From positions 1,464 to 65,463 of the forward strand of contig JASFKQ010000001.1 of NCBI GenBank assembly GCA_050118555.1: a DNA stretch of 64,000 bases, written 5' to 3'. The notes beneath the pieces were generated by a model that saw nothing but the letters and a program-made list of their open reading frames with translations, was not told the origin of the DNA and did no database searches. This stretch comes from Lysobacterales bacterium (lineage in GTDB: Bacteria; Pseudomonadota; Gammaproteobacteria; Xanthomonadales; SZUA-36). Shown piece after piece: positions 1 to 64,000 of the stretch; positions within the stretch are counted from its first letter, which is position 1; each line of letters opens with the position of its first letter. The translations under genes were made by a program, and so were the position numbers.

Positions 1-216
1 CGATGCGTTCAGGACAGTGCCCCCGGAAGCGCCGCCGAACTCGCGCACGACGGCGGTCCTGACCTGCAGCGGACGGTCGAGGCTCGACAGGTACCACCAG
101 CCCAGCACCGCTGCAACGACCGACGCGATCAGCAGCGGGACGAGCCAACGGCGGCGGCCGTGGGGCGGTTCCGCTTTCCGCTCGATCTTCAGTTGATCCA
201 GTGAGGAAGAGCCCAC
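1..216 (-). CDS. Efflux-pump periplasmic adaptor subunit (HlyD/MacA-like), N-terminal 72 codons; gene continues beyond window start
   Basis: Absent from the ORF track because it is open at the window edge. Manual minus-strand translation from GTG 216-214 gives VGSSSLDQLKIERKAEPPHGRRRWLVPLLIASVVAAVLGWWYLSSLDRPLQVRTAVVREFGGASGGTVLNAS. The LDxLKIxR opening, basic patch, single TM helix and ...VLNAS are the usual N-terminus of MacA/HlyD-type adaptors. Start codon uncertain. Confidence 0.45.
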   Translation of the reverse strand, partial: MGSSSLDQLKIERKAEPPHGRRRWLVPLLIASVVAAVLGWWYLSSLDRPLQVRTAVVREFGGASGGTVLNAS

Positions 217-227
217 GGCAGCGGCTT

Positions 228-863
228 TCAGGGGCGCTGTTTCAGGAGCATTTCGAGCTTTCCGTCCGGTAACAGCAGGCCCCGCTCGAACCTGAAACAG
301 GTCAACATTTCCTGCATCTCGATCTGGGAATGCGGGTGATGCTGCAACTGGGGCGCCAAACGCTGCCGGACGCTGAGGGTTTCCCGGTCGATCACACCAT
401 ACTGGATGTTATCGAGCCGGATCGCGAGGTGGTGGATGCCGAAGCCGTGGGCGCGCGTGCCGGAATGAATCCAGGGGCTGAGCGCCGAGCTGAACGCCCG
501 CAGCGCCGAGTCGTCCAGGTAGCCGAGAAAATCCCAGAGCAGGCACAGGTCGAAGCGCGTTCCCTCCGGGAAGCGCAGCTGCCGGGCAAAGGCGTCGCGA
601 AGCTCCTGCTCCGAGAGCTGCGACTGCTGATCGCGCACGAATGCCTCGCCGAAGAGATCGACGAAATGCAGCCGGCACTTGAACTCCGAGAAGAAATTCA
701 CGGTCTCGGGCAGTGCCGAGCCGATCTCCAGCACCATCAGCCGGTGATCGACGTCGCGCAGCTGGAACAGGGCCGGCAATAGGCGCGTTGCCTGGCGAGA
801 AAGGAGCGGGCCGGCGCGAGCGGCGCCGGCCGCTTCCTCCACCTGTAAGGCTGCGGATGTCAA
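228..863 (-). CDS. Hypothetical protein with weak SAM-methyltransferase-like motifs
   Basis: 211-aa ORF. ATG 863 overlaps the stop of the upstream bactofilin gene (ATGA), suggesting translational coupling. VLEIGSALPETV...HFVDLF...DLCLLWDFLGYL loosely resembles methyltransferase motifs, but the Gly-rich loop is degenerate. No confident family. Confidence 0.5.
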   Translation of the reverse strand: MTSAALQVEEAAGAARAGPLLSRQATRLLPALFQLRDVDHRLMVLEIGSALPETVNFFSEFKCRLHFVDLFGEAFVRDQQSQLSEQELRDAFARQLRFPEGTRFDLCLLWDFLGYLDDSALRAFSSALSPWIHSGTRAHGFGIHHLAIRLDNIQYGVIDRETLSVRQRLAPQLQHHPHSQIEMQEMLTCFRFERGLLLPDGKLEMLLKQRP

Positions 864-1435
864 CCGCTCTTGAGCGTCAGTTCCGCGTCCTTGCGCGAGG
901 AGCCAGCGGCTGCCTTGCCCTGGTCCGTGACGACAGTCGGACGCGTGCCGGTCTCACCGGCAGGCCGGTTCTGCTTTTCCGACTTGGCCGAAGAGGCCGA
1001 ATCCGTCGGTGTCATGTCGATACTGCCCCGGAAAAGCGCACCATCCTCGAGTTGCACGCGGGGTGCGACGATGTTGCCCTGCACGCGACCCGAGCGCGAG
1101 ATCAGCACTTTTTCGCTTCCGGCGATGTCGCCGTTGACCGTGCCGGCAATCTTCACCACCTTCGCGGTAACGCTCGCGGTCACCTTGCCGGACTCGCTGA
1201 TTTCCACGTCGTGCGGACTTTCGATGCTGCGACCCTCGATGTGACCGTCGATGCGCAGATTCGAATCGGCGGACACGTCGCCATTGATGCTAATGCCCGG
1301 GCCGATCATGGCGACATTTGCCGTTCCGGCCGAGGCGGGCGCGGGGGCGGCCTTCGGCGATTGGGGTGTAGCGGCAGGCTCCGGTGATTCCGGCTCTCCC
1401 TGCCGGGTCGGTTTGTGTTTGTCGAACATAGCCAT
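860..1435 (-). CDS. Bactofilin (polymer-forming cytoskeletal protein, DUF583)
   Basis: Repetitive beta-helix core IGPGISINGDVSADSNLRIDGHIEGRSIES...VKIAGTVNGDIAGSEKVLISRSGRVQGNIVAPRVQLEDGALFRGSIDM flanked by Pro/Ala/Ser-rich tails. Start moved from ORF-track 1546 to ATG 1435 (MAMFDKH), which is preceded by GAGGA. Confidence 0.8.
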   Translation of the reverse strand: MAMFDKHKPTRQGEPESPEPAATPQSPKAAPAPASAGTANVAMIGPGISINGDVSADSNLRIDGHIEGRSIESPHDVEISESGKVTASVTAKVVKIAGTVNGDIAGSEKVLISRSGRVQGNIVAPRVQLEDGALFRGSIDMTPTDSASSAKSEKQNRPAGETGTRPTVVTDQGKAAAGSSRKDAELTLKSG

Positions 1436-1520
1436 AGTCCTCATCCAATTCCGTTGGGGGGCAGTCATCCTATCAAGTTGTCCGTCCCCGCTCCAGCAGC
1501 ACAGCGCATCGCGCGCCGGC

Positions 1521-2147
1521 TCAACCGTCGACTCCGGGAGAGGCACCCAGCGCCTTTTCCAGGTGCTCCAGCGCTTCGGCGGCGTGCTCGAAGTGGTGGC
1601 TGCCGCCCTCGAAAGCGGTAAAGCTGCTCATGCCGGCATGGCGTGCAGCGCTTGCGCGCCAGTCGATGACTTCGTCTTCCTTGTCGACGTAGACATGGAA
1701 CGGCAGCGGTGCGTCGTAATCCACCGATTGCTCGAGCGCGGCCACGCGCTCGCAATCGTCCTCGCCCCACTCGTACGATTCGCCGGTGACGAAATTCACC
1801 TGCGGGCCCAGCAGGATCTGTCCGTGCCGGGCCAGGTCGAACGCCGGGTTGAAGGCGAATGCGGCGACGCCGAGGCCGGGACGTTCCGCGGCCAGCTTGA
1901 GTTGCATGATGCGGGCAAACCAGCCGCCCATCGAGGACCCGCTGAAAATCACCGGTTCGGCTTGCCTGCTCAGAAGGATGAGCAGGTCCTCGACATGCTC
2001 CGCGGCCCTTCGGTAGTCCACCGAAAACGGACGGAAGCGGCGCCCCGTGCGCGCCGCATAACACTCGACGGCCACAACCTTCTCGTTATCGGAGTAATCC
2101 TCCGGTATCGCGGAATTGAAGCCGTTGAAATAAAACAGCAGCGACAT
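1521..2147 (-). CDS. YqiA/YcfP-family esterase (alpha/beta hydrolase, UPF0227)
   Basis: MSLLFYFNGFNS opening and the GSSMGGW nucleophile elbow (GxSxG); about 200 aa as in YqiA. Start overlaps the metY stop by 1 nt. Confidence 0.7.
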   Translation of the reverse strand: MSLLFYFNGFNSAIPEDYSDNEKVVAVECYAARTGRRFRPFSVDYRRAAEHVEDLLILLSRQAEPVIFSGSSMGGWFARIMQLKLAAERPGLGVAAFAFNPAFDLARHGQILLGPQVNFVTGESYEWGEDDCERVAALEQSVDYDAPLPFHVYVDKEDEVIDWRASAARHAGMSSFTAFEGGSHHFEHAAEALEHLEKALGASPGVDG

Positions 2148-3418
2148 CAGGCCACTGTCAGCGCCTGATCCAGATCCGCGAGAATATCATCGATGTCCTC
2201 GATGCCGATGCACAGCCGGATCATGTCGGGTGTAACGCCGGCAGTCTCCAGTTCCTGTTGCGAAAGTTGCCGGTGCGTTGTGGACGCCGGGTGTGCGGCC
2301 AGCGACTTCACGTCACCGATGTTCACCAGGCGCAGGAACATCTGCAGCGCGTCATAGAAACGAACGCCAGCGTCATATCCGCCCTCGATGCCGAAAGTCA
2401 GCAGCGCCGAAGGGCGGCCATTCGTGTACTTTTGGGCCAGGTCGTAATACGGCGACTCGGGCAGGCCGGCAAACTTCACCCAGGCCACCTTCGGGTGTTC
2501 CTTGAGGAACGCGGCGACGGCGAGTGCATTCTCGCAGTGGCGCTGCATCCTCAGCGGAAGCGTTTCCATACCCTGCAGAATCAGGAATGCATTCATCGGA
2601 CTGAGCGCGGAACCCGTGTTGCGCAGGGCTACCGTTCGAGCCCGGCCGACGTAGGCGGCGGCGCCCAGGGCCTCGGTGTAAACCACTCCGTGGTAGGACT
2701 CCTCGGGCTCGTTCAGCATGTGGAACTTTTCCGGGTGGTCCGCCCAGGGAAATTCGCCCCCATCGACGATGACGCCACCCAGCGAATTGCCGTGCCCGCC
2801 CATATATTTGGTCAGGGAATTCACCACGATGTCCGCACCCCAGTCGATCGGCTTGATCAGCGCGGGAGTGGCCACGGTATTGTCGACGATCAGCGGGACG
2901 CCGTGGGCGCGGGCCATTTCCGCCAGCGCTTCGATGTCGACGATGTTGCCAGCCGGGTTGCCGATCGACTCACAGAACACGGCGGTGGTCTTGTCATCGA
3001 TGAGGCCCTCCATCGCTTCGACACTGTCGTCGGCCGCAAAGCGCACGTCGATGCCCTGCCGCGGAAGCATGTGTTTGAAAAGCGTGTAGGTTCCACCGTA
3101 AAGCATTGGCACGGTGACAATGTTGTTGCCCTGCTCCGCGATATTGAGCACGGAGTAATTGATGGCCGCGCTGCCGGCACTTACGCCCAGCGCCGCCACG
3201 CCGCCCTCGAGCGCCGCGCAGCGTTGCTCGAGAACGTCGGTCGTCGGGTTCATGATGCGCGTGTAGATGTTGCCAGGCACGGCCAGATTGAACAGATCCG
3301 CGCCGTGTTGCGCGTCATCGAATTCGTAGGCCACGGTCTGGTAGATCGGAACCGATACCGCATTGGTCGCGCTGTCCGACTTGAAGCCTGCGTGAATGGC
3401 AAGGGTCTGGTCTTTCAT
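2147..3418 (-). CDS. metY: O-acetylhomoserine sulfhydrylase (aminocarboxypropyltransferase)
   Basis: 423 aa, Cys/Met-metabolism PLP family: HAGFKSD...PIYQTVAYEF, NPTTDVLEQR, and the PLP-lysine region NSLTKYMGGHG. Confidence 0.9.
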   Translation of the reverse strand: MKDQTLAIHAGFKSDSATNAVSVPIYQTVAYEFDDAQHGADLFNLAVPGNIYTRIMNPTTDVLEQRCAALEGGVAALGVSAGSAAINYSVLNIAEQGNNIVTVPMLYGGTYTLFKHMLPRQGIDVRFAADDSVEAMEGLIDDKTTAVFCESIGNPAGNIVDIEALAEMARAHGVPLIVDNTVATPALIKPIDWGADIVVNSLTKYMGGHGNSLGGVIVDGGEFPWADHPEKFHMLNEPEESYHGVVYTEALGAAAYVGRARTVALRNTGSALSPMNAFLILQGMETLPLRMQRHCENALAVAAFLKEHPKVAWVKFAGLPESPYYDLAQKYTNGRPSALLTFGIEGGYDAGVRFYDALQMFLRLVNIGDVKSLAAHPASTTHRQLSQQELETAGVTPDMIRLCIGIEDIDDILADLDQALTVA

Positions 3419-4527
3419 GTTCTGTCCTCGTCTGATGGGCGGGCAACGATGTCCGCCCGGCCCCTGATGTTGAGTGGATCGGCTGGATCGACGCCTTCCA
3501 TGTACTGCTCTTGGCGGTCCAGATTGGTCACCTGGTACACCAGCCCGAGCCAGTTGTTGATAATGGCCTTGGCCGTGTCGCCCCAGGTGTTGTCGAGCTC
3601 GGGCTCGACCTCCCGCTCCAGGTAATCCGGCAAGGGCTCGTCACGGCGCAGGGCTTCCTCGGACTCGCGCACGAAACGGTCCGCCGTCCGTGCCGCAACG
3701 CGGGAAAAGTAGTGATCCGGGTATGGCGGCGGGTCGTGGAGTTCGCCATTCAGGAAACGATACACCTCGCGCTTGTATTCCTTCAGCAGGCTGTTGGTGT
3801 CGTACTCGGGGTGGCCCTGGAAAAAGATCAGGCGGAACTGATCCGCGCTCACGGCCATGTGCACGCCGCCTTCCTGGCTCTCCGCCAACACGGTGAGGCC
3901 GGCATTCTCGAGTTGCGAGCGCGCAATGTCGTTGTAGCGTGAGTGGGGCACGTCGAAACGCGTATTGATATCGCGCAACAACGGATGATGCGGGACCGCG
4001 ACACGGTGGCTGAACACGCCCCAGCGCTTCTCCGGCAACGGCTGCCGGTCGATATGATAAAACCGCTTGAGCATCGCGTGTGTCGCAAGGCAGGAGCACA
4101 GGGTCGACGCGACGTTGTGCCGGGCCCAGTCAACCACTTCCATCAGCGGCTGCCAGAAGGGCTCCTCCTCGAGATGGGGGTTGCCTACATTGGCGCCCGT
4201 GATGATGAGCGCATCGAGCCCCTGCTCCCGAAGGTCGGCAAACCGACTGTAGAAACGTTGGATATAGCCCAGGGTTTCACCGGATCGCGGAAGCCCGTCC
4301 AGAGAGAACGGATAGACGAAAAACTGGGCAATGCGGTTGCAGCCGCCCACCAGGCGAATGAACTGCCGCTCCGTCGCCTCCAGCGCCGCGTCCGGCATCA
4401 TGTTCAGAAAGCCGATGTGGAGTTCGCGGATGTCCTGGTGGGTCGCGCGGTCGAGGCTCAGTACTTCGTGTCCCTGCTCGCGCAGGCGCTCGAATGTGGG
4501 AAGACTGGAATGCTGTACCAGCGGCAT
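3415..4527 (-). CDS. metA: Homoserine O-acyltransferase, MetA family (probably O-acetyl, given the MetY partner)
   Basis: 370 aa. IRELHIGFLNMMPDAALEATERQF and ITGANVG...CLATHA are typical of MetA. Overlaps metY by 4 nt (operon). Confidence 0.85.
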   Translation of the reverse strand: MPLVQHSSLPTFERLREQGHEVLSLDRATHQDIRELHIGFLNMMPDAALEATERQFIRLVGGCNRIAQFFVYPFSLDGLPRSGETLGYIQRFYSRFADLREQGLDALIITGANVGNPHLEEEPFWQPLMEVVDWARHNVASTLCSCLATHAMLKRFYHIDRQPLPEKRWGVFSHRVAVPHHPLLRDINTRFDVPHSRYNDIARSQLENAGLTVLAESQEGGVHMAVSADQFRLIFFQGHPEYDTNSLLKEYKREVYRFLNGELHDPPPYPDHYFSRVAARTADRFVRESEEALRRDEPLPDYLEREVEPELDNTWGDTAKAIINNWLGLVYQVTNLDRQEQYMEGVDPADPLNIRGRADIVARPSDEDRT

Positions 4528-4597
4528 CGGTTCATTCTGCCAGCGTGCGGCGGGGCGGAACGGTCCACCCCCGCCCGGCGCCTGCTTGCGCTTCGCT

Positions 4598-5677
4598 TCA
4601 GGCGCGCGCTATGGAGCGGCCCTTGGAACCGAGGTCCTCACAGGCTTCCTGGAGGCGAGCCACCACACCCTGTTCCCCGAGCCTGAGGTACTTGCGCGGG
4701 TCATACTGCTTCTTGTACGGCGTGCCGTCCTCGGGATCGACCTGGAACCGGAAGGCGCGCGCGTGCTCACCGACATAGGCGCCGACCGGCGACGAAAACG
4801 CAAACTGGGTGTCGGTGTCGATGTTCATCTTGAACACGCCGTAGCTCACGGCCGCGGCGATCTTCTCCTTCTCGGAGCCGGAACCGCCGTGGAACACGAG
4901 GTTCAGCGGGTTGTGGCCGGTGTCGTGAGTCTGTTGCACCAGGTCCTGTGAGTTCTTCAGGATTTCCGGCCGCAGCTTCACATTGCCGGGTTTATACACG
5001 CCATGGACGTTGCCAAACGACGCGGCCACCGAGAAATGTCCGACAGGATCGAGGAGTTCGTATGCCCGCAGAACGTCCTCGGGCTGCGTGTAGAGGCGTG
5101 AATTATCGGCCCCTTCATCGAATTCGCTGCCCATTCCGTCTTCCTCGCCGCCGGTCACTCCCAGCTCGATTTCCAGCGACATGTCCAGCTTCGCCATGCG
5201 CTCCAGGATTCGGGCGCATTCGCCGAGGTTGAAATCGATCGGGTCGGCCGAAAGATCCAGCATGTGCGAGCTGTACAGGGGCTTGCCGTGCTGTTCGTAG
5301 TACTTTTCCCCCTCGTCCAGCATGGCTTCAACCCACGGGATCAGTGCGCGGTTGGCGTGATCCGTGTGCATGGCGACACAGACCCCGTAGTGTTCGGCCA
5401 GCAGGTGCGCGTGCTGAGCGGCCGCCACTGCGCCAAGCACTTTGGCCCTGAACCCGTCCGGCATGCCTGCGCCCGCAAAGAACGCGGCGCCGCTGTTGGA
5501 CAGCTGGATGATGATATCCGATCCGGCCTTCGCCGCCGCTTCCATCACGGCGTTCAGGCTGTTGGTTCCCACCACGTTGACAGCGGGCAGCGCGTAACCA
5601 CCGGCTTTGGCTGCGTTCACGAGAGTCTCGTAGCCTTCGCCGGTGACGACGCCCGGCTTCAATGAGTATTCGGACAT
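4598..5677 (-). CDS. fba: Fructose-bisphosphate aldolase, class II
   Basis: 359 aa from ATG 5677 (MSEYSLKPGVVTG...). ALPAVNVVGTNSLNAVMEAA, HTDH and LVFHGGSGS are class II FBA motifs. The ORF-track start at 5770 has no support. Confidence 0.9.
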   Translation of the reverse strand: MSEYSLKPGVVTGEGYETLVNAAKAGGYALPAVNVVGTNSLNAVMEAAAKAGSDIIIQLSNSGAAFFAGAGMPDGFRAKVLGAVAAAQHAHLLAEHYGVCVAMHTDHANRALIPWVEAMLDEGEKYYEQHGKPLYSSHMLDLSADPIDFNLGECARILERMAKLDMSLEIELGVTGGEEDGMGSEFDEGADNSRLYTQPEDVLRAYELLDPVGHFSVAASFGNVHGVYKPGNVKLRPEILKNSQDLVQQTHDTGHNPLNLVFHGGSGSEKEKIAAAVSYGVFKMNIDTDTQFAFSSPVGAYVGEHARAFRFQVDPEDGTPYKKQYDPRKYLRLGEQGVVARLQEACEDLGSKGRSIARA

Positions 5678-5831
5678 GGAGTATTCCTCTTCAGGGTTTC
5701 TGTGACTTGAGGTGCATCGGGGATGCGCGTTCGATGAATTCAGTTTGGTGTATCGATGGGACCTTTTCAAGGTGCCGGCGCGACGTTCCCACGTCCACCG
5801 GCCCCTGCGCGCCGCGACCGGCCCCGGGTGT

Positions 5832-6938
5832 TCAGTCCGTCTCGAAAGGAATACGGATGTGCGCCGTCAGACCGTGCGGCTCGGTCGGGCTCAGGTGGAA
5901 AGAATGGCGGCTGCCATACAGCGCCTCCAGGCGCTCACGCGTGTTGCGAAGCCCCACCCCGGACGCGTCCGGAATGGCACCGTCGACCAACTCCACTCCG
6001 GGGCCGTCGTCGCTCAGTTCGATCAGCAGGTCCCCGGCAAAAACCCGGGCCGCGATTCGCAGCCGGCCACCATCCTCGGAACGCGCGATGCCATACTTGA
6101 TGGCATTCTCCACCAGCGGCTGCAGCAACAGCCCGGGTATCAGGGCGCGCGCGGCATTTTCCTCGACGTCGATATCCAGCGTCAACCGTTCCTCGAAGCG
6201 GACCTTCTCGATATCGAGGTACAGCTTGAGCGCGGCCAGTTCCTGCTCCAGCGTGACTTTTTGCATGGGGTCGTTGTCCAGCGAATGCCGCAGGAAACTG
6301 GACAGGCGCGTCACCATGCGGTTGGCTGCTTCCGTCTGCTCCTCGAGGATCAGGGTGGAAATCGCGTTCAGCGTGTTGAACAGGAAGTGGGGATTCAGCT
6401 GGTACCGGAGCATCTTCAACTGGGCCTCGTGCGCCATCGCCGCGGAACGCAACGCGGTTTTCTGCACTTCCTGGAACACCTGGTAGTACTTGATGACGAA
6501 GTAGAACACGCTCCAGGCCGTCATGACCGTGAAAGCGGAAAGGAACGACTCCATGTACGAGACCTTTTCGTACAAATCGGCGGCGGCGCCCTTTTCCGCC
6601 GCCCAGGCCGCCATCTCCTGGGTCTCGAACCAGTGGTAATAGATGTACCCCCGGGCCTGCAACCAGATCCAACCAACCGCTGCGCTGCACGCCAGCAATG
6701 CCGCAAGCTGCAGCCATAACGCCTGCTCCCAGAGCCGCCGGTACACCAGGCGCATACCTGCCGACAGGATGATCGCGATGACCGTGATCATCATGACGTA
6801 GAGGAGGTAACGCGGTGGTGTATCTTCGATCACCGCGCGCGTGTAGGCGTATTTGGCCAACAGGCCCCACGCGAGCCAGCCGCCGAGGTGAATCGTCCAG
6901 AACAGGCGAGCCTGGTTCCTGATGAGTGCGGTCAACAT
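5832..6938 (-). CDS. Sensor histidine kinase, LytS/AlgZ(FimS)-type, no adjacent response regulator
   Basis: 368 aa with several N-terminal TM helices. H-box region LNPHFLFNTLNAISTLI and N-box LLLQPLVENAIKYG (His_kinase + HATPase_c). No LytTR regulator gene on either side. Confidence 0.8.
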   Translation of the reverse strand: MLTALIRNQARLFWTIHLGGWLAWGLLAKYAYTRAVIEDTPPRYLLYVMMITVIAIILSAGMRLVYRRLWEQALWLQLAALLACSAAVGWIWLQARGYIYYHWFETQEMAAWAAEKGAAADLYEKVSYMESFLSAFTVMTAWSVFYFVIKYYQVFQEVQKTALRSAAMAHEAQLKMLRYQLNPHFLFNTLNAISTLILEEQTEAANRMVTRLSSFLRHSLDNDPMQKVTLEQELAALKLYLDIEKVRFEERLTLDIDVEENAARALIPGLLLQPLVENAIKYGIARSEDGGRLRIAARVFAGDLLIELSDDGPGVELVDGAIPDASGVGLRNTRERLEALYGSRHSFHLSPTEPHGLTAHIRIPFETD

Positions 6939-7055
6939 GATCCGGTCATTCTAGCCCGTGCCGGGTGTCGGCCGGAGCCATTTCATCGGCGGCAACCGCC
7001 GCTTTGTCGCAGACAGCTCCACTTGGGTGCCCGTCCGGAAACCGATACTCGAGCC

Positions 7056-7493
7056 CTATTCGCAGTCGAGCGTAAACCGGACCCGCAGGGTAAACACGGA
7101 GTTCTTGTTGAAGATACCTGGGGATTCGCGAACGCCGGCGGCGATATCGACGTCACGGGTAACCTTGCCCTTCCCCGGCACCGGGGAGTCGATGTTAAGG
7201 TCCTTGCTCGCCTTGCCCACGTCGTCAACGAACATGTCAACTTCGGTCGCCGTGAGCTCCATTCTCACAAACAGCTGTGAAACTTCGTCATCGGTAAACA
7301 GAACCAGCGGTTCCGGCGAGCCGTGCGGTGCGCGAACCTCACCGGACCGTAGGTTGTGCTTCGGCACGCTGATCGAGCCCTCACCCTTGAGGCCGTCACT
7401 GAACACTTTCACATTGAGGTCGTACTTCCAGTCGTCGCCGCAGTTCCCTTCCTGACTCTCGGAAACCAGGGTCATCGTAAGCTTGCAGGTCAT
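7056..7493 (-). CDS. Hypothetical protein (145 aa), no recognisable family
   Basis: ATG 7493 is preceded by AGGAG at 9 nt. No signal peptide or TM helix. More A/T-ending codons (gtt, ttt, aat, gat) than the neighbours. Predicted beta-rich sequence with no motif I recognise. Confidence 0.55.
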   Translation of the reverse strand: MTCKLTMTLVSESQEGNCGDDWKYDLNVKVFSDGLKGEGSISVPKHNLRSGEVRAPHGSPEPLVLFTDDEVSQLFVRMELTATEVDMFVDDVGKASKDLNIDSPVPGKGKVTRDVDIAAGVRESPGIFNKNSVFTLRVRFTLDCE

Positions 7494-7606
7494 TTATACA
7501 CTCCTACCGTCAGCCCTCTATCTTCCGGTAATCGTTACCGGGGGTCAATCAAGCGGTCACTCGACGCGGCGTTCGCGTTACTATTGGTCCCCGGCGAGGG
7601 ACTGGC

Positions 7607-9292
7607 ATGCAAAATCTGAATCACATATTCGCGGTAATCGACGCCCACATCGGGGGCTCCAACTGGTTCGTCTACCTGCTGGTGGGGACGGGACTGTTTT
7701 TCACTATCTACCTGAAATTTCCTCAAATACGCTATTTCCGCCACGCCTTCCTGATGGTCAGCGGCAAGTATGACGAGGAGGGCGCGAAGGGAGATACCAC
7801 GCATTTTCGCGCCCTGACCACGGCGCTGTCCGGCACCGTAGGAACCGGGAATATCGCCGGCGTGGCGTTGGCAATCCACCTCGGCGGCCCTGCCGCCCTG
7901 TTCTGGATGCTGGTGACCGCAATGCTCGGTATGACGACCAAGTTCGTCGAGGTCACCCTGTCCCACAAATACCGGGAGTTCGCCAGCGACGGCAGCGCCG
8001 CCGGGGGACCGATGTATTACATGAAGAACCGGCTCAACATGAAATGGATGGCGGCGCTATTCGCCGTGGCCACCATCATTTCATCATTCGGCACCGGTAA
8101 CATGCCGCAGATCAACAGCATCTCGAACGCGATGCATACCGCCTTCAGCGTCCCTCCCTTCGTTACCGGACTGGTACTGGCCGTCCTGTTGGCGTTGATC
8201 ATCCTCGGCGGCATCAAGCGCATCGCGGCCACCACGTCCAGGCTCGTGCCACTGATGGCGCTGGTTTACTTCCTGGGCGCGCTTTCGGTGATCCTGGCGA
8301 ACACCGACAATATCGCCCCGTCGCTGGCTGCCATCGCCGGTGACATCTTCACGGGTTCATCGGCCACGGGCGGTTTTCTCGGGGCGAGCATCGCGTTCGC
8401 GTTCAACCGGGGGGTCAACCGCGGCCTGTTTTCGAACGAGGCCGGGCAGGGCAGCGCGCCCATCGCCCATTCCGCAGCCAAAGCCGACCACCCGGTTTCC
8501 GAAGGCATGGTGGCGATCCTCGAGCCGTTCATCGACACGATCATCATCTGCATGCTGACGGGCATGGTGCTACTGTCCTCCGGGGTCTGGAAGGAGAAAC
8601 ACGAGAATATCTTCCAACGCGCGGACCTGATCGTGCTTGACGGCGAGTACAGCGAATCCGATCCCGGGCAACGCGAACAGCTGTTCCGGCTCCTCAATCC
8701 GGACTCGGACAGCGCCATACGGCGCTTCTCAGGTCGGCTGCATGTGGATGACGGCCACATACGCGAACCGGTCACGCTGATCCACGCCCGCTCGGTAGCG
8801 GAGGACGTGGTGGTGTCGGATACGTCGACCGGAGGGCGGTTCAGCGGCATTCTGCCGGTGGACAACGGCCGCATCTTCGACGCCGACAGCTCCATTGAGC
8901 TCAGTGGCCGCTCCCTGTTACACAGCGCGCCCCTGACCACCCTGGCTTTCAGCCGTGGCCTGCTGGGCGATCTCGGGCAATTCATCATCCCTATCAGCCT
9001 GCTTCTGTTCGCCTTTTCCACCGCGATATCGTGGTCCTACTACGGAGATCGCGCCGTCACGTTCCTCTGGGGCGTCGAATACGTACGGTATTACCGGGTG
9101 CTTTACGTGTTGGGCTTTTTCGCGGCCTCGATGATCGATACGACCATCATCTGGACGTTTTCCGGGATCGCCATCGCTCTGATGACCATCCCCAACATCA
9201 TCGGCATCCTGCTGCTGCATCGCGAAATGAAAGAAACCGTTGACGACTACTGGGCCACGATGGACTTCTCGGACAAGGGGTCATCCACCTGA
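7607..9292 (+). CDS. Alanine/glycine:cation symporter (AGCS) family transporter with a ~110-aa insertion
   Basis: AGCS signature [37 protein letters not shown] and [15 protein letters not shown]. 561 aa, against about 450-480 aa for typical family members. Confidence 0.85.
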
Positions 9293-9334
9293 CGGATCCA
9301 GGGACGCCCCCGGTCCGCCACGGCGGCGGCTTTG

Positions 9335-10306
9335 TCAGAACAGGCCCCGGATTCGCTCCATCTGCTCCTGCAGCCGCACGGTGGCGGTCCAGGGCATGAT
9401 CGCGCTTTGTTGGCGGCCCTCGAGAATATCGGCCCCCGCAGCCTCAATTTCGAAGTTGAAGCCCGGGCTCTCGCGCCCGTCGGAATAACGATCCACGCAC
9501 TCATCCAGGTGATAGAGCCGGCACTCGCTGGCGCGCCAGAAGTCCGGGATTTCTATGTAACTCTCCTCGCCCACCAACCAGGCTTGGTTGGGTAGCTTGC
9601 TGCGGAAGGAACTGCCCAGTACGGCGCCCAGGCCATCATCGTTGTCGCCGTAACTGAACAGCAGCTGCAGGTCGTCGTCCACGCCGTTCGGCGCTTTACG
9701 CACGAACAGGCGGATATCGTCCGGGTCCCGGCCGGTGAAGAGAAGCGCCAGGGCCAGCGGATAGATGCCCATGTCGAACAGGCAGCCCCCCGCTAGTTCG
9801 ACCTTGTACTCGCGACGTTCCGGATCATAGGGCTTCATCGGGTAGCCGAAGTGGGCCTGGATCTGCCGCAGCGGGCCGATTCGGCCGTCGCTCACCCATT
9901 CCAGCGCCTTGCGGATCGCCGGCAGGAACCATGTCCACATCCCCTCCATCACGAACACACCGGACTGCTCCGCCATGCGAAAGAGGTTCCGGGCCTCGAG
10001 CGGGCTCACGGTAAAGGGCTTTTCGCAAAGTACATGCTTTCGCGCCTGGATCGCCGCCGCCGTATTCTGGAAATGCAGCGTGTGCGGGGTGGCGACGTAA
10101 ACCGCATCCACGTCCGGGTTATCGAACAGTTCCTGGTAGCTGCCATGGGCCGCTTGAATTCCGTGGCGCTCGGCGAACGCCCGTGCGGTCGCGTGCGTGC
10201 GCGAGGCGACCGCGACAAGCTCGCCGTTCGGCACAAACGCCATGTCGCGCACGAACTGCTGCGCGATGCGCGCCGTACTGACGATGCCCCATCGTATCTT
10301 GCTCAT
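9335..10306 (-). CDS. Gfo/Idh/MocA-family NAD(P)-dependent oxidoreductase
   Basis: Rossmann N-terminus IRWGIVSTARIAQQFV and the EKPF motif (VLCEKPFT). Start moved to ATG 10306, preceded by AAGGAG. Confidence 0.8.
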   Translation of the reverse strand: MSKIRWGIVSTARIAQQFVRDMAFVPNGELVAVASRTHATARAFAERHGIQAAHGSYQELFDNPDVDAVYVATPHTLHFQNTAAAIQARKHVLCEKPFTVSPLEARNLFRMAEQSGVFVMEGMWTWFLPAIRKALEWVSDGRIGPLRQIQAHFGYPMKPYDPERREYKVELAGGCLFDMGIYPLALALLFTGRDPDDIRLFVRKAPNGVDDDLQLLFSYGDNDDGLGAVLGSSFRSKLPNQAWLVGEESYIEIPDFWRASECRLYHLDECVDRYSDGRESPGFNFEIEAAGADILEGRQQSAIMPWTATVRLQEQMERIRGLF

Positions 10307-10360
10307 CGCTTGCTCCTTTACACCCGGAAACACGCTGCCGGACCTTCCCGCACGCGGAGG

Positions 10361-11701
10361 TCAGGAAAACATGAAGTCGTTGACGAGATTCTCCACCCAC
10401 TCCTGCCTGCCGCTTTGGCGCTCGGGCTCGCCCGCACCGGCTGCCATGTCGCGCAGGTCGGCCAACGTCAGCTCACCGCGCTCGAAACGTCGCCCTTCCC
10501 CGTCACGGAAACTCGAATAGCGCTCCGAGCGGAACGCGTCGAGCCGGCCGTCCGCCAGGATACGGTCGGCGATCACCAGTGCGCGGGCGTACGCATCCAT
10601 TCCACCGATATGGGCGATGAACAGGTCTTCGAGATCCGTCGATTCGCGCCGTGCCTTGGCGTCGAAGTTGAGCCCGCCGCTGCCCAGCCCGCCGTTGGCC
10701 AGCACAATCAGCATGTTGTGCACGCAATCGTAGAGGTTGGTCGGGAACTGATCCGTGTCCCATCCGTTCTGCGGATTGCCCCGGTTGGCGTCGATCGACC
10801 CCAGCAGGCCCGCGTCCACGGCCATTTGCAGATCGTGCTCGGAGCTGTGGCCCGCCAGGGTTGCGTGGTTGGCTTCGATGTTGAGCTTGAAATCACGGTC
10901 GAGCCCGAAGTGGCGCAGAAAGCCGATGACCGTCTGAGCGTCCGCGTCGTACTGGTGGTACATCGGTTCCATGGGCTTGGGTTCGATCAGGTAAGTACCT
11001 TCGAAGCCGATGGAGCGGCCGTAATCTCTCGCCATTTCCAGGAAGCGTGCCAGGTGCTCCAACTCCTTTCTCGTGTCGGTGTTGAACAGGCAGGCGTAAC
11101 CCTCCCTGCCGCCCCAGAACACGTAGTTCTGTCCATCAAGCTCCACGGTAGCGTCGAGCGCGACCTTGACCTGTGCCCCGGCGTGGGCGACCACGGCAAA
11201 GTCCGGGTTGGTCGCACCGCCGTTCATGTAGCGTGGATGCGAAAACAGATTGGCGGTGCCCCACAGAAGCCTTACGCCTGTCTCCTGCTGGCGCTCGCGC
11301 GCCAGGCCCACGAGGCGTGCGAGGTTGGCTTCGGACGCGGCGACACTGTCCCCTTCAGGCGCCATGTCGCGGTCGTGGAAACAATAAAAGGGCACGTTGA
11401 GCTTGGTGAAAAACTCGAAGGCCGCATCCAGACGCCTCTCCGCATCCGCCATGGGGTTCGCTCCTACGAACCAGGGAAAAACGCGGGTACCCGGCCCGAA
11501 CGGGTCGCCCCCGGCGCCGCAGAACGTATGCCAGTAGGCCACTGAAAAGCGAAGATGCTCCTCCATGGTCTTGCCGCCCACCACCCGCTCCGGGTCATAG
11601 GCCTTGAAACTCAGTGGATTGTCCGACCCCGGTCCTTCGTACTGGATCGGACTGACCGTCGGGAAATACTCTCTATCTCCAATGAAAACGCTTCGGCTCA
11701 T
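10361..11701 (-). CDS. xylA: Xylose isomerase
   Basis: 446 aa from ATG 11701 ([13 protein letters not shown]...). [29 protein letters not shown] and [15 protein letters not shown] are xylose isomerase blocks. Confidence 0.92.
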
Positions 11702-11726
11702 GATGCGTTCCTCGATATCTTTTCGT

Positions 11727-13226
11727 TCAGGAAGAATTCTGTCCATAAACCGGCGCGACGGCAGCGACACAGCCAAGGTATCGCCCATACGCTTCGTCGT
11801 AGTCCCGCACGGCAGGCGCGCTCGGCTCGCAGCACAGCGGCTCGTCGCGTTGGAGATGCCGCGCCACCAGTGTTGAGAGGTCGCCGGGATCACCGCCCTC
11901 CAGCGTCCACAACGCCTGGAGTGCGGCCCCGAAGGAAGCGCCCTCGTCCTGCTGCAGTATCGTCACCGGCGCGCCACAGATATCGGCGACGATCTGGCGC
12001 CAGGTCGCGCTGCCGCCGCCGCCCCCGGTCAGTGTGATTCCGGAGGCCTCCACGCCCAGCTCGCGCAACCGCCCGAGTCCGTAACGCAAGGCGAACGTGG
12101 CGCCCTCCACGGCTGAACGCAGCAGGTTCTCCGGGCGCGTGTTGCGGCTGTCCAGGCCCATCACGCACGCCTTGGCGCGTGGCAGGTTGGGCGTGCGCTC
12201 GCCGTTGAAAAACGGCAGCGTGACAACGCCTTCCGAACCCCGGGGAGCGGCGCCGATATGCGATTCGAACGCGTCGAGGTCCGAATCCAGGAGGCGACGC
12301 ACCAACTCCGTAGTGACCGTGCAGTTCATCGTGCACATCAGCGGTAGCCAGCCTCCGGTGGAGGAGCAGAAGGCGGCGATTTCGCCCGCCGGGTCGATCA
12401 CCGGTTGCTCCGCGGACGCGTAGACCGTGCCGGACGTGCCCAGGCTCATGGTGACGTGGCCCGGCGCCACGTTGCCGGTGCCGATGGCGCCCATCATGTT
12501 GTCGCCACCACCGGTAGCCACCGGCAGACCCTCTGGAAGGCCGGTTTGCCGAGCGGCTTCGGGCCGGAGACGGCCGATCATGCGGGCACCGGTATGCAGC
12601 GGAGGGAGGCATCCAAGGAGGTCCCGTTCCGGATCGATCGCATCGAGCATGCCGCGGGACCATTCGCGGCGTCGAATGTCCAGAAATCCCGTGCCGGATG
12701 CGTCGCCCGCCTCCATGCAGCGTTCGCCCGTGAGGTGGAAATTGAGAAAGTCGTGGGGCAGCAGGATACAGTCGAGCTGCTCGTAGATGTCCGGGTGGGC
12801 CTTGCGCAACCAGAGCACCTTGGACGCGGTGTAGCCGGGCAGGATCAGGTTGCCCACTTCGCTCAGGCATCGCTCCGGGCCGCCGAAGGCCCGCATGATT
12901 TCCCGGCATTCGACATCCGTGGAGGTATCGCACCAGAGCTTGACGGGGGCCAGCACCTTACCTTCCTTCGACAGGGGCACGAAGCCATGCTGCTGCCCGG
13001 AAACCGCCAGCGCGACCGCGCTGGCCCGGACGTCGGGAGCGATACGCCCCAACGCCCCGTGCAAAGCATCGAGCCACCACCGGGCCTGCTGCTCGGCGAC
13101 GCCGTGATCATCCTGATACAGGTCCAGCGGCGCGCTGGCCGATGCGACCACCCGCTTCGCCTTGTAATCGTAAAATACGACCTTGAGCGACTGGGTTCCC
13201 AAGTCGATTCCGACGACGGTCTTCAT
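11727..13226 (-). CDS. xylB: Xylulokinase (FGGY carbohydrate kinase)
   Basis: 499 aa. The [12 protein letters not shown]-terminal motif and the C-terminal [18 protein letters not shown]. Lies 25 nt upstream of xylA on the same strand. Confidence 0.88.
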
Positions 13227-13254
13227 TGCAACTCTGTTGTTGTCTTATAATTTT

Positions 13255-13268
13255 GTAAACGTTTACAT
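13255..13268. promoter_or_regulatory. Perfect 14-bp LacI-family operator palindrome TGTAAACGTTTACA
   Basis: Lies in the divergent gap between xylB (-) and the LacI-type regulator (+). Matches the generic LacI/GalR-family half-site TGTAAACG. A TATAAT hexamer sits at 13247-13252 just upstream on the + strand. Confidence 0.6.
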
Positions 13269-13401
13269 TCTACCCGGTTCGCCGAAAATGTCGAACCTGC
13301 CGCGGATACGGCCGCCCCTCGCATGGCTTTAACCGCACTTTGAGCGGACAAGTGGAAACGCCCATGTTCACCGGAAAGCCCGCCATGGAACGCGCATCGT
13401 C

Positions 13402-14427
13402 GTGAGCCAGGTTTCCATCAAGGATGTCGCCCGCCTCGCGGGCGTCTCGATCGCCACCGTTTCCCGGTGCCTCAACGATCCTGAGCGGGTGCGCGAGCAG
13501 ACACGGGCCAGGGTGGCGGACGCCATTCGCAGAACCGGATATTCGCCGAATACGCTGGCCCAGAGCTTCCGGCGCGGCAAGACGCAAGTCATCATGGTCG
13601 TACTGCCTTCGGTCGGCGATCCCTTTTTCACCGAGGTGATGCAAGGCATCCGGTCCGTCGCCGCCTCCCGGGGATATTCGCTGCTGATCAGCGAGACGCA
13701 GTTCAATACCATGACGGCGGACGAAGTGGGCACGATGGTCGTTTCGCGACAGGCGGACGGCATCGTTCTGCTGGCCAGCCTTTCCCCGTTTGGAACGGAG
13801 GTTCTATCGGCGCGCAGCCACCGCGCCCTGCCCATCGTAATCGGTTTCGAAAAGGTCTCCACCGAACTGACCGGTTTCCCCAGCGTACACATTGACAACG
13901 TCGAGGCAGCGCGCGAAGCGACCAATTACCTGATTTCGCTGGGACACCGGCGAATCGCTTTCATCCGCGGGCCGCACCAGACCCTGCTGACCCGTGACCG
14001 GGAACTCGGGTTCAAAGCCGCGATGTCGGACAGCGGCCTGATCGTCCGGGACGATTGGCTGGTCGACGGCGAGCTCACGCTGCCCGGCGCCGCGGCGGCC
14101 ACGCGCAGTCTTCTAGCCTACCCACAACGGCCGACCGCGATATTCTGCGCCACCGACGAAATGGCCATGGGCTGTTATCAGGCCCTGAATTCTGCGGAGC
14201 TGGCCATTCCGGGGGACGTCTCGGTCGTCGGATTCGACGACATCCGTTACGCACAGGCGCTCGACCCTCCGCTGACCACCATCAGACAACCCGCGAGGGA
14301 AATCGGCGAGCGCGTGGTGCTCCGGCTACTCGCGGAGATCGAACAGGGCCGGGGCAGCAGCCAGGGCACCGAGGTCGTACCCCATCGCCTGGTCGTGCGG
14401 GACTCCACCGCGGCACCTTGCGGCTGA
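13402..14427 (+). CDS. LacI-family transcriptional regulator (probable xylose-operon repressor)
   Basis: GTG start. HTH VSIKDVARLAGVSIATVSRCLN followed by a periplasmic-binding-protein-like fold. Divergent from xylBA. Confidence 0.85.
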   Translation: MSQVSIKDVARLAGVSIATVSRCLNDPERVREQTRARVADAIRRTGYSPNTLAQSFRRGKTQVIMVVLPSVGDPFFTEVMQGIRSVAASRGYSLLISETQFNTMTADEVGTMVVSRQADGIVLLASLSPFGTEVLSARSHRALPIVIGFEKVSTELTGFPSVHIDNVEAAREATNYLISLGHRRIAFIRGPHQTLLTRDRELGFKAAMSDSGLIVRDDWLVDGELTLPGAAAATRSLLAYPQRPTAIFCATDEMAMGCYQALNSAELAIPGDVSVVGFDDIRYAQALDPPLTTIRQPAREIGERVVLRLLAEIEQGRGSSQGTEVVPHRLVVRDSTAAPCG

Positions 14428-14477
14428 CCCCCTGGCCAATCCGGAATCGGCCTCGCGCGCCGCCCGAACCGGGGCGA

Positions 14478-15857
14478 TCAACCGTACCGTTGCTCGAGGT
14501 AGCGGAACACGGCTCTGAGTCCCAGGGCTTCGCCTCCCATCGGGCGACCGGGCCGGTTTGCCTCGTTCCAGGCGAAGGTGTCGATGTGCACCCACGGCGT
14601 TCCGGCCCCGACGAATGACTCCAGGAATAACGCGGCCGTGATGCAGCCGCCATAGGAACTCTTGGCGTTGTTGTTCAGGTCCGCCAGAGCGCTCTCGATC
14701 AGCTTGCGGTACGGCTGGTACAGCGGCATGGTCCAGAGGGGATCCTCAATCTCGTCACCCGCGGCCTGGATGGCCCGGGCGATGGCCTCCTGGTTGCTGA
14801 AGACGGGCGGCAGGTCAGCGCCCAACGCCACCCGGGCAGCGCCCGTGAGCGTCGCGAAATCGATGACTAAATCAGGGTCGTGCTCGCAGGCATAGGCCAG
14901 AGCGTCGGAGAGGATCACCCGCCCCTCGGCGTCGGTATTGCCGATCTCGACGGTGAGGCCCTTGCGCGTTGAGATCACGTCACCGGGCCGGTACGCGTTG
15001 CCTGAAACCGCGTTCTCGACGGCCGGAATCAGCAGCAGAAGTCGCACCGGAAGGCGATGCCGCGCCACAAGCCGGGCCAATGCCAATGCGTGCGCGGCGC
15101 CCCCCATGTCTTTCTTCATCAACGCCATGCCCGAAGAGGTCTTGAGGTCGAGCCCCCCGGTATCAAAGCAGACCCCCTTGCCGACGAGAGCCAGCAGCGG
15201 CACGTCCTCGTCGCCCCAGGACAGTTCGATCAGCCGCGGCGGGCGGGCCGATGCCCGTCCGACGGCATGGATGGCAGGAAAATTCCGCGTCAGGAGATCG
15301 TCGCCCCGAATCACACTGGCTTCGGCCCCCAGCGCATCGGCCTCACGCATCACCGCGTTCGCCAGGTCACCCGGGCCCATGTGTTCGGTGGGTGTATTCA
15401 CCAGATCCCGGACGAGGCACTGGGCGTCGCACAATTCCCGGGTCTCGTGGTCCACATCTTCGTCCAGCAGCAAATCCGGCCGCTGGTCCTTGCCCGACTT
15501 GTAGCGCTCGAACCGGTACGACGCCAGTCCCCAGCCAAGCGCGGCCTGTAGCCTCTGCTCGCGGCTCCAGTCGCAATCCAGGCGGTAGAGACCTTCCGGC
15601 AAGGCGGATACCAGCGGGGCAAGCTGGTAGAGCCATCCCTTCGGGTCCCGGCCGAACAGATAACACTCGACATCCCCTTCGGCATCGGGCACGGCGCAGT
15701 ACTGGCCGGGTTTCGCCCTGAAACCGGCGGCATCGACCCATTTGCGGGCCTTTTCCGACACGGCCCTCTTCCAGTCTTCCAACGCCCCTTCATCAAGGGG
15801 CCTCAACGGGATCGCCCTCAATCCGGGCGCTTTATCCGCGGTAGAGACATACCTCAT
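14478..15857 (-). CDS. M17-family leucyl aminopeptidase
   Basis: VGKGVCFDTGGLDLK and the NTDAEGR signature; 459 aa. Confidence 0.85.
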   Translation of the reverse strand: MRYVSTADKAPGLRAIPLRPLDEGALEDWKRAVSEKARKWVDAAGFRAKPGQYCAVPDAEGDVECYLFGRDPKGWLYQLAPLVSALPEGLYRLDCDWSREQRLQAALGWGLASYRFERYKSGKDQRPDLLLDEDVDHETRELCDAQCLVRDLVNTPTEHMGPGDLANAVMREADALGAEASVIRGDDLLTRNFPAIHAVGRASARPPRLIELSWGDEDVPLLALVGKGVCFDTGGLDLKTSSGMALMKKDMGGAAHALALARLVARHRLPVRLLLLIPAVENAVSGNAYRPGDVISTRKGLTVEIGNTDAEGRVILSDALAYACEHDPDLVIDFATLTGAARVALGADLPPVFSNQEAIARAIQAAGDEIEDPLWTMPLYQPYRKLIESALADLNNNAKSSYGGCITAALFLESFVGAGTPWVHIDTFAWNEANRPGRPMGGEALGLRAVFRYLEQRYG

Positions 15858-15900
15858 GATCTGTCACCCGATCAACGTTGCACACGGGTGTCATTCTAGA

Positions 15901-17265
15901 TCAATCGATCCTCGCCACGTAGTCCCTGCCGTCGCGCCGGATCTGCAGGATCAGCGGTCCGCCAACCGAACCGATCACTTCGCGGAATTCCTGGAGCCCG
16001 CGAACCCGCATCCGGTTGGAACCGGTGATCACATCGCCCTGGCGCAACCCGGCGCGTGCGAGTGGACTGTCGGGCTCGAGCTTGGACACCACCACGCCAT
16101 TGTTACCTTCCGACTGCCGGGCGGGTGGCAACTCCTCGAAACGGGCGCCGGTGAGCCGCGGGTCGAGCCGTCCGCCTTGCAACACCCGAAGCTCCTGAAC
16201 CGCGACCTTGGCGTGCCTGATCGACTTGTTGCGGACGAAATCGAGTTCGACTTCATCGCCGATCGGGAACTGGCCCTCGTAATTATGGAACTCCTGTGCA
16301 CTGGCAACGGGATGACCATCTATGGCCGTTATCACGTCGCCCGCGACCAGCCCCGCTGATTCCGCGGCAGAGCCGTGGTCGATTTCGGACACCAGGGCGC
16401 CGTGGCCCTTCTCGATGCCGAAGGCCCCGGCGAGATCGCTGGTGAGGTCCTGTACGAAAATGCCCAACGTACCCCGGCGAACCTCTCCGAATCGGGCCAG
16501 TTGGTCCATCACGTAGCGGGCCATCGTCGAGGGAATGGCAAAGCCGATGCCAACATTGCCGCCGCTTGGAGTGAAGATTGCGCTGTTGATGCCGACCAGT
16601 TCGCCTCTCAGGTTGATCAGGGCGCCGCCCGAGTTGCCCGGGTTGATGGATGCATCGGTCTGAATGAAGTTCTGGAATTCGAGCCCCCGGAAACCGGTGC
16701 GCCCCAGGGCGCTGACAATGCCCGAAGTCACGGTCTGGCCGAGCCCGAAGGGGTTACCCACCGCGACCACGAAATCGCCCACCCTCAACTCGTTGGAATC
16801 AGCCAGCGGCAGCGCTTCCAGATCCTTGGCCGGAATGCGGATCATCGCCAGATCGGTGTCGGGATCCGTGCCGATGACCTCGGCTTCGAAGTTGCGTCCG
16901 TCAGACAGGGTGACCGAAATGTCGTCCGCTCCGTCGATCACGTGGTTATTGGTCAGCACGTAACCCTTGGATGCGTCCACAATGACGCCCGATCCGAGGC
17001 TCTGCGAAATCCGCTCCCTGGGCACGTCCGGGATGTTGAAGAAGCGCCTGAAGAACGGATCGTCCATCAGGGGGCTGCGCACGCGCACCCGGGTCTGCGT
17101 GTAGACGTTGACCACGGACGGTGTTACACGTTCGAGGATGGGTGCCAGCGAGGGCAATTCCTGTCCACCGACGGCCACTGGCAGGCTGGCGTTTGCCGGC
17201 GGGGCCACCAAAGTCAGGCACAGCACGGCAAGCAGGCCCGGGATGAACTTCGCGGGGTAAGACAC
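15901..17265 (-). CDS. Periplasmic serine endoprotease, DegP/DegQ/MucD (HtrA) family
   Basis: Trypsin-like triad context (TNNHV, D, GNSGGALIN) plus two PDZ regions. I prefer GTG 17265 (AAGGAG 5 nt upstream), giving MSYPAKFIPGLLAVLCLTLVAPPANA as a signal peptide. ATG 17292 is the alternative start. Confidence 0.85.
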   Translation of the reverse strand: MSYPAKFIPGLLAVLCLTLVAPPANASLPVAVGGQELPSLAPILERVTPSVVNVYTQTRVRVRSPLMDDPFFRRFFNIPDVPRERISQSLGSGVIVDASKGYVLTNNHVIDGADDISVTLSDGRNFEAEVIGTDPDTDLAMIRIPAKDLEALPLADSNELRVGDFVVAVGNPFGLGQTVTSGIVSALGRTGFRGLEFQNFIQTDASINPGNSGGALINLRGELVGINSAIFTPSGGNVGIGFAIPSTMARYVMDQLARFGEVRRGTLGIFVQDLTSDLAGAFGIEKGHGALVSEIDHGSAAESAGLVAGDVITAIDGHPVASAQEFHNYEGQFPIGDEVELDFVRNKSIRHAKVAVQELRVLQGGRLDPRLTGARFEELPPARQSEGNNGVVVSKLEPDSPLARAGLRQGDVITGSNRMRVRGLQEFREVIGSVGGPLILQIRRDGRDYVARID

Positions 17266-17301
17266 GGCAACTCCTTTTCTGATTGGGTTCATGCGACGCC
17301 C

Positions 17302-17329
17302 TTTCGACCGGCGCGCGCGGCGAAGGTTC
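17302..17329 (-). promoter_or_regulatory. Candidate sigma-E/AlgU-type promoter of the degP-like gene (GAACCT-N16-TCGAAA)
   Basis: The minus strand reads gaGAACCTtcgccgcgcgcgccggTCGAAAggg. This resembles the extracytoplasmic-stress consensus GAACTT-N16/17-TCnnA. HtrA-type proteases are classical regulon members. The geometry fits only the GTG 17265 start. Confidence 0.4.
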
Positions 17330-17497
17330 TCCGGCACGAACAAACCTTAACCCACGCGGCGGGCCTATGCCCCCGCCGTCCCACTTTCGCCACACCGGCT
17401 TGCCATTTACACGAAAACCGGATATATAGCCATGAAACAGTAACAGCGACACAATATATTGTGCCTGGCAGGGCACGCACGCTTGACCCGGACCGGG

Positions 17498-18112
17498 ATG
17501 GAAACAGGGCTCGAACAGCAGGTACTGAGAACAGACGTCAGCGGCATGCCGCTGGAATGGGTCGGCTATCAGGAAGCGGTGCGCCTGATTGCGCTGGGCC
17601 AGGTCAGCTATTCGCTGGGGAGCACCATCTACCGCATTCATGGCGGCGTGAATGCAATGACCGGAATCCGCAGTTTCGTGGACGTCGACGCAATCATCGC
17701 CAGCCACGGCCAGCATCCGCACACGCACCTGTTCTCCGATGCCTATACGCCGCCACTCAGCAACAAGGCCCTGTTCCGCCGTGACCAGTCGCTATGCCTG
17801 TACTGCGGCGAGCGGTTTCCCAATGCGCTGCTGTCCCGCGACCATGTCAAGCCGCTGAGCCAGGGCGGCGCGGATTCCTGGACCAACGTGGTGACGGCCT
17901 GCAAGCGCTGCAACAACCATAAGGCCGGGCGCACACCGGAACAGGCGGGGCTGCAGCTGCTGGCAATTCCCTTCAAGCCGACGCATGCGGAATACGTCTA
18001 CCTGCAGGGCCGTCGGATCCTGGCGGACCAGATGGAATTTCTGCTTTCGCACTTTCCGCGCAACAGCCCGCTTCGCCAACGAGTCACGAAAGGCCGGCCC
18101 CTGCTGACCTGA
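17498..18112 (+). CDS. HNH endonuclease-domain protein
   Basis: HNH core LSRDHVKPLSQGGADSWTNVVTACKRCNNHKAGR. Start placed at ATG 17498 (METGLEQQ...); the ORF track begins at an upstream TTG. Confidence 0.75.
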   Translation: METGLEQQVLRTDVSGMPLEWVGYQEAVRLIALGQVSYSLGSTIYRIHGGVNAMTGIRSFVDVDAIIASHGQHPHTHLFSDAYTPPLSNKALFRRDQSLCLYCGERFPNALLSRDHVKPLSQGGADSWTNVVTACKRCNNHKAGRTPEQAGLQLLAIPFKPTHAEYVYLQGRRILADQMEFLLSHFPRNSPLRQRVTKGRPLLT

Positions 18113-18139
18113 ATTGGGACGCCCGGAAAGTGTGCCGGC

Positions 18140-19024
18140 TCAGGCGCGGATACACCGCTGCCGTAACATGCCGCCGAAGGAAAGTTCGTCGAAAAGGCGA
18201 TTGATGCCCGCCGCGTCCGCGACGCCACGAGCCAGTTCCGGGGCGTTGAGGGCGGACTCCACCGAGGTTTCGATGAGCGTCAGGCGCTTCGCCAAATCCA
18301 CGGTTTCGCGATGATCGGACAGTTTTGGCCCGATCGTGCGCGCGCCACGGAACTTCAGGTGCGGCACCTCGTGAAGGCGTTCGAAAAGAGCATCCAGGCT
18401 GCCGAAATGCGCGAGCAGCGCCGCCGCGGTCTTGGGCCCCACCCCGGGTACGCCGGGAATGTTGTCTACCGGATCGCCGGTCAGCGCCAGGTAGTCCGCC
18501 ATCTGCTCCGGCGCCACGCCGAACTTTGCCGTCAGTTGCGCCGAGTTCAGTTTCTGGTTGCGTGAGAAGTCCCACCAGTGGTCGCCTTCCCGGATCACCT
18601 GGGCAAGATCCTTGTCGGCCGTCACGACGCAGATCGGGTGACCGCGGGCGCGCCAGTAGCCGGCCAGCGTGCCGATGAGATCGTCCGCCTCGAACCTGGG
18701 ATCCGCGAAGCACTTCAGGCCCATGAGTTCTGCGACCGCCCGCGCCCAGCCGAACTGGCGCTTGAGTTCCTCGGGCGCAGGGTCCCTGTTGGCCTTGTAC
18801 TCCGGGTAAATCTCGTTGCGGTAGCTCGTGGTGAGCGATTCGTCGAACGCGACGGCCACGTGCTGCGCCGAGGTCTGCTCCAACAAGCTGCACAGAAAAC
18901 CGGAAAAGCCGTACACGGCATTGGTCGGTTCGCCCGCTGCGTTAACGAATTCGTCCGGCATGGAATACCACGCGCGGAACAAATAGACGCTGGCGTCGAC
19001 GAGGTAGACGGGCGGCAGGCTCAT
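18140..19024 (-). CDS. xni: Stand-alone 5'-3' exonuclease / flap endonuclease (Xni/ExoIX-like)
   Basis: PIN-like N-terminus VYLVDASVYLFRAWY and the H3TH motif DNIPGVPGVGPKTAAALL; 294 aa with no polymerase domain. Confidence 0.75.
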   Translation of the reverse strand: MSLPPVYLVDASVYLFRAWYSMPDEFVNAAGEPTNAVYGFSGFLCSLLEQTSAQHVAVAFDESLTTSYRNEIYPEYKANRDPAPEELKRQFGWARAVAELMGLKCFADPRFEADDLIGTLAGYWRARGHPICVVTADKDLAQVIREGDHWWDFSRNQKLNSAQLTAKFGVAPEQMADYLALTGDPVDNIPGVPGVGPKTAAALLAHFGSLDALFERLHEVPHLKFRGARTIGPKLSDHRETVDLAKRLTLIETSVESALNAPELARGVADAAGINRLFDELSFGGMLRQRCIRA

Positions 19025-19043
19025 GCCGCCGCATTATGCCACA

Positions 19044-20465
19044 TCAATGAGCCTGCTTTTCCTTGGCTTGCTTGAGGATCTCCCGGACTTCCGGCGCTTC
19101 GATCCGGCTCCCCGCGTCAAGCGCAGTGCGCATGACCTGGCCCGGCCCTTCCGGGCGGCCGCTTTCCGCGTTGGCGAGGTAGTAGAGCACCCCGTCCGCC
19201 AGGGTTGAAGGCCCGGGTCCGTCGAACGGCGGCAGCGCGATGGCCATGGGGCTCACGCTCTTGGCGACGTAGCCTCCGTCATCGAGTTCCAGACGCATCA
19301 GGCGCTGGGGCGAGAACTCTCCCTGCACGAGGTACAGATTACCGTCCTGGTACTCGATCCCGGTGATGCCGCCCAGGTTCAGGTTTTCGGGCCCGCTCAG
19401 CATCGCGGACTGTTCCTCGATGGGATCGACGACGAACACGCCTTTCACGCGGTCCGCAACGTACAGGCGACTATCGTCCGGAGTCACGGCAATGTCACTC
19501 AGGGACACCAGCGCCGGGTTGGTAACGAACGGTTCGAGCGAGTCGCCGCTGCCGGTCTTGACATAGACGATGGGGGCCTTTTCGTCGATCACGAATACGG
19601 TGCCGTTCCCGGTGACAGCCACGCTGCCCAGGTCATGGTCGGCGCCGTCGTCGGGCAGGTTGAACCGGGCGACCTGCCGCATCGTGTCGAGGTCGAATTC
19701 GTACAGGGCATTCCGGTTCCGGTACGCGGGACTGTAGTCAGTGAATTCCGGAGTGGCGGAGCTGGAGATCCACAGGCGGTTGCGCGGCGCATCGACCGCC
19801 AGGCCCTTGATCGACCACAGCCCGTTGTTCTCGTCCGCCTGCAGCAGCACCGTCGTTTCCCCGTCCTGTCCCACCGCGATCAGCTTTCCCGCCGCCTCGG
19901 TGCCGGCCAGCAGCCGCCCGTGGTTCGAGTCCCAGGCTATGGCGCTGTAGTCGGACGGTTTCCCTTCGAGGGTGAATTCGACCTCGCCGTCACCGGCAGG
20001 TTCGCCGGCCTCGACCATCAGCTTGTTGATGTAATCGTAAGCCTCGGTACCACGGATGTTCGCGGTGTCCTCGAACTGGTTGAAGTCATAGGACAGACCC
20101 TGCTGCTGCATCTGCAGCATGTAATGGTACGCCGTGCTCAACTTGTCGAGCCTGGCGCAGGCTCGCACCAGGTTGATCATGTACTCGGCCACGAACGGGC
20201 GCTGGTTGTGCAGTTTCTTGTTGGCGATGTAATACCGGAGGAAATTCCCTTCCTCGTACGCCTGGTTCGACTGCGCCTCCAGTTCAGCAGCATCTTCCGG
20301 CTTCCTTGGCGGCGGCACTTGGCGTCCCTGCTGATCCGTAGCGGGGGACGCAACGGACGCCGCCTCCGGCTTGTTGGCGGGCCCGTTGGGTTCAGCCTGC
20401 GCTGAAATGGCGATCATCGTAAAGGTCAGCGCCAGCACAGCACCGGTCCGTGAAAGTGAAAACAT
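19044..20465 (-). CDS. Secreted hypothetical protein (helical N-domain plus probable beta-propeller)
   Basis: Start moved to ATG 20465 (MFSLSRTGAVLALTFTMIAISAQA signal peptide). The C-terminal two thirds have repeated short beta-strand/Gly-Asp turns (LWISSS, VFVIDE, LYVADR, LYLVQG), as in SMP-30/NHL-type propellers. No specific family recognised. Confidence 0.6.
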   Translation of the reverse strand: MFSLSRTGAVLALTFTMIAISAQAEPNGPANKPEAASVASPATDQQGRQVPPPRKPEDAAELEAQSNQAYEEGNFLRYYIANKKLHNQRPFVAEYMINLVRACARLDKLSTAYHYMLQMQQQGLSYDFNQFEDTANIRGTEAYDYINKLMVEAGEPAGDGEVEFTLEGKPSDYSAIAWDSNHGRLLAGTEAAGKLIAVGQDGETTVLLQADENNGLWSIKGLAVDAPRNRLWISSSATPEFTDYSPAYRNRNALYEFDLDTMRQVARFNLPDDGADHDLGSVAVTGNGTVFVIDEKAPIVYVKTGSGDSLEPFVTNPALVSLSDIAVTPDDSRLYVADRVKGVFVVDPIEEQSAMLSGPENLNLGGITGIEYQDGNLYLVQGEFSPQRLMRLELDDGGYVAKSVSPMAIALPPFDGPGPSTLADGVLYYLANAESGRPEGPGQVMRTALDAGSRIEAPEVREILKQAKEKQAH

Positions 20466-20617
20466 AGTGAGTATCCCTGAATCCTGCGAAATATCGGTCG
20501 CGATCCGGTTTGAACGGCAAACGTCCGTTTGGTTCCGGAGAGACATGTTATGGTCATCGCTCGTCCGGTCCGGATACAATCGATCCATGTTAACAGACTC
20601 AGAGACTTGACGGTCCC

Positions 20618-21160
20618 GTGAGCTCAGACCTTACCCATTACCGGGGACGCTACCTCAGCCTGCTCGAGCGGGATGGGTGGGAATACGCGCACCGCAGCAA
20701 TGCCAGCGCAGTAGTGGTTCTGGTTGCGGTGACGAAAGAACGTGAGCTGCTGCTTGTCGAGCAATTCCGCAAGCCGGTAGGCACCCGGGTGCTCGAACTG
20801 CCCGCGGGCCTGGTGGGGGACCTAAACGATCCCGATGAACCGCTGCTCGAAGCAGCACGGCGCGAACTGGAAGAGGAGACAGGTTACCGGCCAGGCGGCA
20901 TGAAGCTGTTGATGGAATGCCCCAGCAGCGCGGGAATGAGCGACGAGAACCTGGCTTTCATTCTGGCCCACGACTGCGAACGCGTGGGGCCGGGAGGCGG
21001 CGACGACAGCGAGGAAATCGAAGTCGTGATCGTGTCCCTCGAAGATGCCGACGGGTTGCTGGACCGGCACCTGGCGGCGGGCAAGTCGCTGGACCCCAAG
21101 ATCTATAGCGGGCTCTACTGGCTGGGGAAGCTCGGATACACGGCCAACAGCGAGGAGTGA
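20618..21160 (+). CDS. Nudix hydrolase (ADP-ribose pyrophosphatase-like)
   Basis: GTG start. Nudix box GLVGDLNDPDEPLLEAARRELEEETGY. Confidence 0.8.
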   Translation: MSSDLTHYRGRYLSLLERDGWEYAHRSNASAVVVLVAVTKERELLLVEQFRKPVGTRVLELPAGLVGDLNDPDEPLLEAARRELEEETGYRPGGMKLLMECPSSAGMSDENLAFILAHDCERVGPGGGDDSEEIEVVIVSLEDADGLLDRHLAAGKSLDPKIYSGLYWLGKLGYTANSEE

Positions 21161-21165
21161 TCAAT

Positions 21166-22197
21166 ATGAGAGGAATTGCAAGGGGGCTGTTGCTGGCCCT
21201 CGCGTTCACGGGAATCACCGGAATGACCCAGGCAGCGGAAGACCAGGAAGCGCAAGACAAGGCGCCCGTCGCGATCGCGATCCATGCCGGCTCGGGCACG
21301 ATTACACGCGAAGAGCTCACGGAATCCAGGGAACGGGAGATTCGCCAAACGCTGGAGGCCGCCGTTCGCGCCGGACACGAAGTGCTGGCGGCGGGCGGCA
21401 CGAGCCTGGACGCAATCACCCAGGCCATAACCCTGCTGGAGGACTCGCCATACTTCAACGCGGGGCGCGGGGCCGTCTTCAACGCCGAGGGCAAGAACGA
21501 GCTGGACGCCTCCATCATGAGTGGGGCCGATCTTTCGGCCGGCGCGGTTGCGGCGGTGCACAACGTGCGGCACCCGGTCCTGCTGGCGCGAAAGGTCATG
21601 ACCGATTCCGTTCACGTGATGCTGATGGGTGCCGGGGCAGAGCAGTTCGGACGCGAACACGGCATCGAGTTCAAGGACGACGACTGGTTTTTCACCGAGT
21701 ACCGCTGGCAGCAACTGCAGAAGGCCCGGGCGGCTTCCGGTGCGCAGGGCGCCTACCTTTCGGAAACGCCGGACGAACTGTTTTCCACCGTGGGCGCCGT
21801 CGCGCTGGACGCGTCCGGAAACCTCGCAGCCGCCACCTCAACGGGCGGCATGACCAACAAGCGCTGGGGCCGCGTGGGCGACTCGCCGATCATTGGCGCC
21901 GGGACCTACGCCGACAATCGTTCCTGCGCCGTTAGCGCCACGGGACACGGAGAGTATTTCATCCGCGCCACGGTGGCCCGGGATATCTGTGCCCGCGTGC
22001 AGTACACCGGCGCCAGCCTGCAGGAAGCGGCCGACCAGGTCATCAAGGACGAACTGGTCCGCATGGGCGGCGATGGAGGAATCATTGCCCTGGATCCCCA
22101 AGGTCACGTCAGCCTGACGTTCAACACGACGGGCATGTACCGGGCCAGCATCGGTACCGATGGCAAGCTTTACGTGGCGATTTTCGGCGATGAGTAA
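21166..22197 (+). CDS. Isoaspartyl peptidase / L-asparaginase (Ntn-hydrolase, IaaA-like), secreted
   Basis: Signal peptide MRGIARGLLLALAFTGITGMTQA. Autoprocessing-site context FSTVGAVALD and GGMTNKRWGRVGDSPIIGAG. ATG 21166 is preceded by GAGGAG. Confidence 0.85.
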   Translation: MRGIARGLLLALAFTGITGMTQAAEDQEAQDKAPVAIAIHAGSGTITREELTESREREIRQTLEAAVRAGHEVLAAGGTSLDAITQAITLLEDSPYFNAGRGAVFNAEGKNELDASIMSGADLSAGAVAAVHNVRHPVLLARKVMTDSVHVMLMGAGAEQFGREHGIEFKDDDWFFTEYRWQQLQKARAASGAQGAYLSETPDELFSTVGAVALDASGNLAAATSTGGMTNKRWGRVGDSPIIGAGTYADNRSCAVSATGHGEYFIRATVARDICARVQYTGASLQEAADQVIKDELVRMGGDGGIIALDPQGHVSLTFNTTGMYRASIGTDGKLYVAIFGDE

Positions 22198-22393
22198 ACC
22201 GTTCCGGCTGCCCTGGTGGCTGGTCGCGCTGGACGGGCTGGGCATCGCTATCCTGGTGCTCGGCCTGTTGGGAATGCTGGAGGTCGACATCGGGCTGCCG
22301 GTCCTCGACCGAATCTGGCAGTTCCTGGTGGTGCTCGGCCTGGCGCTGATGGCCCCGCTGATCGTCAGCGTCGTGCAGGCAACTCGAAAATAG
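22190..22393 (+). CDS. Small two-TM membrane protein (67 aa)
   Basis: ATG 22190 overlaps the stop of the preceding gene (ATGAGTAA). Two hydrophobic helices (WWLVALDGLGIAILVLGLLG; FLVVLGLALMAPLIVSVV). Confidence 0.5.
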   Translation: MSKPFRLPWWLVALDGLGIAILVLGLLGMLEVDIGLPVLDRIWQFLVVLGLALMAPLIVSVVQATRK

Positions 22394-22456
22394 CCGGCAG
22401 GTTCGGCGGTGGGGTCAGTGGATTGGCAAGCCAGGCACATTCAAGCCCGCTGAAAT

Positions 22457-22474
22457 TGCCTATTATAATTGGCA
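22457..22474. promoter_or_regulatory. Near-palindrome TGCCTATTATAATTGGCA overlapping a perfect TATAAT hexamer
   Basis: 16/18 self-complementary. TATAAT at 22464-22469, about 70 nt upstream of the VOC gene at 22542. Candidate promoter/operator only. Confidence 0.25.
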
Positions 22475-22541
22475 GAATCACACAGTTTCAGTCTGGTCAC
22501 GTACCCGAGAGTCTTTTTCGCTACATCCTCAGGAGACGCCC

Positions 22542-22928
22542 ATGGCTACCACCGTCGAAATCTGCATAGACGTCCCGGACTTGGGGAAAGCGCGGGCATT
22601 CTATGTGGCGGCGTTCGGTCTGTCAGATGAGGCGTCCCCGGTGCCTGATGTCGTTGTCCTCGCCACCGACAACCTGCGTATCTGCCTCCTGGAAAAAGAG
22701 GAGGGATCCCGACCGTCTCCTTCCAGCGGGGACATCCGTCGGTATCGACGTCACTGGACGCCCGTCCATCTCGATTTTCGGACTTCGGACATCCACGCCT
22801 CGCTCGAGCGGGTACTTGCCGCCGGCGCAGTTGCCGAGTCCGACGTACTGGAGAACAAGCATGGTTCATGGGTTACGTGTGCGGATCCTTTCGGAAACGG
22901 CTTTTGTCTGATCCAGCCAAATGGGTAA
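22542..22928 (+). CDS. VOC (glyoxalase/bleomycin-resistance fold) family protein
   Basis: 128 aa, beta-alpha-beta-beta-beta pattern. Ends DPFGNGFCLIQ, typical of VOC proteins. AGGAGA upstream of the ATG. Confidence 0.7.
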   Translation: MATTVEICIDVPDLGKARAFYVAAFGLSDEASPVPDVVVLATDNLRICLLEKEEGSRPSPSSGDIRRYRRHWTPVHLDFRTSDIHASLERVLAAGAVAESDVLENKHGSWVTCADPFGNGFCLIQPNG

Positions 22929-23016
22929 TCCAGCCGGTGCCTCGCAGGACGTTGCAGGCCCCTAACCAAAGCGGACGGATTTTGACGAAAGGGCGCCTTC
23001 ACGCCTCTCCGAAGAG

Positions 23017-23442
23017 GTGGAAGTCATGGAGCAGGACGTGATCTATCTCATCGGCGCCGATCTCATCCTGGTCGCGCATGCGCTGTTTGTGGCATTCGTC
23101 GTCCTGGGCCTCGTCTTCATCCTGGCGGGCAAGACCCGATCCTGGTCCTGGGTGCGCAATCCATGGTTTCGCTCCGCGCATCTCGCCTGTATCGCCGTGG
23201 TCGTGATTCAATCGTGGCTGGGCACGGTGTGCCCTCTGACGACCTGGGAGATGGCACTGCGTGAGAAGTCGGGCGATGCGGTCTACCCCGGTACGTTCAT
23301 CGGGCACTGGCTGCAGGCGATCCTGTATTACCGGGCGCCGCAGTGGGTATTCGTTCTCTGCTATACGGTGTTCGGGGCCCTCGTCGTGGCGAGTTGGTAC
23401 TGGGTCCGTCCGCGCCCGTTCGTCGAAGAAAAGACCTCCTAG
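23017..23442 (+). CDS. DUF2784-family membrane protein
   Basis: Four TM helices and the conserved CPLTTWE motif. The start could be GTG 23017 or ATG 23026. Confidence 0.65.
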   Translation: MEVMEQDVIYLIGADLILVAHALFVAFVVLGLVFILAGKTRSWSWVRNPWFRSAHLACIAVVVIQSWLGTVCPLTTWEMALREKSGDAVYPGTFIGHWLQAILYYRAPQWVFVLCYTVFGALVVASWYWVRPRPFVEEKTS

Positions 23443-24323
23443 CTGTGAATTCCGTGAAGGCGGTTCAAACGCTGCCAGAGCTGGAAACTGGCATTGGCCC
23501 GGTTCAGTGTGTAGATGTGCAAGCCGGGAGCGCCACCTTCAAGGAGGCGCTCACACAGCGCGGAGACGACGTCCAGTCCGAAGGCGCGGATTGACGCCCC
23601 GTCGTCGCCGAAGCCTTCCAAACGGCGCCGGATCCACTGGGGTATCTCGGCCCCGCACATGTCGGAGAAGCGTGAAAGCTGGCGGTAATTGGTGATCGGC
23701 ATGATGCCGGGCGTGATCGGGATTTCGATGCCGAGCGCCCGGGCTTCGTCGACGAAGCGGAAGTAAGCGTCGGCGTTGTAGAAGTACTGCGTCACTGCCC
23801 CGTCCGCGCCGGCCTCCACTTTCTGCCGGAAGTGGAATAACTCGGACTCCGGTGAAGCGGACTCGGGATGGAATTCCGGGTAGCAGGCGACTTCGATACG
23901 GAACGCGGCGCCGAATTCACCGCGAATCCAGGCGACCAGTTCATTCGCGAACTGGAACGGCCCGGGCCCGGAGAGGCCCTCGGGGCGGTCGCCCCGCAAC
24001 ACGACCAGGCGATCGACGCCGATCCCCCTGTAAGCGTCGAGGATGCCGCGCAGCATGGGCTCGCTTTGCGCCATGCAGGAGATGTGCGGCGCCACCGGCA
24101 CGTGCGTCGAGGCCGCCAGTTCCTCGACCGTCTCGCGCGTGGCCTCCAGGGTGGAGCCGCCGGCGCCGAAAGTCACGGACAAATACTCCGGCCTGAGCGG
24201 CGCGAGTTTCTGCCACGTGGATTCGAGCACGAGTTTCTGCTCGGCCGTGCGCGGTGGAAAGAACTCGAAAGATATGGATGGTCTGGCCAAGGGGCTTCCC
24301 GCCGGGCCGCGCTCGACGGGCAC
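23439..24323 (-). CDS. metF: 5,10-methylenetetrahydrofolate reductase
   Basis: ISFEFFPPRT N-terminal motif, then TFGAGGST and a TIM-barrel FAD enzyme pattern. The ORF-track start at 24716 would overlap ahcY. There is no ATG after the ahcY stop, so the start is GTG 24323 or TTG 24290 (uncertain). Confidence 0.85.
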   Translation of the reverse strand: MPVERGPAGSPLARPSISFEFFPPRTAEQKLVLESTWQKLAPLRPEYLSVTFGAGGSTLEATRETVEELAASTHVPVAPHISCMAQSEPMLRGILDAYRGIGVDRLVVLRGDRPEGLSGPGPFQFANELVAWIRGEFGAAFRIEVACYPEFHPESASPESELFHFRQKVEAGADGAVTQYFYNADAYFRFVDEARALGIEIPITPGIMPITNYRQLSRFSDMCGAEIPQWIRRRLEGFGDDGASIRAFGLDVVSALCERLLEGGAPGLHIYTLNRANASFQLWQRLNRLHGIHS

Positions 24324-24367
24324 GGGAGGCGGCGATTCGCCGTCTCCCGCACCTGCCGCCGCGGCGC

Positions 24368-25798
24368 TCAGTACCGGTAGTGGTCCGGTTTGTACGGACC
24401 CTGCCTTTCGACGCCAATGTAGCCTGCCTGCTCCTCTGTCAACTCGGTCAGATGGGCCCCGATTCGGTCGAGATGCAAACGGGCGACCTTTTCGTCGAGG
24501 TGCTTGGGAAGCACATACACCTGGTTCTCGTAGCGGTCGCCGTGGTTCCACAGTTCGATCTGGGCCAGCACCTGGTTGGTAAAGGAATTCGACATCACGA
24601 AGCTGGGATGGCCGGTGGCGCAACCCAGGTTCACGAGGCGACCCTCCGCCAGCAGGATGATCCGCTTGTCGTCGGGAAAGATCACGTGGTCGACCTGCGG
24701 CTTGATGCTTTCCCACTGGTACTTCTTGAGACTGGCCACGTCGATCTCGTTATCGAAGTGACCGATGTTGCAGACGATGGCCTGGTGCTTCATCGCCGCC
24801 ATGTGATCATGCGTGATCACGTGGTAGTTGCCGGTTGCCGTGACGAAAATGTCCGCCTTGTCCACCGCCTGCTCCATGGTGACCACCCGAAAGCCCTCCA
24901 TCGCCGCCTGCAGGGCGCAGATCGGGTCGATTTCGGTGATCCAGACCGTGGCGCCCAGGCCCTTCAGAGACTGCGCGCAGCCTTTACCCACGTCGCCGTA
25001 ACCGGCCACCACCGCGATCTTGCCGGCAATCATTACGTCGGTCGCGCGCTTGATGCCGTCCACCAGAGATTCGCGACAACCGTAGAGATTGTCGAATTTC
25101 GACTTGGTCACCGAGTCGTTCACGTTGATGGCGGGGAACGGCAGTTCGCCGTCACGCGCCATCCGGTACAGGCGCTTCACACCCGTCGTCGTCTCTTCCG
25201 TCACACCACGAATCTTCGACAACGCCTTGCCATACCAGCCCGGACGCGTGTCCAGCCGCTTGCGAATGGCATTGAACAGCGCGATCTCCTCCTCGCTCTT
25301 CGGGTGTTCCAGCAGCGACGGGTCCTTCTCGGCGCGTGCGCCAAGGTAGAGCAGCAGGGTTGCGTCACCGCCGTCGTCGAGGATCATGTTGGCGAAACTC
25401 TCGTCCTGGTCATCGCTGCCCCAGTCGAAGATCCGGTGCGTGAATTCCCAGTATTCGTCGAGCGTCTCGCCCTTGTAGGCGAACACCGGCGTACCACCCG
25501 CCGCGATGGCGGCCGCTGCATGGTCCTGCGTCGAGTAGATGTTGCAGGAAGCCCATCGCACCTCGGCGCCCAGCGCGGTGAGCGTCTCGATCAACATCGC
25601 GGTCTGGATGGTCATGTGCAGGCTGCCGGCGATACGAGTACCCTTCAGCGGCTGTTCGTCGCGGTAGGTCTCCCGCAAGGCCATCAGCCCGGGCATCTCG
25701 GTCTCGGCGATCGCAATCTCCCTGCGCCCGAATTCGGCGAGGGAAATGTCCTTGACGTAGTAATCGTGCTTTTCCAATTGTTCAATCACAGCATTCAC
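24368..25798 (-). CDS. ahcY: Adenosylhomocysteinase
   Basis: 476 aa. [14 protein letters not shown], the NAD site [13 protein letters not shown], and the C-terminal KPDHYRY. Confidence 0.95.
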
Positions 25799-25819
25799 TG
25801 CCTATCCTCCGAGTATCAA

Positions 25820-25896
25820 GGCGAGCGCAGTTGTCTGTCTTACGCGATTGCCGAGCCTGGCCCCGCGTGCGGGCGGGGTCGCAGCGCTCCTCGGAA
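25820..25896 (-). promoter_or_regulatory. SAH riboswitch in the ahcY-metF leader
   Basis: The minus strand reads uuCCGAGGAGCGCUGCGACCCCgcccgcacgcGGGGCCAGGCUCGGcaaucgcguaagacagACAACuGCGCUCgcc. The blocks GAGGAGCGCUGC, CAGGCUCGG and ACAAC-GCGCUC match the SAH-element consensus as I recall it. The position 5' of ahcY is the canonical context. Not checked with a covariance model. Confidence 0.8.
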
Positions 25897-25928
25897 TCGC
25901 GGTTGATGATCCCGGTGCGATATCCGGG

Positions 25929-27092
25929 TCAGAGTCCGGCGGCCGAGCGGATGTGCTCCACTCGGTCCAGGGCCTCCCAGCTCACGTCCAGGTCTTCGCG
26001 GCCCATGTGTCCGTATGCGGCCAACGGCCGGTAGATCGGCCGGATCAGGTCCAGCATGCGAATGATCGCGTACGGCCTCAGGTCGAATTCCTGCCGGACG
26101 ATCTGCTCGATTTTCTTGATCGGGATGCGCTCGGTTCCAAACGTGTCGACGCTGACGGACGTCGGCTCCGCGACGCCGATCGCGTAGGAGACCTGGATCT
26201 CGATGCGATCGGCGAGCCCCGCCGCGACGAGGTTCTTCGCCACGTAGCGGCACGCGTAGGCGGCCGAACGGTCCACCTTGGAGGGGTCCTTACCGGAGAA
26301 CGCGCCACCACCATGGCGCGCCATGCCGCCGTAAGTGTCGACGATGATCTTGCGGCCCGTGAGCCCGGCGTCGCCAACCGGACCGCCGATTTCGAAACGG
26401 CCGGTCGGGTTGATGTGGTACTTGGTGCTGCCGTTGAGCCATTCCCCCGGCAACACCGGCTTGATGATCTCTTCCATCACCAGTTCACGCAGGTCTTCCT
26501 GGCTTGACTCCTTGCTGTGCTGCGTGGACAGCACGACCGCGTCGATACCCACCGGGCGCCCGTCCTCGTAACGGAACGTGACCTGGCTCTTGCCGTCCGG
26601 ACGCAGGTGGCGCATGCCGTCATCCGTAGTGCGGCGCACCAGGCTCTGGCGCTTGATCAGTTCGTGAGCATAGTGAATCGGCGCCGGCATGAGAACGTCC
26701 GTCTCATTGGTGGCGTAACCGAACATCAGGCCCTGGTCACCGGCGCCCTGGTCCTCGGGCCGTTCCCGCGATACACCTTGGTTGATGTCGGGGGACTGCT
26801 TGCCGATGATATTCATCACCGCGCAGGTATGGCCGTCGTAGCCCACCTCGGAAGAATCGTAGCCAATCTCCACGATGACACCGCGGATCAGCTCTTCCAG
26901 GTCCACCCAGGCGCTCGTGGTGATCTCGCCGCCGACGATGGCGACACCGGTCTTGACAAAGGTCTCACAGGCGACGTGCGCTGCCGGATCCTCGCTCAGT
27001 ATCGCGTCGAGCACCGCATCCGAAATCTGGTCCGCGACCTTGTCCGGATGTCCTTCGGAGACCGACTCCGACGTAAACAGATAACTACCCAT
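25929..27092 (-). CDS. metK: S-adenosylmethionine synthetase
   Basis: [33 protein letters not shown] and [19 protein letters not shown]. Confidence 0.95.
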
Positions 27093-27326
27093 TATTCAGT
27101 TCCTCCGGCACCGGGCAAGGCCCGACAGGGATCAATACATCTTTCAATCATGATAAAGAGATATATGGTATCGGAATCAATTTGCAAACGCAAAGCGCAC
27201 AGCCCCCACCCGGCCGGTGTGCGACCGCCTGCATCGAAGCCCGGCGCGGCGCGCCGCCGGCCGCTGGTGCAATGTGTGGGGGATGCCTATAGAATTGCCT
27301 GCTATCCCGAACGACTGCCCGAGACC

Positions 27327-28835
27327 ATGCCAATGCAAAGAACCATCGCACAGTCGATCCTCGACAACTTCCTGGGCAACGCGGCCGGTTGGTACAAGCT
27401 GACCATCGTCGCTTTCCTTCTGGTCAACCCGCTGGTACTCGCCGTCTTCGGACCATTTCTGGCCGGTTGGTTGCTGGTCGCCGAATTCATTTTCTGCCTC
27501 GCCATGGCGCTGAAGTGCTACCCGCTGCAACCCGGTGGAATGCTGGCCCTGGAAGCGGTCCTGCTCGGCATGACGAGCCCAGCGACCGTCTACCACGAAT
27601 CCGAAAACAACTTCGCGGTGATCCTGCTGCTGATCTTCATGGTTGCGGGCATCTTTTTCCTGAAGGACCTCCTACTGTACATCTTCACGAAGATCCTGAT
27701 CCGGGTGCGTTCGAAGGTACTGCTCTCACTGATGTTTTCGCTGGTCGCGGCCGTGCTCTCGGCGTTCCTCGACGCACTCACCGTGACGGCGGTTATCATC
27801 ACCGTCGCGGCGGGACTTTACGCGGTATACCACAAGGTGACATCCGGCAAGGGATTCGATGACGACCACGACCATGCCGACGACACGGGCATCGGCACCG
27901 AAACCAAAGACGACCTGGAACTGTTCAGGGCGTTCCTGCGCAACCTGATGATGCACGGCGCCGTCGGCACCGCGCTGGGCGGCGTTTGCACCCTCGTTGG
28001 CGAACCCCAGAACCTCCTGATCGGCGAAATTGCAGGTTGGCACTTCGGCGAATTCTTCGTGCGCATGGCGCCGGTGAGCATACCGGTGCTCGTCGTGGGA
28101 CTGCTGACCTGCATCGCCGTGGAGAAGTTCCGCATCCTCGGCTACGGGGCGGAGATGCCCCTGGCGGCCCGGCATATCCTTGAGCGCTACGACCAGATAG
28201 AAGACGAGAAGCGCACGCAAAGCCAGCGCGCGGCGCTGATCATGCAGGCCCTGGTGGCGGTGTTCCTGATCGTGGCGCTCGCCTTCCACCTGGCGGAAGT
28301 GGGCCTGATCGGCCTGACGGTGATCGTGCTGGCCACCGCAATGACAGGGATCGTGGAGGAACACCAGCTGGGCCACGCCTTCTCCGAGGCACTGCCGTTC
28401 ACCGCCCTGCTGGTGGTGTTCTTCGCCATTGTCGGCGTCATCCACGACCAGCACCTGTTCCAACCGGTCATCGATTTCGTGTTCACGCTGGACCAGCATG
28501 CGCAGGTGCCCGTGTTCTTCGTCGCCAACGGCCTGTTGTCGGCCATTTCCGACAACGTTTTCGTTGCGACGGTATACATCAACGAGGTGTACGCGGCACT
28601 CGATGCGGGCGGCATCACGCGCGAGCATTTCAATCACCTGACCGTGGCCATCAACACTGGTACGAACATTCCCTCGGTGGCGACGCCGAACGGCCAGGCG
28701 GCCTTCCTGTTCCTGTTGACGTCGGCGCTGGCGCCGTTAATCCGTCTCAGCTACGGCCGGATGGTGTTGTTGGCCTTGCCGTACACGATCACCATGACCG
28801 CGACCGGCCTGCTCGCCACCATCTTCCTCCTTTAG
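27327..28835 (+). CDS. nhaB: Na+/H+ antiporter NhaB
   Basis: 502 aa from ATG 27327 ([35 protein letters not shown]...), multi-TM, NhaB-like throughout. The ORF-track start at 26517 is an antisense artefact over metK. Confidence 0.85.
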
Positions 28836-28855
28836 GAGCTCCCAAAGGGCGTAAA

Positions 28856-28874
28856 CCCGCTCTGCGGGCGATTG
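28856..28874. repeat. REP-like motif cccgctctgcgggcgattg (copy 1 of 3 in window)
   Basis: 19-nt exact match to 48260-48278. Contains the small hairpin gcccgc-tct-gcgggc. Confidence 0.7.
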
Positions 28875-28884
28875 CCTACGAGGC

Positions 28885-28989
28885 GACCGGACCGGGTAGT
28901 GCCTTTCGGGACACGCTCGAGACATCCATGTGCGCTATTAAATCGTTCCCGACGATTTAATGTCCCGAAAGGCACTACCCGGTCCGGTC
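28885..28989 (+). repeat. Hairpin element X1 (105 nt): 29-bp perfect stem, conserved 30-nt core, mini-hairpin
   Basis: 28885-28913 pairs 29/29 with 28961-28989. Core ggacacgctcgagacatccatgtgcgctat at 28909-28938. Mini-hairpin taaatcg-ttcccga-cgattta at 28939-28959. Confidence 0.8.
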
Positions 28990-29062
28990 TCTACACTTCC
29001 AGCAAATGAAGAAAAAACCTTGCGGGGAGTACTCACAACCGGGCTCGCGCCACAGGTAGTCA

Positions 29063-29171
29063 GCAGGGGGCCAGGGTACCCCCTTGACGGACATTAGCCT
29101 GTCGGGAACAGGCTCATAGCGCACATGGATGTCTCGAGCGTGTCCGGCGAGGAGGTACCCTGCCCCCCTGC
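29063..29171 (-). repeat. Hairpin element X2 (109 nt), inverted homologue of X1
   Basis: 29063-29093 pairs 27/31 with 29141-29171. Exact reverse complement of the X1 core at 29116-29145. Mini-hairpin agcctg-tcgggaa-caggct at 29096-29114, which has the same loop as X1 when read on the minus strand. Confidence 0.8.
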
Positions 29172-29255
29172 GATCGAAGCCCCCTGATGGCAGTCGCGAG
29201 CAGAGAGATTTTGTACCGGATGGGTGCTTCCGAGTGTTCCCGGTTTGCAGGTGTC

Positions 29256-29531
29256 TCAGCGGAAAATAAGCCAGGTAAGGTAGACCAGCAGGAAGAAAAT
29301 TACCGGCAGGATGACCACCATCGACTTGCGCGCACCCGCCATCAGGTTCGCGCTGGTCTCCTGGATCTTCTCGGCGCGGTCGTTGATTTTTTCCGCCCGC
29401 TCGAACTGCGTGCGTGCCAGATCCAGTTGTTCGCGCTGGAGCTTCAGCGCCTGCTGCTGGCCTTCCAGCAGCTTTTCCTGCGCTTCACCGATCCTGCGCA
29501 GCGAGTCGAGAACCTCCTCGTCGTGAGTCAT
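29256..29531 (-). CDS. Small coiled-coil protein with C-terminal TM anchor (91 aa)
   Basis: Heptad-like, Gln/Glu/Lys-rich N-part and a hydrophobic tail MVVILPVIFFLLVYLTWLIF. Starts 15 nt after the gloA stop. Confidence 0.55.
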   Translation of the reverse strand: MTHDEEVLDSLRRIGEAQEKLLEGQQQALKLQREQLDLARTQFERAEKINDRAEKIQETSANLMAGARKSMVVILPVIFFLLVYLTWLIFR

Positions 29532-29546
29532 GGCATTGCGCCCCCG

Positions 29547-29966
29547 TCACCAGCTCCCGGTATTGTCCATTGACGCCCAGGGTTCCTTCGGTGGCAGCGC
29601 CTCACCGCGCTGGAGCAGTTCAATGGATATCCCGTCGGGCGACCGGACGAAAGCCATGTGGCCATCCCGCGGCGGCCGGTTGATGGTGACGCCACCATCC
29701 ATCAGTCGCTGACAGGCTTCGTAGATATCATCCACCGCGTATGCCAGGTGGCCGAAATTGCGACCGCCGTCATAATCCTCAGGGTCCCAGTTGTAGGTCA
29801 GTTCAACCTGGGCATCCTCGTCGCCGGGGGCCGCCAGGAACACCAGCGTGAATCGCCCCTGCGGCACGTCCTTCCGATGAAGCTCCGCGAGCCCCAGCTT
29901 GTTGCAGTAGAAATCCAGGGACTTGTCCAGGTCCGAAACGCGGACCATCGTGTGCAGATATTTCAT
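29547..29966 (-). CDS. gloA: Lactoylglutathione lyase (glyoxalase I)
   Basis: [20 protein letters not shown]..., [18 protein letters not shown] and GISIELLQ match the GloA pattern. Confidence 0.85.
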
Positions 29967-30026
29967 GATTCACCTCCGGGGTTTACGATAGGAGGCCGTG
30001 GCCCGCAACGCAATGCATTTCTTACC

Positions 30027-30422
30027 GTGACCGACCCCGTCGACAAGGAATCCCGCAGCCCCCGCACCATCCTCCTTCGGGATGCCGCCGTGTTCCAGTT
30101 GAAGCTGGTGGCCGACGGGCTCCGGGACGCCATCCTGATACCCCTGTCCCTGGTCGCCGCACTGATCGGAGTACTGCGGGGCGGCGAAGACTGCGCCCGC
30201 GAATACCATCGCGTTATCAAGATGGGCCGACGGAGCGAACGCTGGATCAATCTTTTCGGGCAAGAACGCCCACTCGGCCGCAAACATCCCGCGGGCTCCA
30301 TGGACACGATCCTGGAGACGGTCGAGTCCGCCGTCACCGAACAGTACCGGAAGGGCAAGTCCAGGGGCGCCTCCCCCGAACCCGGATCTGGGATGGACAG
30401 GGACGACAGCGGTTCAGCGTAA
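30027..30422 (+). CDS. Hypothetical membrane protein
   Basis: Only the part downstream of gloA can be real. One TM helix (AILIPLSLVAALIGVL). Start uncertain; GTG 30027 is the first plausible start. Confidence 0.4.
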   Translation: MTDPVDKESRSPRTILLRDAAVFQLKLVADGLRDAILIPLSLVAALIGVLRGGEDCAREYHRVIKMGRRSERWINLFGQERPLGRKHPAGSMDTILETVESAVTEQYRKGKSRGASPEPGSGMDRDDSGSA

Positions 30423-30442
30423 CGCAGGGACCCGGCTTCAGG

Positions 30443-30877
30443 TCAATAGGAGCCGGAAATGTAGCTCGACAATTGTTCGACCTCGGCCTCTTTTGCCATC
30501 AACATATGCTTGACGAGATCGCCGAGCGACACGATTCCCACCATGGTGTTGCCCTCCATCACCACGAGGTGGCGGCAGCGGCGTTCGGTCATCGTTTCCA
30601 TCGCCGCACGGCTCGAATCCCCGGGGCTTACGGTGATGAGGGGCGAAGACATCACCTGCTCAACGCTGGTTTCCTTCGACGAATGGCCCTGCAGCGCAAT
30701 TTTCTTCAGATAGTCGCGCTCGGTGAAGATTCCGGCAGGCTGGCCGTCGCGTTCGATCACGATCGCGCCGATGTTGGCGCCCGACATCACCCCGATCGCG
30801 TCGATGACGGGGGTGCCGACGTCGACCGTCACCACCGAGCCGCCTTTTTTCGAAAGAATATCCTGGATCGTGGGCAT
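30443..30877 (-). CDS. CBS-domain pair protein
   Basis: 144 aa, two CBS repeats (GAIVIERDGQPAGIFTERDYL; HLVVMEGNTMVGIVSLGDLV). Confidence 0.8.
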   Translation of the reverse strand: MPTIQDILSKKGGSVVTVDVGTPVIDAIGVMSGANIGAIVIERDGQPAGIFTERDYLKKIALQGHSSKETSVEQVMSSPLITVSPGDSSRAAMETMTERRCRHLVVMEGNTMVGIVSLGDLVKHMLMAKEAEVEQLSSYISGSY

Positions 30878-30944
30878 GTACGGTCTCCTGGCTGCGTAAT
30901 CAGCCTTATTCTAGACCGCCACGGAAAAAAAGTGGAAACCAATC

Positions 30945-31226
30945 CTATTTTTCTTCCCGCCGGGATACCACCGTGTACTCGGCGTCGATGACATCATCCT
31001 CGCCCTGGCGACCGGAGCCCGCCGACCTTCCGCCACGCCGCATCTTTCGGCGCAGCCAGGCCATGCGCAGCCACAAAACCAGCCAGGCGATGATCCCGAC
31101 GCCAACCAGGACGGCCAGCACGAACAGACCAAAGAAAAAAGCGCCGACCAAAGCCAGCACGGCCAGGACGCCGGCCAGTAACCGGACCAAGGGGTTCATC
31201 GGTGGTGGTTCCAGAAGAAAAGGCAT
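30945..31226 (-). CDS. Small membrane protein (93 aa)
   Basis: Two hydrophobic helices followed by a basic/acidic tail. Lies 16 nt downstream of the DASS transporter gene. Confidence 0.45.
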   Translation of the reverse strand: MPFLLEPPPMNPLVRLLAGVLAVLALVGAFFFGLFVLAVLVGVGIIAWLVLWLRMAWLRRKMRRGGRSAGSGRQGEDDVIDAEYTVVSRREEK

Positions 31227-31242
31227 CTCCGGGCAGCTCCGT

Positions 31243-33087
31243 TCAGGCCTCGAATACCAGGTTGACCATGACCAGCATAACGATAATGAAGATCAGGCTC
31301 ATCGGGGTTCCCGCCCGGATGAAGTCCGCCACCCGGTAACCGCCGGGTCCCATGATCAGGGCGTTGACCTGGTGCGTGGGCAGGATGAAGGCGTTGGACG
31401 TTGAAAGCGCCACGATCAGGGCGTACATGGCGGGGTTCGCACCCGTCGCGAACGCGATGCTGACCGCGATCGGAACGAGGATGGTCGTGGCCCCCACGTT
31501 GGACATGACCAGCGTAAACACCGTGGACAGCAGCGCCAGCGCCACCTGGATGGCGATTTCCGGCACGTCCCCAAGGATCATCATCAGTTCCTGCGCGATC
31601 CATGCGGCCGTGCCGGTCCGCTCCATCGCCTGTCCCAGTGGGATCAGGCTCGCCAGCAGGAACACGGTTTTCCAACTCACCGCGCCATAGGCTTCGTCGA
31701 TGCTCAGCACACCGGTCAGCACCATGCCCACGGCGCCCACCAACAGGGCGATGGACAGGCGGAAGTCGGTAAACACGATCATGCTGATGGAAATTGCAAA
31801 GAAGATCAGCGCATGCCCCACTTTCTGCGGTCTTTGCTCTTCCTTGGGAACGTCGGTCGCTACGATGAAATCGCGCTCCCGAGCCACGGCCGACAGGTCG
31901 CGCCACGTACTGTGGGAAACCAGGCAGTCCCCGGTCTCCAGCACGATGTCACGAATACCTTCCTTCAGCGCCTCGCCTTGCCTGTTGATGGCCAGCACGC
32001 TGATACCGTAGCGGGTCCGCAACCGGACCTCGCCCACGGTCTGCCCAACCAGCCGGGACCCCGGGGGAATAACCACTTCCGAGATTCCCGCGCGGCTGGG
32101 ATTGAACAGCGGGCCGAAAGTGCGCAGGCGCGGCTGCACGCGACACTGGTTGGCCAGCGCGAAACGTCCGACCCGATTGCGCGTGCCCATCACACCGAGG
32201 ATGGTGCCCACCCAGATCATTTCGTCGGAGGGAGGCGCCAGCCGTGGCTCATCGGTGTTGCGGATCGCCAGAAGCAATGGCGCGCCGGGCAGCTGTTCCG
32301 CCTCACTGATGTTCATGCCGACCAGCGGGCTGTCCACGGTGACCAGCAGTTCGTAGACATCACCCTTGATGCCATACACGTCCGCGAAGTAACTCTTGGT
32401 GCGCGCCGGCGCCCCGGTGGATTTTTCCTTCGGCGCGGGCAACACGAAGCGCGAAGCGACCAGGAAGTAGATGATGCCGGATGCAAGCAGGGCCAGGCCG
32501 ACCAACGTGACGTCGAACAGGTGAAAGGTCTCCAGCACTGGCACACCCGGAGGCAGCGATTGGTTTGCGCTATCGATCAGATCGTTGAGGAGGATCAGGG
32601 GAGAGGAGCCGACCAAGGTGATGGTGCCGCCCAGAATTGCGCAGAACCCCATCGGCATGAGCAGCCGGGACAGGGGAATCTGCGTGCGTACCGAGACCCG
32701 GGACATCACCGGCATGAACAGCGCCGTGGCTCCGACGTTCTGCATCATGCTCGAGATGACCCCGACGGTGACTGAGACCAGTGGCATGATCCGGGCCACG
32801 CTGTTGCCGCCGATCTTCAGAATCCACGCAGACACGACGGTCATCACACCCGTTCGGTCCAGGCCGGCGCCGAGGATCATGACCGCGATGATCGAGATCA
32901 CTGCGTTGGACGCGAAGCCATTGAAGAGTTCACTGGCGGGAACCAGGCCGAGCACACCGATCACCACCATCACGAGCAGGGCGGCGACGTCGACCCGGAC
33001 CAGTTCGGAGACGAACAGGCCGATGGTGGCGCTGAGCACGACCAGCACCAGCATCATGTCACCTGTCAGAGTCAGTCCGGCTTCCAT
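31243..33087 (-). CDS. DASS/SLC13-type anion transporter with two central TrkA-C (RCK_C) domains
   Basis: 614 aa. Multi-TM halves flank a soluble region with two RCK_C-like repeats (YELLVTVDSPLVGMNISE...; SEVVIPPGSRLVGQTVGE...). Confidence 0.8.
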   Translation of the reverse strand: MEAGLTLTGDMMLVLVVLSATIGLFVSELVRVDVAALLVMVVIGVLGLVPASELFNGFASNAVISIIAVMILGAGLDRTGVMTVVSAWILKIGGNSVARIMPLVSVTVGVISSMMQNVGATALFMPVMSRVSVRTQIPLSRLLMPMGFCAILGGTITLVGSSPLILLNDLIDSANQSLPPGVPVLETFHLFDVTLVGLALLASGIIYFLVASRFVLPAPKEKSTGAPARTKSYFADVYGIKGDVYELLVTVDSPLVGMNISEAEQLPGAPLLLAIRNTDEPRLAPPSDEMIWVGTILGVMGTRNRVGRFALANQCRVQPRLRTFGPLFNPSRAGISEVVIPPGSRLVGQTVGEVRLRTRYGISVLAINRQGEALKEGIRDIVLETGDCLVSHSTWRDLSAVARERDFIVATDVPKEEQRPQKVGHALIFFAISISMIVFTDFRLSIALLVGAVGMVLTGVLSIDEAYGAVSWKTVFLLASLIPLGQAMERTGTAAWIAQELMMILGDVPEIAIQVALALLSTVFTLVMSNVGATTILVPIAVSIAFATGANPAMYALIVALSTSNAFILPTHQVNALIMGPGGYRVADFIRAGTPMSLIFIIVMLVMVNLVFEA

Positions 33088-33101
33088 CGTCCGTCCGGCG
33101 C

Positions 33102-33827
33102 TCAGAGCGGCCTGCGCCGAAACAGCAGGTCGCTGACTTCGTGGCCCAGGCGCTCACCGCGGCGTTCGTACTTGGTCCGGGGGCGCCACTCGGGGCGTTC
33201 GCAATACGTTCCGTCCGGCGACAGGTTCTCGAATTCCGCGGAGCCGTTCATCACCTCCAGGGCGTACTCGGCATACGGGTGCCAGTCGGTCGCCATGTGC
33301 ACTATGGCCCCGGCCCGCAGTTTGCGCGCCAACAGCCGCATGAACGCCGGCTGGATGATCCTGCGCTTGTGATGCCGCTTCTTGGGCCAGGGATCGGGGA
33401 AGAACAGCCGGACGCCGGCCAGCGAATGGTCCGGGATGCGCTGCTCGAGAAACTCCACCGCGTCATGGCATACGACGCGCACATTGCGGATCGATTCCCG
33501 CGCCAGCGCGAGCAGCAGGTGGCCGACGCCTGGCGGGTGTACTTCCACGCCCAGGAAATTCTGTTCCGGGTGTTCCCGGGCCGTGCGCCAGGTCGCTTCG
33601 CCATTGCCAAAGCCGATTTCCAGGATCACCGGGTGTGCGTCGCCGAACAGCGCCGTCAGGTCCAGGACCCCACCGGCGCCTTCGACGCCCCACACCGGCC
33701 AGAGTTCTTCCAGCGCCCGCTTTTGGCCATCGGTCAGCCTTCCGGCCCGCAACACGTAGCTCCGAACCGGGCGCCGGGCGCCCCGCTGGGGGGAGTCGTT
33801 GGACGGATGCTGGGCGGGTTCCTTCAT
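33102..33827 (-). CDS. trmB: tRNA (guanine46-N7)-methyltransferase
   Basis: 241 aa from ATG 33827. ILEIGFGNGE SAM motif and FFPDPWPKKRHHKRR. The rest of the 633-aa ORF is a GC artefact. Confidence 0.88.
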   Translation of the reverse strand: MKEPAQHPSNDSPQRGARRPVRSYVLRAGRLTDGQKRALEELWPVWGVEGAGGVLDLTALFGDAHPVILEIGFGNGEATWRTAREHPEQNFLGVEVHPPGVGHLLLALARESIRNVRVVCHDAVEFLEQRIPDHSLAGVRLFFPDPWPKKRHHKRRIIQPAFMRLLARKLRAGAIVHMATDWHPYAEYALEVMNGSAEFENLSPDGTYCERPEWRPRTKYERRGERLGHEVSDLLFRRRPL

Positions 33828-33890
33828 TCTGCGAACATTGTACCAATGTGGCACTTGAAAAATGTGCCGAGAGCGCCCAATCTGAACGCC

Positions 33891-34472
33891 ATGACGGACG
33901 CAAGCGATCGGACAAACCCCGGTTTCCTCGACCGGCAGATGCTCATTGCGATGCCGGGCATGGTGGACGAAAACTTCGCGGGCAGCGTGACCCTCCTCTG
34001 CCAGCACAACGATGCCGGTGCCATAGGAATCACCATTAACCGCCTCTCCGACTATACGCTCGGGGAGATTTTCTCCCAGCTCAACCTGGAGTGTGGCGAC
34101 GAGCAGATTCGCCAACGCCCGGTGCTGGAAGGCGGCCCGGTGGCTCCGGACCGTGGCTTTGTGCTGCACAGTCCGCACGAGGGCTACGAATCGAGCCTCG
34201 AAATCGGAGACGACATCATGGTTACCACCTCGCGCGACGTGCTCGCAGACATCGCCGCGGGTAGCGGGCCGAACAAGTTTCTGGTTGCCCTGGGCTACGC
34301 GGGTTGGGGCGGCGGCCAATTGGAAGGCGAGATGCTCGCGAACGCCTGGCTTTCCGTGGCTGCAGATACCGACATCGTCTTCGACCTGCCGGTGCCCAAC
34401 CGCTTTGATGAAGCGCTTGGCCGGCTTGGCATCAAAGTGGACCGGCTGCATTCGGAAGCCGGGCACGCCTGA
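33891..34472 (+). CDS. algH: YqgE/AlgH-family protein
   Basis: 193 aa from ATG 33891. LLCQHNDAGAIGITINR, GGPV and GYAGWGGGQLEGE. Confidence 0.85.
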   Translation: MTDASDRTNPGFLDRQMLIAMPGMVDENFAGSVTLLCQHNDAGAIGITINRLSDYTLGEIFSQLNLECGDEQIRQRPVLEGGPVAPDRGFVLHSPHEGYESSLEIGDDIMVTTSRDVLADIAAGSGPNKFLVALGYAGWGGGQLEGEMLANAWLSVAADTDIVFDLPVPNRFDEALGRLGIKVDRLHSEAGHA

Positions 34473-34487
34473 GGCCGGTTGGCGGCC

Positions 34488-34931
34488 ATGGCCGGCACCC
34501 GGGCCGCCGATGGCTGCATTCTCGGTTTTGACTTCGGTGTACGCCGTATCGGCGTGGCCGTGGGCCAGCGAACGACCCGCACCGCAAGCAGCCTCGAAAC
34601 CGTTTCCAACGGCCGCGACCCGGATTGGGACGCGCTGGACCGGCTCGTGCGGGACTGGAGACCGCGGCAGCTGCTGGTCGGCCTGCCCGTGAACGCAGAA
34701 GGAGAGGAAACCGACATGTCCCGGGCCGCCCGCCGTTTTGGCGAATCGCTCCGTGAGCGATACGGGCTGGACGTGTCCTATGCCGATGAACGGTTGAGTT
34801 CCCGCGCCGCGGAAGGGCGCTTTGCCGAACTGCGGGCATCCGGCACCCTGCGAAGGAAGCACGCGCGTCGACTGGACGCCATGGCTGCACAGATCATCCT
34901 GGAGAGCTGGTTGGAATCCCACAGTGTCTGA
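34488..34931 (+). CDS. ruvX: Holliday-junction resolvase-like nuclease RuvX (YqgF)
   Basis: ILGFDFGVRRIGVAVG N-terminal motif. Conserved position after algH. Confidence 0.88.
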   Translation: MAGTRAADGCILGFDFGVRRIGVAVGQRTTRTASSLETVSNGRDPDWDALDRLVRDWRPRQLLVGLPVNAEGEETDMSRAARRFGESLRERYGLDVSYADERLSSRAAEGRFAELRASGTLRRKHARRLDAMAAQIILESWLESHSV

Positions 34932-35423
34932 CCCCTTATTCACTGCACGGACGTCAGCGACTGCAATCGCCCGCAACTGGCCCAACTGCTCCAACTGGCG
35001 CACAGCATTTCACAGGACATCCGGGCGTTCGAGAACACGCGCACCGGGCGCATGCTGGTCAACCTGGTCTACGAGGCGAGCACCCGCACCCGCGCCTCCT
35101 TCGAAGCGGCTGCCAGGCGGTTGGGCATGCTGGGTATCGGGGAAATTTGCCTGGCCGGCCCGGCGGAGTTCATGCCCGGCGATGGCGCGACAGGCGGAAC
35201 GCGGGTGTACGACAACCTGGACGAGGCGGTCCGTGGCGCCAATGCGATCATGATGCTGCGTATCCAGAAAGAGCGGATTTCCGGCCTTCACATTCCGAGT
35301 GCCGACGAGTATCACCGGGACCGGGGTCTTAACGCCGAGCGGCTGGCGCTGGCGGCGCCGGGCTGCTACGTGCTGCGCGCCCGCATGGCGCTGATGCTGA
35401 CCCTGACGCGGGCCCAAGTCTGA
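34932..35423 (+). pseudogene. pyrB: Remnant of aspartate carbamoyltransferase gene (pyrB): no start codon, ~170-codon internal deletion, 3' truncation
   Basis: One frame reads ...HCTDVSDCNRPQLAQLLQLAHSI...GRMLVNLVYEASTRTRASFEAAARRLG (PyrB N-domain with the STRTR motif). It then jumps directly to ...LDEAVRGANAIMMLRIQKERISGLHIPSADEYHRDRGLNAERLALAAPGCYVL (PyrB C-domain) and ends before the HPGP motif. Only 164 codons, against about 310-335 for intact PyrB. Confidence 0.65.
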
Positions 35424-35441
35424 TATCACGGCCCGTAACCC

Positions 35442-35954
35442 ATGACGAGAATCCAAGGGTTTCCCCCGATCGAAGATGCTGGGGCGCGAACACTGATCCT
35501 GGGCAGCATGCCCAGCAGGGAGTCGCTGGCCAGGCACCGTTATTACGCGCATCCGCGCAACGCTTTCTGGCCCATACTGAGCTCACTGCTGCAGCTGCCG
35601 GAGGCAGGTTACGAGCAACAGGCCGAGCAGGTGGCACGCCGGGGAATCGCGATCTGGGACGTACTGAAAACCTGCGTTCGGAGCACCAGCCTCGACAGCG
35701 ACATCGAGGAAGGCTCCGTGGAAGTCAACGACTTTCCGGGCTTCTACGCGTCGCACCCGGGCATCGAACGCATTTTCTTCAACGGCGCGAAAGCGGAATC
35801 ACTCTACCTCCGACACGTGCTGCCGGCGCTGGAATCGCACCAGGCGCGCCTGCCCCACTGCAGGCTGCCGTCAACCAGCCCGGCGAACGCGGCCATGTCC
35901 ATGCAGCAGAAACGGGAAGCGTGGCGGGTTATTCTTGGAGAAGAACGGCAATGA
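35442..35954 (+). CDS. DNA-deoxyinosine (hypoxanthine) glycosylase, UDG family 6-like
   Basis: 170 aa. LILGSMPS, YAHPRNAFW and LPSTSPAN blocks, as in HDG-type uracil-DNA-glycosylase superfamily proteins. Confidence 0.7.
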   Translation: MTRIQGFPPIEDAGARTLILGSMPSRESLARHRYYAHPRNAFWPILSSLLQLPEAGYEQQAEQVARRGIAIWDVLKTCVRSTSLDSDIEEGSVEVNDFPGFYASHPGIERIFFNGAKAESLYLRHVLPALESHQARLPHCRLPSTSPANAAMSMQQKREAWRVILGEERQ

Positions 35955-35982
35955 TTCACTGGTGTACTGATCGGGAGGCCAA

Positions 35983-36402
35983 ATGATCCGACCCCGGATG
36001 ATCGACCATATCGTGCTGCGGACGGAAAACATCGCGGCAATGATCCGCTTTTACACGAAGGTGCTCGGCTGTACGGTCGAGCGCGAGACGCGGCCGGAAA
36101 CCGGCCTCACCCAGTTGCGCGCCGGCGATTCGCTCATCGACCTCGTCACTACGGACAGCGAGCTCGGCCGCGCCGGCGGGGGTCCGCCTTCGGCAACCGG
36201 GAACAACCTGGACCACTTCTGCCTGCAGATCGAGAAAGTCGATGAAAACGAACTCCGCCGCTGGCTGAACCGGCACGGGATCGACGCGGACGGTTTCGAA
36301 ACCCGTTACGGGGCGCAGGGCTTCGGCCACTCGCTCTACATCCAGGACCCCGACGGCAACACCGTCGAACTGCGCCCCGAAACTGTGCTTCCCGACCCCT
36401 GA
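35983..36402 (+). CDS. VOC (glyoxalase-fold) family protein
   Basis: IDHIVLRTENIAAMIRFY and LDHFCLQI...GHSLYIQDPDGNTVEL. Confidence 0.75.
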   Translation: MIRPRMIDHIVLRTENIAAMIRFYTKVLGCTVERETRPETGLTQLRAGDSLIDLVTTDSELGRAGGGPPSATGNNLDHFCLQIEKVDENELRRWLNRHGIDADGFETRYGAQGFGHSLYIQDPDGNTVELRPETVLPDP

Positions 36403-36678
36403 ACAATCTGCCCCAACACAATTTACCGCCTGAACTTTCCGCGGAACACGCAGAAGGCGCTGAATAGTATTGATGGATCGGGCTCCGGTTCAACTCATTG
36501 GACGACCTGCCGATGCGAGGACTCTTCCGGGCCCGCCGCAATGAAGTGCGAATCGCCAAGAATATTGAATCGAACGGTCCAGGTTACGGATTCCACGGAA
36601 CCGTTCATGTGACTTTCCGCGTACTCAGCGTGCTCGGCGGAAATCTTTTCGGACCACTATATGCGAACGGAGCGCCCC

Positions 36679-37551
36679 CTACTCGACGCCGAAGGCGGAC
36701 TCGAAGCGCCAGGTCCGGGTGATGTGGAGCACGTCCACACGGTCGGCGATGTTCTCGGGCAGCGGCGCGTAGGGCGCGGCCAGCCGCACGATCTCGATCG
36801 CGGCCCGATCGATCTCGGGCACACCGGAACTGCGCATCAGGTCGATGCTTTCCACCGAACCGTTCCGCGCAATGCCCACCGTGAGCACCAGGTCGCCATG
36901 AAGCTTCTTGCTCCGCAGGTCAGTCGGATAATTCATGTTGCCAACGCGCTCCACCTTGGAGACCCATGCGCTCATGTAACTGGCGAATTCGTACTTACGG
37001 GTATTGGCTGAGATGAACTCCCGCCGCGGGATTTTCGATTTCCAGCGTCTTGACGGACTGACTTCCGGTTGCAGAGCAGCCATGTTCATGCTCTGCTGCA
37101 TCAGGCTGGTCGCGTCCGGGCGCGGCGCCTCCGGTTCCTCGACTGCCGTCTTCGAAGGCGCGAAATCGTCCTCGACATCCACAGTGACCACCTTGCGCTG
37201 CTCGGCCGTTTGCGGCGGGGTCTGTGCCTGGCTTTCAACCGGGTCCTGCCCCCTGGCCGGCGTGGGCAGCGTGCCGCTCACGGGTTCCGCGGGCCGCGAC
37301 TTCTCGACTGTGTCGCCGCCCCCTTTCTGGTCGGCCTGCGCCAGGTAGTCCGGGTGCTCCGGCTCTTCGTCGGAACGCCACTGCACCAGCACGACGTCCA
37401 GCGTGTCCGCCAGGCGGGGAATAGGTTTGAGCTTGACGCCGAAGGTGATGCCGAACAGGACGGCGGCGTGTATGGAGAGCGCCAGCGCCAGGCAGACCAT
37501 GAACGGGTCCCTGGCCCAGCGCCGCTCGGTGTCGTTCGCTCGCGAAACCAC
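36679..37551 (-). CDS. TonB-family energy-transducer protein
   Basis: N-terminal TM anchor, Pro/Glu-rich spacer, and a C-terminal TonB_C domain (YPTDLRSKKLHGDLVLTVGIARNGSVESIDLMRSSGVPEIDRAAIEIV). GTG start 4 nt after the gshB stop. Same position as tonB3 next to gshB in Pseudomonas. Confidence 0.8.
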   Translation of the reverse strand: MVSRANDTERRWARDPFMVCLALALSIHAAVLFGITFGVKLKPIPRLADTLDVVLVQWRSDEEPEHPDYLAQADQKGGGDTVEKSRPAEPVSGTLPTPARGQDPVESQAQTPPQTAEQRKVVTVDVEDDFAPSKTAVEEPEAPRPDATSLMQQSMNMAALQPEVSPSRRWKSKIPRREFISANTRKYEFASYMSAWVSKVERVGNMNYPTDLRSKKLHGDLVLTVGIARNGSVESIDLMRSSGVPEIDRAAIEIVRLAAPYAPLPENIADRVDVLHITRTWRFESAFGVE

Positions 37552-37555
37552 GAAC

Positions 37556-38542
37556 CTACTCCGCCCCGCCGGCCCTGGTGGCCTCCAGCGCGTCGAACAG
37601 CGAACCTGCGATGTTCAGGCCGAACTGTGCATCGAGTTCGCGAATGCAGGTCGGGCTGGTGACATTGACCTCGGTGAGCCAGTCGCCGATCACATCGAGC
37701 CCGGCGAAGACGATACCGCGGCGCTTCAGTTCCGGAGCGACCTGGCTGACGATCCACCGGTCCCGGTCGCTGAGCGGGACACCCTTGCCGGTTCCACCCT
37801 TGGCGAGGTTGCCGCGGAAATCCCCCGCACCCGGGATGCGCGCCAGAGCATAGGGTACGGCCTCTCCGTTGACGACCAGCACCCGCTTGTCCCCCTCACT
37901 GATTTCGGGAATGTAGCGCTGCACCATGATCAGGTCCCGGTCCTTGCGTGTAATCGTCTCGAGGATCACGTTCAGGTTCGGGTCATCTGGCCGAACCTGG
38001 AAGATCGACTCGCCACCCATGCCGTCGAGCCGTTTAACCACGGACAGGCCGTGCTCTCCGACGAAAGCCTTGATCCCTTCCGAACTCCGGGTGATCAGCG
38101 CCGGCACACAGCATTGGGGAAAATGGGTAATGAAACATTTCTCATTGGCGTCGCGCAGGGCCTGTGGGCGGTTGACCACCGTCACCCCGGATTGTTCCGC
38201 CAGATCGAGGATGTACGTGGTGTAGACATAATCCATGTCAAACGGCGGGTCCTTGCGCATCAACAGGAAGTCCAGCCCGGACAGTTCGCTCTGTTCAGCC
38301 TGGCCCAGGGTGAACCAGTCGTCATCCTGGTCGCGCACGACCAGCGACGCCATGCGGCCCCGGGCGATACCGTCCCGGACCGAGAGGTCACGAGGTTCCA
38401 TGTACCGGATTTCGTGGCCGCGACGCTGCGCCTCCAACAACATGGCGAAGGTCGAGTCCTTGTACCGCTTGATCCCGCAGATCGGGTCCATGACGACACC
38501 GGTCACGAACGGACCGGCGGTTGTGTCGCGTGCCTCGGTCAT
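37556..38542 (-). CDS. gshB: Glutathione synthetase
   Basis: GVVMDPICGIKRYKDSTFAMLLEAQRRGHEIRYMEP parallels the E. coli GshB N-terminus, followed by an ATP-grasp C-domain. Start moved to ATG 38542. Confidence 0.9.
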   Translation of the reverse strand: MTEARDTTAGPFVTGVVMDPICGIKRYKDSTFAMLLEAQRRGHEIRYMEPRDLSVRDGIARGRMASLVVRDQDDDWFTLGQAEQSELSGLDFLLMRKDPPFDMDYVYTTYILDLAEQSGVTVVNRPQALRDANEKCFITHFPQCCVPALITRSSEGIKAFVGEHGLSVVKRLDGMGGESIFQVRPDDPNLNVILETITRKDRDLIMVQRYIPEISEGDKRVLVVNGEAVPYALARIPGAGDFRGNLAKGGTGKGVPLSDRDRWIVSQVAPELKRRGIVFAGLDVIGDWLTEVNVTSPTCIRELDAQFGLNIAGSLFDALEATRAGGAE

Positions 38543-38806
38543 TGCGCCTTCTTTCCCTGAATTCCTTGCCGACCTCACAATTATCGGCTTCTGCGCCACA
38601 CGGTGCCAACATCAATACCATGAATCATCGCACCGGTCGTTTGCAAACACCAGTCTTAGCTTTTTTTCATAAGCTGTTGTTACTGCTGGATTCTGCAATC
38701 AAAAGTGGTAGACTAACAAGTCCGAGCCTCCTAGAATGGGCTGGAAAGTGTTCGGCCGGGCGCCAGGGGGGCGCCCGCATCAGGAAGTTTAACCAGGGAC
38801 GGATTT

Positions 38807-39223
38807 ATGACTGAAGAACACACTCAAGGCACGGTCAACGGCAACGCCGAACCTGCCCATTTGCGCATCCTCGTCGTCGACGACAGTTCGACCATTAGGC
38901 GCTCCGCCGAATCCATGCTGACGACCGAAGGCTACGACGTCGTCACCGCCGAGAATGGCTTCGAAGCGCTTTCCATGGTGGCCCGCCACAACCCGGACCT
39001 GATCTTTGTCGACATCATGATGCCGCGCCTGGACGGTTACCAGACATGCGCGATCATCAAGAACAATGCACAGTACCGGGCCACGCCGGTCGTCATGCTG
39101 ACGAGCAAGGACGGCCTTTTCGACCAGGCGCGTGGGCGCGTCGTCGGTTCCGACCTGTACCTCACCAAGCCGTTTACGAAAGAGGAGCTGCTCGCCGCGG
39201 TCGCGCAACATGCCGCCGCCTGA
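38807..39223 (+). CDS. pilG: Twitching-motility response regulator PilG (CheY-like)
   Basis: ILVVDDSSTIRRSAE...FVDIMMPRLDGYQTCAIIKNN...SKDGLFDQARGRVVGSDLYLTKPF closely parallels P. aeruginosa PilG as recalled. Confidence 0.9.
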   Translation: MTEEHTQGTVNGNAEPAHLRILVVDDSSTIRRSAESMLTTEGYDVVTAENGFEALSMVARHNPDLIFVDIMMPRLDGYQTCAIIKNNAQYRATPVVMLTSKDGLFDQARGRVVGSDLYLTKPFTKEELLAAVAQHAAA

Positions 39224-39276
39224 CGATAGCTGAACATCCCAACCGGGGTCCACGAACAGGGAAAGTGAAGGGACGC

Positions 39277-39822
39277 ATGAAACTCAACGGCAAGAACGCT
39301 GCATTCGCCAAGCTGCTCGAATATGAGAAGCGCAGTGCGACTTTTGCGCCGGGCGGCGCGGGCGGCAGCGGCCCGACCCAGGAATGGAGCGGCGTCACCT
39401 TCAGCCTCGGCCAATCACGGCTGACGTGCAACATCGACCGTATCGGCGAAATCTTTCCCTGTCCCCAGGCTACACCCGTGCCGGGTGCCAAGCCCTGGAT
39501 CATCGGCCTGGCGAATGTCCGGGGCGAGTTGCTCACGATCGTCGACCTTTCCTGGTACCTCAACGGAGTTCGGTCACCGGTGACGGCGCGCAGCCGCTTA
39601 CTCGGCACCACGCTCAACAAGGCGCCCATCGGCCTGTTGATCGACGAAGTGCACGGCCAGCGCCACTTCATGGACGGCGATGCCGAACCTTCGGATCTGC
39701 CCGACGACTCACCGCTGAGCGGCGTCGTCAGCAAGCAGTACACGTTTGGCGCCGAAACGTGGCACGAACTGGACCTCGACCAGTTGTTCAACACACCGGA
39801 GTTCCTCAATGGCGCGGCGTGA
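39277..39822 (+). CDS. pilI: CheW-like coupling protein PilI
   Basis: 181 aa from ATG 39277. CheW-domain blocks (PWIIGLANVRGELLTIVDL; IGLLIDEVHG). Positioned between pilG and pilJ. Confidence 0.8.
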   Translation: MKLNGKNAAFAKLLEYEKRSATFAPGGAGGSGPTQEWSGVTFSLGQSRLTCNIDRIGEIFPCPQATPVPGAKPWIIGLANVRGELLTIVDLSWYLNGVRSPVTARSRLLGTTLNKAPIGLLIDEVHGQRHFMDGDAEPSDLPDDSPLSGVVSKQYTFGAETWHELDLDQLFNTPEFLNGAA

Positions 39823-39895
39823 GAAATCGAGGATCGACAAGGGCCGCAAACGCCAGCGGGGATTCTTCCAGCGCGGCGAGAAGAGGCAGGAGACC

Positions 39896-41932
39896 ATGAC
39901 CACGACCCACACCAAGCCCTGGACGCAAAAATCCGGCCGCATTTACGCCATGGTGGGGTTCCTGGTCATTCTCCTCGCCTTCGTCGCCGTCACCTTCTTC
40001 CTGATCACCAAGGAGAGCCGCAACGAGCAGGAATGGATTCGCCTGGCCACCGATCTGCAGGTGCACTCGCAGCAACTGGCCAAATCATCCGCGGAGGCCG
40101 TCGAAGGCAACCGCGGTGCGTTCATGCAACTTGGCGACTCCACCGGAATCATCTCCGACGCAATGGACGACCTCAACGACGGCGACCCCGTCCGGTCGCT
40201 GCCGCCGCTTCCCGGCGTGATGGAACCGACGCTGGTCGAACTGGACAAGACGTGGAAGCGCATGAATACGAACGCGAGCAGCATCCTGGACCGGGAGTCG
40301 CTGGTGCTGGATCTGGCCGCGGCCAGCACGGCGTTCATCAAGGTGGTTCCGGAAATCCAGGAACTGACCGACAAGGCAATCCGCCAACTGACGCAGGACG
40401 GCGCGCCCACCCAACAGGTGTTCGTCGCCGGTCGTCAGTTGGTGTTGACCGATCGCATCCTCCGGCACCTCAAGGAGATGCTGAGGGGAGGTGCTGGCTC
40501 CGTGGCCGCCGCCGACAACTTCACCCGCGAGATCGATTATTTCGAACAGACCATGAACGCGCTGCTGCAGGGCAGCCAAAGCGTGGGGGTCACCCAGGTG
40601 AAATCCGGCGCCGCTCGAAGCGCGCTTTCCAGGGCTTCACAGGTTTACGAGGATGCCAGTCCGCAACTCGAAACCATTCTGAAATCCACCTCGGACATTC
40701 TGGCCGTGCGCGGCGCCGCGGACGAAATCTTCGTCGACAGCCTGAAGATGTTCACCCTGTCGCGCCAGATTTCCGACACCGTCCTGCATCGCTCCGACAA
40801 TAGGCTGTGGCCTTCGCTCTGGTCCGGTTCGCTGGCCCTCATCGTCATTCTGGTCTCCATCGCGCTGATGGTTCGTTCGTTCCTGGCGGCCGAGCGACGC
40901 CGGGCGATCGAGGCGGGCATGCAGAACCAGAAGAACCAGCAGGCCATCATGCGACTGCTGGACGAAATGAGTTCGCTGGCAGACGGCGACCTGCGGGTAC
41001 GGGCGACGGTGACCGACGACATGACGGGCGCCATCGCCGATGCCGTCAATTTCGCGGTCGAACAGCTGCGAGAACTGGTGACGGGCATCAATATCACCGC
41101 GCAAACCGTGTCTGAATCGGCGCAGGAGACGATGGACACCACCGGCAAGCTGGCCCTGGCCTCGGGGCAGCAGGCCGAGCAGGTGCGTGAAGTCACCGAT
41201 ACCATCAACGAGATGTCCCGCTCATTCGACGCCATGGCCACGCGCTCCCGCGAATCCAGCGAGGTCGCACAGCGGTCCGTGGCGATTGCCCACAATGGGT
41301 CGCAGATGGTGCAGCAGACCATCCGGGGTATGGATACGATCCGCGACCAGATCCAGGAAACGTCCAAGCGCATCAAGCGGCTGGGCGAATCCTCTCAGGA
41401 AATCGGCGACATCGTCGAACTGATCAACGGCATCGCGGAACAAACCAACATCCTCGCCCTCAACGCGGCGATCCAGTCTGCTTCCGCGGGCGGCGCCGGC
41501 CGCGGCTTCGCGGTGGTAGCCGACGAAGTGCAGCGCCTGGCCGAGCGCGCGACGAACGCGACCCGGCGCATCGAGTTGCTGGTGAAGAACATCCAGGCCG
41601 ACACCTCGGAGGCGGTGATCTCGATGGAGTCCACCACTTCGGAAGTCGTCGCGGGCGCCGAGAAGGCCGAGGACGCCGGCGAGGCGCTCAAGCGGATCGA
41701 ATCCGTGTCCATGGACCTGTCCAAGCTGATCGAGGAGATTTCCCAGGAGGCGCAGGAGCAGTCCGGAACGGCCACGCATGTGGCGGAGCACATGCAGAGC
41801 ATCCGTGACGTATCCATCCGCACGTCCGAGGGCAGCAAGCAGACCGCGCAATCCATGGGCCGGCTGGCCGACCTCGTGCAGAAACTCCGGGAATCGGTAG
41901 CGGACTTCAAGCTGCCGCAACCTGGCGACTGA
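39896..41932 (+). CDS. pilJ: Methyl-accepting chemotaxis protein PilJ
   Basis: 678 aa from ATG 39896 (AGGAGA upstream). Two TM helices flank a large periplasmic domain. HAMP domain and the invariant MCP hairpin IAEQTNILALNAAIQSASAGGAGRGFAVVADEVQRLAERA. Confidence 0.9.
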   Translation: MTTTHTKPWTQKSGRIYAMVGFLVILLAFVAVTFFLITKESRNEQEWIRLATDLQVHSQQLAKSSAEAVEGNRGAFMQLGDSTGIISDAMDDLNDGDPVRSLPPLPGVMEPTLVELDKTWKRMNTNASSILDRESLVLDLAAASTAFIKVVPEIQELTDKAIRQLTQDGAPTQQVFVAGRQLVLTDRILRHLKEMLRGGAGSVAAADNFTREIDYFEQTMNALLQGSQSVGVTQVKSGAARSALSRASQVYEDASPQLETILKSTSDILAVRGAADEIFVDSLKMFTLSRQISDTVLHRSDNRLWPSLWSGSLALIVILVSIALMVRSFLAAERRRAIEAGMQNQKNQQAIMRLLDEMSSLADGDLRVRATVTDDMTGAIADAVNFAVEQLRELVTGINITAQTVSESAQETMDTTGKLALASGQQAEQVREVTDTINEMSRSFDAMATRSRESSEVAQRSVAIAHNGSQMVQQTIRGMDTIRDQIQETSKRIKRLGESSQEIGDIVELINGIAEQTNILALNAAIQSASAGGAGRGFAVVADEVQRLAERATNATRRIELLVKNIQADTSEAVISMESTTSEVVAGAEKAEDAGEALKRIESVSMDLSKLIEEISQEAQEQSGTATHVAEHMQSIRDVSIRTSEGSKQTAQSMGRLADLVQKLRESVADFKLPQPGD

Positions 41933-41962
41933 GCGACCGGGCGGATCACGGAGGGATCTTGA

Positions 41963-44900
41963 ATGATGCTTGAAGGATCGAACACGAGTGCCGCGATCGG
42001 CTGGGTGCGGGAGGACCTGGACGAATGCCTCGAGACCATTCGCGAGAACCTGGAAGCCTTCGCGGAAGATCCGGCACAGCGCGATCCGCTGGCCGCCGTA
42101 CAGGAAGAGCTCGAGCGGCTGAACCTCATCTTCCTGACCATGGAGCAACGCGGCGCCAGCATCCTGACGGATGAAATGATCGCGGTCGGCGGCCACATGT
42201 TGCACAACGGCAAGGCCAACGTCGAAGAATCGCTCAACGCGCTCACCGACGCGATTATCGTTTTGCCCTCGTACCTCGACCGCCTGCAGGCCGGGCACGA
42301 AGACCTGCCCATACTGTTGTTGCCGACCCTGAATGAACTCCGGGCCACCTACGACGAATCCCTGCTCTCCGAAGGCACGCTGTTCGCCCCGGACCTGGAC
42401 GTCATCATTCCCGAGCTGAGCGGCAGTGAGGCCGACGCGATCGCCGCCAGCGATTTCCCCGCTTTCGCCCGCCGCGTGCGCAGCCTGTACCAGGGCGCCT
42501 TGCTCGGTTGGCTCAAGGAACAATCCAAGGACTCGCTGCTCAACCCGATGCAGCAGGTGTGCCGCAAACTCTACATACGACTGGGCCGTAACGAACTCCG
42601 GCGCCTCTGGTGGATCGCAGAGCAGGTCATGCAGGGATTAATCGATGACTCGATCGACAACGACCTGGCGCTTCGCCGCCTGTTCGCCCGGCTGGACCTG
42701 ACGCTCAAGGCCATGACCGAAGGCGGAGAGAAGGGACCGGCCAGCGACACGATCACGGCGCTGTCCCGCGCGCTGCTGTTTTACGCCGCCCAGGCACGGC
42801 CCGGCAGCAAGGCCACCGACACCCTGAGGAAGCACTTCAAGCTCGAGGAGCTGATCCCCGACCGCGACGCACTGATGCGCGCCAGGGGAGCGGTGACGGG
42901 CCGCGACGCCGGCCTGTTCCAGTCAATCGGGGATGCCGTGCGCGAAGAGCTCAGCCAGGTCAAGGACACCCTCGACATGGAGCTGCGCACCGGCCGGATC
43001 GATGCCGAACAGCGAGCGGAGAGCAGAAAATCGCTCCAGCAGCTCGCCGACACGCTGCGCATGCTGGAGCTGCCCGTCCCGGCGCACGCCGTGGAGGAGT
43101 TGCTGCCGGCGCTGGAAGAGACCAAGGGCGCCACCAATATGGACCTGGACTCGCCGCTGCTGGCGCTGGCCCAGAAACTGATCGAAGTCGAGTCGATCCT
43201 GAACACCCACATCCAGCTGTTGGGCGAACCGGTCGAGGAGCAGGCCGCCACCGACGGGCTCTCGCTGCCGCCGCACGAACAGCGGCAAATCCTCGGCCGT
43301 CTGCTGGACGAATGCGTTTCGACGCTGCGGGAAGTCCAGGACGCGATCCGCGAGCGGCTCGACGGCAATGCCGAAGCGGACTTCAACACGGGCCTGGCCC
43401 AGATCGCGGGCGCACTGGGCGTGGCTTCGCAGGGTGAAGTCGCGGCGCTGACCGGAAAGCTCGGCCGGGCGCTCAACGCGGCCCTGGCTCAGCCCGGGGA
43501 CGTCCCCAACCTGGAAGCCCTGACCGACGCAGTCGCCGCGCTGGAGCTCTACCTCGCCGGATGCCGCGACGAACAGGCCAACAGCGTGCGTTTCCTCGAA
43601 GTCATGCACGGCCGGCTCGAAGGCTTGCCGGAAGCAGACGCCGATGGTGGGGAAGTGCCCGAGACCAGCATCACGCTGCCAAGCCGGAGCCGCGAAGCGC
43701 CCGCACCTGCAGAGGCGCGCGAGCCAGCGCCTTCGGCAACAGGTATCGACCCGGCCATGCTGGGGATCTTCCTCGAAGAGTTCGACTCGGTCCGCAGCAG
43801 CCTCGAGAGCCAGCTCAAGCAATGGCTGGAGGAACCGGCCAACCAGAAGGCGCTTGGCGAGGTGCGGCGCGCGTTCCACACGCTCAAGGGCAGCGGCCGC
43901 ATGGTCGGCGCCGCGGAAATCGGCGAATTCGCCTGGCGCGTCGAGGACCTGCTCAACGCACTCATCGAGAAGCGCATCGAATTCTCCCCGGCCCTGGGCG
44001 ACACAATCGTTCTGGCAACCGCTGCGCTCGATCCTCTTCGTGCGTGCCTGGTGAATGAACCAGCCACGCTAGAACCCGACGCCATACAGTCGCTGGCGGC
44101 GCACATACAGAAGATCGGCGCCGGCAAGCGCGCCGATGTCGAGGAGCTGAGGAACAGCCTGCCTGACGCCTTCCTCGCGGCACTTGCGGCGGAACCGGAA
44201 AAGGCAGCCGACGCCAGAGCCGAAGCCGAGCCCGTGGCGGCCGCCGCCGAGGACGAGGATACGGACCTCGAACCCGAGCGGCTGGAAAGACTGCTGAGCG
44301 GCGAGGAAGTGGACCCGACGCTGCGCCAGCTGATGATCGGCGAAATCCAGAGCTATCTCGGCGAGTTCGAATCCTTCGCCGATGGTCTCGCCTCGGGCCA
44401 AGACCAGGCAGTGAGCCCGAACCTGGTGCGCGCTGCGCACACTCTGGCCGGAACGCTGTCGATGGCGCCCCTGGGCCAGGAGGGAGACGTTGCACGCGCC
44501 CTGGAAGACTACCTGGACAACCGGCTGAAGACCGACCGCCCGGTCGCGGCTGCATCCTCTCTTCCCGTGCAGACCGCCCTGCACCGTTTCCACCAGCGCC
44601 TGTTCGTGCTGGAGGAAGGGGCTGCGGAGACCTATCCGCTGGAAGACGAGCGTCTGCTGGCCAACCTCGCCGGCCTGGCCGAACTCGAGGATTCGGCCAC
44701 GGATTCCCGGACGGAACCCACCGCTCAGGAAGAGCGCGCGGAGACGGAAGAGCGTCCCGCCACGGAGGCGAAGGCTCCGGCTTCGGAACCGGCGGCGCCG
44801 GAAGAAACGTCCGCGGCCCCGGAAGAACAGCCGGAGACGGAAGAACCCGCCGTCGCGGAGTCGGAAGCGGCGGCCCCGGAACCCGATGGGCGGCATATCT

Positions 44901-47404
44901 CGATCGAAGAGGGAAGCATCATCGCCATCTTCCTGGAAGAGGCGAACGAGGTGCTGGAGCGCTGCGACACACTGTTGAATACCTGGCGCGACAAGCTCTC
45001 CGACCGCAAGCTGGTGCAAAACCTGCAACGCGAAATCCATACGTTCAAGGGCGGCGCGCGGATGGCCGGGCTAGAGGGGCTCGGCGACCTCAGTCACGCG
45101 ATGGAGACGCTGCTCGAACATATCGCCGCCGGCCGTCTGGAGGCGACCGTCCTGGCGGTGCAGGCACTGGAAGAAGGCTGCGACCGCCTGACCGTCTGGG
45201 TCGAGCAAATCCAGTCGGGCACGTTGCCGGAAACGGGCGACGCGCGCGCCCGGTTCGAACAGCGGGTGAAGGCGCTGCGGATGCCGGCGGCGGAGCCGGA
45301 AGAAGAACCGGCGGCGGAGCCGGTCGACATGCGTCCGGCGACACCGAAACCCGATTCTTCCCGCGAAGCGGAAGCCGGGGAGACGGCGGAAGTCCGGACC
45401 GAGGACACACCGGAAGCCGCACCGGAAGAACCGCCGGCGCCCGAACCGACCCGGCACAAGGCGCCCCGCCCGGCGGCGGCGCGAAAGCCCGGTCTCGGCG
45501 AAGAACCGGCACGGGAATTCCGGGAGATTACCGAGAGGACCTCGGCGGCTTCCGACGACGCCGGGGCCGGCGCGCAGATCCGGGTTGCCGCGGAACTCAT
45601 GGACAAGCTGGTCAACTACTCCGGCGAAATCAGCATCTACCGTTCGCGCCTCGAACAGCAACTCGGCACCGTCCGCTTCAACCTGAAGGAGGTGGACGCG
45701 ACCGTCCAGCGCCTGCGCGACCAGTTGCGCAAGATGGACATGGAAAGCGAGGCGCAGATGATGTCGCGCTACCAGAGCGCTTCTACGCAGGGCACATCGG
45801 AATTCGATCCGCTCGAGCTCGATCGCTTCTCCAACATGCAACAGCTCTCGCGGGCGCTCTCGGAAACCGTCAGCGACCTCGTGAACCTGCACGATATGCT
45901 CGACGATTCGGTGCGCCAGGCCGAAAGCCTGCTGACGCAGCAGTCCCGGGTCAGCAGCGAACTGCAGGAAGGTCTGATGCAGACGCGGATGACGCCGTTC
46001 GGCAGCGCCGCGCCGCGTCTGCGCCGCGTGGTTCGCGCCGCCGCCACCGAAACCGGCAAAAAGGCGCGCCTGCAACTGCGCATGGCCGGTTCCAGCGATC
46101 AGCTCGATCGCAACGTGCTGGAGCGCATCACCGCGCCGCTCGAGCACATGCTGCGCAATGCCGTGGCCCATGGGATCGAGGACCCGAAGGTCCGCCGCAA
46201 GCTGAAGAAACCCGAAGAGGGCAGCATCACAGTCACCGTGCAAGCCGAAGCGACAGAGTTCGTGATCCGTGTCCAGGACGACGGCAGCGGCATCAACCTG
46301 GACGCCGTCCGCAAGCGCGCAATCGAGCGCGGTATGATCAAGGCCGACGAGCGGGTCGATCCGCATCGACTGGTTCAGTTCATTCGCGAAAGCGGGTTCT
46401 CGACCGCGCAGACCGTGACCGGGCTGGCAGGCCGCGGCGTGGGCATGGACGTCGTGAACAGCGAGATCAAGCAGATCGGCGGTTCGATGGAAATCGACAC
46501 CGAGGCGGGCAAAGGCACCCGCTTCACGATCCGGATTCCGTTCAGCCTGGCGGTCATGCAGGCCATCGGCGTGACCGTCGGCGATCGTCCCTTCCAGATT
46601 CCGCTGAACAGCGTGGCGGGTGTTACCCGCATGAGCCCCTCGGAGTACGGCGCCCTGGTCAAAAGCGAGGCGCCGAGCTGCCATTTTGCGGGCGAAGACT
46701 ACCCGTTGCTCGAGCTCGAACCGTTGCTGGACGCTCCCACGCTACCGCTCGACAACGATAACGTGTCGCTGCTCCTGATCCGTACGGGCGATTACAAGGC
46801 GGCATTCCGCGTGTCGGCCCTGCAGGGCCACCAGGAAGTCGTCATCAAGCCGGTCGGACCGCAGATCAGCAGCATCCCCGGGATCCTGGGCGGCACCATT
46901 GCCGCGGACGGACAGGTGATGATCATCCTGGACATGGGCCCGCTGATCCGCCGCGGCCTGGAGCGCCCCATCCAGCCACCGGAACCCGCCCCGGCGCCGC
47001 GCGAGGAATCGCGCAAGCCGGTCGTCATGGTCGTCGACGATTCGATCACGATGCGCAAGGTGACTTCCCGCGTGCTGGAAAACCATTCGCTGGAGGTCAT
47101 GACGGCCCAGGACGGTCTGGACGCCGTCGAGAAGCTGCATGAACGCGTACCGGACCTGATGCTGCTGGACATCGAGATGCCACGGATGGACGGATACGAG
47201 TTGCTCGAGCACGTCCGGGCCGACGCGCGGCTCCGGCACGTACCGGTGGTCATGATCACGTCGCGCGCCGGGCAGAAGCACCGCAAGAAGGCAAAAGCGG
47301 CCGGCGCAAACGCCTACCTGACCAAACCGTACCAGGAACCCGAACTGGTCGAGCAAGTCAGTGAGATGCTGGGCATCGAACTCGTGCCGAGGAGGTCGGA
47401 CTGA
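41963..47404 (+). CDS. chpA: ChpA/PilL hybrid CheA-type histidine kinase (multi-Hpt, HATPase, CheW, C-terminal receiver)
   Basis: 1813 aa. Hpt motifs FHTLKGSGRMVG and IHTFKGGARMAG plus a degenerate AAHTLAGT. Acidic Pro/Glu-rich linkers. Kinase core LEHMLRNAVAHGIE...GRGVGMDVV. CheW-like region. REC domain VVMVVDDS...LLDIEMPRMDGYE...TKPY. Confidence 0.92.
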   Translation: MMLEGSNTSAAIGWVREDLDECLETIRENLEAFAEDPAQRDPLAAVQEELERLNLIFLTMEQRGASILTDEMIAVGGHMLHNGKANVEESLNALTDAIIVLPSYLDRLQAGHEDLPILLLPTLNELRATYDESLLSEGTLFAPDLDVIIPELSGSEADAIAASDFPAFARRVRSLYQGALLGWLKEQSKDSLLNPMQQVCRKLYIRLGRNELRRLWWIAEQVMQGLIDDSIDNDLALRRLFARLDLTLKAMTEGGEKGPASDTITALSRALLFYAAQARPGSKATDTLRKHFKLEELIPDRDALMRARGAVTGRDAGLFQSIGDAVREELSQVKDTLDMELRTGRIDAEQRAESRKSLQQLADTLRMLELPVPAHAVEELLPALEETKGATNMDLDSPLLALAQKLIEVESILNTHIQLLGEPVEEQAATDGLSLPPHEQRQILGRLLDECVSTLREVQDAIRERLDGNAEADFNTGLAQIAGALGVASQGEVAALTGKLGRALNAALAQPGDVPNLEALTDAVAALELYLAGCRDEQANSVRFLEVMHGRLEGLPEADADGGEVPETSITLPSRSREAPAPAEAREPAPSATGIDPAMLGIFLEEFDSVRSSLESQLKQWLEEPANQKALGEVRRAFHTLKGSGRMVGAAEIGEFAWRVEDLLNALIEKRIEFSPALGDTIVLATAALDPLRACLVNEPATLEPDAIQSLAAHIQKIGAGKRADVEELRNSLPDAFLAALAAEPEKAADARAEAEPVAAAAEDEDTDLEPERLERLLSGEEVDPTLRQLMIGEIQSYLGEFESFADGLASGQDQAVSPNLVRAAHTLAGTLSMAPLGQEGDVARALEDYLDNRLKTDRPVAAASSLPVQTALHRFHQRLFVLEEGAAETYPLEDERLLANLAGLAELEDSATDSRTEPTAQEERAETEERPATEAKAPASEPAAPEETSAAPEEQPETEEPAVAESEAAAPEPDGRHISIEEGSIIAIFLEEANEVLERCDTLLNTWRDKLSDRKLVQNLQREIHTFKGGARMAGLEGLGDLSHAMETLLEHIAAGRLEATVLAVQALEEGCDRLTVWVEQIQSGTLPETGDARARFEQRVKALRMPAAEPEEEPAAEPVDMRPATPKPDSSREAEAGETAEVRTEDTPEAAPEEPPAPEPTRHKAPRPAAARKPGLGEEPAREFREITERTSAASDDAGAGAQIRVAAELMDKLVNYSGEISIYRSRLEQQLGTVRFNLKEVDATVQRLRDQLRKMDMESEAQMMSRYQSASTQGTSEFDPLELDRFSNMQQLSRALSETVSDLVNLHDMLDDSVRQAESLLTQQSRVSSELQEGLMQTRMTPFGSAAPRLRRVVRAAATETGKKARLQLRMAGSSDQLDRNVLERITAPLEHMLRNAVAHGIEDPKVRRKLKKPEEGSITVTVQAEATEFVIRVQDDGSGINLDAVRKRAIERGMIKADERVDPHRLVQFIRESGFSTAQTVTGLAGRGVGMDVVNSEIKQIGGSMEIDTEAGKGTRFTIRIPFSLAVMQAIGVTVGDRPFQIPLNSVAGVTRMSPSEYGALVKSEAPSCHFAGEDYPLLELEPLLDAPTLPLDNDNVSLLLIRTGDYKAAFRVSALQGHQEVVIKPVGPQISSIPGILGGTIAADGQVMIILDMGPLIRRGLERPIQPPEPAPAPREESRKPVVMVVDDSITMRKVTSRVLENHSLEVMTAQDGLDAVEKLHERVPDLMLLDIEMPRMDGYELLEHVRADARLRHVPVVMITSRAGQKHRKKAKAAGANAYLTKPYQEPELVEQVSEMLGIELVPRRSD

Positions 47405-47405
47405 C

Positions 47406-47957
47406 ATGTCGAGACAGGTCTACAGCCGTAACCGGAACAGCACGGGGCGCAAACGGGTGTTGCGCGCCTCGGGCAAGAGCCCCGAACTGCACTGCATGGT
47501 GGTCCCCACGGATCCGGAGATCCTGCTGCTCCCGACCAGCGTGATGTGCGAGGTCGTCGACTACAAGGATATTGCACCGATCGAAGACGCACCCCCCTGG
47601 CTGATGGGACAGGTCCAGTGGGAAAACCGGCAGGTGCCCGTATTCAGCTTCAGCGGGCTCATCAACGGCAAGGATGTGCAGGCGCCCGGACCCCGGGCCA
47701 AGGTAATGATCATCAAGTCGCTCGCCGAATCCGGGCGGGTCCCCTACCTCGGGCTGCTGCTGGGCGACCTGCCGCGCCCGGTCAAGGTGAACGACGGGGA
47801 TCTCCAGGAAACCGGCGACGAGAAGAAGGCGATGGGCGTCTTCAGCCGCGTACGCATCGGCGACGAGGAGGACGCGATCATCCCGGACATCGACCGGCTG
47901 ACCCATTTGGTCACGCACGCGACCTACGGCGCGCTGCCGATTACCCAGTTGGACTAG
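47406..47957 (+). CDS. chpC: CheW-like protein ChpC
   Basis: 183 aa from ATG 47406, 1 nt after the chpA stop. CheW-type blocks (PPWLMGQVQWENRQVPVFSF; YLGLLLGDLP). Confidence 0.7.
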   Translation: MSRQVYSRNRNSTGRKRVLRASGKSPELHCMVVPTDPEILLLPTSVMCEVVDYKDIAPIEDAPPWLMGQVQWENRQVPVFSFSGLINGKDVQAPGPRAKVMIIKSLAESGRVPYLGLLLGDLPRPVKVNDGDLQETGDEKKAMGVFSRVRIGDEEDAIIPDIDRLTHLVTHATYGALPITQLD

Positions 47958-47995
47958 CCTGCATATCGCACCAGCCGGGTTTGGCTGGCTTCCCG
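47957..47995. repeat. 39-bp direct repeat, copy 1 (contains hairpin ccagcc-gggttt-ggctgg)
   Basis: gcctgcatatcgcaccagccgggtttggctggcttcccg. 36/39 identical to 48213-48251. Starts inside the chpC stop codon. Confidence 0.8.
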
Positions 47996-48212
47996 GAACA
48001 TTGAGTCCTGGATAATTCTCGGAATGTTGGAAGCAGATTCCAACGCTACCGCGCTCCTCCGCCCAACCCTATCCCGGCCCTGGCTGGTCCATGCACGCCT
48101 GCGCTTGGTTTTCCCTCAACCCGTAGCCCCGGCTACAGGTCTCGCTCCAAACCGGCGCCCAGACGCACCTGTCCTGCGCCATCATCCGGGATACTGATGC
48201 AATATGCAGGCT

Positions 48213-48251
48213 GCCTGCCTATCCCGCCAGCCGGGTTTGGCTGGCTTCCCG
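48213..48251. repeat. 39-bp direct repeat, copy 2
   Basis: gcctgcctatcccgccagccgggtttggctggcttcccg. Immediately preceded (48198-48211) by an inverted copy of its own first 14 nt. Confidence 0.8.
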
Positions 48252-48356
48252 CGTAGGAGCCCGCTCTGCGGGCGATTGAAAGATCGCAACCCACACCTGA
48301 GCGCGCGATGCACGTGATGCCGGATACTGTTTCGCCCGCAGAGCGGGCTCCTACGC
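48251..48356. repeat. REP-like inverted pair: perfect 25-bp arms gcgtaggagcccgctctgcgggcga separated by 56 nt
   Basis: 48251-48275 is the exact reverse complement of 48332-48356. Each arm carries the gcccgc-tct-gcgggc mini-hairpin. The motif is shared with 28856-28874. Confidence 0.85.
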
Positions 48357-48433
48357 CTTCTGCCAGTCCGGGCGGGAAGGGGTAACGAAGAGCCAGGTCA
48401 CAGGACCGGTGCAGATGACCGGCGCCCGCCGGC

Positions 48434-49165
48434 CTATGCTCCCAGATCGCCGAACAACGCCTGCAGGATCGCTACCGCGGCCGGCGCTGCGGTCTCGGTA
48501 CGCAGGATGCGCCGTCCCAGCCGCACACCCCGAACACCACCGGCCAGGATGCGCTCATATTCACGATCGCTGAACCCGCCCTCCGGACCTATGGCCAGTT
48601 CGACCCGCTGCCCCGGGTCGAGCCGGGCCAACGATGCATCCGCCCCGGGATGCATGACGATACGCTGTCCCGCCCGATCGTTCGCCAGCCAGTCGTCCAG
48701 ATCCAGCGCCGGCAACACCTGCGGAACCACGGCGCGCCCGCTCTGCTCGCAAGCGGCCACCACCACGCCCCGCCAGTGGGCCATTCGCCGCTCCAGCTTG
48801 TCGCCCGACAGGCGGACCTCGACCCGCTCACTGAACAATGGCCGGAACGCGCTCGCCCCCAGCTCCGTGCATTTCTGCAAGGTCTGGTCCATGCGTTCGC
48901 CGCGGCTGATTGCCTGGGCAACCGTGATCATGAAATCGGGTTCGCGGACAGCGGGCAGGCGACTGCGCACCTCCAGGACCATCGAGTTCTTGCCCGGCCG
49001 CAACACGTCGGCTGCGTAGTCGTGGCCGTCACCGTTGAACAGGACCATGCTCTGCCCGGGCACCACCCGTAACACCCGGCCGAGGTAGTGTGCAGCCGGC
49101 CCCTCCAGGACCACTTCCGCGCCCGGTTCGAGATGCATTGCCGTATGTATTCGGATTATCCGCAC
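48434..49165 (-). CDS. rsmE: 16S rRNA (uracil1498-N3)-methyltransferase
   Basis: 243 aa from GTG 49165 (VRIIRIH...). Typical RsmE N-terminus and the C-terminal GPEGGFS motif. Confidence 0.82.
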   Translation of the reverse strand: MRIIRIHTAMHLEPGAEVVLEGPAAHYLGRVLRVVPGQSMVLFNGDGHDYAADVLRPGKNSMVLEVRSRLPAVREPDFMITVAQAISRGERMDQTLQKCTELGASAFRPLFSERVEVRLSGDKLERRMAHWRGVVVAACEQSGRAVVPQVLPALDLDDWLANDRAGQRIVMHPGADASLARLDPGQRVELAIGPEGGFSDREYERILAGGVRGVRLGRRILRTETAAPAAVAILQALFGDLGA

Positions 49166-49317
49166 TGAACATTCCCCCGGCCGCGCCGCCCGCGGCGCGC
49201 ACCCGGATCGTAACCAGGCCAAGAGTATATGAATGATCCGCAGAGGATGACACTCCCGGTCGGAAGGTGGGCCGCTCGGGCCTCGCCGGTTGTGGCCGCC
49301 GACGCCTGACCGGCGCC

Positions 49318-49337
49318 GCTGTCCGCATGCGGACAGC
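49318..49337. promoter_or_regulatory. Perfect 20-bp palindrome gctgtccgcatgcggacagc
   Basis: Lies in the divergent rsmE / IMPase-family gap, 49 nt upstream of ATG 49386. Could be an operator or a hairpin; function unknown. Confidence 0.3.
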
Positions 49338-49385
49338 CAACTTTGCTATCATTCCCCGAATCACCGAGCCCTGCAGAACACCGTC

Positions 49386-50153
49386 ATGGAAGCTTTCGTC
49401 CAGTCCGCGCTGGCGGCCGCCAAAGCCGCCGCCGAGGAAATTCTGCGCTGTTACCGCGGCGACTTCGAGGTCGAAGTCAAACCGGACCAGACCCCGGTTA
49501 CGGTGGCCGACCGCCGGGCCGAGGAAATCATCAAGGGCATGCTGCTTTCCACCTATCCCGATCACGGTTTCTACGGGGAGGAGAGCGGCAAGGAACAGGC
49601 CGGCGCGGATTACCTGTGGCTGGTAGACCCGATCGACGGCACCAAGAGCTTCGTGGGAGGCTTCGGCATGTTCTCGACCCAGATCGCCCTGATGCGGCGG
49701 GGACAACTGGTGCTCGGGGTATCTTCGGCTCCGGCGGCGAACGAAATCGCCTGGGCTGCGCAGGGCATGGGCGCCTGGCTGGACGGCAAACCGCTGCACG
49801 TGAGCGGCAAGGACCGGCTGGAAGAGGCGTCGATTTCAACAGGCAACCTGCGCAGCCTGGCGCGCTCCCCACGGTGGTCGGCCCTCGGCGAGATACTCTC
49901 GGTGGCCGACCGCACCCGTGGCTACGGGGACTACTATCATTATCACCGGCTGGCGGCCGGTCAGCTGGATGCGGTGATCGAATCCGACGTCAACATCCTC
50001 GACATCGCCGCGCTCAGCGTGATCGTGTGCGAAGCCGGTGGTGTCTTCACGGACCTGGAAGGCCGGCCTCCCGGACTCGGCACGACTTCCGTACTCGCGG
50101 CCACTCCGGGCCTGCATGGCCAGCTTCTGCAAATACTTCGGAAAGAGGCCTGA
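49386..50153 (+). CDS. Inositol-monophosphatase-family phosphatase (SuhB/HisN-like)
   Basis: 255 aa from ATG 49386. TPVTVADRRAEE, WLVDPIDGTKSF and WDIAAL-like (LDIAALSV) motifs. Confidence 0.8.
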   Translation: MEAFVQSALAAAKAAAEEILRCYRGDFEVEVKPDQTPVTVADRRAEEIIKGMLLSTYPDHGFYGEESGKEQAGADYLWLVDPIDGTKSFVGGFGMFSTQIALMRRGQLVLGVSSAPAANEIAWAAQGMGAWLDGKPLHVSGKDRLEEASISTGNLRSLARSPRWSALGEILSVADRTRGYGDYYHYHRLAAGQLDAVIESDVNILDIAALSVIVCEAGGVFTDLEGRPPGLGTTSVLAATPGLHGQLLQILRKEA

Positions 50154-50165
50154 CGGACGCGCGAT

Positions 50166-50759
50166 ATGAGTAAAGGTTCTACGAAAATCCCCGGCCCGCG
50201 TCCACTGCCCGTGGTGCATGAGCGACTCGACCGGGACGCCGGCGGCATGTTCGAGGCCGAGCGCCTCGACCTGGAATTTTCCAACGGGGAGCGGCGAATC
50301 TACTACCGGCTCAAGACTCGGGGCCTGGGCGCGGTCATCATCGTACCCATGCTGGACGATCAAACGGTCCTGCTGGCCCGGGAATACGCAGCAGGACTCC
50401 ACCATTACGAGATCGGGCTGCCCAAGGGCCGCCTGGAGGCAGGTGAAACCGTCATGGAAGCCGCCCAGCGTGAGATGAAAGAAGAGATCGGCTACGGCGC
50501 CCATCGGCTGGTGCAGCTGACTTCGCTCAGCCTGGCCCCCGGATACATGACGCATGTCACGCATATCGTGCTGGCGCGCGATCTGTACCCCGAGAAACTC
50601 GAAGGAGATGAACCCGAGGAACTCGAAGTCATCCCCTGGCCGATCGGCGACCTGCGCAGCCTCACCGCGCGCGAGGACTGCACCGAGGGTCGCACCATCG
50701 CCGCGCTCTACATGGCGCGGGATTACCTGAACGCGGAGAGCGGGCGTGGCCGGACCTGA
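50166..50759 (+). CDS. nudE: ADP-compounds hydrolase NudE (Nudix)
   Basis: Nudix box GRLEAGETVMEAAQREMKEEIGY. Conserved nudE-cysQ adjacency. Confidence 0.8.
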   Translation: MSKGSTKIPGPRPLPVVHERLDRDAGGMFEAERLDLEFSNGERRIYYRLKTRGLGAVIIVPMLDDQTVLLAREYAAGLHHYEIGLPKGRLEAGETVMEAAQREMKEEIGYGAHRLVQLTSLSLAPGYMTHVTHIVLARDLYPEKLEGDEPEELEVIPWPIGDLRSLTAREDCTEGRTIAALYMARDYLNAESGRGRT

Positions 50760-51561
50760 CCTGGAACGCCTGGCCAGGAATGCCACGGCGATCGCGATCG
50801 AGGCCGGGCAGGCCATTCTCGAAGTCTACGCCCGGGACTTCGAAGTCGTCGCAAAGGCAGACCAGACGCCGCTGACCCAGGCCGATCTGGCGAGCCACCA
50901 CATCATCTGCGACGCGCTGGGCCGGTTGACGCCGGACATCCCGCTGCTGTCCGAGGAATCCGCCGACATCGACTTCGCGACCCGGTCGACCTGGCAGCGC
51001 TACTGGCTGATCGACCCGCTCGACGGCACCAGGGAATTCGTCAGCCGCAACGGGGAGTTTACGGTCAACATCGCCCTCATCGACGACCATGAGCCCGTGC
51101 TGGGCATCGTCCATGTGCCCGTGACGGGCGTGACCTACACGGGCGTCCGCGGCGTGGGCGCCACGCGGAGTTCCCCGGCCGAGGGAATTCGCAACATCCA
51201 CGTGCGACAGCCGTGCGGCGATCCGGCGGTCATCGTCGGCAGCCGGTCGCACGCCAATCCCGAGCTGGAAAGGTATCTGCGCCCCCTCCGCCATGAACTC
51301 GTGAGCATGGGCAGCTCCCTGAAATTCTGCCTGCTGGCGGAAGGAAAAGCGGACTTCTACCCGCGCCTGGGACCGACTTCCGAGTGGGACACCGCGGCCG
51401 CCCATGCCGTGGTGTCGGCGGCGGGAGGGCGTATCGTCAGGCTCGACGGGAGTCCGCTCCGGTACAATACGAAGGAGTCGCTGCTGAACCCGGAATTCCT
51501 GGTCATTGCGGACCCCGCGCGCGACTGGCTCTCGCTGTTTCAGGGCTATGAATCAACCTGA
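50746..51561 (+). CDS. cysQ: 3'(2'),5'-bisphosphate nucleotidase
   Basis: GTG start overlapping the nudE end. TPLTQADLASH, WLIDPLDGTREF and WDTAAAHAV. Confidence 0.85.
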   Translation: MAGPDLERLARNATAIAIEAGQAILEVYARDFEVVAKADQTPLTQADLASHHIICDALGRLTPDIPLLSEESADIDFATRSTWQRYWLIDPLDGTREFVSRNGEFTVNIALIDDHEPVLGIVHVPVTGVTYTGVRGVGATRSSPAEGIRNIHVRQPCGDPAVIVGSRSHANPELERYLRPLRHELVSMGSSLKFCLLAEGKADFYPRLGPTSEWDTAAAHAVVSAAGGRIVRLDGSPLRYNTKESLLNPEFLVIADPARDWLSLFQGYEST

Positions 51562-51575
51562 GAACGCTTCGGCCC

Positions 51576-51605
51576 TTGACGGCGCGGCGCGGCGCAATGT
51601 ATAAC
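51576..51605 (+). promoter_or_regulatory. Candidate sigma-70 promoter TTGACG-N18-TATAAC
   Basis: -35 at 51576-51581 and -10 at 51600-51605, 15 nt after the cysQ stop. Recognised by eye only. Confidence 0.4.
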
Positions 51606-51611
51606 CTGCTG

Positions 51612-51702
51612 CAGTTCTGGGGTCTTGCCGAATAACGACAACCAAAAACCAGACAAAAACAAGCAGAACGTGCAGGAAATAAGCGGCTTCGGCCGCTTTT
51701 TT
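51612..51702 (+). ncRNA. Candidate small RNA or cis-acting leader (~90 nt) ending in a strong intrinsic terminator
   Basis: Bounded by the promoter above and the terminator 51681-51702. 51609-51619 (ctgcagttctg) pairs with 51664-51675 (cagaacgtgcag, 1-nt bulge) around an A/C-rich loop: aataacgacaaccaaaaaccagacaaaaacaag. Confidence 0.3.
51681..51702 (+). terminator. Rho-independent terminator aagcggc-ttcg-gccgctt + TTTT
   Basis: 7-bp GC-rich stem, UUCG tetraloop, and a T run through 51702. Confidence 0.7.
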
Positions 51703-51851
51703 GTCATTCAGGGCAGGAGGCTGCAGCCATCAAGCCGGGCGCACCGCGAAGACTTTTCTCCAGGATCGGTTTCGCCGAAGCCCTGCTGCTGACCCTGGCC
51801 ATCGGCTCCGCACTGCTCTTCGTCGTCTGGCAACTGGCATCGGCGCCGGTT

Positions 51852-52454
51852 GTGCCGAAGGTCGGGGAATTACAAAGCCAGGTCGATTTCCTGTCCGGGG
51901 AACTTGGCTCGGTCACGGACAGGCTGAACCGCTCCCAGGCGCGGCTGGCGGTGCTGGAACGTGAGTCCGAGGTCATGCGCCGCGCCAATGATCTTCTGCG
52001 TGAACAGGAGAGCGAACGGCAGGCGGAACTCAACCGCCTGAACGCCGAGCTGGATTTTTATCGTCGGCTGGCGGGTACGGGCGGCGCGCAGACGGGCCTC
52101 GACGTGTACCGGGTCGAACTGACCCCCACGGATTCGGGCCGCGTGTACCAGTTCGTGCTGACGCTCACCCAGAACATTCGTCGAGCCTCCATCGTCACCG
52201 GCAGGGTGCGCATCGACATCGAGGGTGTGCTGGGCGACCGCCCGGTGAAGCTCTACTGGTCGGAGGTCAGTGACGGCGACACACCCGAGCCATCGTTCCG
52301 GTTCAAGTATTTTCAGCAGCTCGAAGGCTATCTCACGCTGCCGGAAGACTTCAGCCCGACACGCCTGGTTGTCACCCTGGAACGCAAAGGTCACAAGGAG
52401 CCGGTTGTACGGGATTTCGACTGGTCCGGCTTGCTCGCCGCCGACACCGATTGA
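51852..52454 (+). CDS. Conserved hypothetical coiled-coil protein upstream of erpA; probably longer at the N-terminus
   Basis: 200 aa from the first canonical start (GTG 51852). The frame stays open upstream to 51636 and encodes a TM helix (FAEALLLTLAIGSALLFVVWQLA). GGAGG at 51716-51720 lies 8 nt before an in-frame ATC at 51729. The family may be DUF6776, which I am unsure of. Confidence 0.6.
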
Positions 52455-52486
52455 AATTGGGTACCGGCGGCTCCATCATAGAGCCC

Positions 52487-52858
52487 ATGGAACATACCGA
52501 AGACATCGTTGAAGCCGGCCCCGGGCCCATGCCCGGACTGGTGTTTACCGACGCAGCCGCACGCAAGGTCCAGCAGCTGGTCCTGGAGGAGGGAAATCCC
52601 TCATTGATGCTACGCGTCTATATCAGCGGCGGCGGGTGTTCCGGCTTCCAGTACGGTTTTTCCTTTGACGAGGAACGCGCGGAGGATGACGTTGCGATCG
52701 ACAACGACGGGGTCATCCTGCTGGTCGACCCGCTGAGCTTTCAGTACCTGATGGGTGCCGAAGTGGACTACACCGAGAGCCTCCAGGGCGCCCAGTTCGT
52801 GATCCGCAATCCGAACGCAACCACGACCTGCGGCTGCGGCTCGTCCTTCTCGATCTGA
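52487..52858 (+). CDS. erpA: Iron-sulfur cluster insertion protein ErpA (A-type carrier)
   Basis: [24 protein letters not shown] and the C-terminal CGCGSSF. Confidence 0.9.
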
Positions 52859-52863
52859 TCGCG

Positions 52864-53868
52864 GTGACTGCGCTCGACCTGAGCATCGACCGCATCACGC
52901 CCTCGCACGACAATCTTTTTACCTCGGTTCGGCTGGACCGGCTTGTCGAGTACCGTGACCGGCCCGATTGGGTGGCCGCAGCGGCTGAGTCCGCCGAAGC
53001 ACGCTTCGTGCCCTTGTGGCGGAACCGATGCCTGCTTGCAGGCGACCCGGGTGAACAGGTCGCCGTGTACCTGGAACCGGGCGATCTCGACCGTCTCGAC
53101 AGTATCCAGCCACCCACCTTGCTGGGCACCGACGGCAAGCGATTCTTTTTCGCCGTCTCGATCAATGACGCCCAGCGCGACGAAGTCCTGGCGCAGCACC
53201 CCGAGGCGCGGTTTCTGGACCTGAGGCTGGCGTCCATCGACATGGACGCCAAGCACGCGGGCGTCCTCGCTTACGCCAAAGCCCTGCACTACTGGCAACA
53301 TCGCCACAGCTTCTGCGGCGTCTGTGGCGATGCCAACCGCCTGGAATCAGCGGGGCACAAGATGGTGTGCAGCAACGAGGAATGCGGCAGGCAGTCATTC
53401 CCCCGCATCGATCCCGCCATCATCGTGCTGGTCACCGAGGGCGATGCGGCCCTGCTGGGTCGCAACACGACCTGGCCGCCCAGGCGGTTTTCGACCCTGG
53501 CGGGTTTCGTCGAGCCCGGCGAAAGCCTGGAGGACGCCGTGGTCCGGGAAGTCTACGAGGAAGCCAGGGTTCGGCTGCGTGGGATTCGCTACCTGTCCTC
53601 CCAGCCCTGGCCTTTTCCCGCATCCGCGATGTGCGGCTTTCATGCCGAGGCGCAGTCACGGGAATGCGCCGTCAGCGATGAAATGGAAGAGTTGCGCTGG
53701 CTCACCGCCGGGGAAATCACGAAGGGGCTGGAGACTGACGAGATCCGGCTGCCGCCGCCCGTCTCCATCGCCTTCCGCCTCATCGCCGGCTGGTATCAGG
53801 AGCAGTGCGCCGGAGACCTGGAGCCGCTGTTGCGGCGATCCGGACAGTGGGCGGGCCGGCCGACGTGA
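52864..53868 (+). CDS. nudC: NAD+ diphosphatase (NADH pyrophosphatase) NudC
   Basis: Zinc ribbon CGVCG...CSNEECG, Nudix box GFVEPGESLEDAVVREVYEEARV, and the SQPWPFP motif. GTG start. Confidence 0.85.
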   Translation: MTALDLSIDRITPSHDNLFTSVRLDRLVEYRDRPDWVAAAAESAEARFVPLWRNRCLLAGDPGEQVAVYLEPGDLDRLDSIQPPTLLGTDGKRFFFAVSINDAQRDEVLAQHPEARFLDLRLASIDMDAKHAGVLAYAKALHYWQHRHSFCGVCGDANRLESAGHKMVCSNEECGRQSFPRIDPAIIVLVTEGDAALLGRNTTWPPRRFSTLAGFVEPGESLEDAVVREVYEEARVRLRGIRYLSSQPWPFPASAMCGFHAEAQSRECAVSDEMEELRWLTAGEITKGLETDEIRLPPPVSIAFRLIAGWYQEQCAGDLEPLLRRSGQWAGRPT

Positions 53869-53961
53869 CTACGCCGTCCCTGTTTTTACGGGTTTGCGTG
53901 GTCTGATAGAATCGACGTTTGAACCGCCGCCGCCGCGGCCTTCACGAGGGACCGACCGCGA

Positions 53962-54849
53962 ATGACCATCATCGCCATCCTGCTCGCCTTCGCGCTGTGC
54001 CACTTCGTCCGTGAACTGGGCCGGGTGCGGAGCAACCGCTGGCTACGTGGCTGGATCGACTTCAGCCAGGACGCGTTCGGCCGGCTCCCCGGCTGGCAGG
54101 ACCTGCTCGGCTTCCTGGTGATGCTGGCGGTACCACTGGTGGTGCTGCTCCTTATCGACCGGGTGCTGGTATCGGCCATGGGTGCGACCGGCTCGTTTCT
54201 GCTGGCGCTCGTGGTGTTGATTTACAGCTTCGGGCCACGCGATCTCGATACGGATGTCGCGGAAATCATCGAGTCCGATGAGGACGAATCCGAGGACGGC
54301 AATGCTTCTCTCGAGGCCCTGCTCGGCCAGCCGGTTCCCGATGATCCCGACGCGACTCGGCAGAAAGCGATTGAGGCGGTGTTCAGGGAAGCTCTGCACC
54401 GCTGGTTCGGGGTCATCTTCTGGTTCGCGGTACTCGGTATCGCGGGCGCATTCCTGTACCGCATGGTCGGCTGGCTGGTCAGCGAAGACTTCGAACTCGC
54501 AGAGGAGCAGAAACAATTGTTCATCCGCCTGCAGCAGATCATGGATTGGCCGGCGGCGCAGCTGATGACGCTGGCCCTGGCGATCGCCACCGACTTCGAT
54601 TCGGTGTTTCGCGCCTGGAAGCAGTACCACGACGAACAGGGCCACGGGCTGCTGGAGGGCGATAATGGCTTCCTTCTCGCCAGCGCACGAACCATCATTC
54701 TGACCGGCCACGCCGCCCGGGACGGCTACGCCGACCAGTTGCACGGCCACATGGTATGCCTGCAACAGGCCATGGATCTGACCTGGCGGGTGCTGGGTGT
54801 CTGGCTAACGGTGCTGGCGCTCCTGCTACTGATTGGCGTCATCGTCTGA
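53962..54849 (+). CDS. AmpE-like inner-membrane protein (CobD/CbiB superfamily)
   Basis: 295 aa. Opening MTIIAILLAFALCHF and blocks WFGVIFWFAVLGIAGAFLYR and IMDWPAAQLMTLALAI parallel E. coli AmpE. No ampD nearby. Confidence 0.55.
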   Translation: MTIIAILLAFALCHFVRELGRVRSNRWLRGWIDFSQDAFGRLPGWQDLLGFLVMLAVPLVVLLLIDRVLVSAMGATGSFLLALVVLIYSFGPRDLDTDVAEIIESDEDESEDGNASLEALLGQPVPDDPDATRQKAIEAVFREALHRWFGVIFWFAVLGIAGAFLYRMVGWLVSEDFELAEEQKQLFIRLQQIMDWPAAQLMTLALAIATDFDSVFRAWKQYHDEQGHGLLEGDNGFLLASARTIILTGHAARDGYADQLHGHMVCLQQAMDLTWRVLGVWLTVLALLLLIGVIV

Positions 54850-54875
54850 ACCGTGCGCCGTACAGTCGACGGCGG

Positions 54876-55787
54876 ATGCGCGTCGTGACCATCCACCGAA
54901 TCCGCTTGTGCCTGTGCCTGGCGTTTCTCCTGCTGGCGCTTGACCCGGCCGCTGTCTTTGCCGAAATCGAGCTGACCCAGGCCGATGGCGGCGTCCTGGA
55001 ACTGCCGGGTCCGGCGAACCGGATCGTCACCTTGTCGCCCCATCTAACCGAGCTGGTCTTCGCCGCCGGCGCCGGCGCCCGGATCGTCGCCACAGTGGCC
55101 TTCAGCGAATACCCGGCCGCCGCCGCCGACATTCCGCGCGTGGGCGACGCGTTCCGGCTCGACATCGAGCGCATCGTGTCTCTGAAACCGGACCTGGTCA
55201 TCGCCTGGCAGTCCGGGAACCCGCAGGCGGCCGTGGCCCAGCTGGGCGCGTTGGACATCGCGGTCTGGTCGGTCGAGATCCGCGAGCCCGCGGAGATCCC
55301 CGGCGCAGTCGAGGCGATCGGTCGCGCGGCGGATACCGCTCCGGCCGCGCAACGGGAGGCGGACATGCTGCGCCGCCGGCTGGCCAGTCTCTCCACGCGG
55401 TACCGTGGAGCGGAACGCGTGGATTATTTTTACCAGGTGGACGCCAAGCCCCTGTTCACCATCAGCGGAAAACACCTGATCAGCAAGGGCCTGGACCTGT
55501 GCGGGGGGCGCAATGTCTTCGCGGATGAATCCGGACTCGCTTTCCAGGTCTCGCACGAGTCGGTGATCGTGGCGGACCCGGCCGCGATCCTGGCGCCGTC
55601 GGGACAGGGGCTGCCGGATCCGCTCGCCGCGTGGCGTGCCTGGCCGGCCCTTCGCGCGGTACGACAGAACGCCCTGTTCCTGCTGCCCGCAGACGAAATC
55701 AGCCGCGCGACGCCGCGTTTCCTGGATGCGCTGGAAATCGCCTGCGTCCGGCTTGACGGTGTCAGGAAGGGGGAGAGCCATGGCTGA
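54876..55787 (+). CDS. Periplasmic BtuF-like (cluster A/class 8) substrate-binding protein
   Basis: 303 aa from ATG 54876. Signal peptide. RIVTLSPHLTELVFAAGAG...PDLVIAW is typical of cobalamin/siderophore-type SBPs. No ABC permease or ATPase in the window. Confidence 0.7.
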   Translation: MRVVTIHRIRLCLCLAFLLLALDPAAVFAEIELTQADGGVLELPGPANRIVTLSPHLTELVFAAGAGARIVATVAFSEYPAAAADIPRVGDAFRLDIERIVSLKPDLVIAWQSGNPQAAVAQLGALDIAVWSVEIREPAEIPGAVEAIGRAADTAPAAQREADMLRRRLASLSTRYRGAERVDYFYQVDAKPLFTISGKHLISKGLDLCGGRNVFADESGLAFQVSHESVIVADPAAILAPSGQGLPDPLAAWRAWPALRAVRQNALFLLPADEISRATPRFLDALEIACVRLDGVRKGESHG

Positions 55788-57000
55788 GCCGCTGATCACC
55801 TCGCCGGCTGGCGTGATGTCCGTTTTGATCGCCGTCGTCAGCTTCTGGTTCTGGCTCGAAAAGAAGAGCGGCTGGAAACTGTTCAACTTCCTGCCGCCGC
55901 TGATATTCATCTACGCCAGTCCGGTCCTGCTCTCCAATGCCGGCCTCATTCCTCACGAAAACGCGGCCTACGACTTCCTGCGCCATTACGGTCTGCCCGT
56001 GTTCATCTGCCTGATGCTCATCAAGGTGGATATCACCGGGGCCGTGAAGATCATGGGCAAGGGGGTGTTCGTGATGCTGATCGGCAGCGTCGGCGTGGTA
56101 TTGGGCGGATTCCTCGCCTTTTCGCTCGGGCAGCAGCTCAGCACGCCGGAAAGCTGGCCGGTGCATTTTCCCCTGCCCGAAGACAGCTGGAAGGCCTTTG
56201 GCACGTTGGCCGGCAGCTGGATCGGCGGCACCGGCAACATGACCGCCGCCCACGCCGCACTCGACGGTGGCGCGAGCCACCTCACGATGGCCGCCGCGGC
56301 GGACCAGATGGTTTACCTCGTCTGGCTGCCCTTGCTGCTCGGGTCGCGGGCCTTCGCGGCCCAGTTCAACCGCTGGATGAAGGTGCCGGAGAACCGCCTG
56401 CGACGGATGGAACAGGCCGCCGCCGCCAGCGCGGTCAAGGAACCCGTGCCCTCGATGACACACCTGCTCGCCCTGGCGCTGATCGCGCTTTCCTTCACAT
56501 GGGTATCGCTGGAGCTGTCGGAAGTCCTCCCCCCGGTCGCCATCGGCGGAGCGACCGTGATCAGCGCGGGCACCTGGCTGATCCTGCTGGTGACCACGCT
56601 GGCGCTGGCGGCATCGGCCACCCCGGCCCGAAAGATCCCCGGCGCGCACCCGATCGCGATGGCCATTATCTATGTCTACGTGGCGCGCATCGGGGCCACG
56701 ATGGATTTGAGCAACGCCAGCCTGGAGGCCATGGGCGCATTCGTCCTGATGGCATATGCCTGGATCGCGATCCACGGCCTGTTCATACTCGCCGGCGCCT
56801 GGCTGTTCCGGGTGGATGTGCATACCCTGGCGATCGCGTCGGCTGCAAACATCGGTGGCGCGGCCTCAGCCCCCATCGTGGCCGCGCATCACCGGGAATC
56901 CCTGGTGCCGGCCTCCATCCTCATGGCGATGATCGGTTACGCGCTCGGCAACTACCTCGCCATCCTGACCGGTCGCCTCGGACAGCTGCTGGTCGCCTGA
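55780..57000 (+). CDS. DUF819-family polytopic membrane protein
   Basis: 406 aa from ATG 55780, overlapping the SBP gene by 8 nt. About 10-12 TM helices. LPPLIFIYASPVLLSNAGLIP resembles the DUF819 N-terminus as recalled. Confidence 0.6.
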   Translation: MAEPLITSPAGVMSVLIAVVSFWFWLEKKSGWKLFNFLPPLIFIYASPVLLSNAGLIPHENAAYDFLRHYGLPVFICLMLIKVDITGAVKIMGKGVFVMLIGSVGVVLGGFLAFSLGQQLSTPESWPVHFPLPEDSWKAFGTLAGSWIGGTGNMTAAHAALDGGASHLTMAAAADQMVYLVWLPLLLGSRAFAAQFNRWMKVPENRLRRMEQAAAASAVKEPVPSMTHLLALALIALSFTWVSLELSEVLPPVAIGGATVISAGTWLILLVTTLALAASATPARKIPGAHPIAMAIIYVYVARIGATMDLSNASLEAMGAFVLMAYAWIAIHGLFILAGAWLFRVDVHTLAIASAANIGGAASAPIVAAHHRESLVPASILMAMIGYALGNYLAILTGRLGQLLVA

Positions 57001-57058
57001 AGCCGGGTTGACGCTGTAAACGCCGGTTCATTGACCCGGGACAGGGCGCCCGCGCGCC

Positions 57059-58039
57059 GTGACGCGTATGCTGCAAGGTATGGACACCGGCAGCCATTAC
57101 ATTGCGTTCGGGCCAGTTCCCTCGCGCCGCCTCGGCCGCAGCCTGGGCATCAACAACGTCCCGACCAAGACCTGTAGCTACGCCTGCATCTACTGCCAGG
57201 TGGGCGAGACCACCGACAAGTGCATCGAACCGCGCCACTTCTTCGCCCCGGACGAGATTCACGATGCGGTCGCCGGGCGGCTGGCTACTCTGCCCGGCGG
57301 GGTGGACGACGTCGACTATCTGAGCTTCGTTCCTGACGGCGAACCAACCCTCGACATCGAACTGGGTAACAGCATCGACGCCCTGCACGACCTGGGCGTA
57401 CCGGTGGCGGTGTTTTCCAATGCCTCACTCCTTCCCGATCACCGGGTGCGGCAGCGCCTCGCCCGAGCCGACCTGGTTTCGCTGAAGATCGACAGCCTCG
57501 AAGAGGATGTCTGGCTCGGCATCAACCGACCTCATGCCAACCTCGCCCTGAAGACTATCCTTTCGGGCATCGAGCGTTTCGCGGCGGAATTCAACGGCAC
57601 CCTCATCACCGAAACCATGTTGCTCGCCGGGCTCAACGACAGCGATGAATCCCTGGACGCCATTTCCCGCTTCATCACCCTGGTCAAGCCCCGCACCGCC
57701 TACCTGGCGGTGCCGACGCGCCCGACAACGGTCCGAAGCGCGAAAGCACCCGACCCGCAGCACCTGGTTCGGGCGTACCAATGCTTCGCCGCGCAACTGC
57801 CCGGCGTTGAGTTGCTGACCGGACAGGAAACGGGCGCGTTCCATGCAAGCGGCAATCCGCGCACGGACCTTCTGGCCATCACCGCCGTGCATCCCATGAG
57901 AGAAGCCGCCGTGCACCAGCTGCTGGCGCAGAGCGACGCTGACTGGTCCCTTGTGGAGAATCTGCTGTCCGAAAGAGCGCTGCTGGTCGTCGAGCACGAG
58001 GGTGACCGCTTCTACCTGCGGCCAGTCACAACCCGCTGA
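57059..58039 (+). CDS. Radical SAM protein of unknown function
   Basis: CSYACIYC (CxxxCxxC) preceded by GPVPSRRLGRSLGIN. About 320 aa, COG0731-like. The start could be GTG 57059 or ATG 57068. Confidence 0.75.
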   Translation: MTRMLQGMDTGSHYIAFGPVPSRRLGRSLGINNVPTKTCSYACIYCQVGETTDKCIEPRHFFAPDEIHDAVAGRLATLPGGVDDVDYLSFVPDGEPTLDIELGNSIDALHDLGVPVAVFSNASLLPDHRVRQRLARADLVSLKIDSLEEDVWLGINRPHANLALKTILSGIERFAAEFNGTLITETMLLAGLNDSDESLDAISRFITLVKPRTAYLAVPTRPTTVRSAKAPDPQHLVRAYQCFAAQLPGVELLTGQETGAFHASGNPRTDLLAITAVHPMREAAVHQLLAQSDADWSLVENLLSERALLVVEHEGDRFYLRPVTTR

Positions 58040-58125
58040 CCGCACCTCCCACCTTCGATCGGGAAGACGTTCTATACTTGCCGGACTAAACTGGACATTG
58101 ATGCATTCGAAGCGGGGAGTCCTTT

Positions 58126-58689
58126 ATGACGAAGCTCGTTGCCGGCATTCTGCTGTGGAGTCTGACACACCTCCTTCCGTCTGCTGCCCCCGGCCTGCGA
58201 GGGCGGCTGGTCTCCCGGCTGGGTGAAAACCCGTACAAGGGTATCTTCGCCCTGCTGACGGTCCTGGCCATCTACCTCATCATCAGCGGCTGGAAGTCGA
58301 CGGTGCCCGAGCTCGTCTACGTGCCTCCTGTGTGGGGACGGCACGTAACGGCACTGTTGGTGCTGTTTGCTTTCATCCTGTTCTTCGCGCCCTACCCACC
58401 CAACAACATCAAGCGCCTCCTGCGTCATCCGCAACTGACCGGCGTGGCGCTGTGGGGCGTGGGACACCTGCTCGCCAACGGCGAGGGCCGTTCCATCGTT
58501 CTGTTCGCCGGCATGGCGGTCTGGGCCATCGTGGAAATGTTCCTGATCAACCGGCGCGAAGGCGCCTGGTCCCGTCCGTCGCCCGCACCGGTCCGTAACG
58601 ACGTGTTCCTGGTGGTGGGCGCCATCGTCGCCTACGTCGCGGTGGCTTCAGCCCACCAATGGCTTTTTGGCTTTTCACCCTTTGCATGA
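58126..58689 (+). CDS. NnrU-family membrane protein
   Basis: 187 aa, 5 TM helices. Opening MTKLVAGILLWSLTHLLPS...LGENPYKGIFALL is typical of NnrU. Confidence 0.7.
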   Translation: MTKLVAGILLWSLTHLLPSAAPGLRGRLVSRLGENPYKGIFALLTVLAIYLIISGWKSTVPELVYVPPVWGRHVTALLVLFAFILFFAPYPPNNIKRLLRHPQLTGVALWGVGHLLANGEGRSIVLFAGMAVWAIVEMFLINRREGAWSRPSPAPVRNDVFLVVGAIVAYVAVASAHQWLFGFSPFA

Positions 58690-58704
58690 CCTGAGGAGAA
58701 ACAC

Positions 58705-59073
58705 ATGATCGGATACGTGACACTGGGTACCAATGACCTGGAACGGGCCGTGGCCTTTTACGACGAACTGCTGACGCTGGTGGGCGCCAAACGGTTCATG
58801 GAGGATCCGGGCCATTTCGTCGCCTGGGCAACCGGGCCGAACTCTCCCGGCCTGTCGGTAACGATTCCCTTCGACGGGAATCCCGCAACCGTCGGCAACG
58901 GGACCATGGTCGCGCTGATGGTCCAAAGCAAGGAAAAGGTGCACGAAGTGTACGATCGGGCCATCGCTCTCGGGGGCAAGGACGAGGGCCCCGCCGGGCC
59001 CCGTTCCGACGGGTTCTACGCCGGCTACTTCCGCGACCTGGACGGCAACAAGCTGAACGTGTTTTGTACATAG
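58705..59073 (+). CDS. VOC (glyoxalase-fold) family protein
   Basis: MIGYVTLGTNDLERAVAFYDELL... and YFRDLDGNKLNVF. GAGGAG upstream of the start. Confidence 0.75.
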   Translation: MIGYVTLGTNDLERAVAFYDELLTLVGAKRFMEDPGHFVAWATGPNSPGLSVTIPFDGNPATVGNGTMVALMVQSKEKVHEVYDRAIALGGKDEGPAGPRSDGFYAGYFRDLDGNKLNVFCT

Positions 59074-59338
59074 GGCCTGTCAACACGGCACGAGCCCACG
59101 CTGTTGCGACTGAAACAGCGCCAAACAGGGTGCAAAGAGTCATTTTTGGAGGCTCCACGGGAACAACGCGCTGCTCGGAGTGGCGCTGTTTCAGCCTCAA
59201 CCCTTCGGGACGCGGCCATATTTCCCGCTGGCGGCGTTATCACTCGCTCATGTAGCGGTGCTACACCGCGCTCGTTCTGCCTTGTCAGTTGAAAATATGG
59301 CCCGCGGCAGCGCGGGCTCGCACCGTGTTAACAGGCCC
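59073..59338 (-). repeat. 266-nt inverted-repeat element folding as a three-way junction (structured-RNA or MITE-like candidate)
   Basis: Outer stem 59073-59103 / 59308-59338 (27/31 bp). Inner stems 59110-59123 / 59181-59194 (14/14) and 59211-59225 / 59291-59306 (14 bp, 1 bulge, 1 mismatch). All 5 mismatches are C-A on the + strand, which means G-U on the - strand. Confidence 0.75.
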
Positions 59339-59376
59339 TTGCCGGATTGACACTGCGACACCTGGCCCGGTACGGG

Positions 59377-59865
59377 CTAGGCCAGCAAACGGCCGAGTAT
59401 CCCGCCGCTCAGGCTCCACGAGGCCAGGTTGAAGCACCAGAGATACACGGCCCACGCCAACCAGGGCCCCAGCAGCCACGCGGCCTGTTCCGAAATTCCT
59501 CGGAACACCACAAACGTCCAGCCGGCCGCGCCCAGTGATACGCTCCACAGCGCCCAGGCCCAGCCGATCCTGTTGAGGCCGAAAAAGAGTGCCGACCAGG
59601 AAACGGCGAGAACCAGCAACAGCAGCCACCAGGCGAGGGCGGTCCGGCGGCTGGCGTGACCCGTCAGCCAGACGGCCCACGCAGACACGGCGAGCGAGGC
59701 GAACGCAATTGCGCCCAGCAGCCCGAACAGCCAGGCGGGCGCCGTCCAGGACGGCTTGACCAGCTTGACGTAGTACCACTCGCCACCCGTGAAACTTCCT
59801 GCAATGACGGAGGCTGCGATCACGATCAGCAACATGACGGCCAGGGATCCATACCGGCTAGACAC
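59377..59865 (-). CDS. tspO: TspO/MBR (tryptophan-rich sensory protein) family
   Basis: 162 aa, 5 TM helices, Trp-rich (KPSWTAPAWLFGLLGAIAFA...WSALFFGL...). Confidence 0.85.
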   Translation of the reverse strand: MSSRYGSLAVMLLIVIAASVIAGSFTGGEWYYVKLVKPSWTAPAWLFGLLGAIAFASLAVSAWAVWLTGHASRRTALAWWLLLLVLAVSWSALFFGLNRIGWAWALWSVSLGAAGWTFVVFRGISEQAAWLLGPWLAWAVYLWCFNLASWSLSGGILGRLLA

Positions 59866-59995
59866 TGCACATCTCCTTTGAAAATAGCTTGCCCACTTGA
59901 CTCTCAGACCTTGTCGCCTGCGGGCGGTTACAAACCGGCCGCTGCGTTCACCACCTTAATCAACCCGGGAGCCGTGTTCCAGCCGCCCGGCGCCA

Positions 59996-61288
59996 CTATC
60001 CCAGGGTATGCAGCGCTTCGTCCAGGGCTTCCAGCAGCATGTCGACGTTCTGCCGCGAAAAGACCAGCGGCGGGCGGATCTTGATGACGTTGCCGAGCGG
60101 GCCGGTCGTGCCGAGCAACACCCCCTTGTCCTTCAGCCGTTCCCTGACCAGGCGCGCCCCGTCGCCGGCCGGCTCGCGGGTGGCGCGATCTTCGACCAGT
60201 TCCACGCCATAGAATAGCCCCTTGCCCCGAACATCCCCGACGCGGTCGTGCGTCGCGGCCAGGCTGTTCAGGCCCTGCCCGAGGTAGGCGCCGGTGTCCC
60301 GGGCATTCTGCAGGATGCCTTCCTCCTCGATTGCATCCAGCACCGCCAGCCCCACCGCGGCGGACACGGGGTTGCCGCCAAAGGTGTTGAAGTAATCGAA
60401 CCGGCGGGCGAAGTCGGCGGCGATTTCGGGAGTGGTCACCACAGCAGCCAGCGGATGACCGTCCCCCAGCGGCTTGCCCATGGTCACGATATCCGGCACA
60501 ACCCCGGAATCCTGGAATCCCCAGTAATGGTCACCCAGCCGGCAGAGCCCTGATTGTACCTCGTCGGCCACCGCGAGGCCGCCGGCCGAGTGTACGCTGC
60601 GATAGGCGGTCTCCAGGTAGCCTTCCGGCGCCGTCAGAACGCCATTGGAGCTGAAGATGTTATCGACCATGAACATTGCCGGCGCCACTCCGCGGTCCGC
60701 CAGGGCCTCGACCGCAGCTCCGGCCAGGGCCCCGAATTTCGGACCGGCGTCCCCGTCCTCGCGCCCGAAGCTGCCCCGGTAGCCATTGGGCGGCTCGATG
60801 GCCTCGAGCCAGCCGGGCCGGTCACTGGCCGGATACTCCGCGGTGGAAAGCGCCGACACAACCATCGAATTTCCATGGTAGGCGTGTTCGGTCACGATCG
60901 CGCCCTCGTGGCCGGTGACGGTCCGGGCGATGCGAAAAGCGAGGTCATTGGCCTCGGTTCCGGTACACACGAACATGCACACACTCAGGTCGCCCGGCAA
61001 CGTCCCCCCCAGGCGCTCGGCATAGCGAACGACGTTTTCGTGCAGGTAACGCGTGTGCGTGTTGAGCGTCGATGCCTGCCGGCAAAGCGCCTCGACCACG
61101 CGGGGGTGACAGTGTCCGACAGAGGCGACGTTGTTGTAACAGTCCAGATAATGACGCCCGTCCGCATCCCAGAGCCAGACACCCTGACCACGGACGAGGT
61201 GGACCGGCTGGTCGTAAAACAGGCGGTAAGCGGGGCCCATCGAACGGTCGCGGCGCGTCATCAGATTGCGCTGTTCCGGGCTGGTCAT
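59996..61288 (-). CDS. Class-III (AGXT2-like) PLP-dependent aminotransferase or phospho-lyase
   Basis: 430 aa from ATG 61288 (GAGGA upstream). LVRGQGVWLWDADGRHYLDCYNNVASVGHCHP, DEVQSGLCRLG and the lysine context IVTMGKPLG. Confidence 0.8.
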   Translation of the reverse strand: MTSPEQRNLMTRRDRSMGPAYRLFYDQPVHLVRGQGVWLWDADGRHYLDCYNNVASVGHCHPRVVEALCRQASTLNTHTRYLHENVVRYAERLGGTLPGDLSVCMFVCTGTEANDLAFRIARTVTGHEGAIVTEHAYHGNSMVVSALSTAEYPASDRPGWLEAIEPPNGYRGSFGREDGDAGPKFGALAGAAVEALADRGVAPAMFMVDNIFSSNGVLTAPEGYLETAYRSVHSAGGLAVADEVQSGLCRLGDHYWGFQDSGVVPDIVTMGKPLGDGHPLAAVVTTPEIAADFARRFDYFNTFGGNPVSAAVGLAVLDAIEEEGILQNARDTGAYLGQGLNSLAATHDRVGDVRGKGLFYGVELVEDRATREPAGDGARLVRERLKDKGVLLGTTGPLGNVIKIRPPLVFSRQNVDMLLEALDEALHTLG

Positions 61289-61588
61289 GACTTCGGTCCT
61301 CATTGCCTGACGGAACTGTCGGGATCTGAATGTTAACCCTGTGCGGGGTTCATATGACAGCGAGGGCTTGCGTGCGGCCCGCGCAGGCACCAACTAGTAC
61401 AAAGGGCGTCCGTCATCACCGTGATGCCTGCAGCCGCCCGCGGGAATTGTCGCGGCTGGAAAGGTGATCCTTGTCATTGAAATCACCTATCAAGCTTATC
61501 GGAAAAATCAATTTCAACTATAAAGGGGCTGTGTCTATGCTTGTATGGCTGAACCCCCTTTATCCATCAACAGGAGGCTGGAACCACC

Positions 61589-62002
61589 ATGTCACTGAAA
61601 GGAACCAAGACCGAACAGAATCTCAAAGATGCATTTGCAGGTGAATCGCAGGCCAACCGCCGTTACCTGTATTTCGCCCAGCGCGCCGACGTGGAAGGTT
61701 ACAACGACGTTTCCACTGTGTTCCGTTCCACCGCCGAAGGCGAGACAGGCCACGCGCACGGCCACCTGGAATACCTCGAGGAAGCCGGCGACCCCGCCAC
61801 CGGTCTGCCGATTGGCCCGACCGCCGATAACCTGAAAGCCGCGATCGCCGGCGAGACGCATGAGTACACCGACATGTACCCCGGCATGGCCCGCACGGCC
61901 CGCGACGAAGGTTTCGACGAAATCGCCGACTGGTTCGAGACCCTGGCCAAGGCGGAGCGTTCGCACGCCAACCGCTTCCAGAAGGCTCTGGACGAACTCT
62001 GA
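61589..62002 (+). CDS. Rubrerythrin-family diiron protein without a rubredoxin domain
   Basis: 137 aa. AGESQANRRY, EGETGHAHGH, AGETHEYT and KAERSHANRF give the two ExxH diiron half-sites. AGGAGG upstream of the start. Confidence 0.85.
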   Translation: MSLKGTKTEQNLKDAFAGESQANRRYLYFAQRADVEGYNDVSTVFRSTAEGETGHAHGHLEYLEEAGDPATGLPIGPTADNLKAAIAGETHEYTDMYPGMARTARDEGFDEIADWFETLAKAERSHANRFQKALDEL

Positions 62003-62121
62003 CCGAGCGGTCCTGAAAGGCTGAAGCCCTTCACTCGAAGGGCTCCGGTTTCCCAGATTCCGATCGGGAAAAAGCAGGAAAAGGGCTCTGACCCCTTTTC
62101 AGCAGACGATTCGGGAGAAGC

Positions 62122-63450
62122 ATGATGCGAGAAGGCAGTCTCGAGGCTCCGACACGCCATCCACTTGGTTGGCGGGAAAGCGACTTTTACGACGAAGAGA
62201 AGCTCTTCGGGGAACTGGAGCGCGTGTTCGATATCTGTCACGGCTGCCGGCGTTGCGTCTCGCTGTGCGACGCCTACCCGACGCTGTTCGACCTCGTCGA
62301 CGAGTCGAGCACGATGGAAGTGGACGGCGTCGAGAAGCAGGACTTCTGGAAGGTGGTCGACCAGTGCTACATGTGCGATCTCTGTTACCAGACGAAATGC
62401 CCGTATGTGCCCCCGCACGAGTGGGCGGTCGACTTCCCGCACCTGATGCTGCGCGCCAAGGCGGTACAGTTCAAGAAGGGTGAGCGCAAGATCAGCCACA
62501 GGCTGATCAGCAACACCCGGGTGCAAAGCGCCGTTGGCAGCCTTCCCGTGGTGTCCGGCGCCATCAACGCGGCCAACCGTGTCGGGGGCGTTCGCAAGAT
62601 CCTCGAAAAAACACTCGACATCGACCATCGCGCGCACCTGCCGGAGTTTCATTCGAAGACGCTGCGTAAGCGCAACAAGGGCCGCGAACCCGCGCAGGCG
62701 GTCGTCAAACCGGCCGGGCCGACGCGGGGCAAAGTCGCACTGTTTACGACCTGTTACTGCAACGTCAACACGCCTGACATCGGCGACGACCTGATCCGGG
62801 TCTTCGAGCACAACGGCATCCCGGTGCGCCTGACCGCGAAGGAAGAGTGCTGCGGCATGCCCAAGCTCGAACAGGGTGACCTGGAGACCGTGGACAAGTA
62901 CCGCCGCACCAACATCCCCGAACTCGTCAGGCTCATCGACGAGGGCTGGGACATCGTGGCCGCGATCCCCTCGTGCGTGCTGATGTTCAAACAGGAGCTG
63001 CCGCTGATGTACCCGGACGACCCGGACGTGCAGAAGGTCAAGCAGTACATGTTCGACCCGTTCGAGTATCTCTCGCACCGCCACAAGGAAGGCCTGCTGA
63101 AGACCGAATTCAAGGCCGAACTCGGCAAGGTCGTCTGGCAGGCGCCCTGTCACCAGCGGGTGCAGAACATCGGCCCCAAGACACGCGACATCCTGGCGCT
63201 GGTCCCGGGCACGCAGGTGGAGATGATCGAGCGCTGCTCCGGCCACGATGGCACGTATGGCGTGCGCGCCGGAACCTATGAGAAGTCGCAGAAAATCGCG
63301 CGCCCCGTGATCAACCGGGCGAAGAAGGCCGAACCGGATTACATGGTCTCGGATTGTCCGATGGCGGCCACGCAAATCGCCGACAGGCTCGAATTGGTGA
63401 ACGTCGAGACCAGTCCGCTGACCCTGCTGCGCAAAGCATACGGGATCTGA
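62122..63450 (+). CDS. Fe-S oxidoreductase, HdrD/GlpC-like (2x[4Fe-4S] plus CCG domains)
   Basis: CHGCRRCVSLC...CYMCDLCYQTKCP ferredoxin-type motifs, and two Cys-rich CCG-type regions (TTCYCN...CCGMP; PCHQR...CSGHDG). Confidence 0.8.
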   Translation: MMREGSLEAPTRHPLGWRESDFYDEEKLFGELERVFDICHGCRRCVSLCDAYPTLFDLVDESSTMEVDGVEKQDFWKVVDQCYMCDLCYQTKCPYVPPHEWAVDFPHLMLRAKAVQFKKGERKISHRLISNTRVQSAVGSLPVVSGAINAANRVGGVRKILEKTLDIDHRAHLPEFHSKTLRKRNKGREPAQAVVKPAGPTRGKVALFTTCYCNVNTPDIGDDLIRVFEHNGIPVRLTAKEECCGMPKLEQGDLETVDKYRRTNIPELVRLIDEGWDIVAAIPSCVLMFKQELPLMYPDDPDVQKVKQYMFDPFEYLSHRHKEGLLKTEFKAELGKVVWQAPCHQRVQNIGPKTRDILALVPGTQVEMIERCSGHDGTYGVRAGTYEKSQKIARPVINRAKKAEPDYMVSDCPMAATQIADRLELVNVETSPLTLLRKAYGI

Positions 63451-63521
63451 GGGATTGTCTTCGGCCGGCCCCGCCGGCCGGCCCGAACCGTTTCATCAAC
63501 GAAATTCCGGAGAACCGACCC

Positions 63522-64000
63522 ATGGAAAGCCAAACAATGGAAAAGCTGAAGAGAACCGACCTGCTCAGCCTGGAAAAGTATGCTGAGCAACGCACCGATT
63601 TCCGGGCGCGCGTCATCGAACACAAGAAAGACCGCCGGGTGGATGTGGGCCCCAATCTCACCCTGTACTTCGAGGACCGCCTGACCATTCAGTACCAGGT
63701 CCAGGAGATGCTTCGCATCGAACGGATCTTCGAGGCCCAGGGCATCGAAGAGGAGCTGGAAGCGTACAACCCGCTGATCCCGGACGGCAGCAACCTCAAG
63801 TGCACCGCCATGTTCGAATTCGAGGACGTGGAAGAGCGCCGCCGGCGCCTGGCGCAGCTGGTGGGCGTCGAGAACCAGGTCTGGCTGCGCGTGGACGGGC
63901 AGGACAAGGTGTACGCGATCGCCAACGAGGACCTGGATCGCTCCACTTCCGAGAAGACCTCGGCCGTTCACTTCATGCGCTTTGAACTGGACGACGCCAT
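63522..64000 (+). CDS. DUF3501-family protein, 5' part (runs off window end)
   Basis: Not in the ORF track (no stop inside the window). Manual translation from ATG 63522 gives MESQTMEKLKRTDLLSLEKYAEQRTDFRARVIEHKKDRRVDVGPNLTLYFEDRLTIQYQVQEMLRIERIF... This matches the DUF3501 pattern I recall, including its usual position after the Fe-S gene. Confidence 0.65.
   Translation, partial: MESQTMEKLKRTDLLSLEKYAEQRTDFRARVIEHKKDRRVDVGPNLTLYFEDRLTIQYQVQEMLRIERIFEAQGIEEELEAYNPLIPDGSNLKCTAMFEFEDVEERRRRLAQLVGVENQVWLRVDGQDKVYAIANEDLDRSTSEKTSAVHFMRFELDDA

Follow-up and report, generated by a model that had tools for sequence, protein, structure and literature searches.

A previously undescribed family of intergenic bulged-hairpin repeats of about 105 bases in sediment Gammaproteobacteria

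Introduction

Repeats of the REP, REPIN, BIME and ERIC kinds are abundant in bacterial genomes, and how they spread and what role they play are still poorly understood. In the 64-kb window analysed here (the whole stretch of DNA under study), the gap downstream of nhaB holds two long convergent hairpins, designated X1 and X2, that have the same core and different arms. An earlier note on this DNA, made from the letters alone, took an invariant unpaired core with covarying helices as the sign of a selected RNA or single-stranded DNA structure more than of a freshly copied MITE. The locus thus raises the question of what kind of element constrains its sequence in this way, and whether it is used as RNA or as DNA. 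We collected further copies of the element and analysed their architecture, covariation, gene context and distribution among related genomes.

Results

Anatomy of X1 and X2 at the nhaB locus

The two hairpins lie in opposite orientations between nhaB and a gene for a 91-aa membrane protein (Table 1), and their geometry agrees with the earlier description. The arms 28885-28913 and 28961-28989 of X1 pair at 29/29 positions. The arms 29063-29093 and 29141-29171 of X2 are complementary at 27/31 positions (87%), and both pairs of arms enclose exactly 47 nt. The RNA fold of X1 has an energy of -77 kcal/mol (z = -12.2) and that of X2 has a z-score of -7.8; in both cases, 0 of 200 shuffles were as good. 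The 30-mer GGACACGCTCGAGACATCCATGTGCGCTAT is shared by the elements as an exact reverse complement. Its only two exact sites in the window are 28909-28938 (+) and 29116-29145 (-), against an expectation of 0.00 from 100 shuffles. A third site for this 30-mer was not found in the window, even when 3 mismatches were allowed. The inner mini-hairpins were also borne out: they have a common 7-nt loop, TTCCCGA, and stems that differ between X1 and X2 and are fully paired in each. The long arms, previously put at about 60% identity, are about 54% identical, or about 61% when the common GGACA is counted, yet each copy pairs with itself.

The upstream gene was identified by a Pfam match to PF06450 (NhaB, E = 1.1e-235) covering residues 273-771 of the ORF at 26517-28835, and a 500-aa gene is called at nhaB in contigs matching the window. 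The earlier statement that the gap contains no ORF holds only loosely. Called mechanically, ORFs of 45-49 aa do overlap the X1 and X2 hairpins; however, they extend across the variable arms and show no conservation within the family. A conserved core peptide was likewise rejected, because the frames that start with ATG, on either strand, stop at different points and extend into the variable arms, and core variants lack the ATG.

Table 1. Features of the X1/X2 locus (positions in the window)
Feature	Position	Strand	Basis or remark
nhaB (Na+/H+ antiporter B)	27333-28835	+	start approximate; stop 49 nt ahead of X1
REP singlet CGTAAACCCGCTCTGCGGGCGA	28850-28871	+	ends 13 nt ahead of X1
X1, complete bulged-hairpin element	28885-28989	+ (core strand = +)	inverted repeat, fold, covariance model
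X1 outer helix P1, 5' arm	28885-28912	+	partner = 28962-28989; alignment columns 4-33 / 83-112
X1 one-sided bulge, A + CGCTCGAGACATCCATGTGCGCT, unpaired, conserved	28913-28936	+	columns 34-57
X1 inner hairpin P3	28937-28961	+	stem 28937-28946 / 28952-28961, tip loop TCCCG 28947-28951; columns 58-67 / 73-82
X1 outer helix P1, 3' arm	28962-28989	+	inverted repeat, fold
Spacer inside the convergent X1/X2 pair, 73 nt	28990-29062	.	no counterpart conserved in other pairs
X2, complete element, opposite orientation	29063-29171	- (core strand = -)	inverted repeat, fold, covariance model
X2 outer helix P1	29142-29171 with 29063-29092	-	
X2 bulge	29118-29141	-	
X2 inner hairpin P3	29093-29117	-	
91-aa membrane protein gene	29256-29531	-	stop 84 nt from X2; homologue called 'DUF106 family' by one source
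Glyoxalase gene	29547-29966	-	beyond the 91-aa gene

A family of at least 20 copies

Both large scans used exact words from the window, and the sample is therefore biased to the window's core variant. The genome scan (exact 20-mer, one genome per species) gave two true members, in the MAG 'Lysobacterales bacterium N3D-Bin_16_1', and one chance match besides. The scan of JGI metagenomes with an exact 18-mer gave 25 contigs, of which 17 contain the full hairpin and 8 match by chance without a hairpin. Loci L007, L010, L014, L019, L020, L022, L029, L032 and L033 were rejected as members on this ground, i.e. as chance word matches lacking the hairpin. A search pattern for the core of the family is GGACACGYTCNAGACNTCCNTGTNCRCT followed by the TTCCCGA loop.

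As the earlier note had proposed, a covariance model (R1) was built, from 15 distinct members. It scores X1 at 122.9 bits and X2 at 113.9 bits, detects no copy in the 64-kb window beyond these two, and recovered five extra copies with diverged cores in the fetched loci. All model-found copies differ in the core from the exact word; therefore, the family is larger than the scans show. It now amounts to at least 20 distinct copies (alignment A3) from metagenome contigs and one Lysobacterales-labelled MAG, and one source contig is titled 'sediment metagenome'. The exact-word scans, which miss core variants, gave about 15 distinct copies across the whole metagenome collection; two copies are seen in the window and at least two in one MAG. 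Judged from these exact-word scans, the copy number appears to be a few per genome, unlike that of typical REPs.

The Rfam search suggested previously returned no family for the elements, either at the locus or in the whole-window scan. At the locus, Rfam 15 with permissive E-values gave only sub-threshold scores for mir-651 (29.7 bits vs 106) and mir-277 (22.6 vs 43), which are generic long-hairpin matches. At the gathering score, nothing was found at X1 or X2 in the whole window; the only match in that scan was a SAH riboswitch elsewhere in the window. No match was obtained by blastn of the elements against PLSDB plasmids and GenBank phages, by a tolerant pattern scan of IMG/VR viral contigs, or by blastn of X1 (word size 11) against 5,426 complete E. 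coli genomes. A full-text literature search with four core sub-strings returned unrelated primers only. The X1/X2 family of intergenic repeats of about 105 bases in sediment Gammaproteobacteria is previously undescribed.

Common architecture and covariation

All 20 copies align without a gap and have an invariant interior of 47 nt; the sole indel is found in L047, where both arms lack 1 nt at matching positions. Each copy follows the same plan, an interrupted stem of about 40 bp with a one-sided bulge of 23-24 nt and a tip loop that is conserved. P1, the outer helix, spans 27-34 bp without gaps, with columns 4-33 paired with 83-112. The column pairs 58:82 (A:U in 14 copies, C:G in 6) and 67:73 (U:A in 18, C:G in 2) also covary, and do so perfectly; therefore, the inner hairpin P3 has 9-10 bp and a 5-nt tip, TCCCG, and is stacked directly on P1. 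RNAalifold recovers P1 and P3 unaided. The further helix that it places inside the bulge (35-55 ... 42-48) shows no pair with changes on both sides and is disrupted in L011b, L012a, L025a and L047, and the bulge was therefore treated as unpaired.

Standard pairs fill 94.1% of the 780 cells, compared with 34-43% for slid partners and 66.6% in shuffles. Double-sided changes are found in 34 of the 39 pairs (27 of 30 in P1) among the 20 copies, and 205 cells are changed on both sides vs 56.5 in shuffles. None of 500 shuffles reached any of the five covariation measures, and in columns 7-33 there is a single one-sided change in 540 cells. The covariation is very strong. The view that X1 and X2 are not freshly copied MITEs was thus upheld: near-identical copies with target-site duplications and no covariation are not what we found, since the copies are far from identical, covary strongly and have no target-site duplication.

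Conservation is concentrated in the bulge and the loop. Averaged over pairs of copies, the arms are 49% identical and the P3 stems 60%, compared with 95% for the core bases outside the search word and 92% for the loop and its closing pair; 12-14 core-flanking bases lay outside the search word. Among the bulge columns (34-57), 18/24 are invariant in all 20 copies and three more are at least 90% conserved. The variable ones are 37, 40, 45, 49, 53 and 55. All five model-found copies differ in one or other of these six, with C for A at column 49 in every case. The 'invariant core' of the earlier note accordingly stands for most columns; however, the model-found copies and X2 of L047 vary at 4-6 core positions, and the apparent invariance is partly an ASCERTAINMENT artefact of searching with the exact core word.

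The arms from different organisms have a common length, a common register and a weak central GG(G/T)TA motif. It is therefore unlikely that the arms represent a palindromic target that was entered by the core. The idea that the arms are regenerated at each copying event was rejected, because the two L025 copies are alike at 97/115 positions, arms included.

Maintenance of pairing

Related copies were compared pair by pair for changes on one or both sides of a base pair; where the relationship is close, most of the differences are double changes. The orthologues L015b and L028, whose 3' flanks are 88% identical, differ by 2 double and 0 single changes, and L012b and L031, which have the same bulge and P3, differ by 10 double and 3 single changes. 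The corresponding numbers are 6 and 3 for L023 vs L025b, and 4 and 6 for L025a vs L025b. Intrastrand template switching in long quasi-palindromes, a known mutational mechanism, copies one arm from the other.

Changes that run nearly all from one Watson-Crick pair to another, with few intermediates even between close relatives (as in the first two comparisons), would also be expected if X had no function. In that case it would be an old, decaying palindromic MITE, with its arms kept by template switching and the apparent invariance of its core the product of the search word and gene conversion. Such a reading is helped by the core differences in every model-found copy, by X2 of L047 (4/24 core differences and the symmetric 1-nt deletion), and by X1 and X2 themselves, whose same core and different arms fit conversion within a genome. 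However, the 12-14 flanking bases and the loop, all outside the search word, are far more alike than the arms (92-95% vs 49%), most bulge positions are unchanged in the five model-found copies, and the 47-nt interior and helix length are invariant in all copies. Moreover, an identical core is shared by several organisms with differing REP types, which within-genome conversion cannot explain. Two strain SNPs in the arms (L003 and L005) are uncompensated, indicating that correction of the pairing is not immediate. We therefore regard a functionless X as rather improbable. The pairing may be kept by selection on the folded single strand, by template switching, or by both acting together; the data fit either process.

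Gene context and the question of an RNA

Neighbouring genes were verified by Pfam because GC3 alone could not tell sense from shadow frames. Single copies lie 33-88 nt past the stop codons of GlnRS-type (L021), GluRS-type (L017), parB (L009), CitMHS transporter (L030), Exo_endo_phos (L016) and ligA (L031) genes. Three copies occupy gaps between co-directional genes, with about 50-80 nt on each side, and are therefore very probably transcribed.

This context is consistent with a function of X as RNA. The hairpin could be a 3' or intercistronic mRNA stabiliser or processing site, which blocks 3' exonucleases or serves as an RNase III site, or it could be matured into a small RNA in which the conserved 23-nt bulge is a seed or a protein-binding site. 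The position of every copy with a verified neighbour shortly after a stop codon, the three copies in probably transcribed gaps, the very strong covariation in two helices and the strict length conservation all suit such an RNA. In addition, the A.C mismatches of P1 would read as G.U on the complementary strand, by 12 to 1.

However, an RNA that works through its sequence has to keep one orientation relative to transcription. In 5/6 single copies with Pfam-verified neighbours the core strand runs antisense to the gene upstream, the pair members that were checked (X1, X2, L011b and L025b) are sense to the proximal gene, and the overall ratio relative to verified genes is about 5 sense to 5 antisense. 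The proposal that each copy lies in the orientation of the gene it follows does not hold as a general rule. Assignment of a strand by wobble pairs, folding energy or GC skew gave contradictory or null results. P1 contains 531 Watson-Crick, 1 G.T, 12 A.C and 15 other pairs, and P3 contains 140 Watson-Crick, 5 G.T, 2 A.C and 5 other pairs; the wobble pairs of P3 point to the strand opposite from that indicated by P1. The RNA folding energy is better for the core strand in 10 copies and for the other strand in 10 (p = 0.49), and the GC skew of the host contigs is mixed alike. On neither strand does G.U account for more than about 2% of the helix cells. In natural RNA helices of this size, several per cent of G.U pairs are usual; its near absence here fits complementarity that is kept at the DNA level.

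A sigma-70-like promoter was not found at the elements, and the terminator scan gave none at X1 or X2, its three sites all being inside the 91-aa gene. X hairpins also differ from intrinsic terminators in that no T run follows them. The RNA reading is further weakened by the lack of an Rfam match and by the presence or absence of the element at the same locus in relatives (see below). The X family is not a strand-specific 3'-UTR RNA of its neighbouring genes, and we consider a function as RNA of any of the above kinds unlikely. Together with the association with REPs described below, these findings point to a DNA-level repeat more than to a selected RNA; of the selected RNA or single-stranded DNA structure suggested earlier, the constraint on pairing was confirmed. 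The 12:1 excess of A.C over G.T in P1, in which eight of the A.C pairs lie 22-25 bp from the core with A always on the 5' arm, is a strand asymmetry that the DNA-repeat model leaves unexplained.

Presence and absence of X at the orthologous locus

Homologues of the 91-aa protein gave access to orthologous loci in which the gene order is the same. The gap between the 91-aa gene and nhaB is an empty site of 12 bp in L042 and L043. It measures 63-95 bp and is filled by REPs in L035-L040, holds REPs in L051, contains in L041 an unrelated 264-bp element that ends in inverted repeats of its own, and has a 170-nt hairpin element of another kind in L048 and L050. The closest relative, L047 (78% protein identity), possesses an orthologous X2 with the same upstream flank and has REPs in the place of X1. 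Thus, related genomes differ in whether they have X at this locus, and since relatives have an empty site or other repeats there, the X elements were gained at this locus.

The X2 orthologues of the window and L047 differ at 4/24 bulge positions and by one P3 pair (G-C to A-T). About 8 differences are found per arm, including the matching 1-nt deletion in both, and the L047 arms pair almost perfectly. The cores of X1 and X2 are identical, though the X2 orthologue in L047 has diverged. Both X1 and X2 are present in each of six near-identical contigs from the population to which the window belongs.

Association with REPs and convergent pairs

The window has its own 'Pseudomonas-style' REP, whose doublet forms a hairpin at 48251-48356. 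The REP 16-mer CCCGCTCTGCGGGCGA is found in the singlet next to X1 and in both doublet arms, i.e. 3 times in the window vs 0.21 expected. A GTAG-type REP ends 16-17 nt ahead of P1, with its head pointing away, in L008, L009, L012b, L015a, L028 and L031, so that seven copies have a REP ahead of P1 when X1 (13 nt) is counted. An inverted REP lies 16-18 nt past P1 in L008, L009 and L016. X is thus often at the centre of a REP doublet. At least five host-specific REP types occur beside X, for example TGTAGGAGCG...CGCGA, TGTAAGAAC...GTTCGT and GCAACTTGCGCGCAA. These GTAG-type REPs are outside X, 11-18 nt off; the X arms have in common among themselves only the weak GG(G/T)TA. No REP can be recognised near about half of the copies, among them X2. 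Around the 20 copies there is no recurrent direct repeat that would indicate a target-site duplication, and each copy has its own helix ends. With neither a target-site duplication nor a conserved terminal sequence, an insertion mechanism cannot be read from the ends.

Five convergent pairs were found (X1/X2, L011, L012, L015 and L025). All have the core orientation + then -, with 39-633 nt between the copies; by our calculation, the probability of the same arrangement in 5/5 is about 0.001 if the four arrangements are equally likely. Inspection by eye gave no obvious similarity among the between-copy segments of the five pairs. The copies of the L025 pair, the most alike, lie on either side of an XRE-type HTH gene, which together with one of the copies is enclosed by a 31-bp direct repeat. 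A transposase between paired copies was considered and rejected, as the only roomy pair (L025) holds the HTH gene.

The uniform arrangement of the pairs and the bracketed gene of L025 would be compatible with site-specific recombinase sites. Convergent pairs would then bound small invertible or mobile modules, the asymmetric core would be the crossover site, and the arrangement would resemble the inverted Xer-type sites that flank 'dif modules'. However, 4/5 pairs enclose just 39-163 nt of non-conserved, non-coding sequence, most copies are single, and no recombinase gene is adjacent at any locus. The variable arms are unlike sequence-specific recombinase binding sites, and among the six near-identical contigs of this locus no inverted inter-copy segment was found. 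Such a role is highly improbable.

Discussion

REPINs are REP doublets that form hairpins and are mobilised by RAYT transposases (Bertels & Rainey 2011, PMC3116915). They are DNA mobile elements in which compensatory changes keep the length and hairpin capacity of the spacer (PMC3116915). Because such compensated spacer stems have already been described (PMC3116915), covariation alone cannot separate the X family from the REP class. X resembles REPINs in being a dispersed, non-coding, extragenic hairpin of about 100 nt that is often located downstream of genes. It has an invariant 47-nt interior, an ungapped helix of 27-34 bp and double-sided changes in 34/39 pairs, and it is physically associated with REPs, three copies lying inside REP doublets. 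In contrast, REPIN arms are conserved and the centre is free, whereas the X arms are only 49% identical and the bulge and loop are conserved; X also lacks the conserved GTAG-headed arm, and its copy number seems low.

Other systems share parts of this design. In E. coli BIME-1 (RIP), two inverted REPs surround a conserved central motif that binds IHF. X likewise has inverted palindromic units around a conserved central module and lies after genes, and the centre of BIME-1 is read by a protein. However, the centre of X is embedded in a 30-bp helix, it has no sequence similarity to E. coli genomes, and it keeps no consistent IHF consensus because the inner stem varies. ERIC (IRU) sequences are imperfect palindromes of 127 bp that occur in transcribed intergenic regions of enterobacteria in either orientation. 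They are comparable to X in size, imperfect palindromy, copy number (low to moderate), a probably transcribed intergenic location, occurrence in both orientations and presence or absence between related genomes; however, ERIC copies are alike over their whole length and X copies only in the apical module, and the search of E. coli genomes with X1 gave no sequence similarity.

Integron attC sites are recognised by structure and have variable paired arms of about 60-140 nt, with the conserved outer R and L boxes RYYYAAC ... GTTRRRY. Structure rather than sequence constrains both attC and X, and a folded single DNA strand is proposed for both. In attC, however, the outer boxes are conserved and the centre varies, the opposite of X. 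Moreover, X is found without cassette arrays or a nearby integrase, and its neighbours are housekeeping genes (GlnRS, GluRS, ParB, LigA and NhaB). MITEs, such as the Correia/NEMIS elements of Neisseria, end in conserved inverted repeats and are flanked by target-site duplications. X is similar in that both are small non-autonomous intergenic repeats that fold into long hairpins; it differs in lacking both of these terminal features.

We put the chance at about even that X1 and X2 are copies of a new variant of the REP/REPIN/BIME class, i.e. a non-coding DNA repeat maintained as a hairpin, in which the bulge and loop are likely a protein-recognition module. Like members of this class, X is gained and lost as DNA in short gaps downstream of genes, and it may still be mobile today. 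We infer that it would act as a folded single DNA strand, for example when the duplex is opened in replication or when a cruciform is extruded. The stem would need only to pair and to keep its length, and its sequence could drift freely via paired changes. Sequence specificity would reside in the bulge and loop, which a trans-acting protein would read. This putative reader, for which the centre of BIME-1 and its binding of IHF offer an analogy, may be a DNA-binding factor of the host or an enzyme associated with REPs (RAYT/HUH-type). Several observations count against a REP-class assignment: the low apparent copy number, the roughly half of the copies without a REP, the reversal of conservation relative to REPINs, the lack of a target-site duplication or conserved terminal sequence, and the location 33-88 nt past stop codons in DNA that is probably transcribed.

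Whatever its class, the X family inverts the usual pattern of conservation, with a free stem and a fixed apical bulge and loop. Its 20 copies, with covariation in 34/39 pairs and with orthologous, duplicated and empty sites, form a natural experiment in which the positions that must pair can be separated from those that must be read. The defined 23-nt bulge and 5-nt loop could serve as bait for a protein partner. Should a REP-associated transposase or a hitherto unknown enzyme prove to be this partner, DNA recognition by structure would have a wider known range. The family is also a warning for RNA-motif discovery, since very strong covariation, usually taken as the mark of a functional RNA, is found in an element whose other properties point to DNA.

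A bolder interpretation, which we consider improbable, is that the bulged hairpin is the dedicated ligand of a new structure-reading system, either a non-autonomous mobile element or a stand-alone class of small structured RNA. In the mobile-element version, an enzyme might recognise the bulge (23 nt) and the loop (5 nt) as displayed by a 40-bp stem whose sequence is arbitrary, the converse of the relation between REP and RAYT. In the RNA version, a 23-nt single-stranded 'seed' might be held in a long stem of the RNase III type. The bulges of a convergent pair are perfectly complementary on one strand, and they could pair with each other.

Palindromic repeats at the nhaB gene end and elsewhere in the window

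The convergent gene end between nhaB and the gene for the 91-aa membrane protein is a landing pad for palindromic repeats in general. Besides X, the bulged-hairpin repeat, at least three other, unrelated hairpin-type repeats fill this gap in related genomes, and they include short palindromic repeats (REPs) with a GTAG-type head (Table). A REP singlet also adjoins X1, the forward copy of the convergent X pair, at window positions 28850–28871. The same REP forms a REPIN-like doublet elsewhere in the window, in which the arms pair perfectly (25/25) across a 56-nt spacer. The window contains a further nested palindromic element, in which two hairpins (59103–59201, interior 57 nt; 59214–59302, interior 55 nt) are enclosed by the inverted repeats. 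Its sequence is unrelated to that of X.

Palindromic elements and an associated gene in the window and in fetched contigs (L-numbers)
Feature	Location	Description
Element with ~25-nt terminal inverted repeats	L041 1132–1395	264 bp; in 91-aa gene/nhaB gap
~170-nt hairpin	L048 3277–3443; L050 327–534	Flanks TTTTACTGTTGGAGCGGCC...; in 91-aa gene/nhaB gap
GTAG-type REPs	L035 3277–3371	In 91-aa gene/nhaB gap
REP doublet hairpin, REPIN-like	Window 48251–48356	Arms GCGTAGGAGCCCGCTCTGCGGGCGA, 25 nt each
Nested palindromic element	Window 59072–59339	268 bp; outer inverted repeats 37 nt, 84% complementary
Orphan XRE/HigA-like HTH gene	L025 ORF 497–826	Pfam HTH_3, E = 1e-10

X loci in L011 and L025, and contig ends at X

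The segment between both X copies of contig L011 (248–410) holds a third, truncated copy, which retains one arm, GGACA, and an inner hairpin with the TCGGGAA loop, and from which the bulge has been deleted. A flank of ~35 nt is also present there in duplicate (CTGCACAAG...GACTGGTCCTCTGCG). In L025, a 31-bp direct repeat (168–198 and 914–944), which repeats the upstream gene's 3′ end, encloses an insert of ~750 bp that is richer in A+T and carries one X copy together with an orphan HTH gene. This insert looks like a small integrated module.

Several metagenome contigs end within or directly beside an X copy (the contig ends of L004 and L006; L027, L034, L018, and L028), with a convergent X pair beside two or more of the ends. 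The shared inverted core of X probably breaks short-read assemblies; therefore, the family is likely to be under-represented in assembled data.

Other features of the window

An SAH riboswitch (RF01057) was detected on the reverse strand at 25816–25898, where it scores 55.8 bits (gathering score, 37). It adjoins metK (25929–27092, reverse strand), which is followed by an adenosylhomocysteinase gene in the matching contigs. A single forward ORF (41963–47404) encodes a CheA-like hybrid histidine kinase of 1813 aa with three Hpt domains, HATPase_c, CheW, and a receiver domain. Over this ORF, AT skew is strongly positive (maximum 0.17) and the G+C content of the window reaches its peak.

Follow-up and report, generated by a model that had tools for sequence, protein, structure and literature searches.

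An element of 266 nt was found at positions 59073-59338 of the window (the whole stretch of DNA analysed, 64,000 nucleotides in length), in the spacer between a VOC gene and the tspO gene of an uncultured organism whose identical window sequence recurs in several metagenomes. It is a discrete insertion with exact boundaries, inverted termini and TA flanks, its terminus recurs at other loci, and its predicted structure is not conserved. We consider it probable that this sequence belongs to a low-copy family of non-autonomous, MITE-like DNA transposons. Most likely it does not represent a new RNA gene but a bacterial repeat of a common kind, which landed on a stop codon in this lineage only.

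The element has a GC content of about 60% and consists of two 31-nt inverted termini with two long hairpins inside (Table 1). The outer arms and both internal hairpins, first described in a sequence-only reading of this DNA, were recovered by the repeat finder, which gave longer outer arms (59072-59108 / 59303-59339, 37 nt, 84% complementary) and placed the arms of hairpin 3 at 59214-59230 / 59286-59302 with 82% complementarity. The core of hairpin 1 (59110-59123 / 59181-59194) is paired at 14/14 positions, and the small hairpin within hairpin 3 is present as described. The same reading had proposed a three-way junction; its three helices are present, but the minimum-energy fold also takes in the minor 3-bp hairpin, which makes the junction strictly four-way. 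No genes were called inside the element on any contig, and no homologues of its six-frame translations were found among 5.8 billion proteins at E<=1, a search that revealed no mis-called ORF.

The stability of the fold exceeds chance by far and the minus strand is the better folder, as the suggested folding of the minus-strand RNA confirmed. The minus-strand RNA folds at -159.4 kcal/mol (z = -10.3) and the plus-strand RNA at -142.2 kcal/mol (z = -6.4), with none of 200 shuffles folding equally well. The same strand order was observed with DNA parameters (-82.5 vs -72.2 kcal/mol).

Table 1. Features of the element, of its flanks and of the other palindromic repeats in the window (window coordinates)
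Feature	Position	Strand	Basis or remark
VOC/glyoxalase-family gene, 122 aa	58705..59073	+	ORF list; Pfam PF00903
Left flanking TA, putative target dinucleotide (left duplication copy)	59071..59072	.	
Left terminal inverted repeat GGGCCTGTCAACACGGCACGAGCCCACGCTG	59073..59103	.	inverted repeat I1
Internal hairpin 1	arms 59103-59123 / 59181-59201, 57-nt loop	.	inverted repeat I2, 90%
Minor 3-bp hairpin ccc-ttc-ggg at junction	59201..59209	.	in folds of both strands
Internal hairpin 3	59211..59306; arms about 59212-59230 / 59286-59305	.	inverted repeat I5
Small hairpin tgtagc-ggt-gctaca	59251-59265	.	enclosed by hairpin 3
Terminator-like hairpin GCCCGCG-CUGC-CGCGGGC, tail CAUAUUUUCA	59290..59317 (hairpin 59317-59300)	-	consensus scan
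Right terminal inverted repeat CAGCGCGGGCTCGCACCGTGTTAACAGGCCC	59308..59338	.	27/31 complementary to left terminus
Right flanking TT, read as decayed second TA copy	59339..59340	.	
tspO (TspO/MBR family), convergent with VOC	59377..59865	-	ORF list, homologues; gene callers start at 59835
Family-B palindromic element	47956-48212	.	starts at TAG stop
Repeat of family-B first 39 nt, 92% identical	48213-48251		
Perfect 25-nt REP-like inverted repeat	48251-48356		

The element begins at the last base of the VOC stop codon and lies 38 nt downstream of tspO on the minus strand, both as originally described. The TAG stop of VOC (59071-59073) is composed of the flanking TA and the first G of the element, whereas the stop codon of tspO occupies 59377-59379. 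The VOC product has 125 aa in relatives without the element, compared to 122 aa in the window.

Orthologous loci were reached through TspO homologues and members of the same 90%-identity cluster. The element is absent from three of them, namely L005 (TspO 86% identical), where tspO and VOC overlap by 4 nt, and L006 (TspO 91% identical) and L016 (same 90% cluster), both of which have a 14-nt spacer. In L008 (TspO 73% identical) the spacer measures 98 nt and contains a solo terminus from another repeat family. The spacer of L007 (TspO 72% identical), about 300 nt long, is occupied by a different palindromic element, which has perfect 21-nt termini and is flanked on each side by CTAG. The tspO-VOC spacer is therefore highly variable among the relatives, ranging from an overlap through 14 and 98 nt to about 300 nt. 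The element is present in the window and in members of a sister clade (L010/L012, L011, L015, L023 and, in part, L014), with L010 being 93.7% identical to the window over 5.5 kb. The insertion is thus polymorphic, with empty sites in L005, L006 and L016 and filled sites in the window, L010/L011, L015 and L023.

The boundaries of the element were given by the comparison of filled and empty sites. The empty sites read ...TTCTGCATAGCCGGGGAC..., whereas the filled site of the window reads ...TTTTGTACATA, then the element GGGCCTGTC...GACAGGCCC, and then TTGCCGGATTGAC... Taking 59073-59340 out of the window leaves TGTACATA/GCCGGATT (the slash marks the junction), which matches the empty TGCATA/GCCGGGG of L006 and L016. 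Because removal of the element and 2 nt restores the junction ATA/GCCGG, the element is a discrete insert with TA on its left and TT on its right. The flanks are TA/TT in the window and in the L010 clade, and a single TA is found at the junction of the empty sites in L006 and L016. On the left side, TA precedes GGGCCTGTCAAC in the window, in L010 and in an unrelated locus (L009/L018/L020); on the right side, TA was found in L014 (TA/TA there), a contig that may be chimeric. The duplication signal amounts to 2 bp with one mismatch and is suggestive only; TA makes up 1.6% of the dinucleotides in the window. In the reconstruction of the site before insertion (TGT ACA TAG CCG...) VOC already stops at the same TAG. 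These junctions lead us to infer that the element targeted the TA of the VOC stop codon, that TAG was regenerated by the initial G of the element, and that the TA was duplicated, with one copy now reading TT. The sequence-only reading had set a MITE with target-site duplications against its own RNA proposal, and this is largely the picture obtained, except that the copies are few and the strand bias of the mismatches persists.

The terminus of the element was also found away from the tspO-VOC spacer. In L009, a DUF6701-family gene of 914 aa is followed immediately after its last sense codon by TTAGGGCCTGTCAACACGGCACGAGCC, without a right arm, and this solo left end is identical to window positions 59071-59096 at 26/26 positions (TA plus terminus bases 1-24). 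The same solo terminus occurs in L018 and L020, two more contigs of the same organism, one of them 44.8 kb long. A full copy at this locus was sought through PqiA homologues and only the solo terminus was obtained, in the three contigs; the synteny differs around the nearest other PqiA homologue (L021, 88%), so that no empty site is definable. Another case is L014, a contig of 891 bp, which differs from the window at 2/211 positions up to 59283 (the left four-fifths of the element). Its last 55 nt of the element are only 72% identical (15/55 differences) and are followed by an unrelated flank; its left end is unrelated too. Whether L014 represents a true recombinant or a chimera of the assembly, it implies a second, diverged copy. 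Moreover, four contigs (L003, L013, L015 and L022) terminate within the element or shortly before it, a common occurrence at repeats. The copies and fragments found are one full locus, the solo left terminus (L009/L018/L020) and the diverged right end with a third flank (L014).

Neither the 64-kb window nor related contigs totalling about 60 kb contained a second copy, and within the window the terminus occurs at the two ends of the element only. The exact terminus 21-mer gave nothing real in 185,579 representative genomes, where the sole match lies inside a coding region without a second arm and was judged to be due to chance. In the metagenome collection the 21-mer matched two loci only (L010 of the sister clade and L009), and it had no match in viral contigs. 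A looser 18-mer found L017 among the viral contigs, after a TAG stop, with no partner arm and within the estimated chance expectation. Neither did a blastn search of the plasmid collection with the element give a match. No insertion sequence with matching termini was found by exact 21-mer in the genome, metagenome and viral collections, a search that diverged termini would escape, nor was a transposase gene with such termini observed.

The element agrees in size, termini, predicted stem-loop transcripts and insertion polymorphism with the prokaryotic MITEs, which are described in PMC10969869 (section 2.1) as non-coding, shorter than 500 bp and giving stable stem-loop transcripts. It is shorter than 500 bp without coding capacity, carries terminal inverted repeats and shows insertion polymorphism, three of the properties by which MITEs are defined there. 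Its size, its non-coding nature and its termini of about 30 bp, a putative short flanking repeat that decays with age, the intergenic or gene-end site and the very stable predicted stem-loop transcripts are shared with examples such as QMITE1/2 of Coxiella and MITEAba12, and copy numbers can be as low as one per genome (PMC10969869). Unlike a typical MITE, the element is GC-rich rather than AT-rich, has two long internal hairpins between its termini, and was found as one full copy plus fragments with no cognate IS seen. Against the MITE reading stand the single full-length locus, the scarcity of matches to the terminus 21-mer, the lack of mis-called ORFs in the protein search and of a transposase gene with matching termini, and the right copy of the presumed duplication, which is TT and not TA.

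Other families of small bacterial repeats were also compared to the element. Correia elements are small palindromes with termini of about 26 bp that are inserted at TA. ERIC/IRU and REP/BIME sequences of enterobacteria and pseudomonads are imperfect palindromes in transcribed and often convergent spacers, where their 3' stem-loops stabilise the upstream mRNA. REPs differ from the element in being 20-40 nt long, very numerous, without target duplication and RAYT-dependent, while ERIC is 127 bp in length, compared to 266 bp with long termini and TA flanks in the element. Membership of REP/BIME was rejected on account of the 266-nt unit, the 31-nt termini, the TA flanks and the single copy in 64 kb. 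By analogy, the element would behave like the Correia and ERIC/REP repeats, as a co-transcribed gene-end palindrome, but it is not a member of those families. The TA flank does not identify the superfamily because some IS5-group elements also use TA-containing targets. The Correia repeat-enclosed elements (CREE) show no sequence similarity to the element and differ from it in being 100-155 bp long and AT-rich, with hundreds of copies, an IHF site and promoter-forming ends, features that were not seen here. According to PMC2649163, the CREE of Neisseria lie beside or between genes and are co-transcribed, with hairpins that act on the mRNA through RNase III.

Two further candidates were rejected. 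An integron attC site, with VOC as the cassette, was dismissed by its size (57-141 bp compared to 266 bp), by the core sites (TGTCAAC and GTTAACA/GTTGACA do not fit RYYYAAC / GTTRRRY) and by the position of VOC, which also in relatives that lack the element is found between nnrU and tspO. A Tn3-derived miniature element, considered on account of the GGG... start and a CACGCT motif, was dismissed by the mismatch of the 5-bp flanks ACATA and TTGCC.

Conservation was counted on four distinct sequences for the 105 base pairs in the minimum-energy fold of the minus strand. No pair is altered on both sides, but the power of the count is low, as the sequences are few and close. Helix 6 is invariant in the four sequences. 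Four transversions in the sister clade each break a pair, one in the small hairpin (G59252T), one in hairpin 3 (A59295T) and two in the outer stem (G59315C and T59318A). In addition, a 28-nt deletion (59276-59303) in L010/L011 removes the 3' arm of hairpin 3 together with part of the terminator-like hairpin. Wobble-compatible changes were observed only at 59328 (L015) and at 59330, where the window alone has A and all four other sequences have G. Loops are conserved as much as stems, which looks like youth of the element and not like structural constraint. With the pair-breaking transversions, the arm deletion and the empty sites in the nearest relatives, the idea of an independent or conserved structured RNA is not supported.

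The divergence of the element differs from that of its surroundings. Between the window and L010 the element has 4/238 differences (1.7%), compared to 6.3% for the flanks (321/5560 overall), 25/366 in VOC (20/122 at third codon positions) and 3-11% in other spacers; between the clades in general, the element is about 2% and the flanks 6-16% diverged. Just 1% of the 266-nt alignment windows reach the similarity of the element, and every one of them overlaps it. Within the sister clade, on the other hand, the element is at least as variable as its flanks, with 2-4 substitutions, the 28-nt indel and the right end of L014, whereas VOC has 0-2/366 differences and the tspO region 2/590 (L023 vs L010). 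Vertical descent under constraint would predict much less variation within than between clades, and this was not seen. A horizontal swap of the element by homologous recombination is unlikely, as divergence is back at its ordinary level 3 nt from the left end and 22 nt from the right end of the element. On our reading of the alignments, the genealogy of the element is decoupled from that of the flanks. This pattern suggests that copies convert one another or that members of a shared pool re-invade, and either process would need other copies. The low divergence between the clades could instead be due to purifying selection.

The sequence-only reading had further claimed that all stem mismatches are G-U on the minus strand. 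Five non-Watson-Crick pairs occur in the stems as delimited there (59081/59330, 59089/59322, 59090/59321, 59098/59313 and 59224/59292), all of them C.A or A.C on the plus strand and hence G.U on the minus strand, and a sixth mismatch of this type was found at 59109/59195. The claim holds for those stems but depends on where the stem ends, because a 6-bp extension of the outer stem (59103-59108 / 59303-59308) contains two plus-strand T.G pairs (59104/59307 and 59105/59306). In those long helices that form identically on the two strands, the transition mismatches stand at 7:0 in favour of minus-strand G.U, the seventh case being the L015 change at 59328, and 7:2 with the extension. The asymmetry itself is real. 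The 84 flank transitions polarised with L005 as outgroup show no such bias, with 38 of the minus-strand-G.U kind and 46 of the opposite kind (element vs flanks, Fisher p about 0.004-0.03, broader counts). A replication-strand or general mutation bias is not supported as its source, since the plus-strand GC skew is only -0.02 and the flank transitions lean the other way. This bias counts against the MITE reading because a double-strand cut-and-paste element does not predict it. Its origin may lie in selection, acting either on read-through transcripts of tspO or on a single-stranded DNA form, or it may be a property of the family. An unrelated palindromic element in the window (family B) is also strand-asymmetric in its folding (-135 vs -101 kcal/mol), so that such asymmetry may be common in repeats of this kind.

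The searches for RNA signals gave little. Rfam 15 at gathering thresholds found only a SAH riboswitch in the whole window, at 25816-25898 and away from the element, and at E<=10 the best matches in 58900-59500 scored 12-16 bits (E 0.6 to 8), far under the gathering scores. The consensus scan found no sigma-70-like promoter site in 58600-60000. A terminator-like hairpin with 7 GC pairs was found on the tspO strand, 60-87 nt downstream of the tspO stop, where it competes with the outer stem and hairpin 3. The number of terminator-like sites in the region (two, compared to 1.8 expected from shuffles) is not above expectation, and the outer stem lacks a U run on either strand.

The leading alternative is that the element is a functional structured RNA of the minus strand, either a tspO 3'-UTR structure (a terminator, a stabiliser or the source of a 3'-UTR-derived sRNA) or an independent sRNA, in which selection tolerates only G.U-compatible transitions. 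Such an RNA is compatible with a mobile origin through exaptation. Of the earlier proposal to this effect, the placement in the tspO 3' region stands and the terminator-like hairpin with its U-rich tail agrees with it; no Rfam family, promoter-like site or compensatory pair was found. The reading draws its main support from the minus-strand G.U bias, seen in six long-helix mismatches and at 59328 of L015 and absent from the flanks, and this bias keeps a small chance of an RNA alive. The 17 kcal/mol by which the minus strand folds better as RNA, and the lower divergence of the element between the clades, point in the same direction. The bias nevertheless weakens to 7:2 with the outer-stem extension, and the folding advantage of one strand is shared by the family-B element. 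Furthermore, the nearest relatives without the element have no spacer at all, pairs are broken and an arm is lost in the sister clade without any compensatory change, and the loops are as conserved as the stems while variation within the clade is at least as fast as in the flanks. Taken as a whole we find this reading unlikely, although in view of the G-U bias the element may have a secondary role as a tspO 3'-end structure.

A combined form is improbable, in which the transposon carries a multi-helix RNA of about 270 nt on the tspO strand that is kept by selection, was captured as a tspO 3'-UTR regulator or sRNA precursor and spreads between related lineages through stop-codon TA sites. Such a mobile RNA module would account both for the G.U bias of the minus strand and for a divergence of the element that is four to ten times lower than that of its flanks. 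Single-stranded DNA movement or maintenance, as in IS200/IS605-derived palindromes or REP/RAYT, where the hairpins of one strand are recognised, would explain strand-specific G.T-compatible mismatches. The asymmetry persists with DNA parameters, and the perfect REP-like palindrome at 48251-48356 suggests that such systems may exist in this genome. IS200/IS605-type elements and REPs are, however, without long terminal inverted repeats and make no target duplication, whereas the element ends in termini of 31-37 nt and its TA flanks restore the empty site, and no Y1 (HUH) transposase gene was seen nearby; we therefore hold single-stranded movement to be quite improbable. It is very improbable that the element is a non-mobile palindrome without function, generated locally by template switching or inverted duplication and matched elsewhere by unrelated sequences, as might be thought from the one full copy known and the highly variable spacer, because the left end including TA recurs at 26/26 positions at an unrelated locus in three contigs, L014 joins a diverged right end to another flank, the exact boundaries rebuild the empty site, and 266 nt without similarity to the surroundings are not explained by local duplication.

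Under the preferred reading of a MITE-like transposon, the insertion would have taken place at the TA of the VOC stop codon, in an ancestor shared by the window lineage and the sister clade. It would have pushed the convergent VOC and tspO genes about 290 bp apart, with the G start of the element regenerating the TAG stop. A DDE transposase acting in trans, presumably of the IS630/Tc1-mariner type or related to the IS5 group, would have bound the termini, moved the element and duplicated the TA. The long hairpins would be a normal by-product of the inverted-repeat build. After insertion, passive transcription would make the element the 3' end of the tspO and/or VOC transcripts, which its stems, among them the terminator-like hairpin of the tspO strand, may terminate or stabilise.

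Other palindromic repeats were observed in this genome, which speaks for the MITE-like reading. The family-B element, the repeat of its first 39 nt and the REP-like inverted repeat form a nest (47956-48356) that sits between another pair of convergent genes, so that the gathering of palindromic repeats in convergent spacers is a feature of this genome. Family B has a length of about 256 bp and termini of 19-21 nt, and like the element it starts with G right after a stop-codon TA, occupies convergent spacers (L007:2040-2292 lies in the same tspO-VOC spacer, with flanks CTAG/CTAG) and leaves solo termini (L008). It differs from the element in its termini and shows no sequence similarity to it.

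A MITE-like insertion explains the hairpins, the shortened C-terminus of VOC and the contig breaks in metagenome assemblies of this uncultured lineage of Gammaproteobacteria. The value of the finding is mainly one of annotation, and it advises caution against naming an RNA gene on fold energy alone. Two points could reach further, provided that complete genomes confirm them. One is that two unrelated palindromic families of this GC-rich genome start with G on a stop-codon TA, which would regenerate TAG and make the ends of genes safe landing sites. The other is the decoupled history of the element, which suggests conversion between its copies or re-invasion.

The VOC product is 122 aa long and ends in ...NVFCT* in every sequence that bears the 266-nt element (window 59058-59073), and it is 125 aa long, ending in ...NVFCMAES* or ...NVFCIAGD*, where the element is absent (compared in the relatives L005, L006 and L008). 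The end of the gene differs by a 2-nt indel, TGCATA versus TGTACATA, by which the frame was moved onto the TAG that probably served as the insertion site.

A palindromic element of another family, family B, was found elsewhere in the window and its start (47956) coincides with the TAG stop of the ORF at 47361..47957. It is one of three repeats (the element, a repeat of its first 39 nt and a REP-like inverted repeat; window 47956-48356) that are enclosed by convergent genes.

Repeats and other features annotated in the window
Feature	Position	Strand	Description
Family-B palindromic element	47956-48212		~256 nt, 19-nt termini; unrelated to the 59073-59338 element
Repeat of first 39 nt of family B	48213-48251		92% identical; directly after the family-B element
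REP-like inverted repeat	48251-48356		perfect, 25 nt; GCGTAGGAGCCCGCTCTGCGGGCGA
SAH riboswitch aptamer (RF01057)	25816-25898	-	55.8 bits; gathering score 37

A terminus-like 18-mer, TAGGGCCTGTCAACACGA, was observed in a viral-collection contig (L017:4199-4216), right behind the last sense codon of an ORF, and no partner arm for it was found in that contig. The match is estimated to be no more than chance would give, although here too the sequence sits at a stop-codon TA.

The 891-bp ENA contig L014 contains the VOC gene and the element, of which the final 55 nt are only 72% identical, and neither contig end (L014:1-105 and L014:822-891) is related to the nnrU and tspO flanks. Either two copies underwent a genuine rearrangement, or the contig is a chimera produced during assembly. 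Contig ends fall within or right beside the element in four independent metagenome or MAG contigs (L003, L013, L015 and L022), the outcome to be expected when an assembly is interrupted by a repeat or by strain variation.

Among the more distant relatives, L007 holds a full family-B element in the tspO-VOC spacer (L007:2040-2292), flanked by CTAG on both sides and sharing 87.7% identity over 154 nt with the copy in the window. In L008 a solo family-B terminus of 28 nt lies inside the same spacer (L008:562-589). These two occurrences indicate that different palindromic elements have repeatedly invaded the tspO-VOC spacer.
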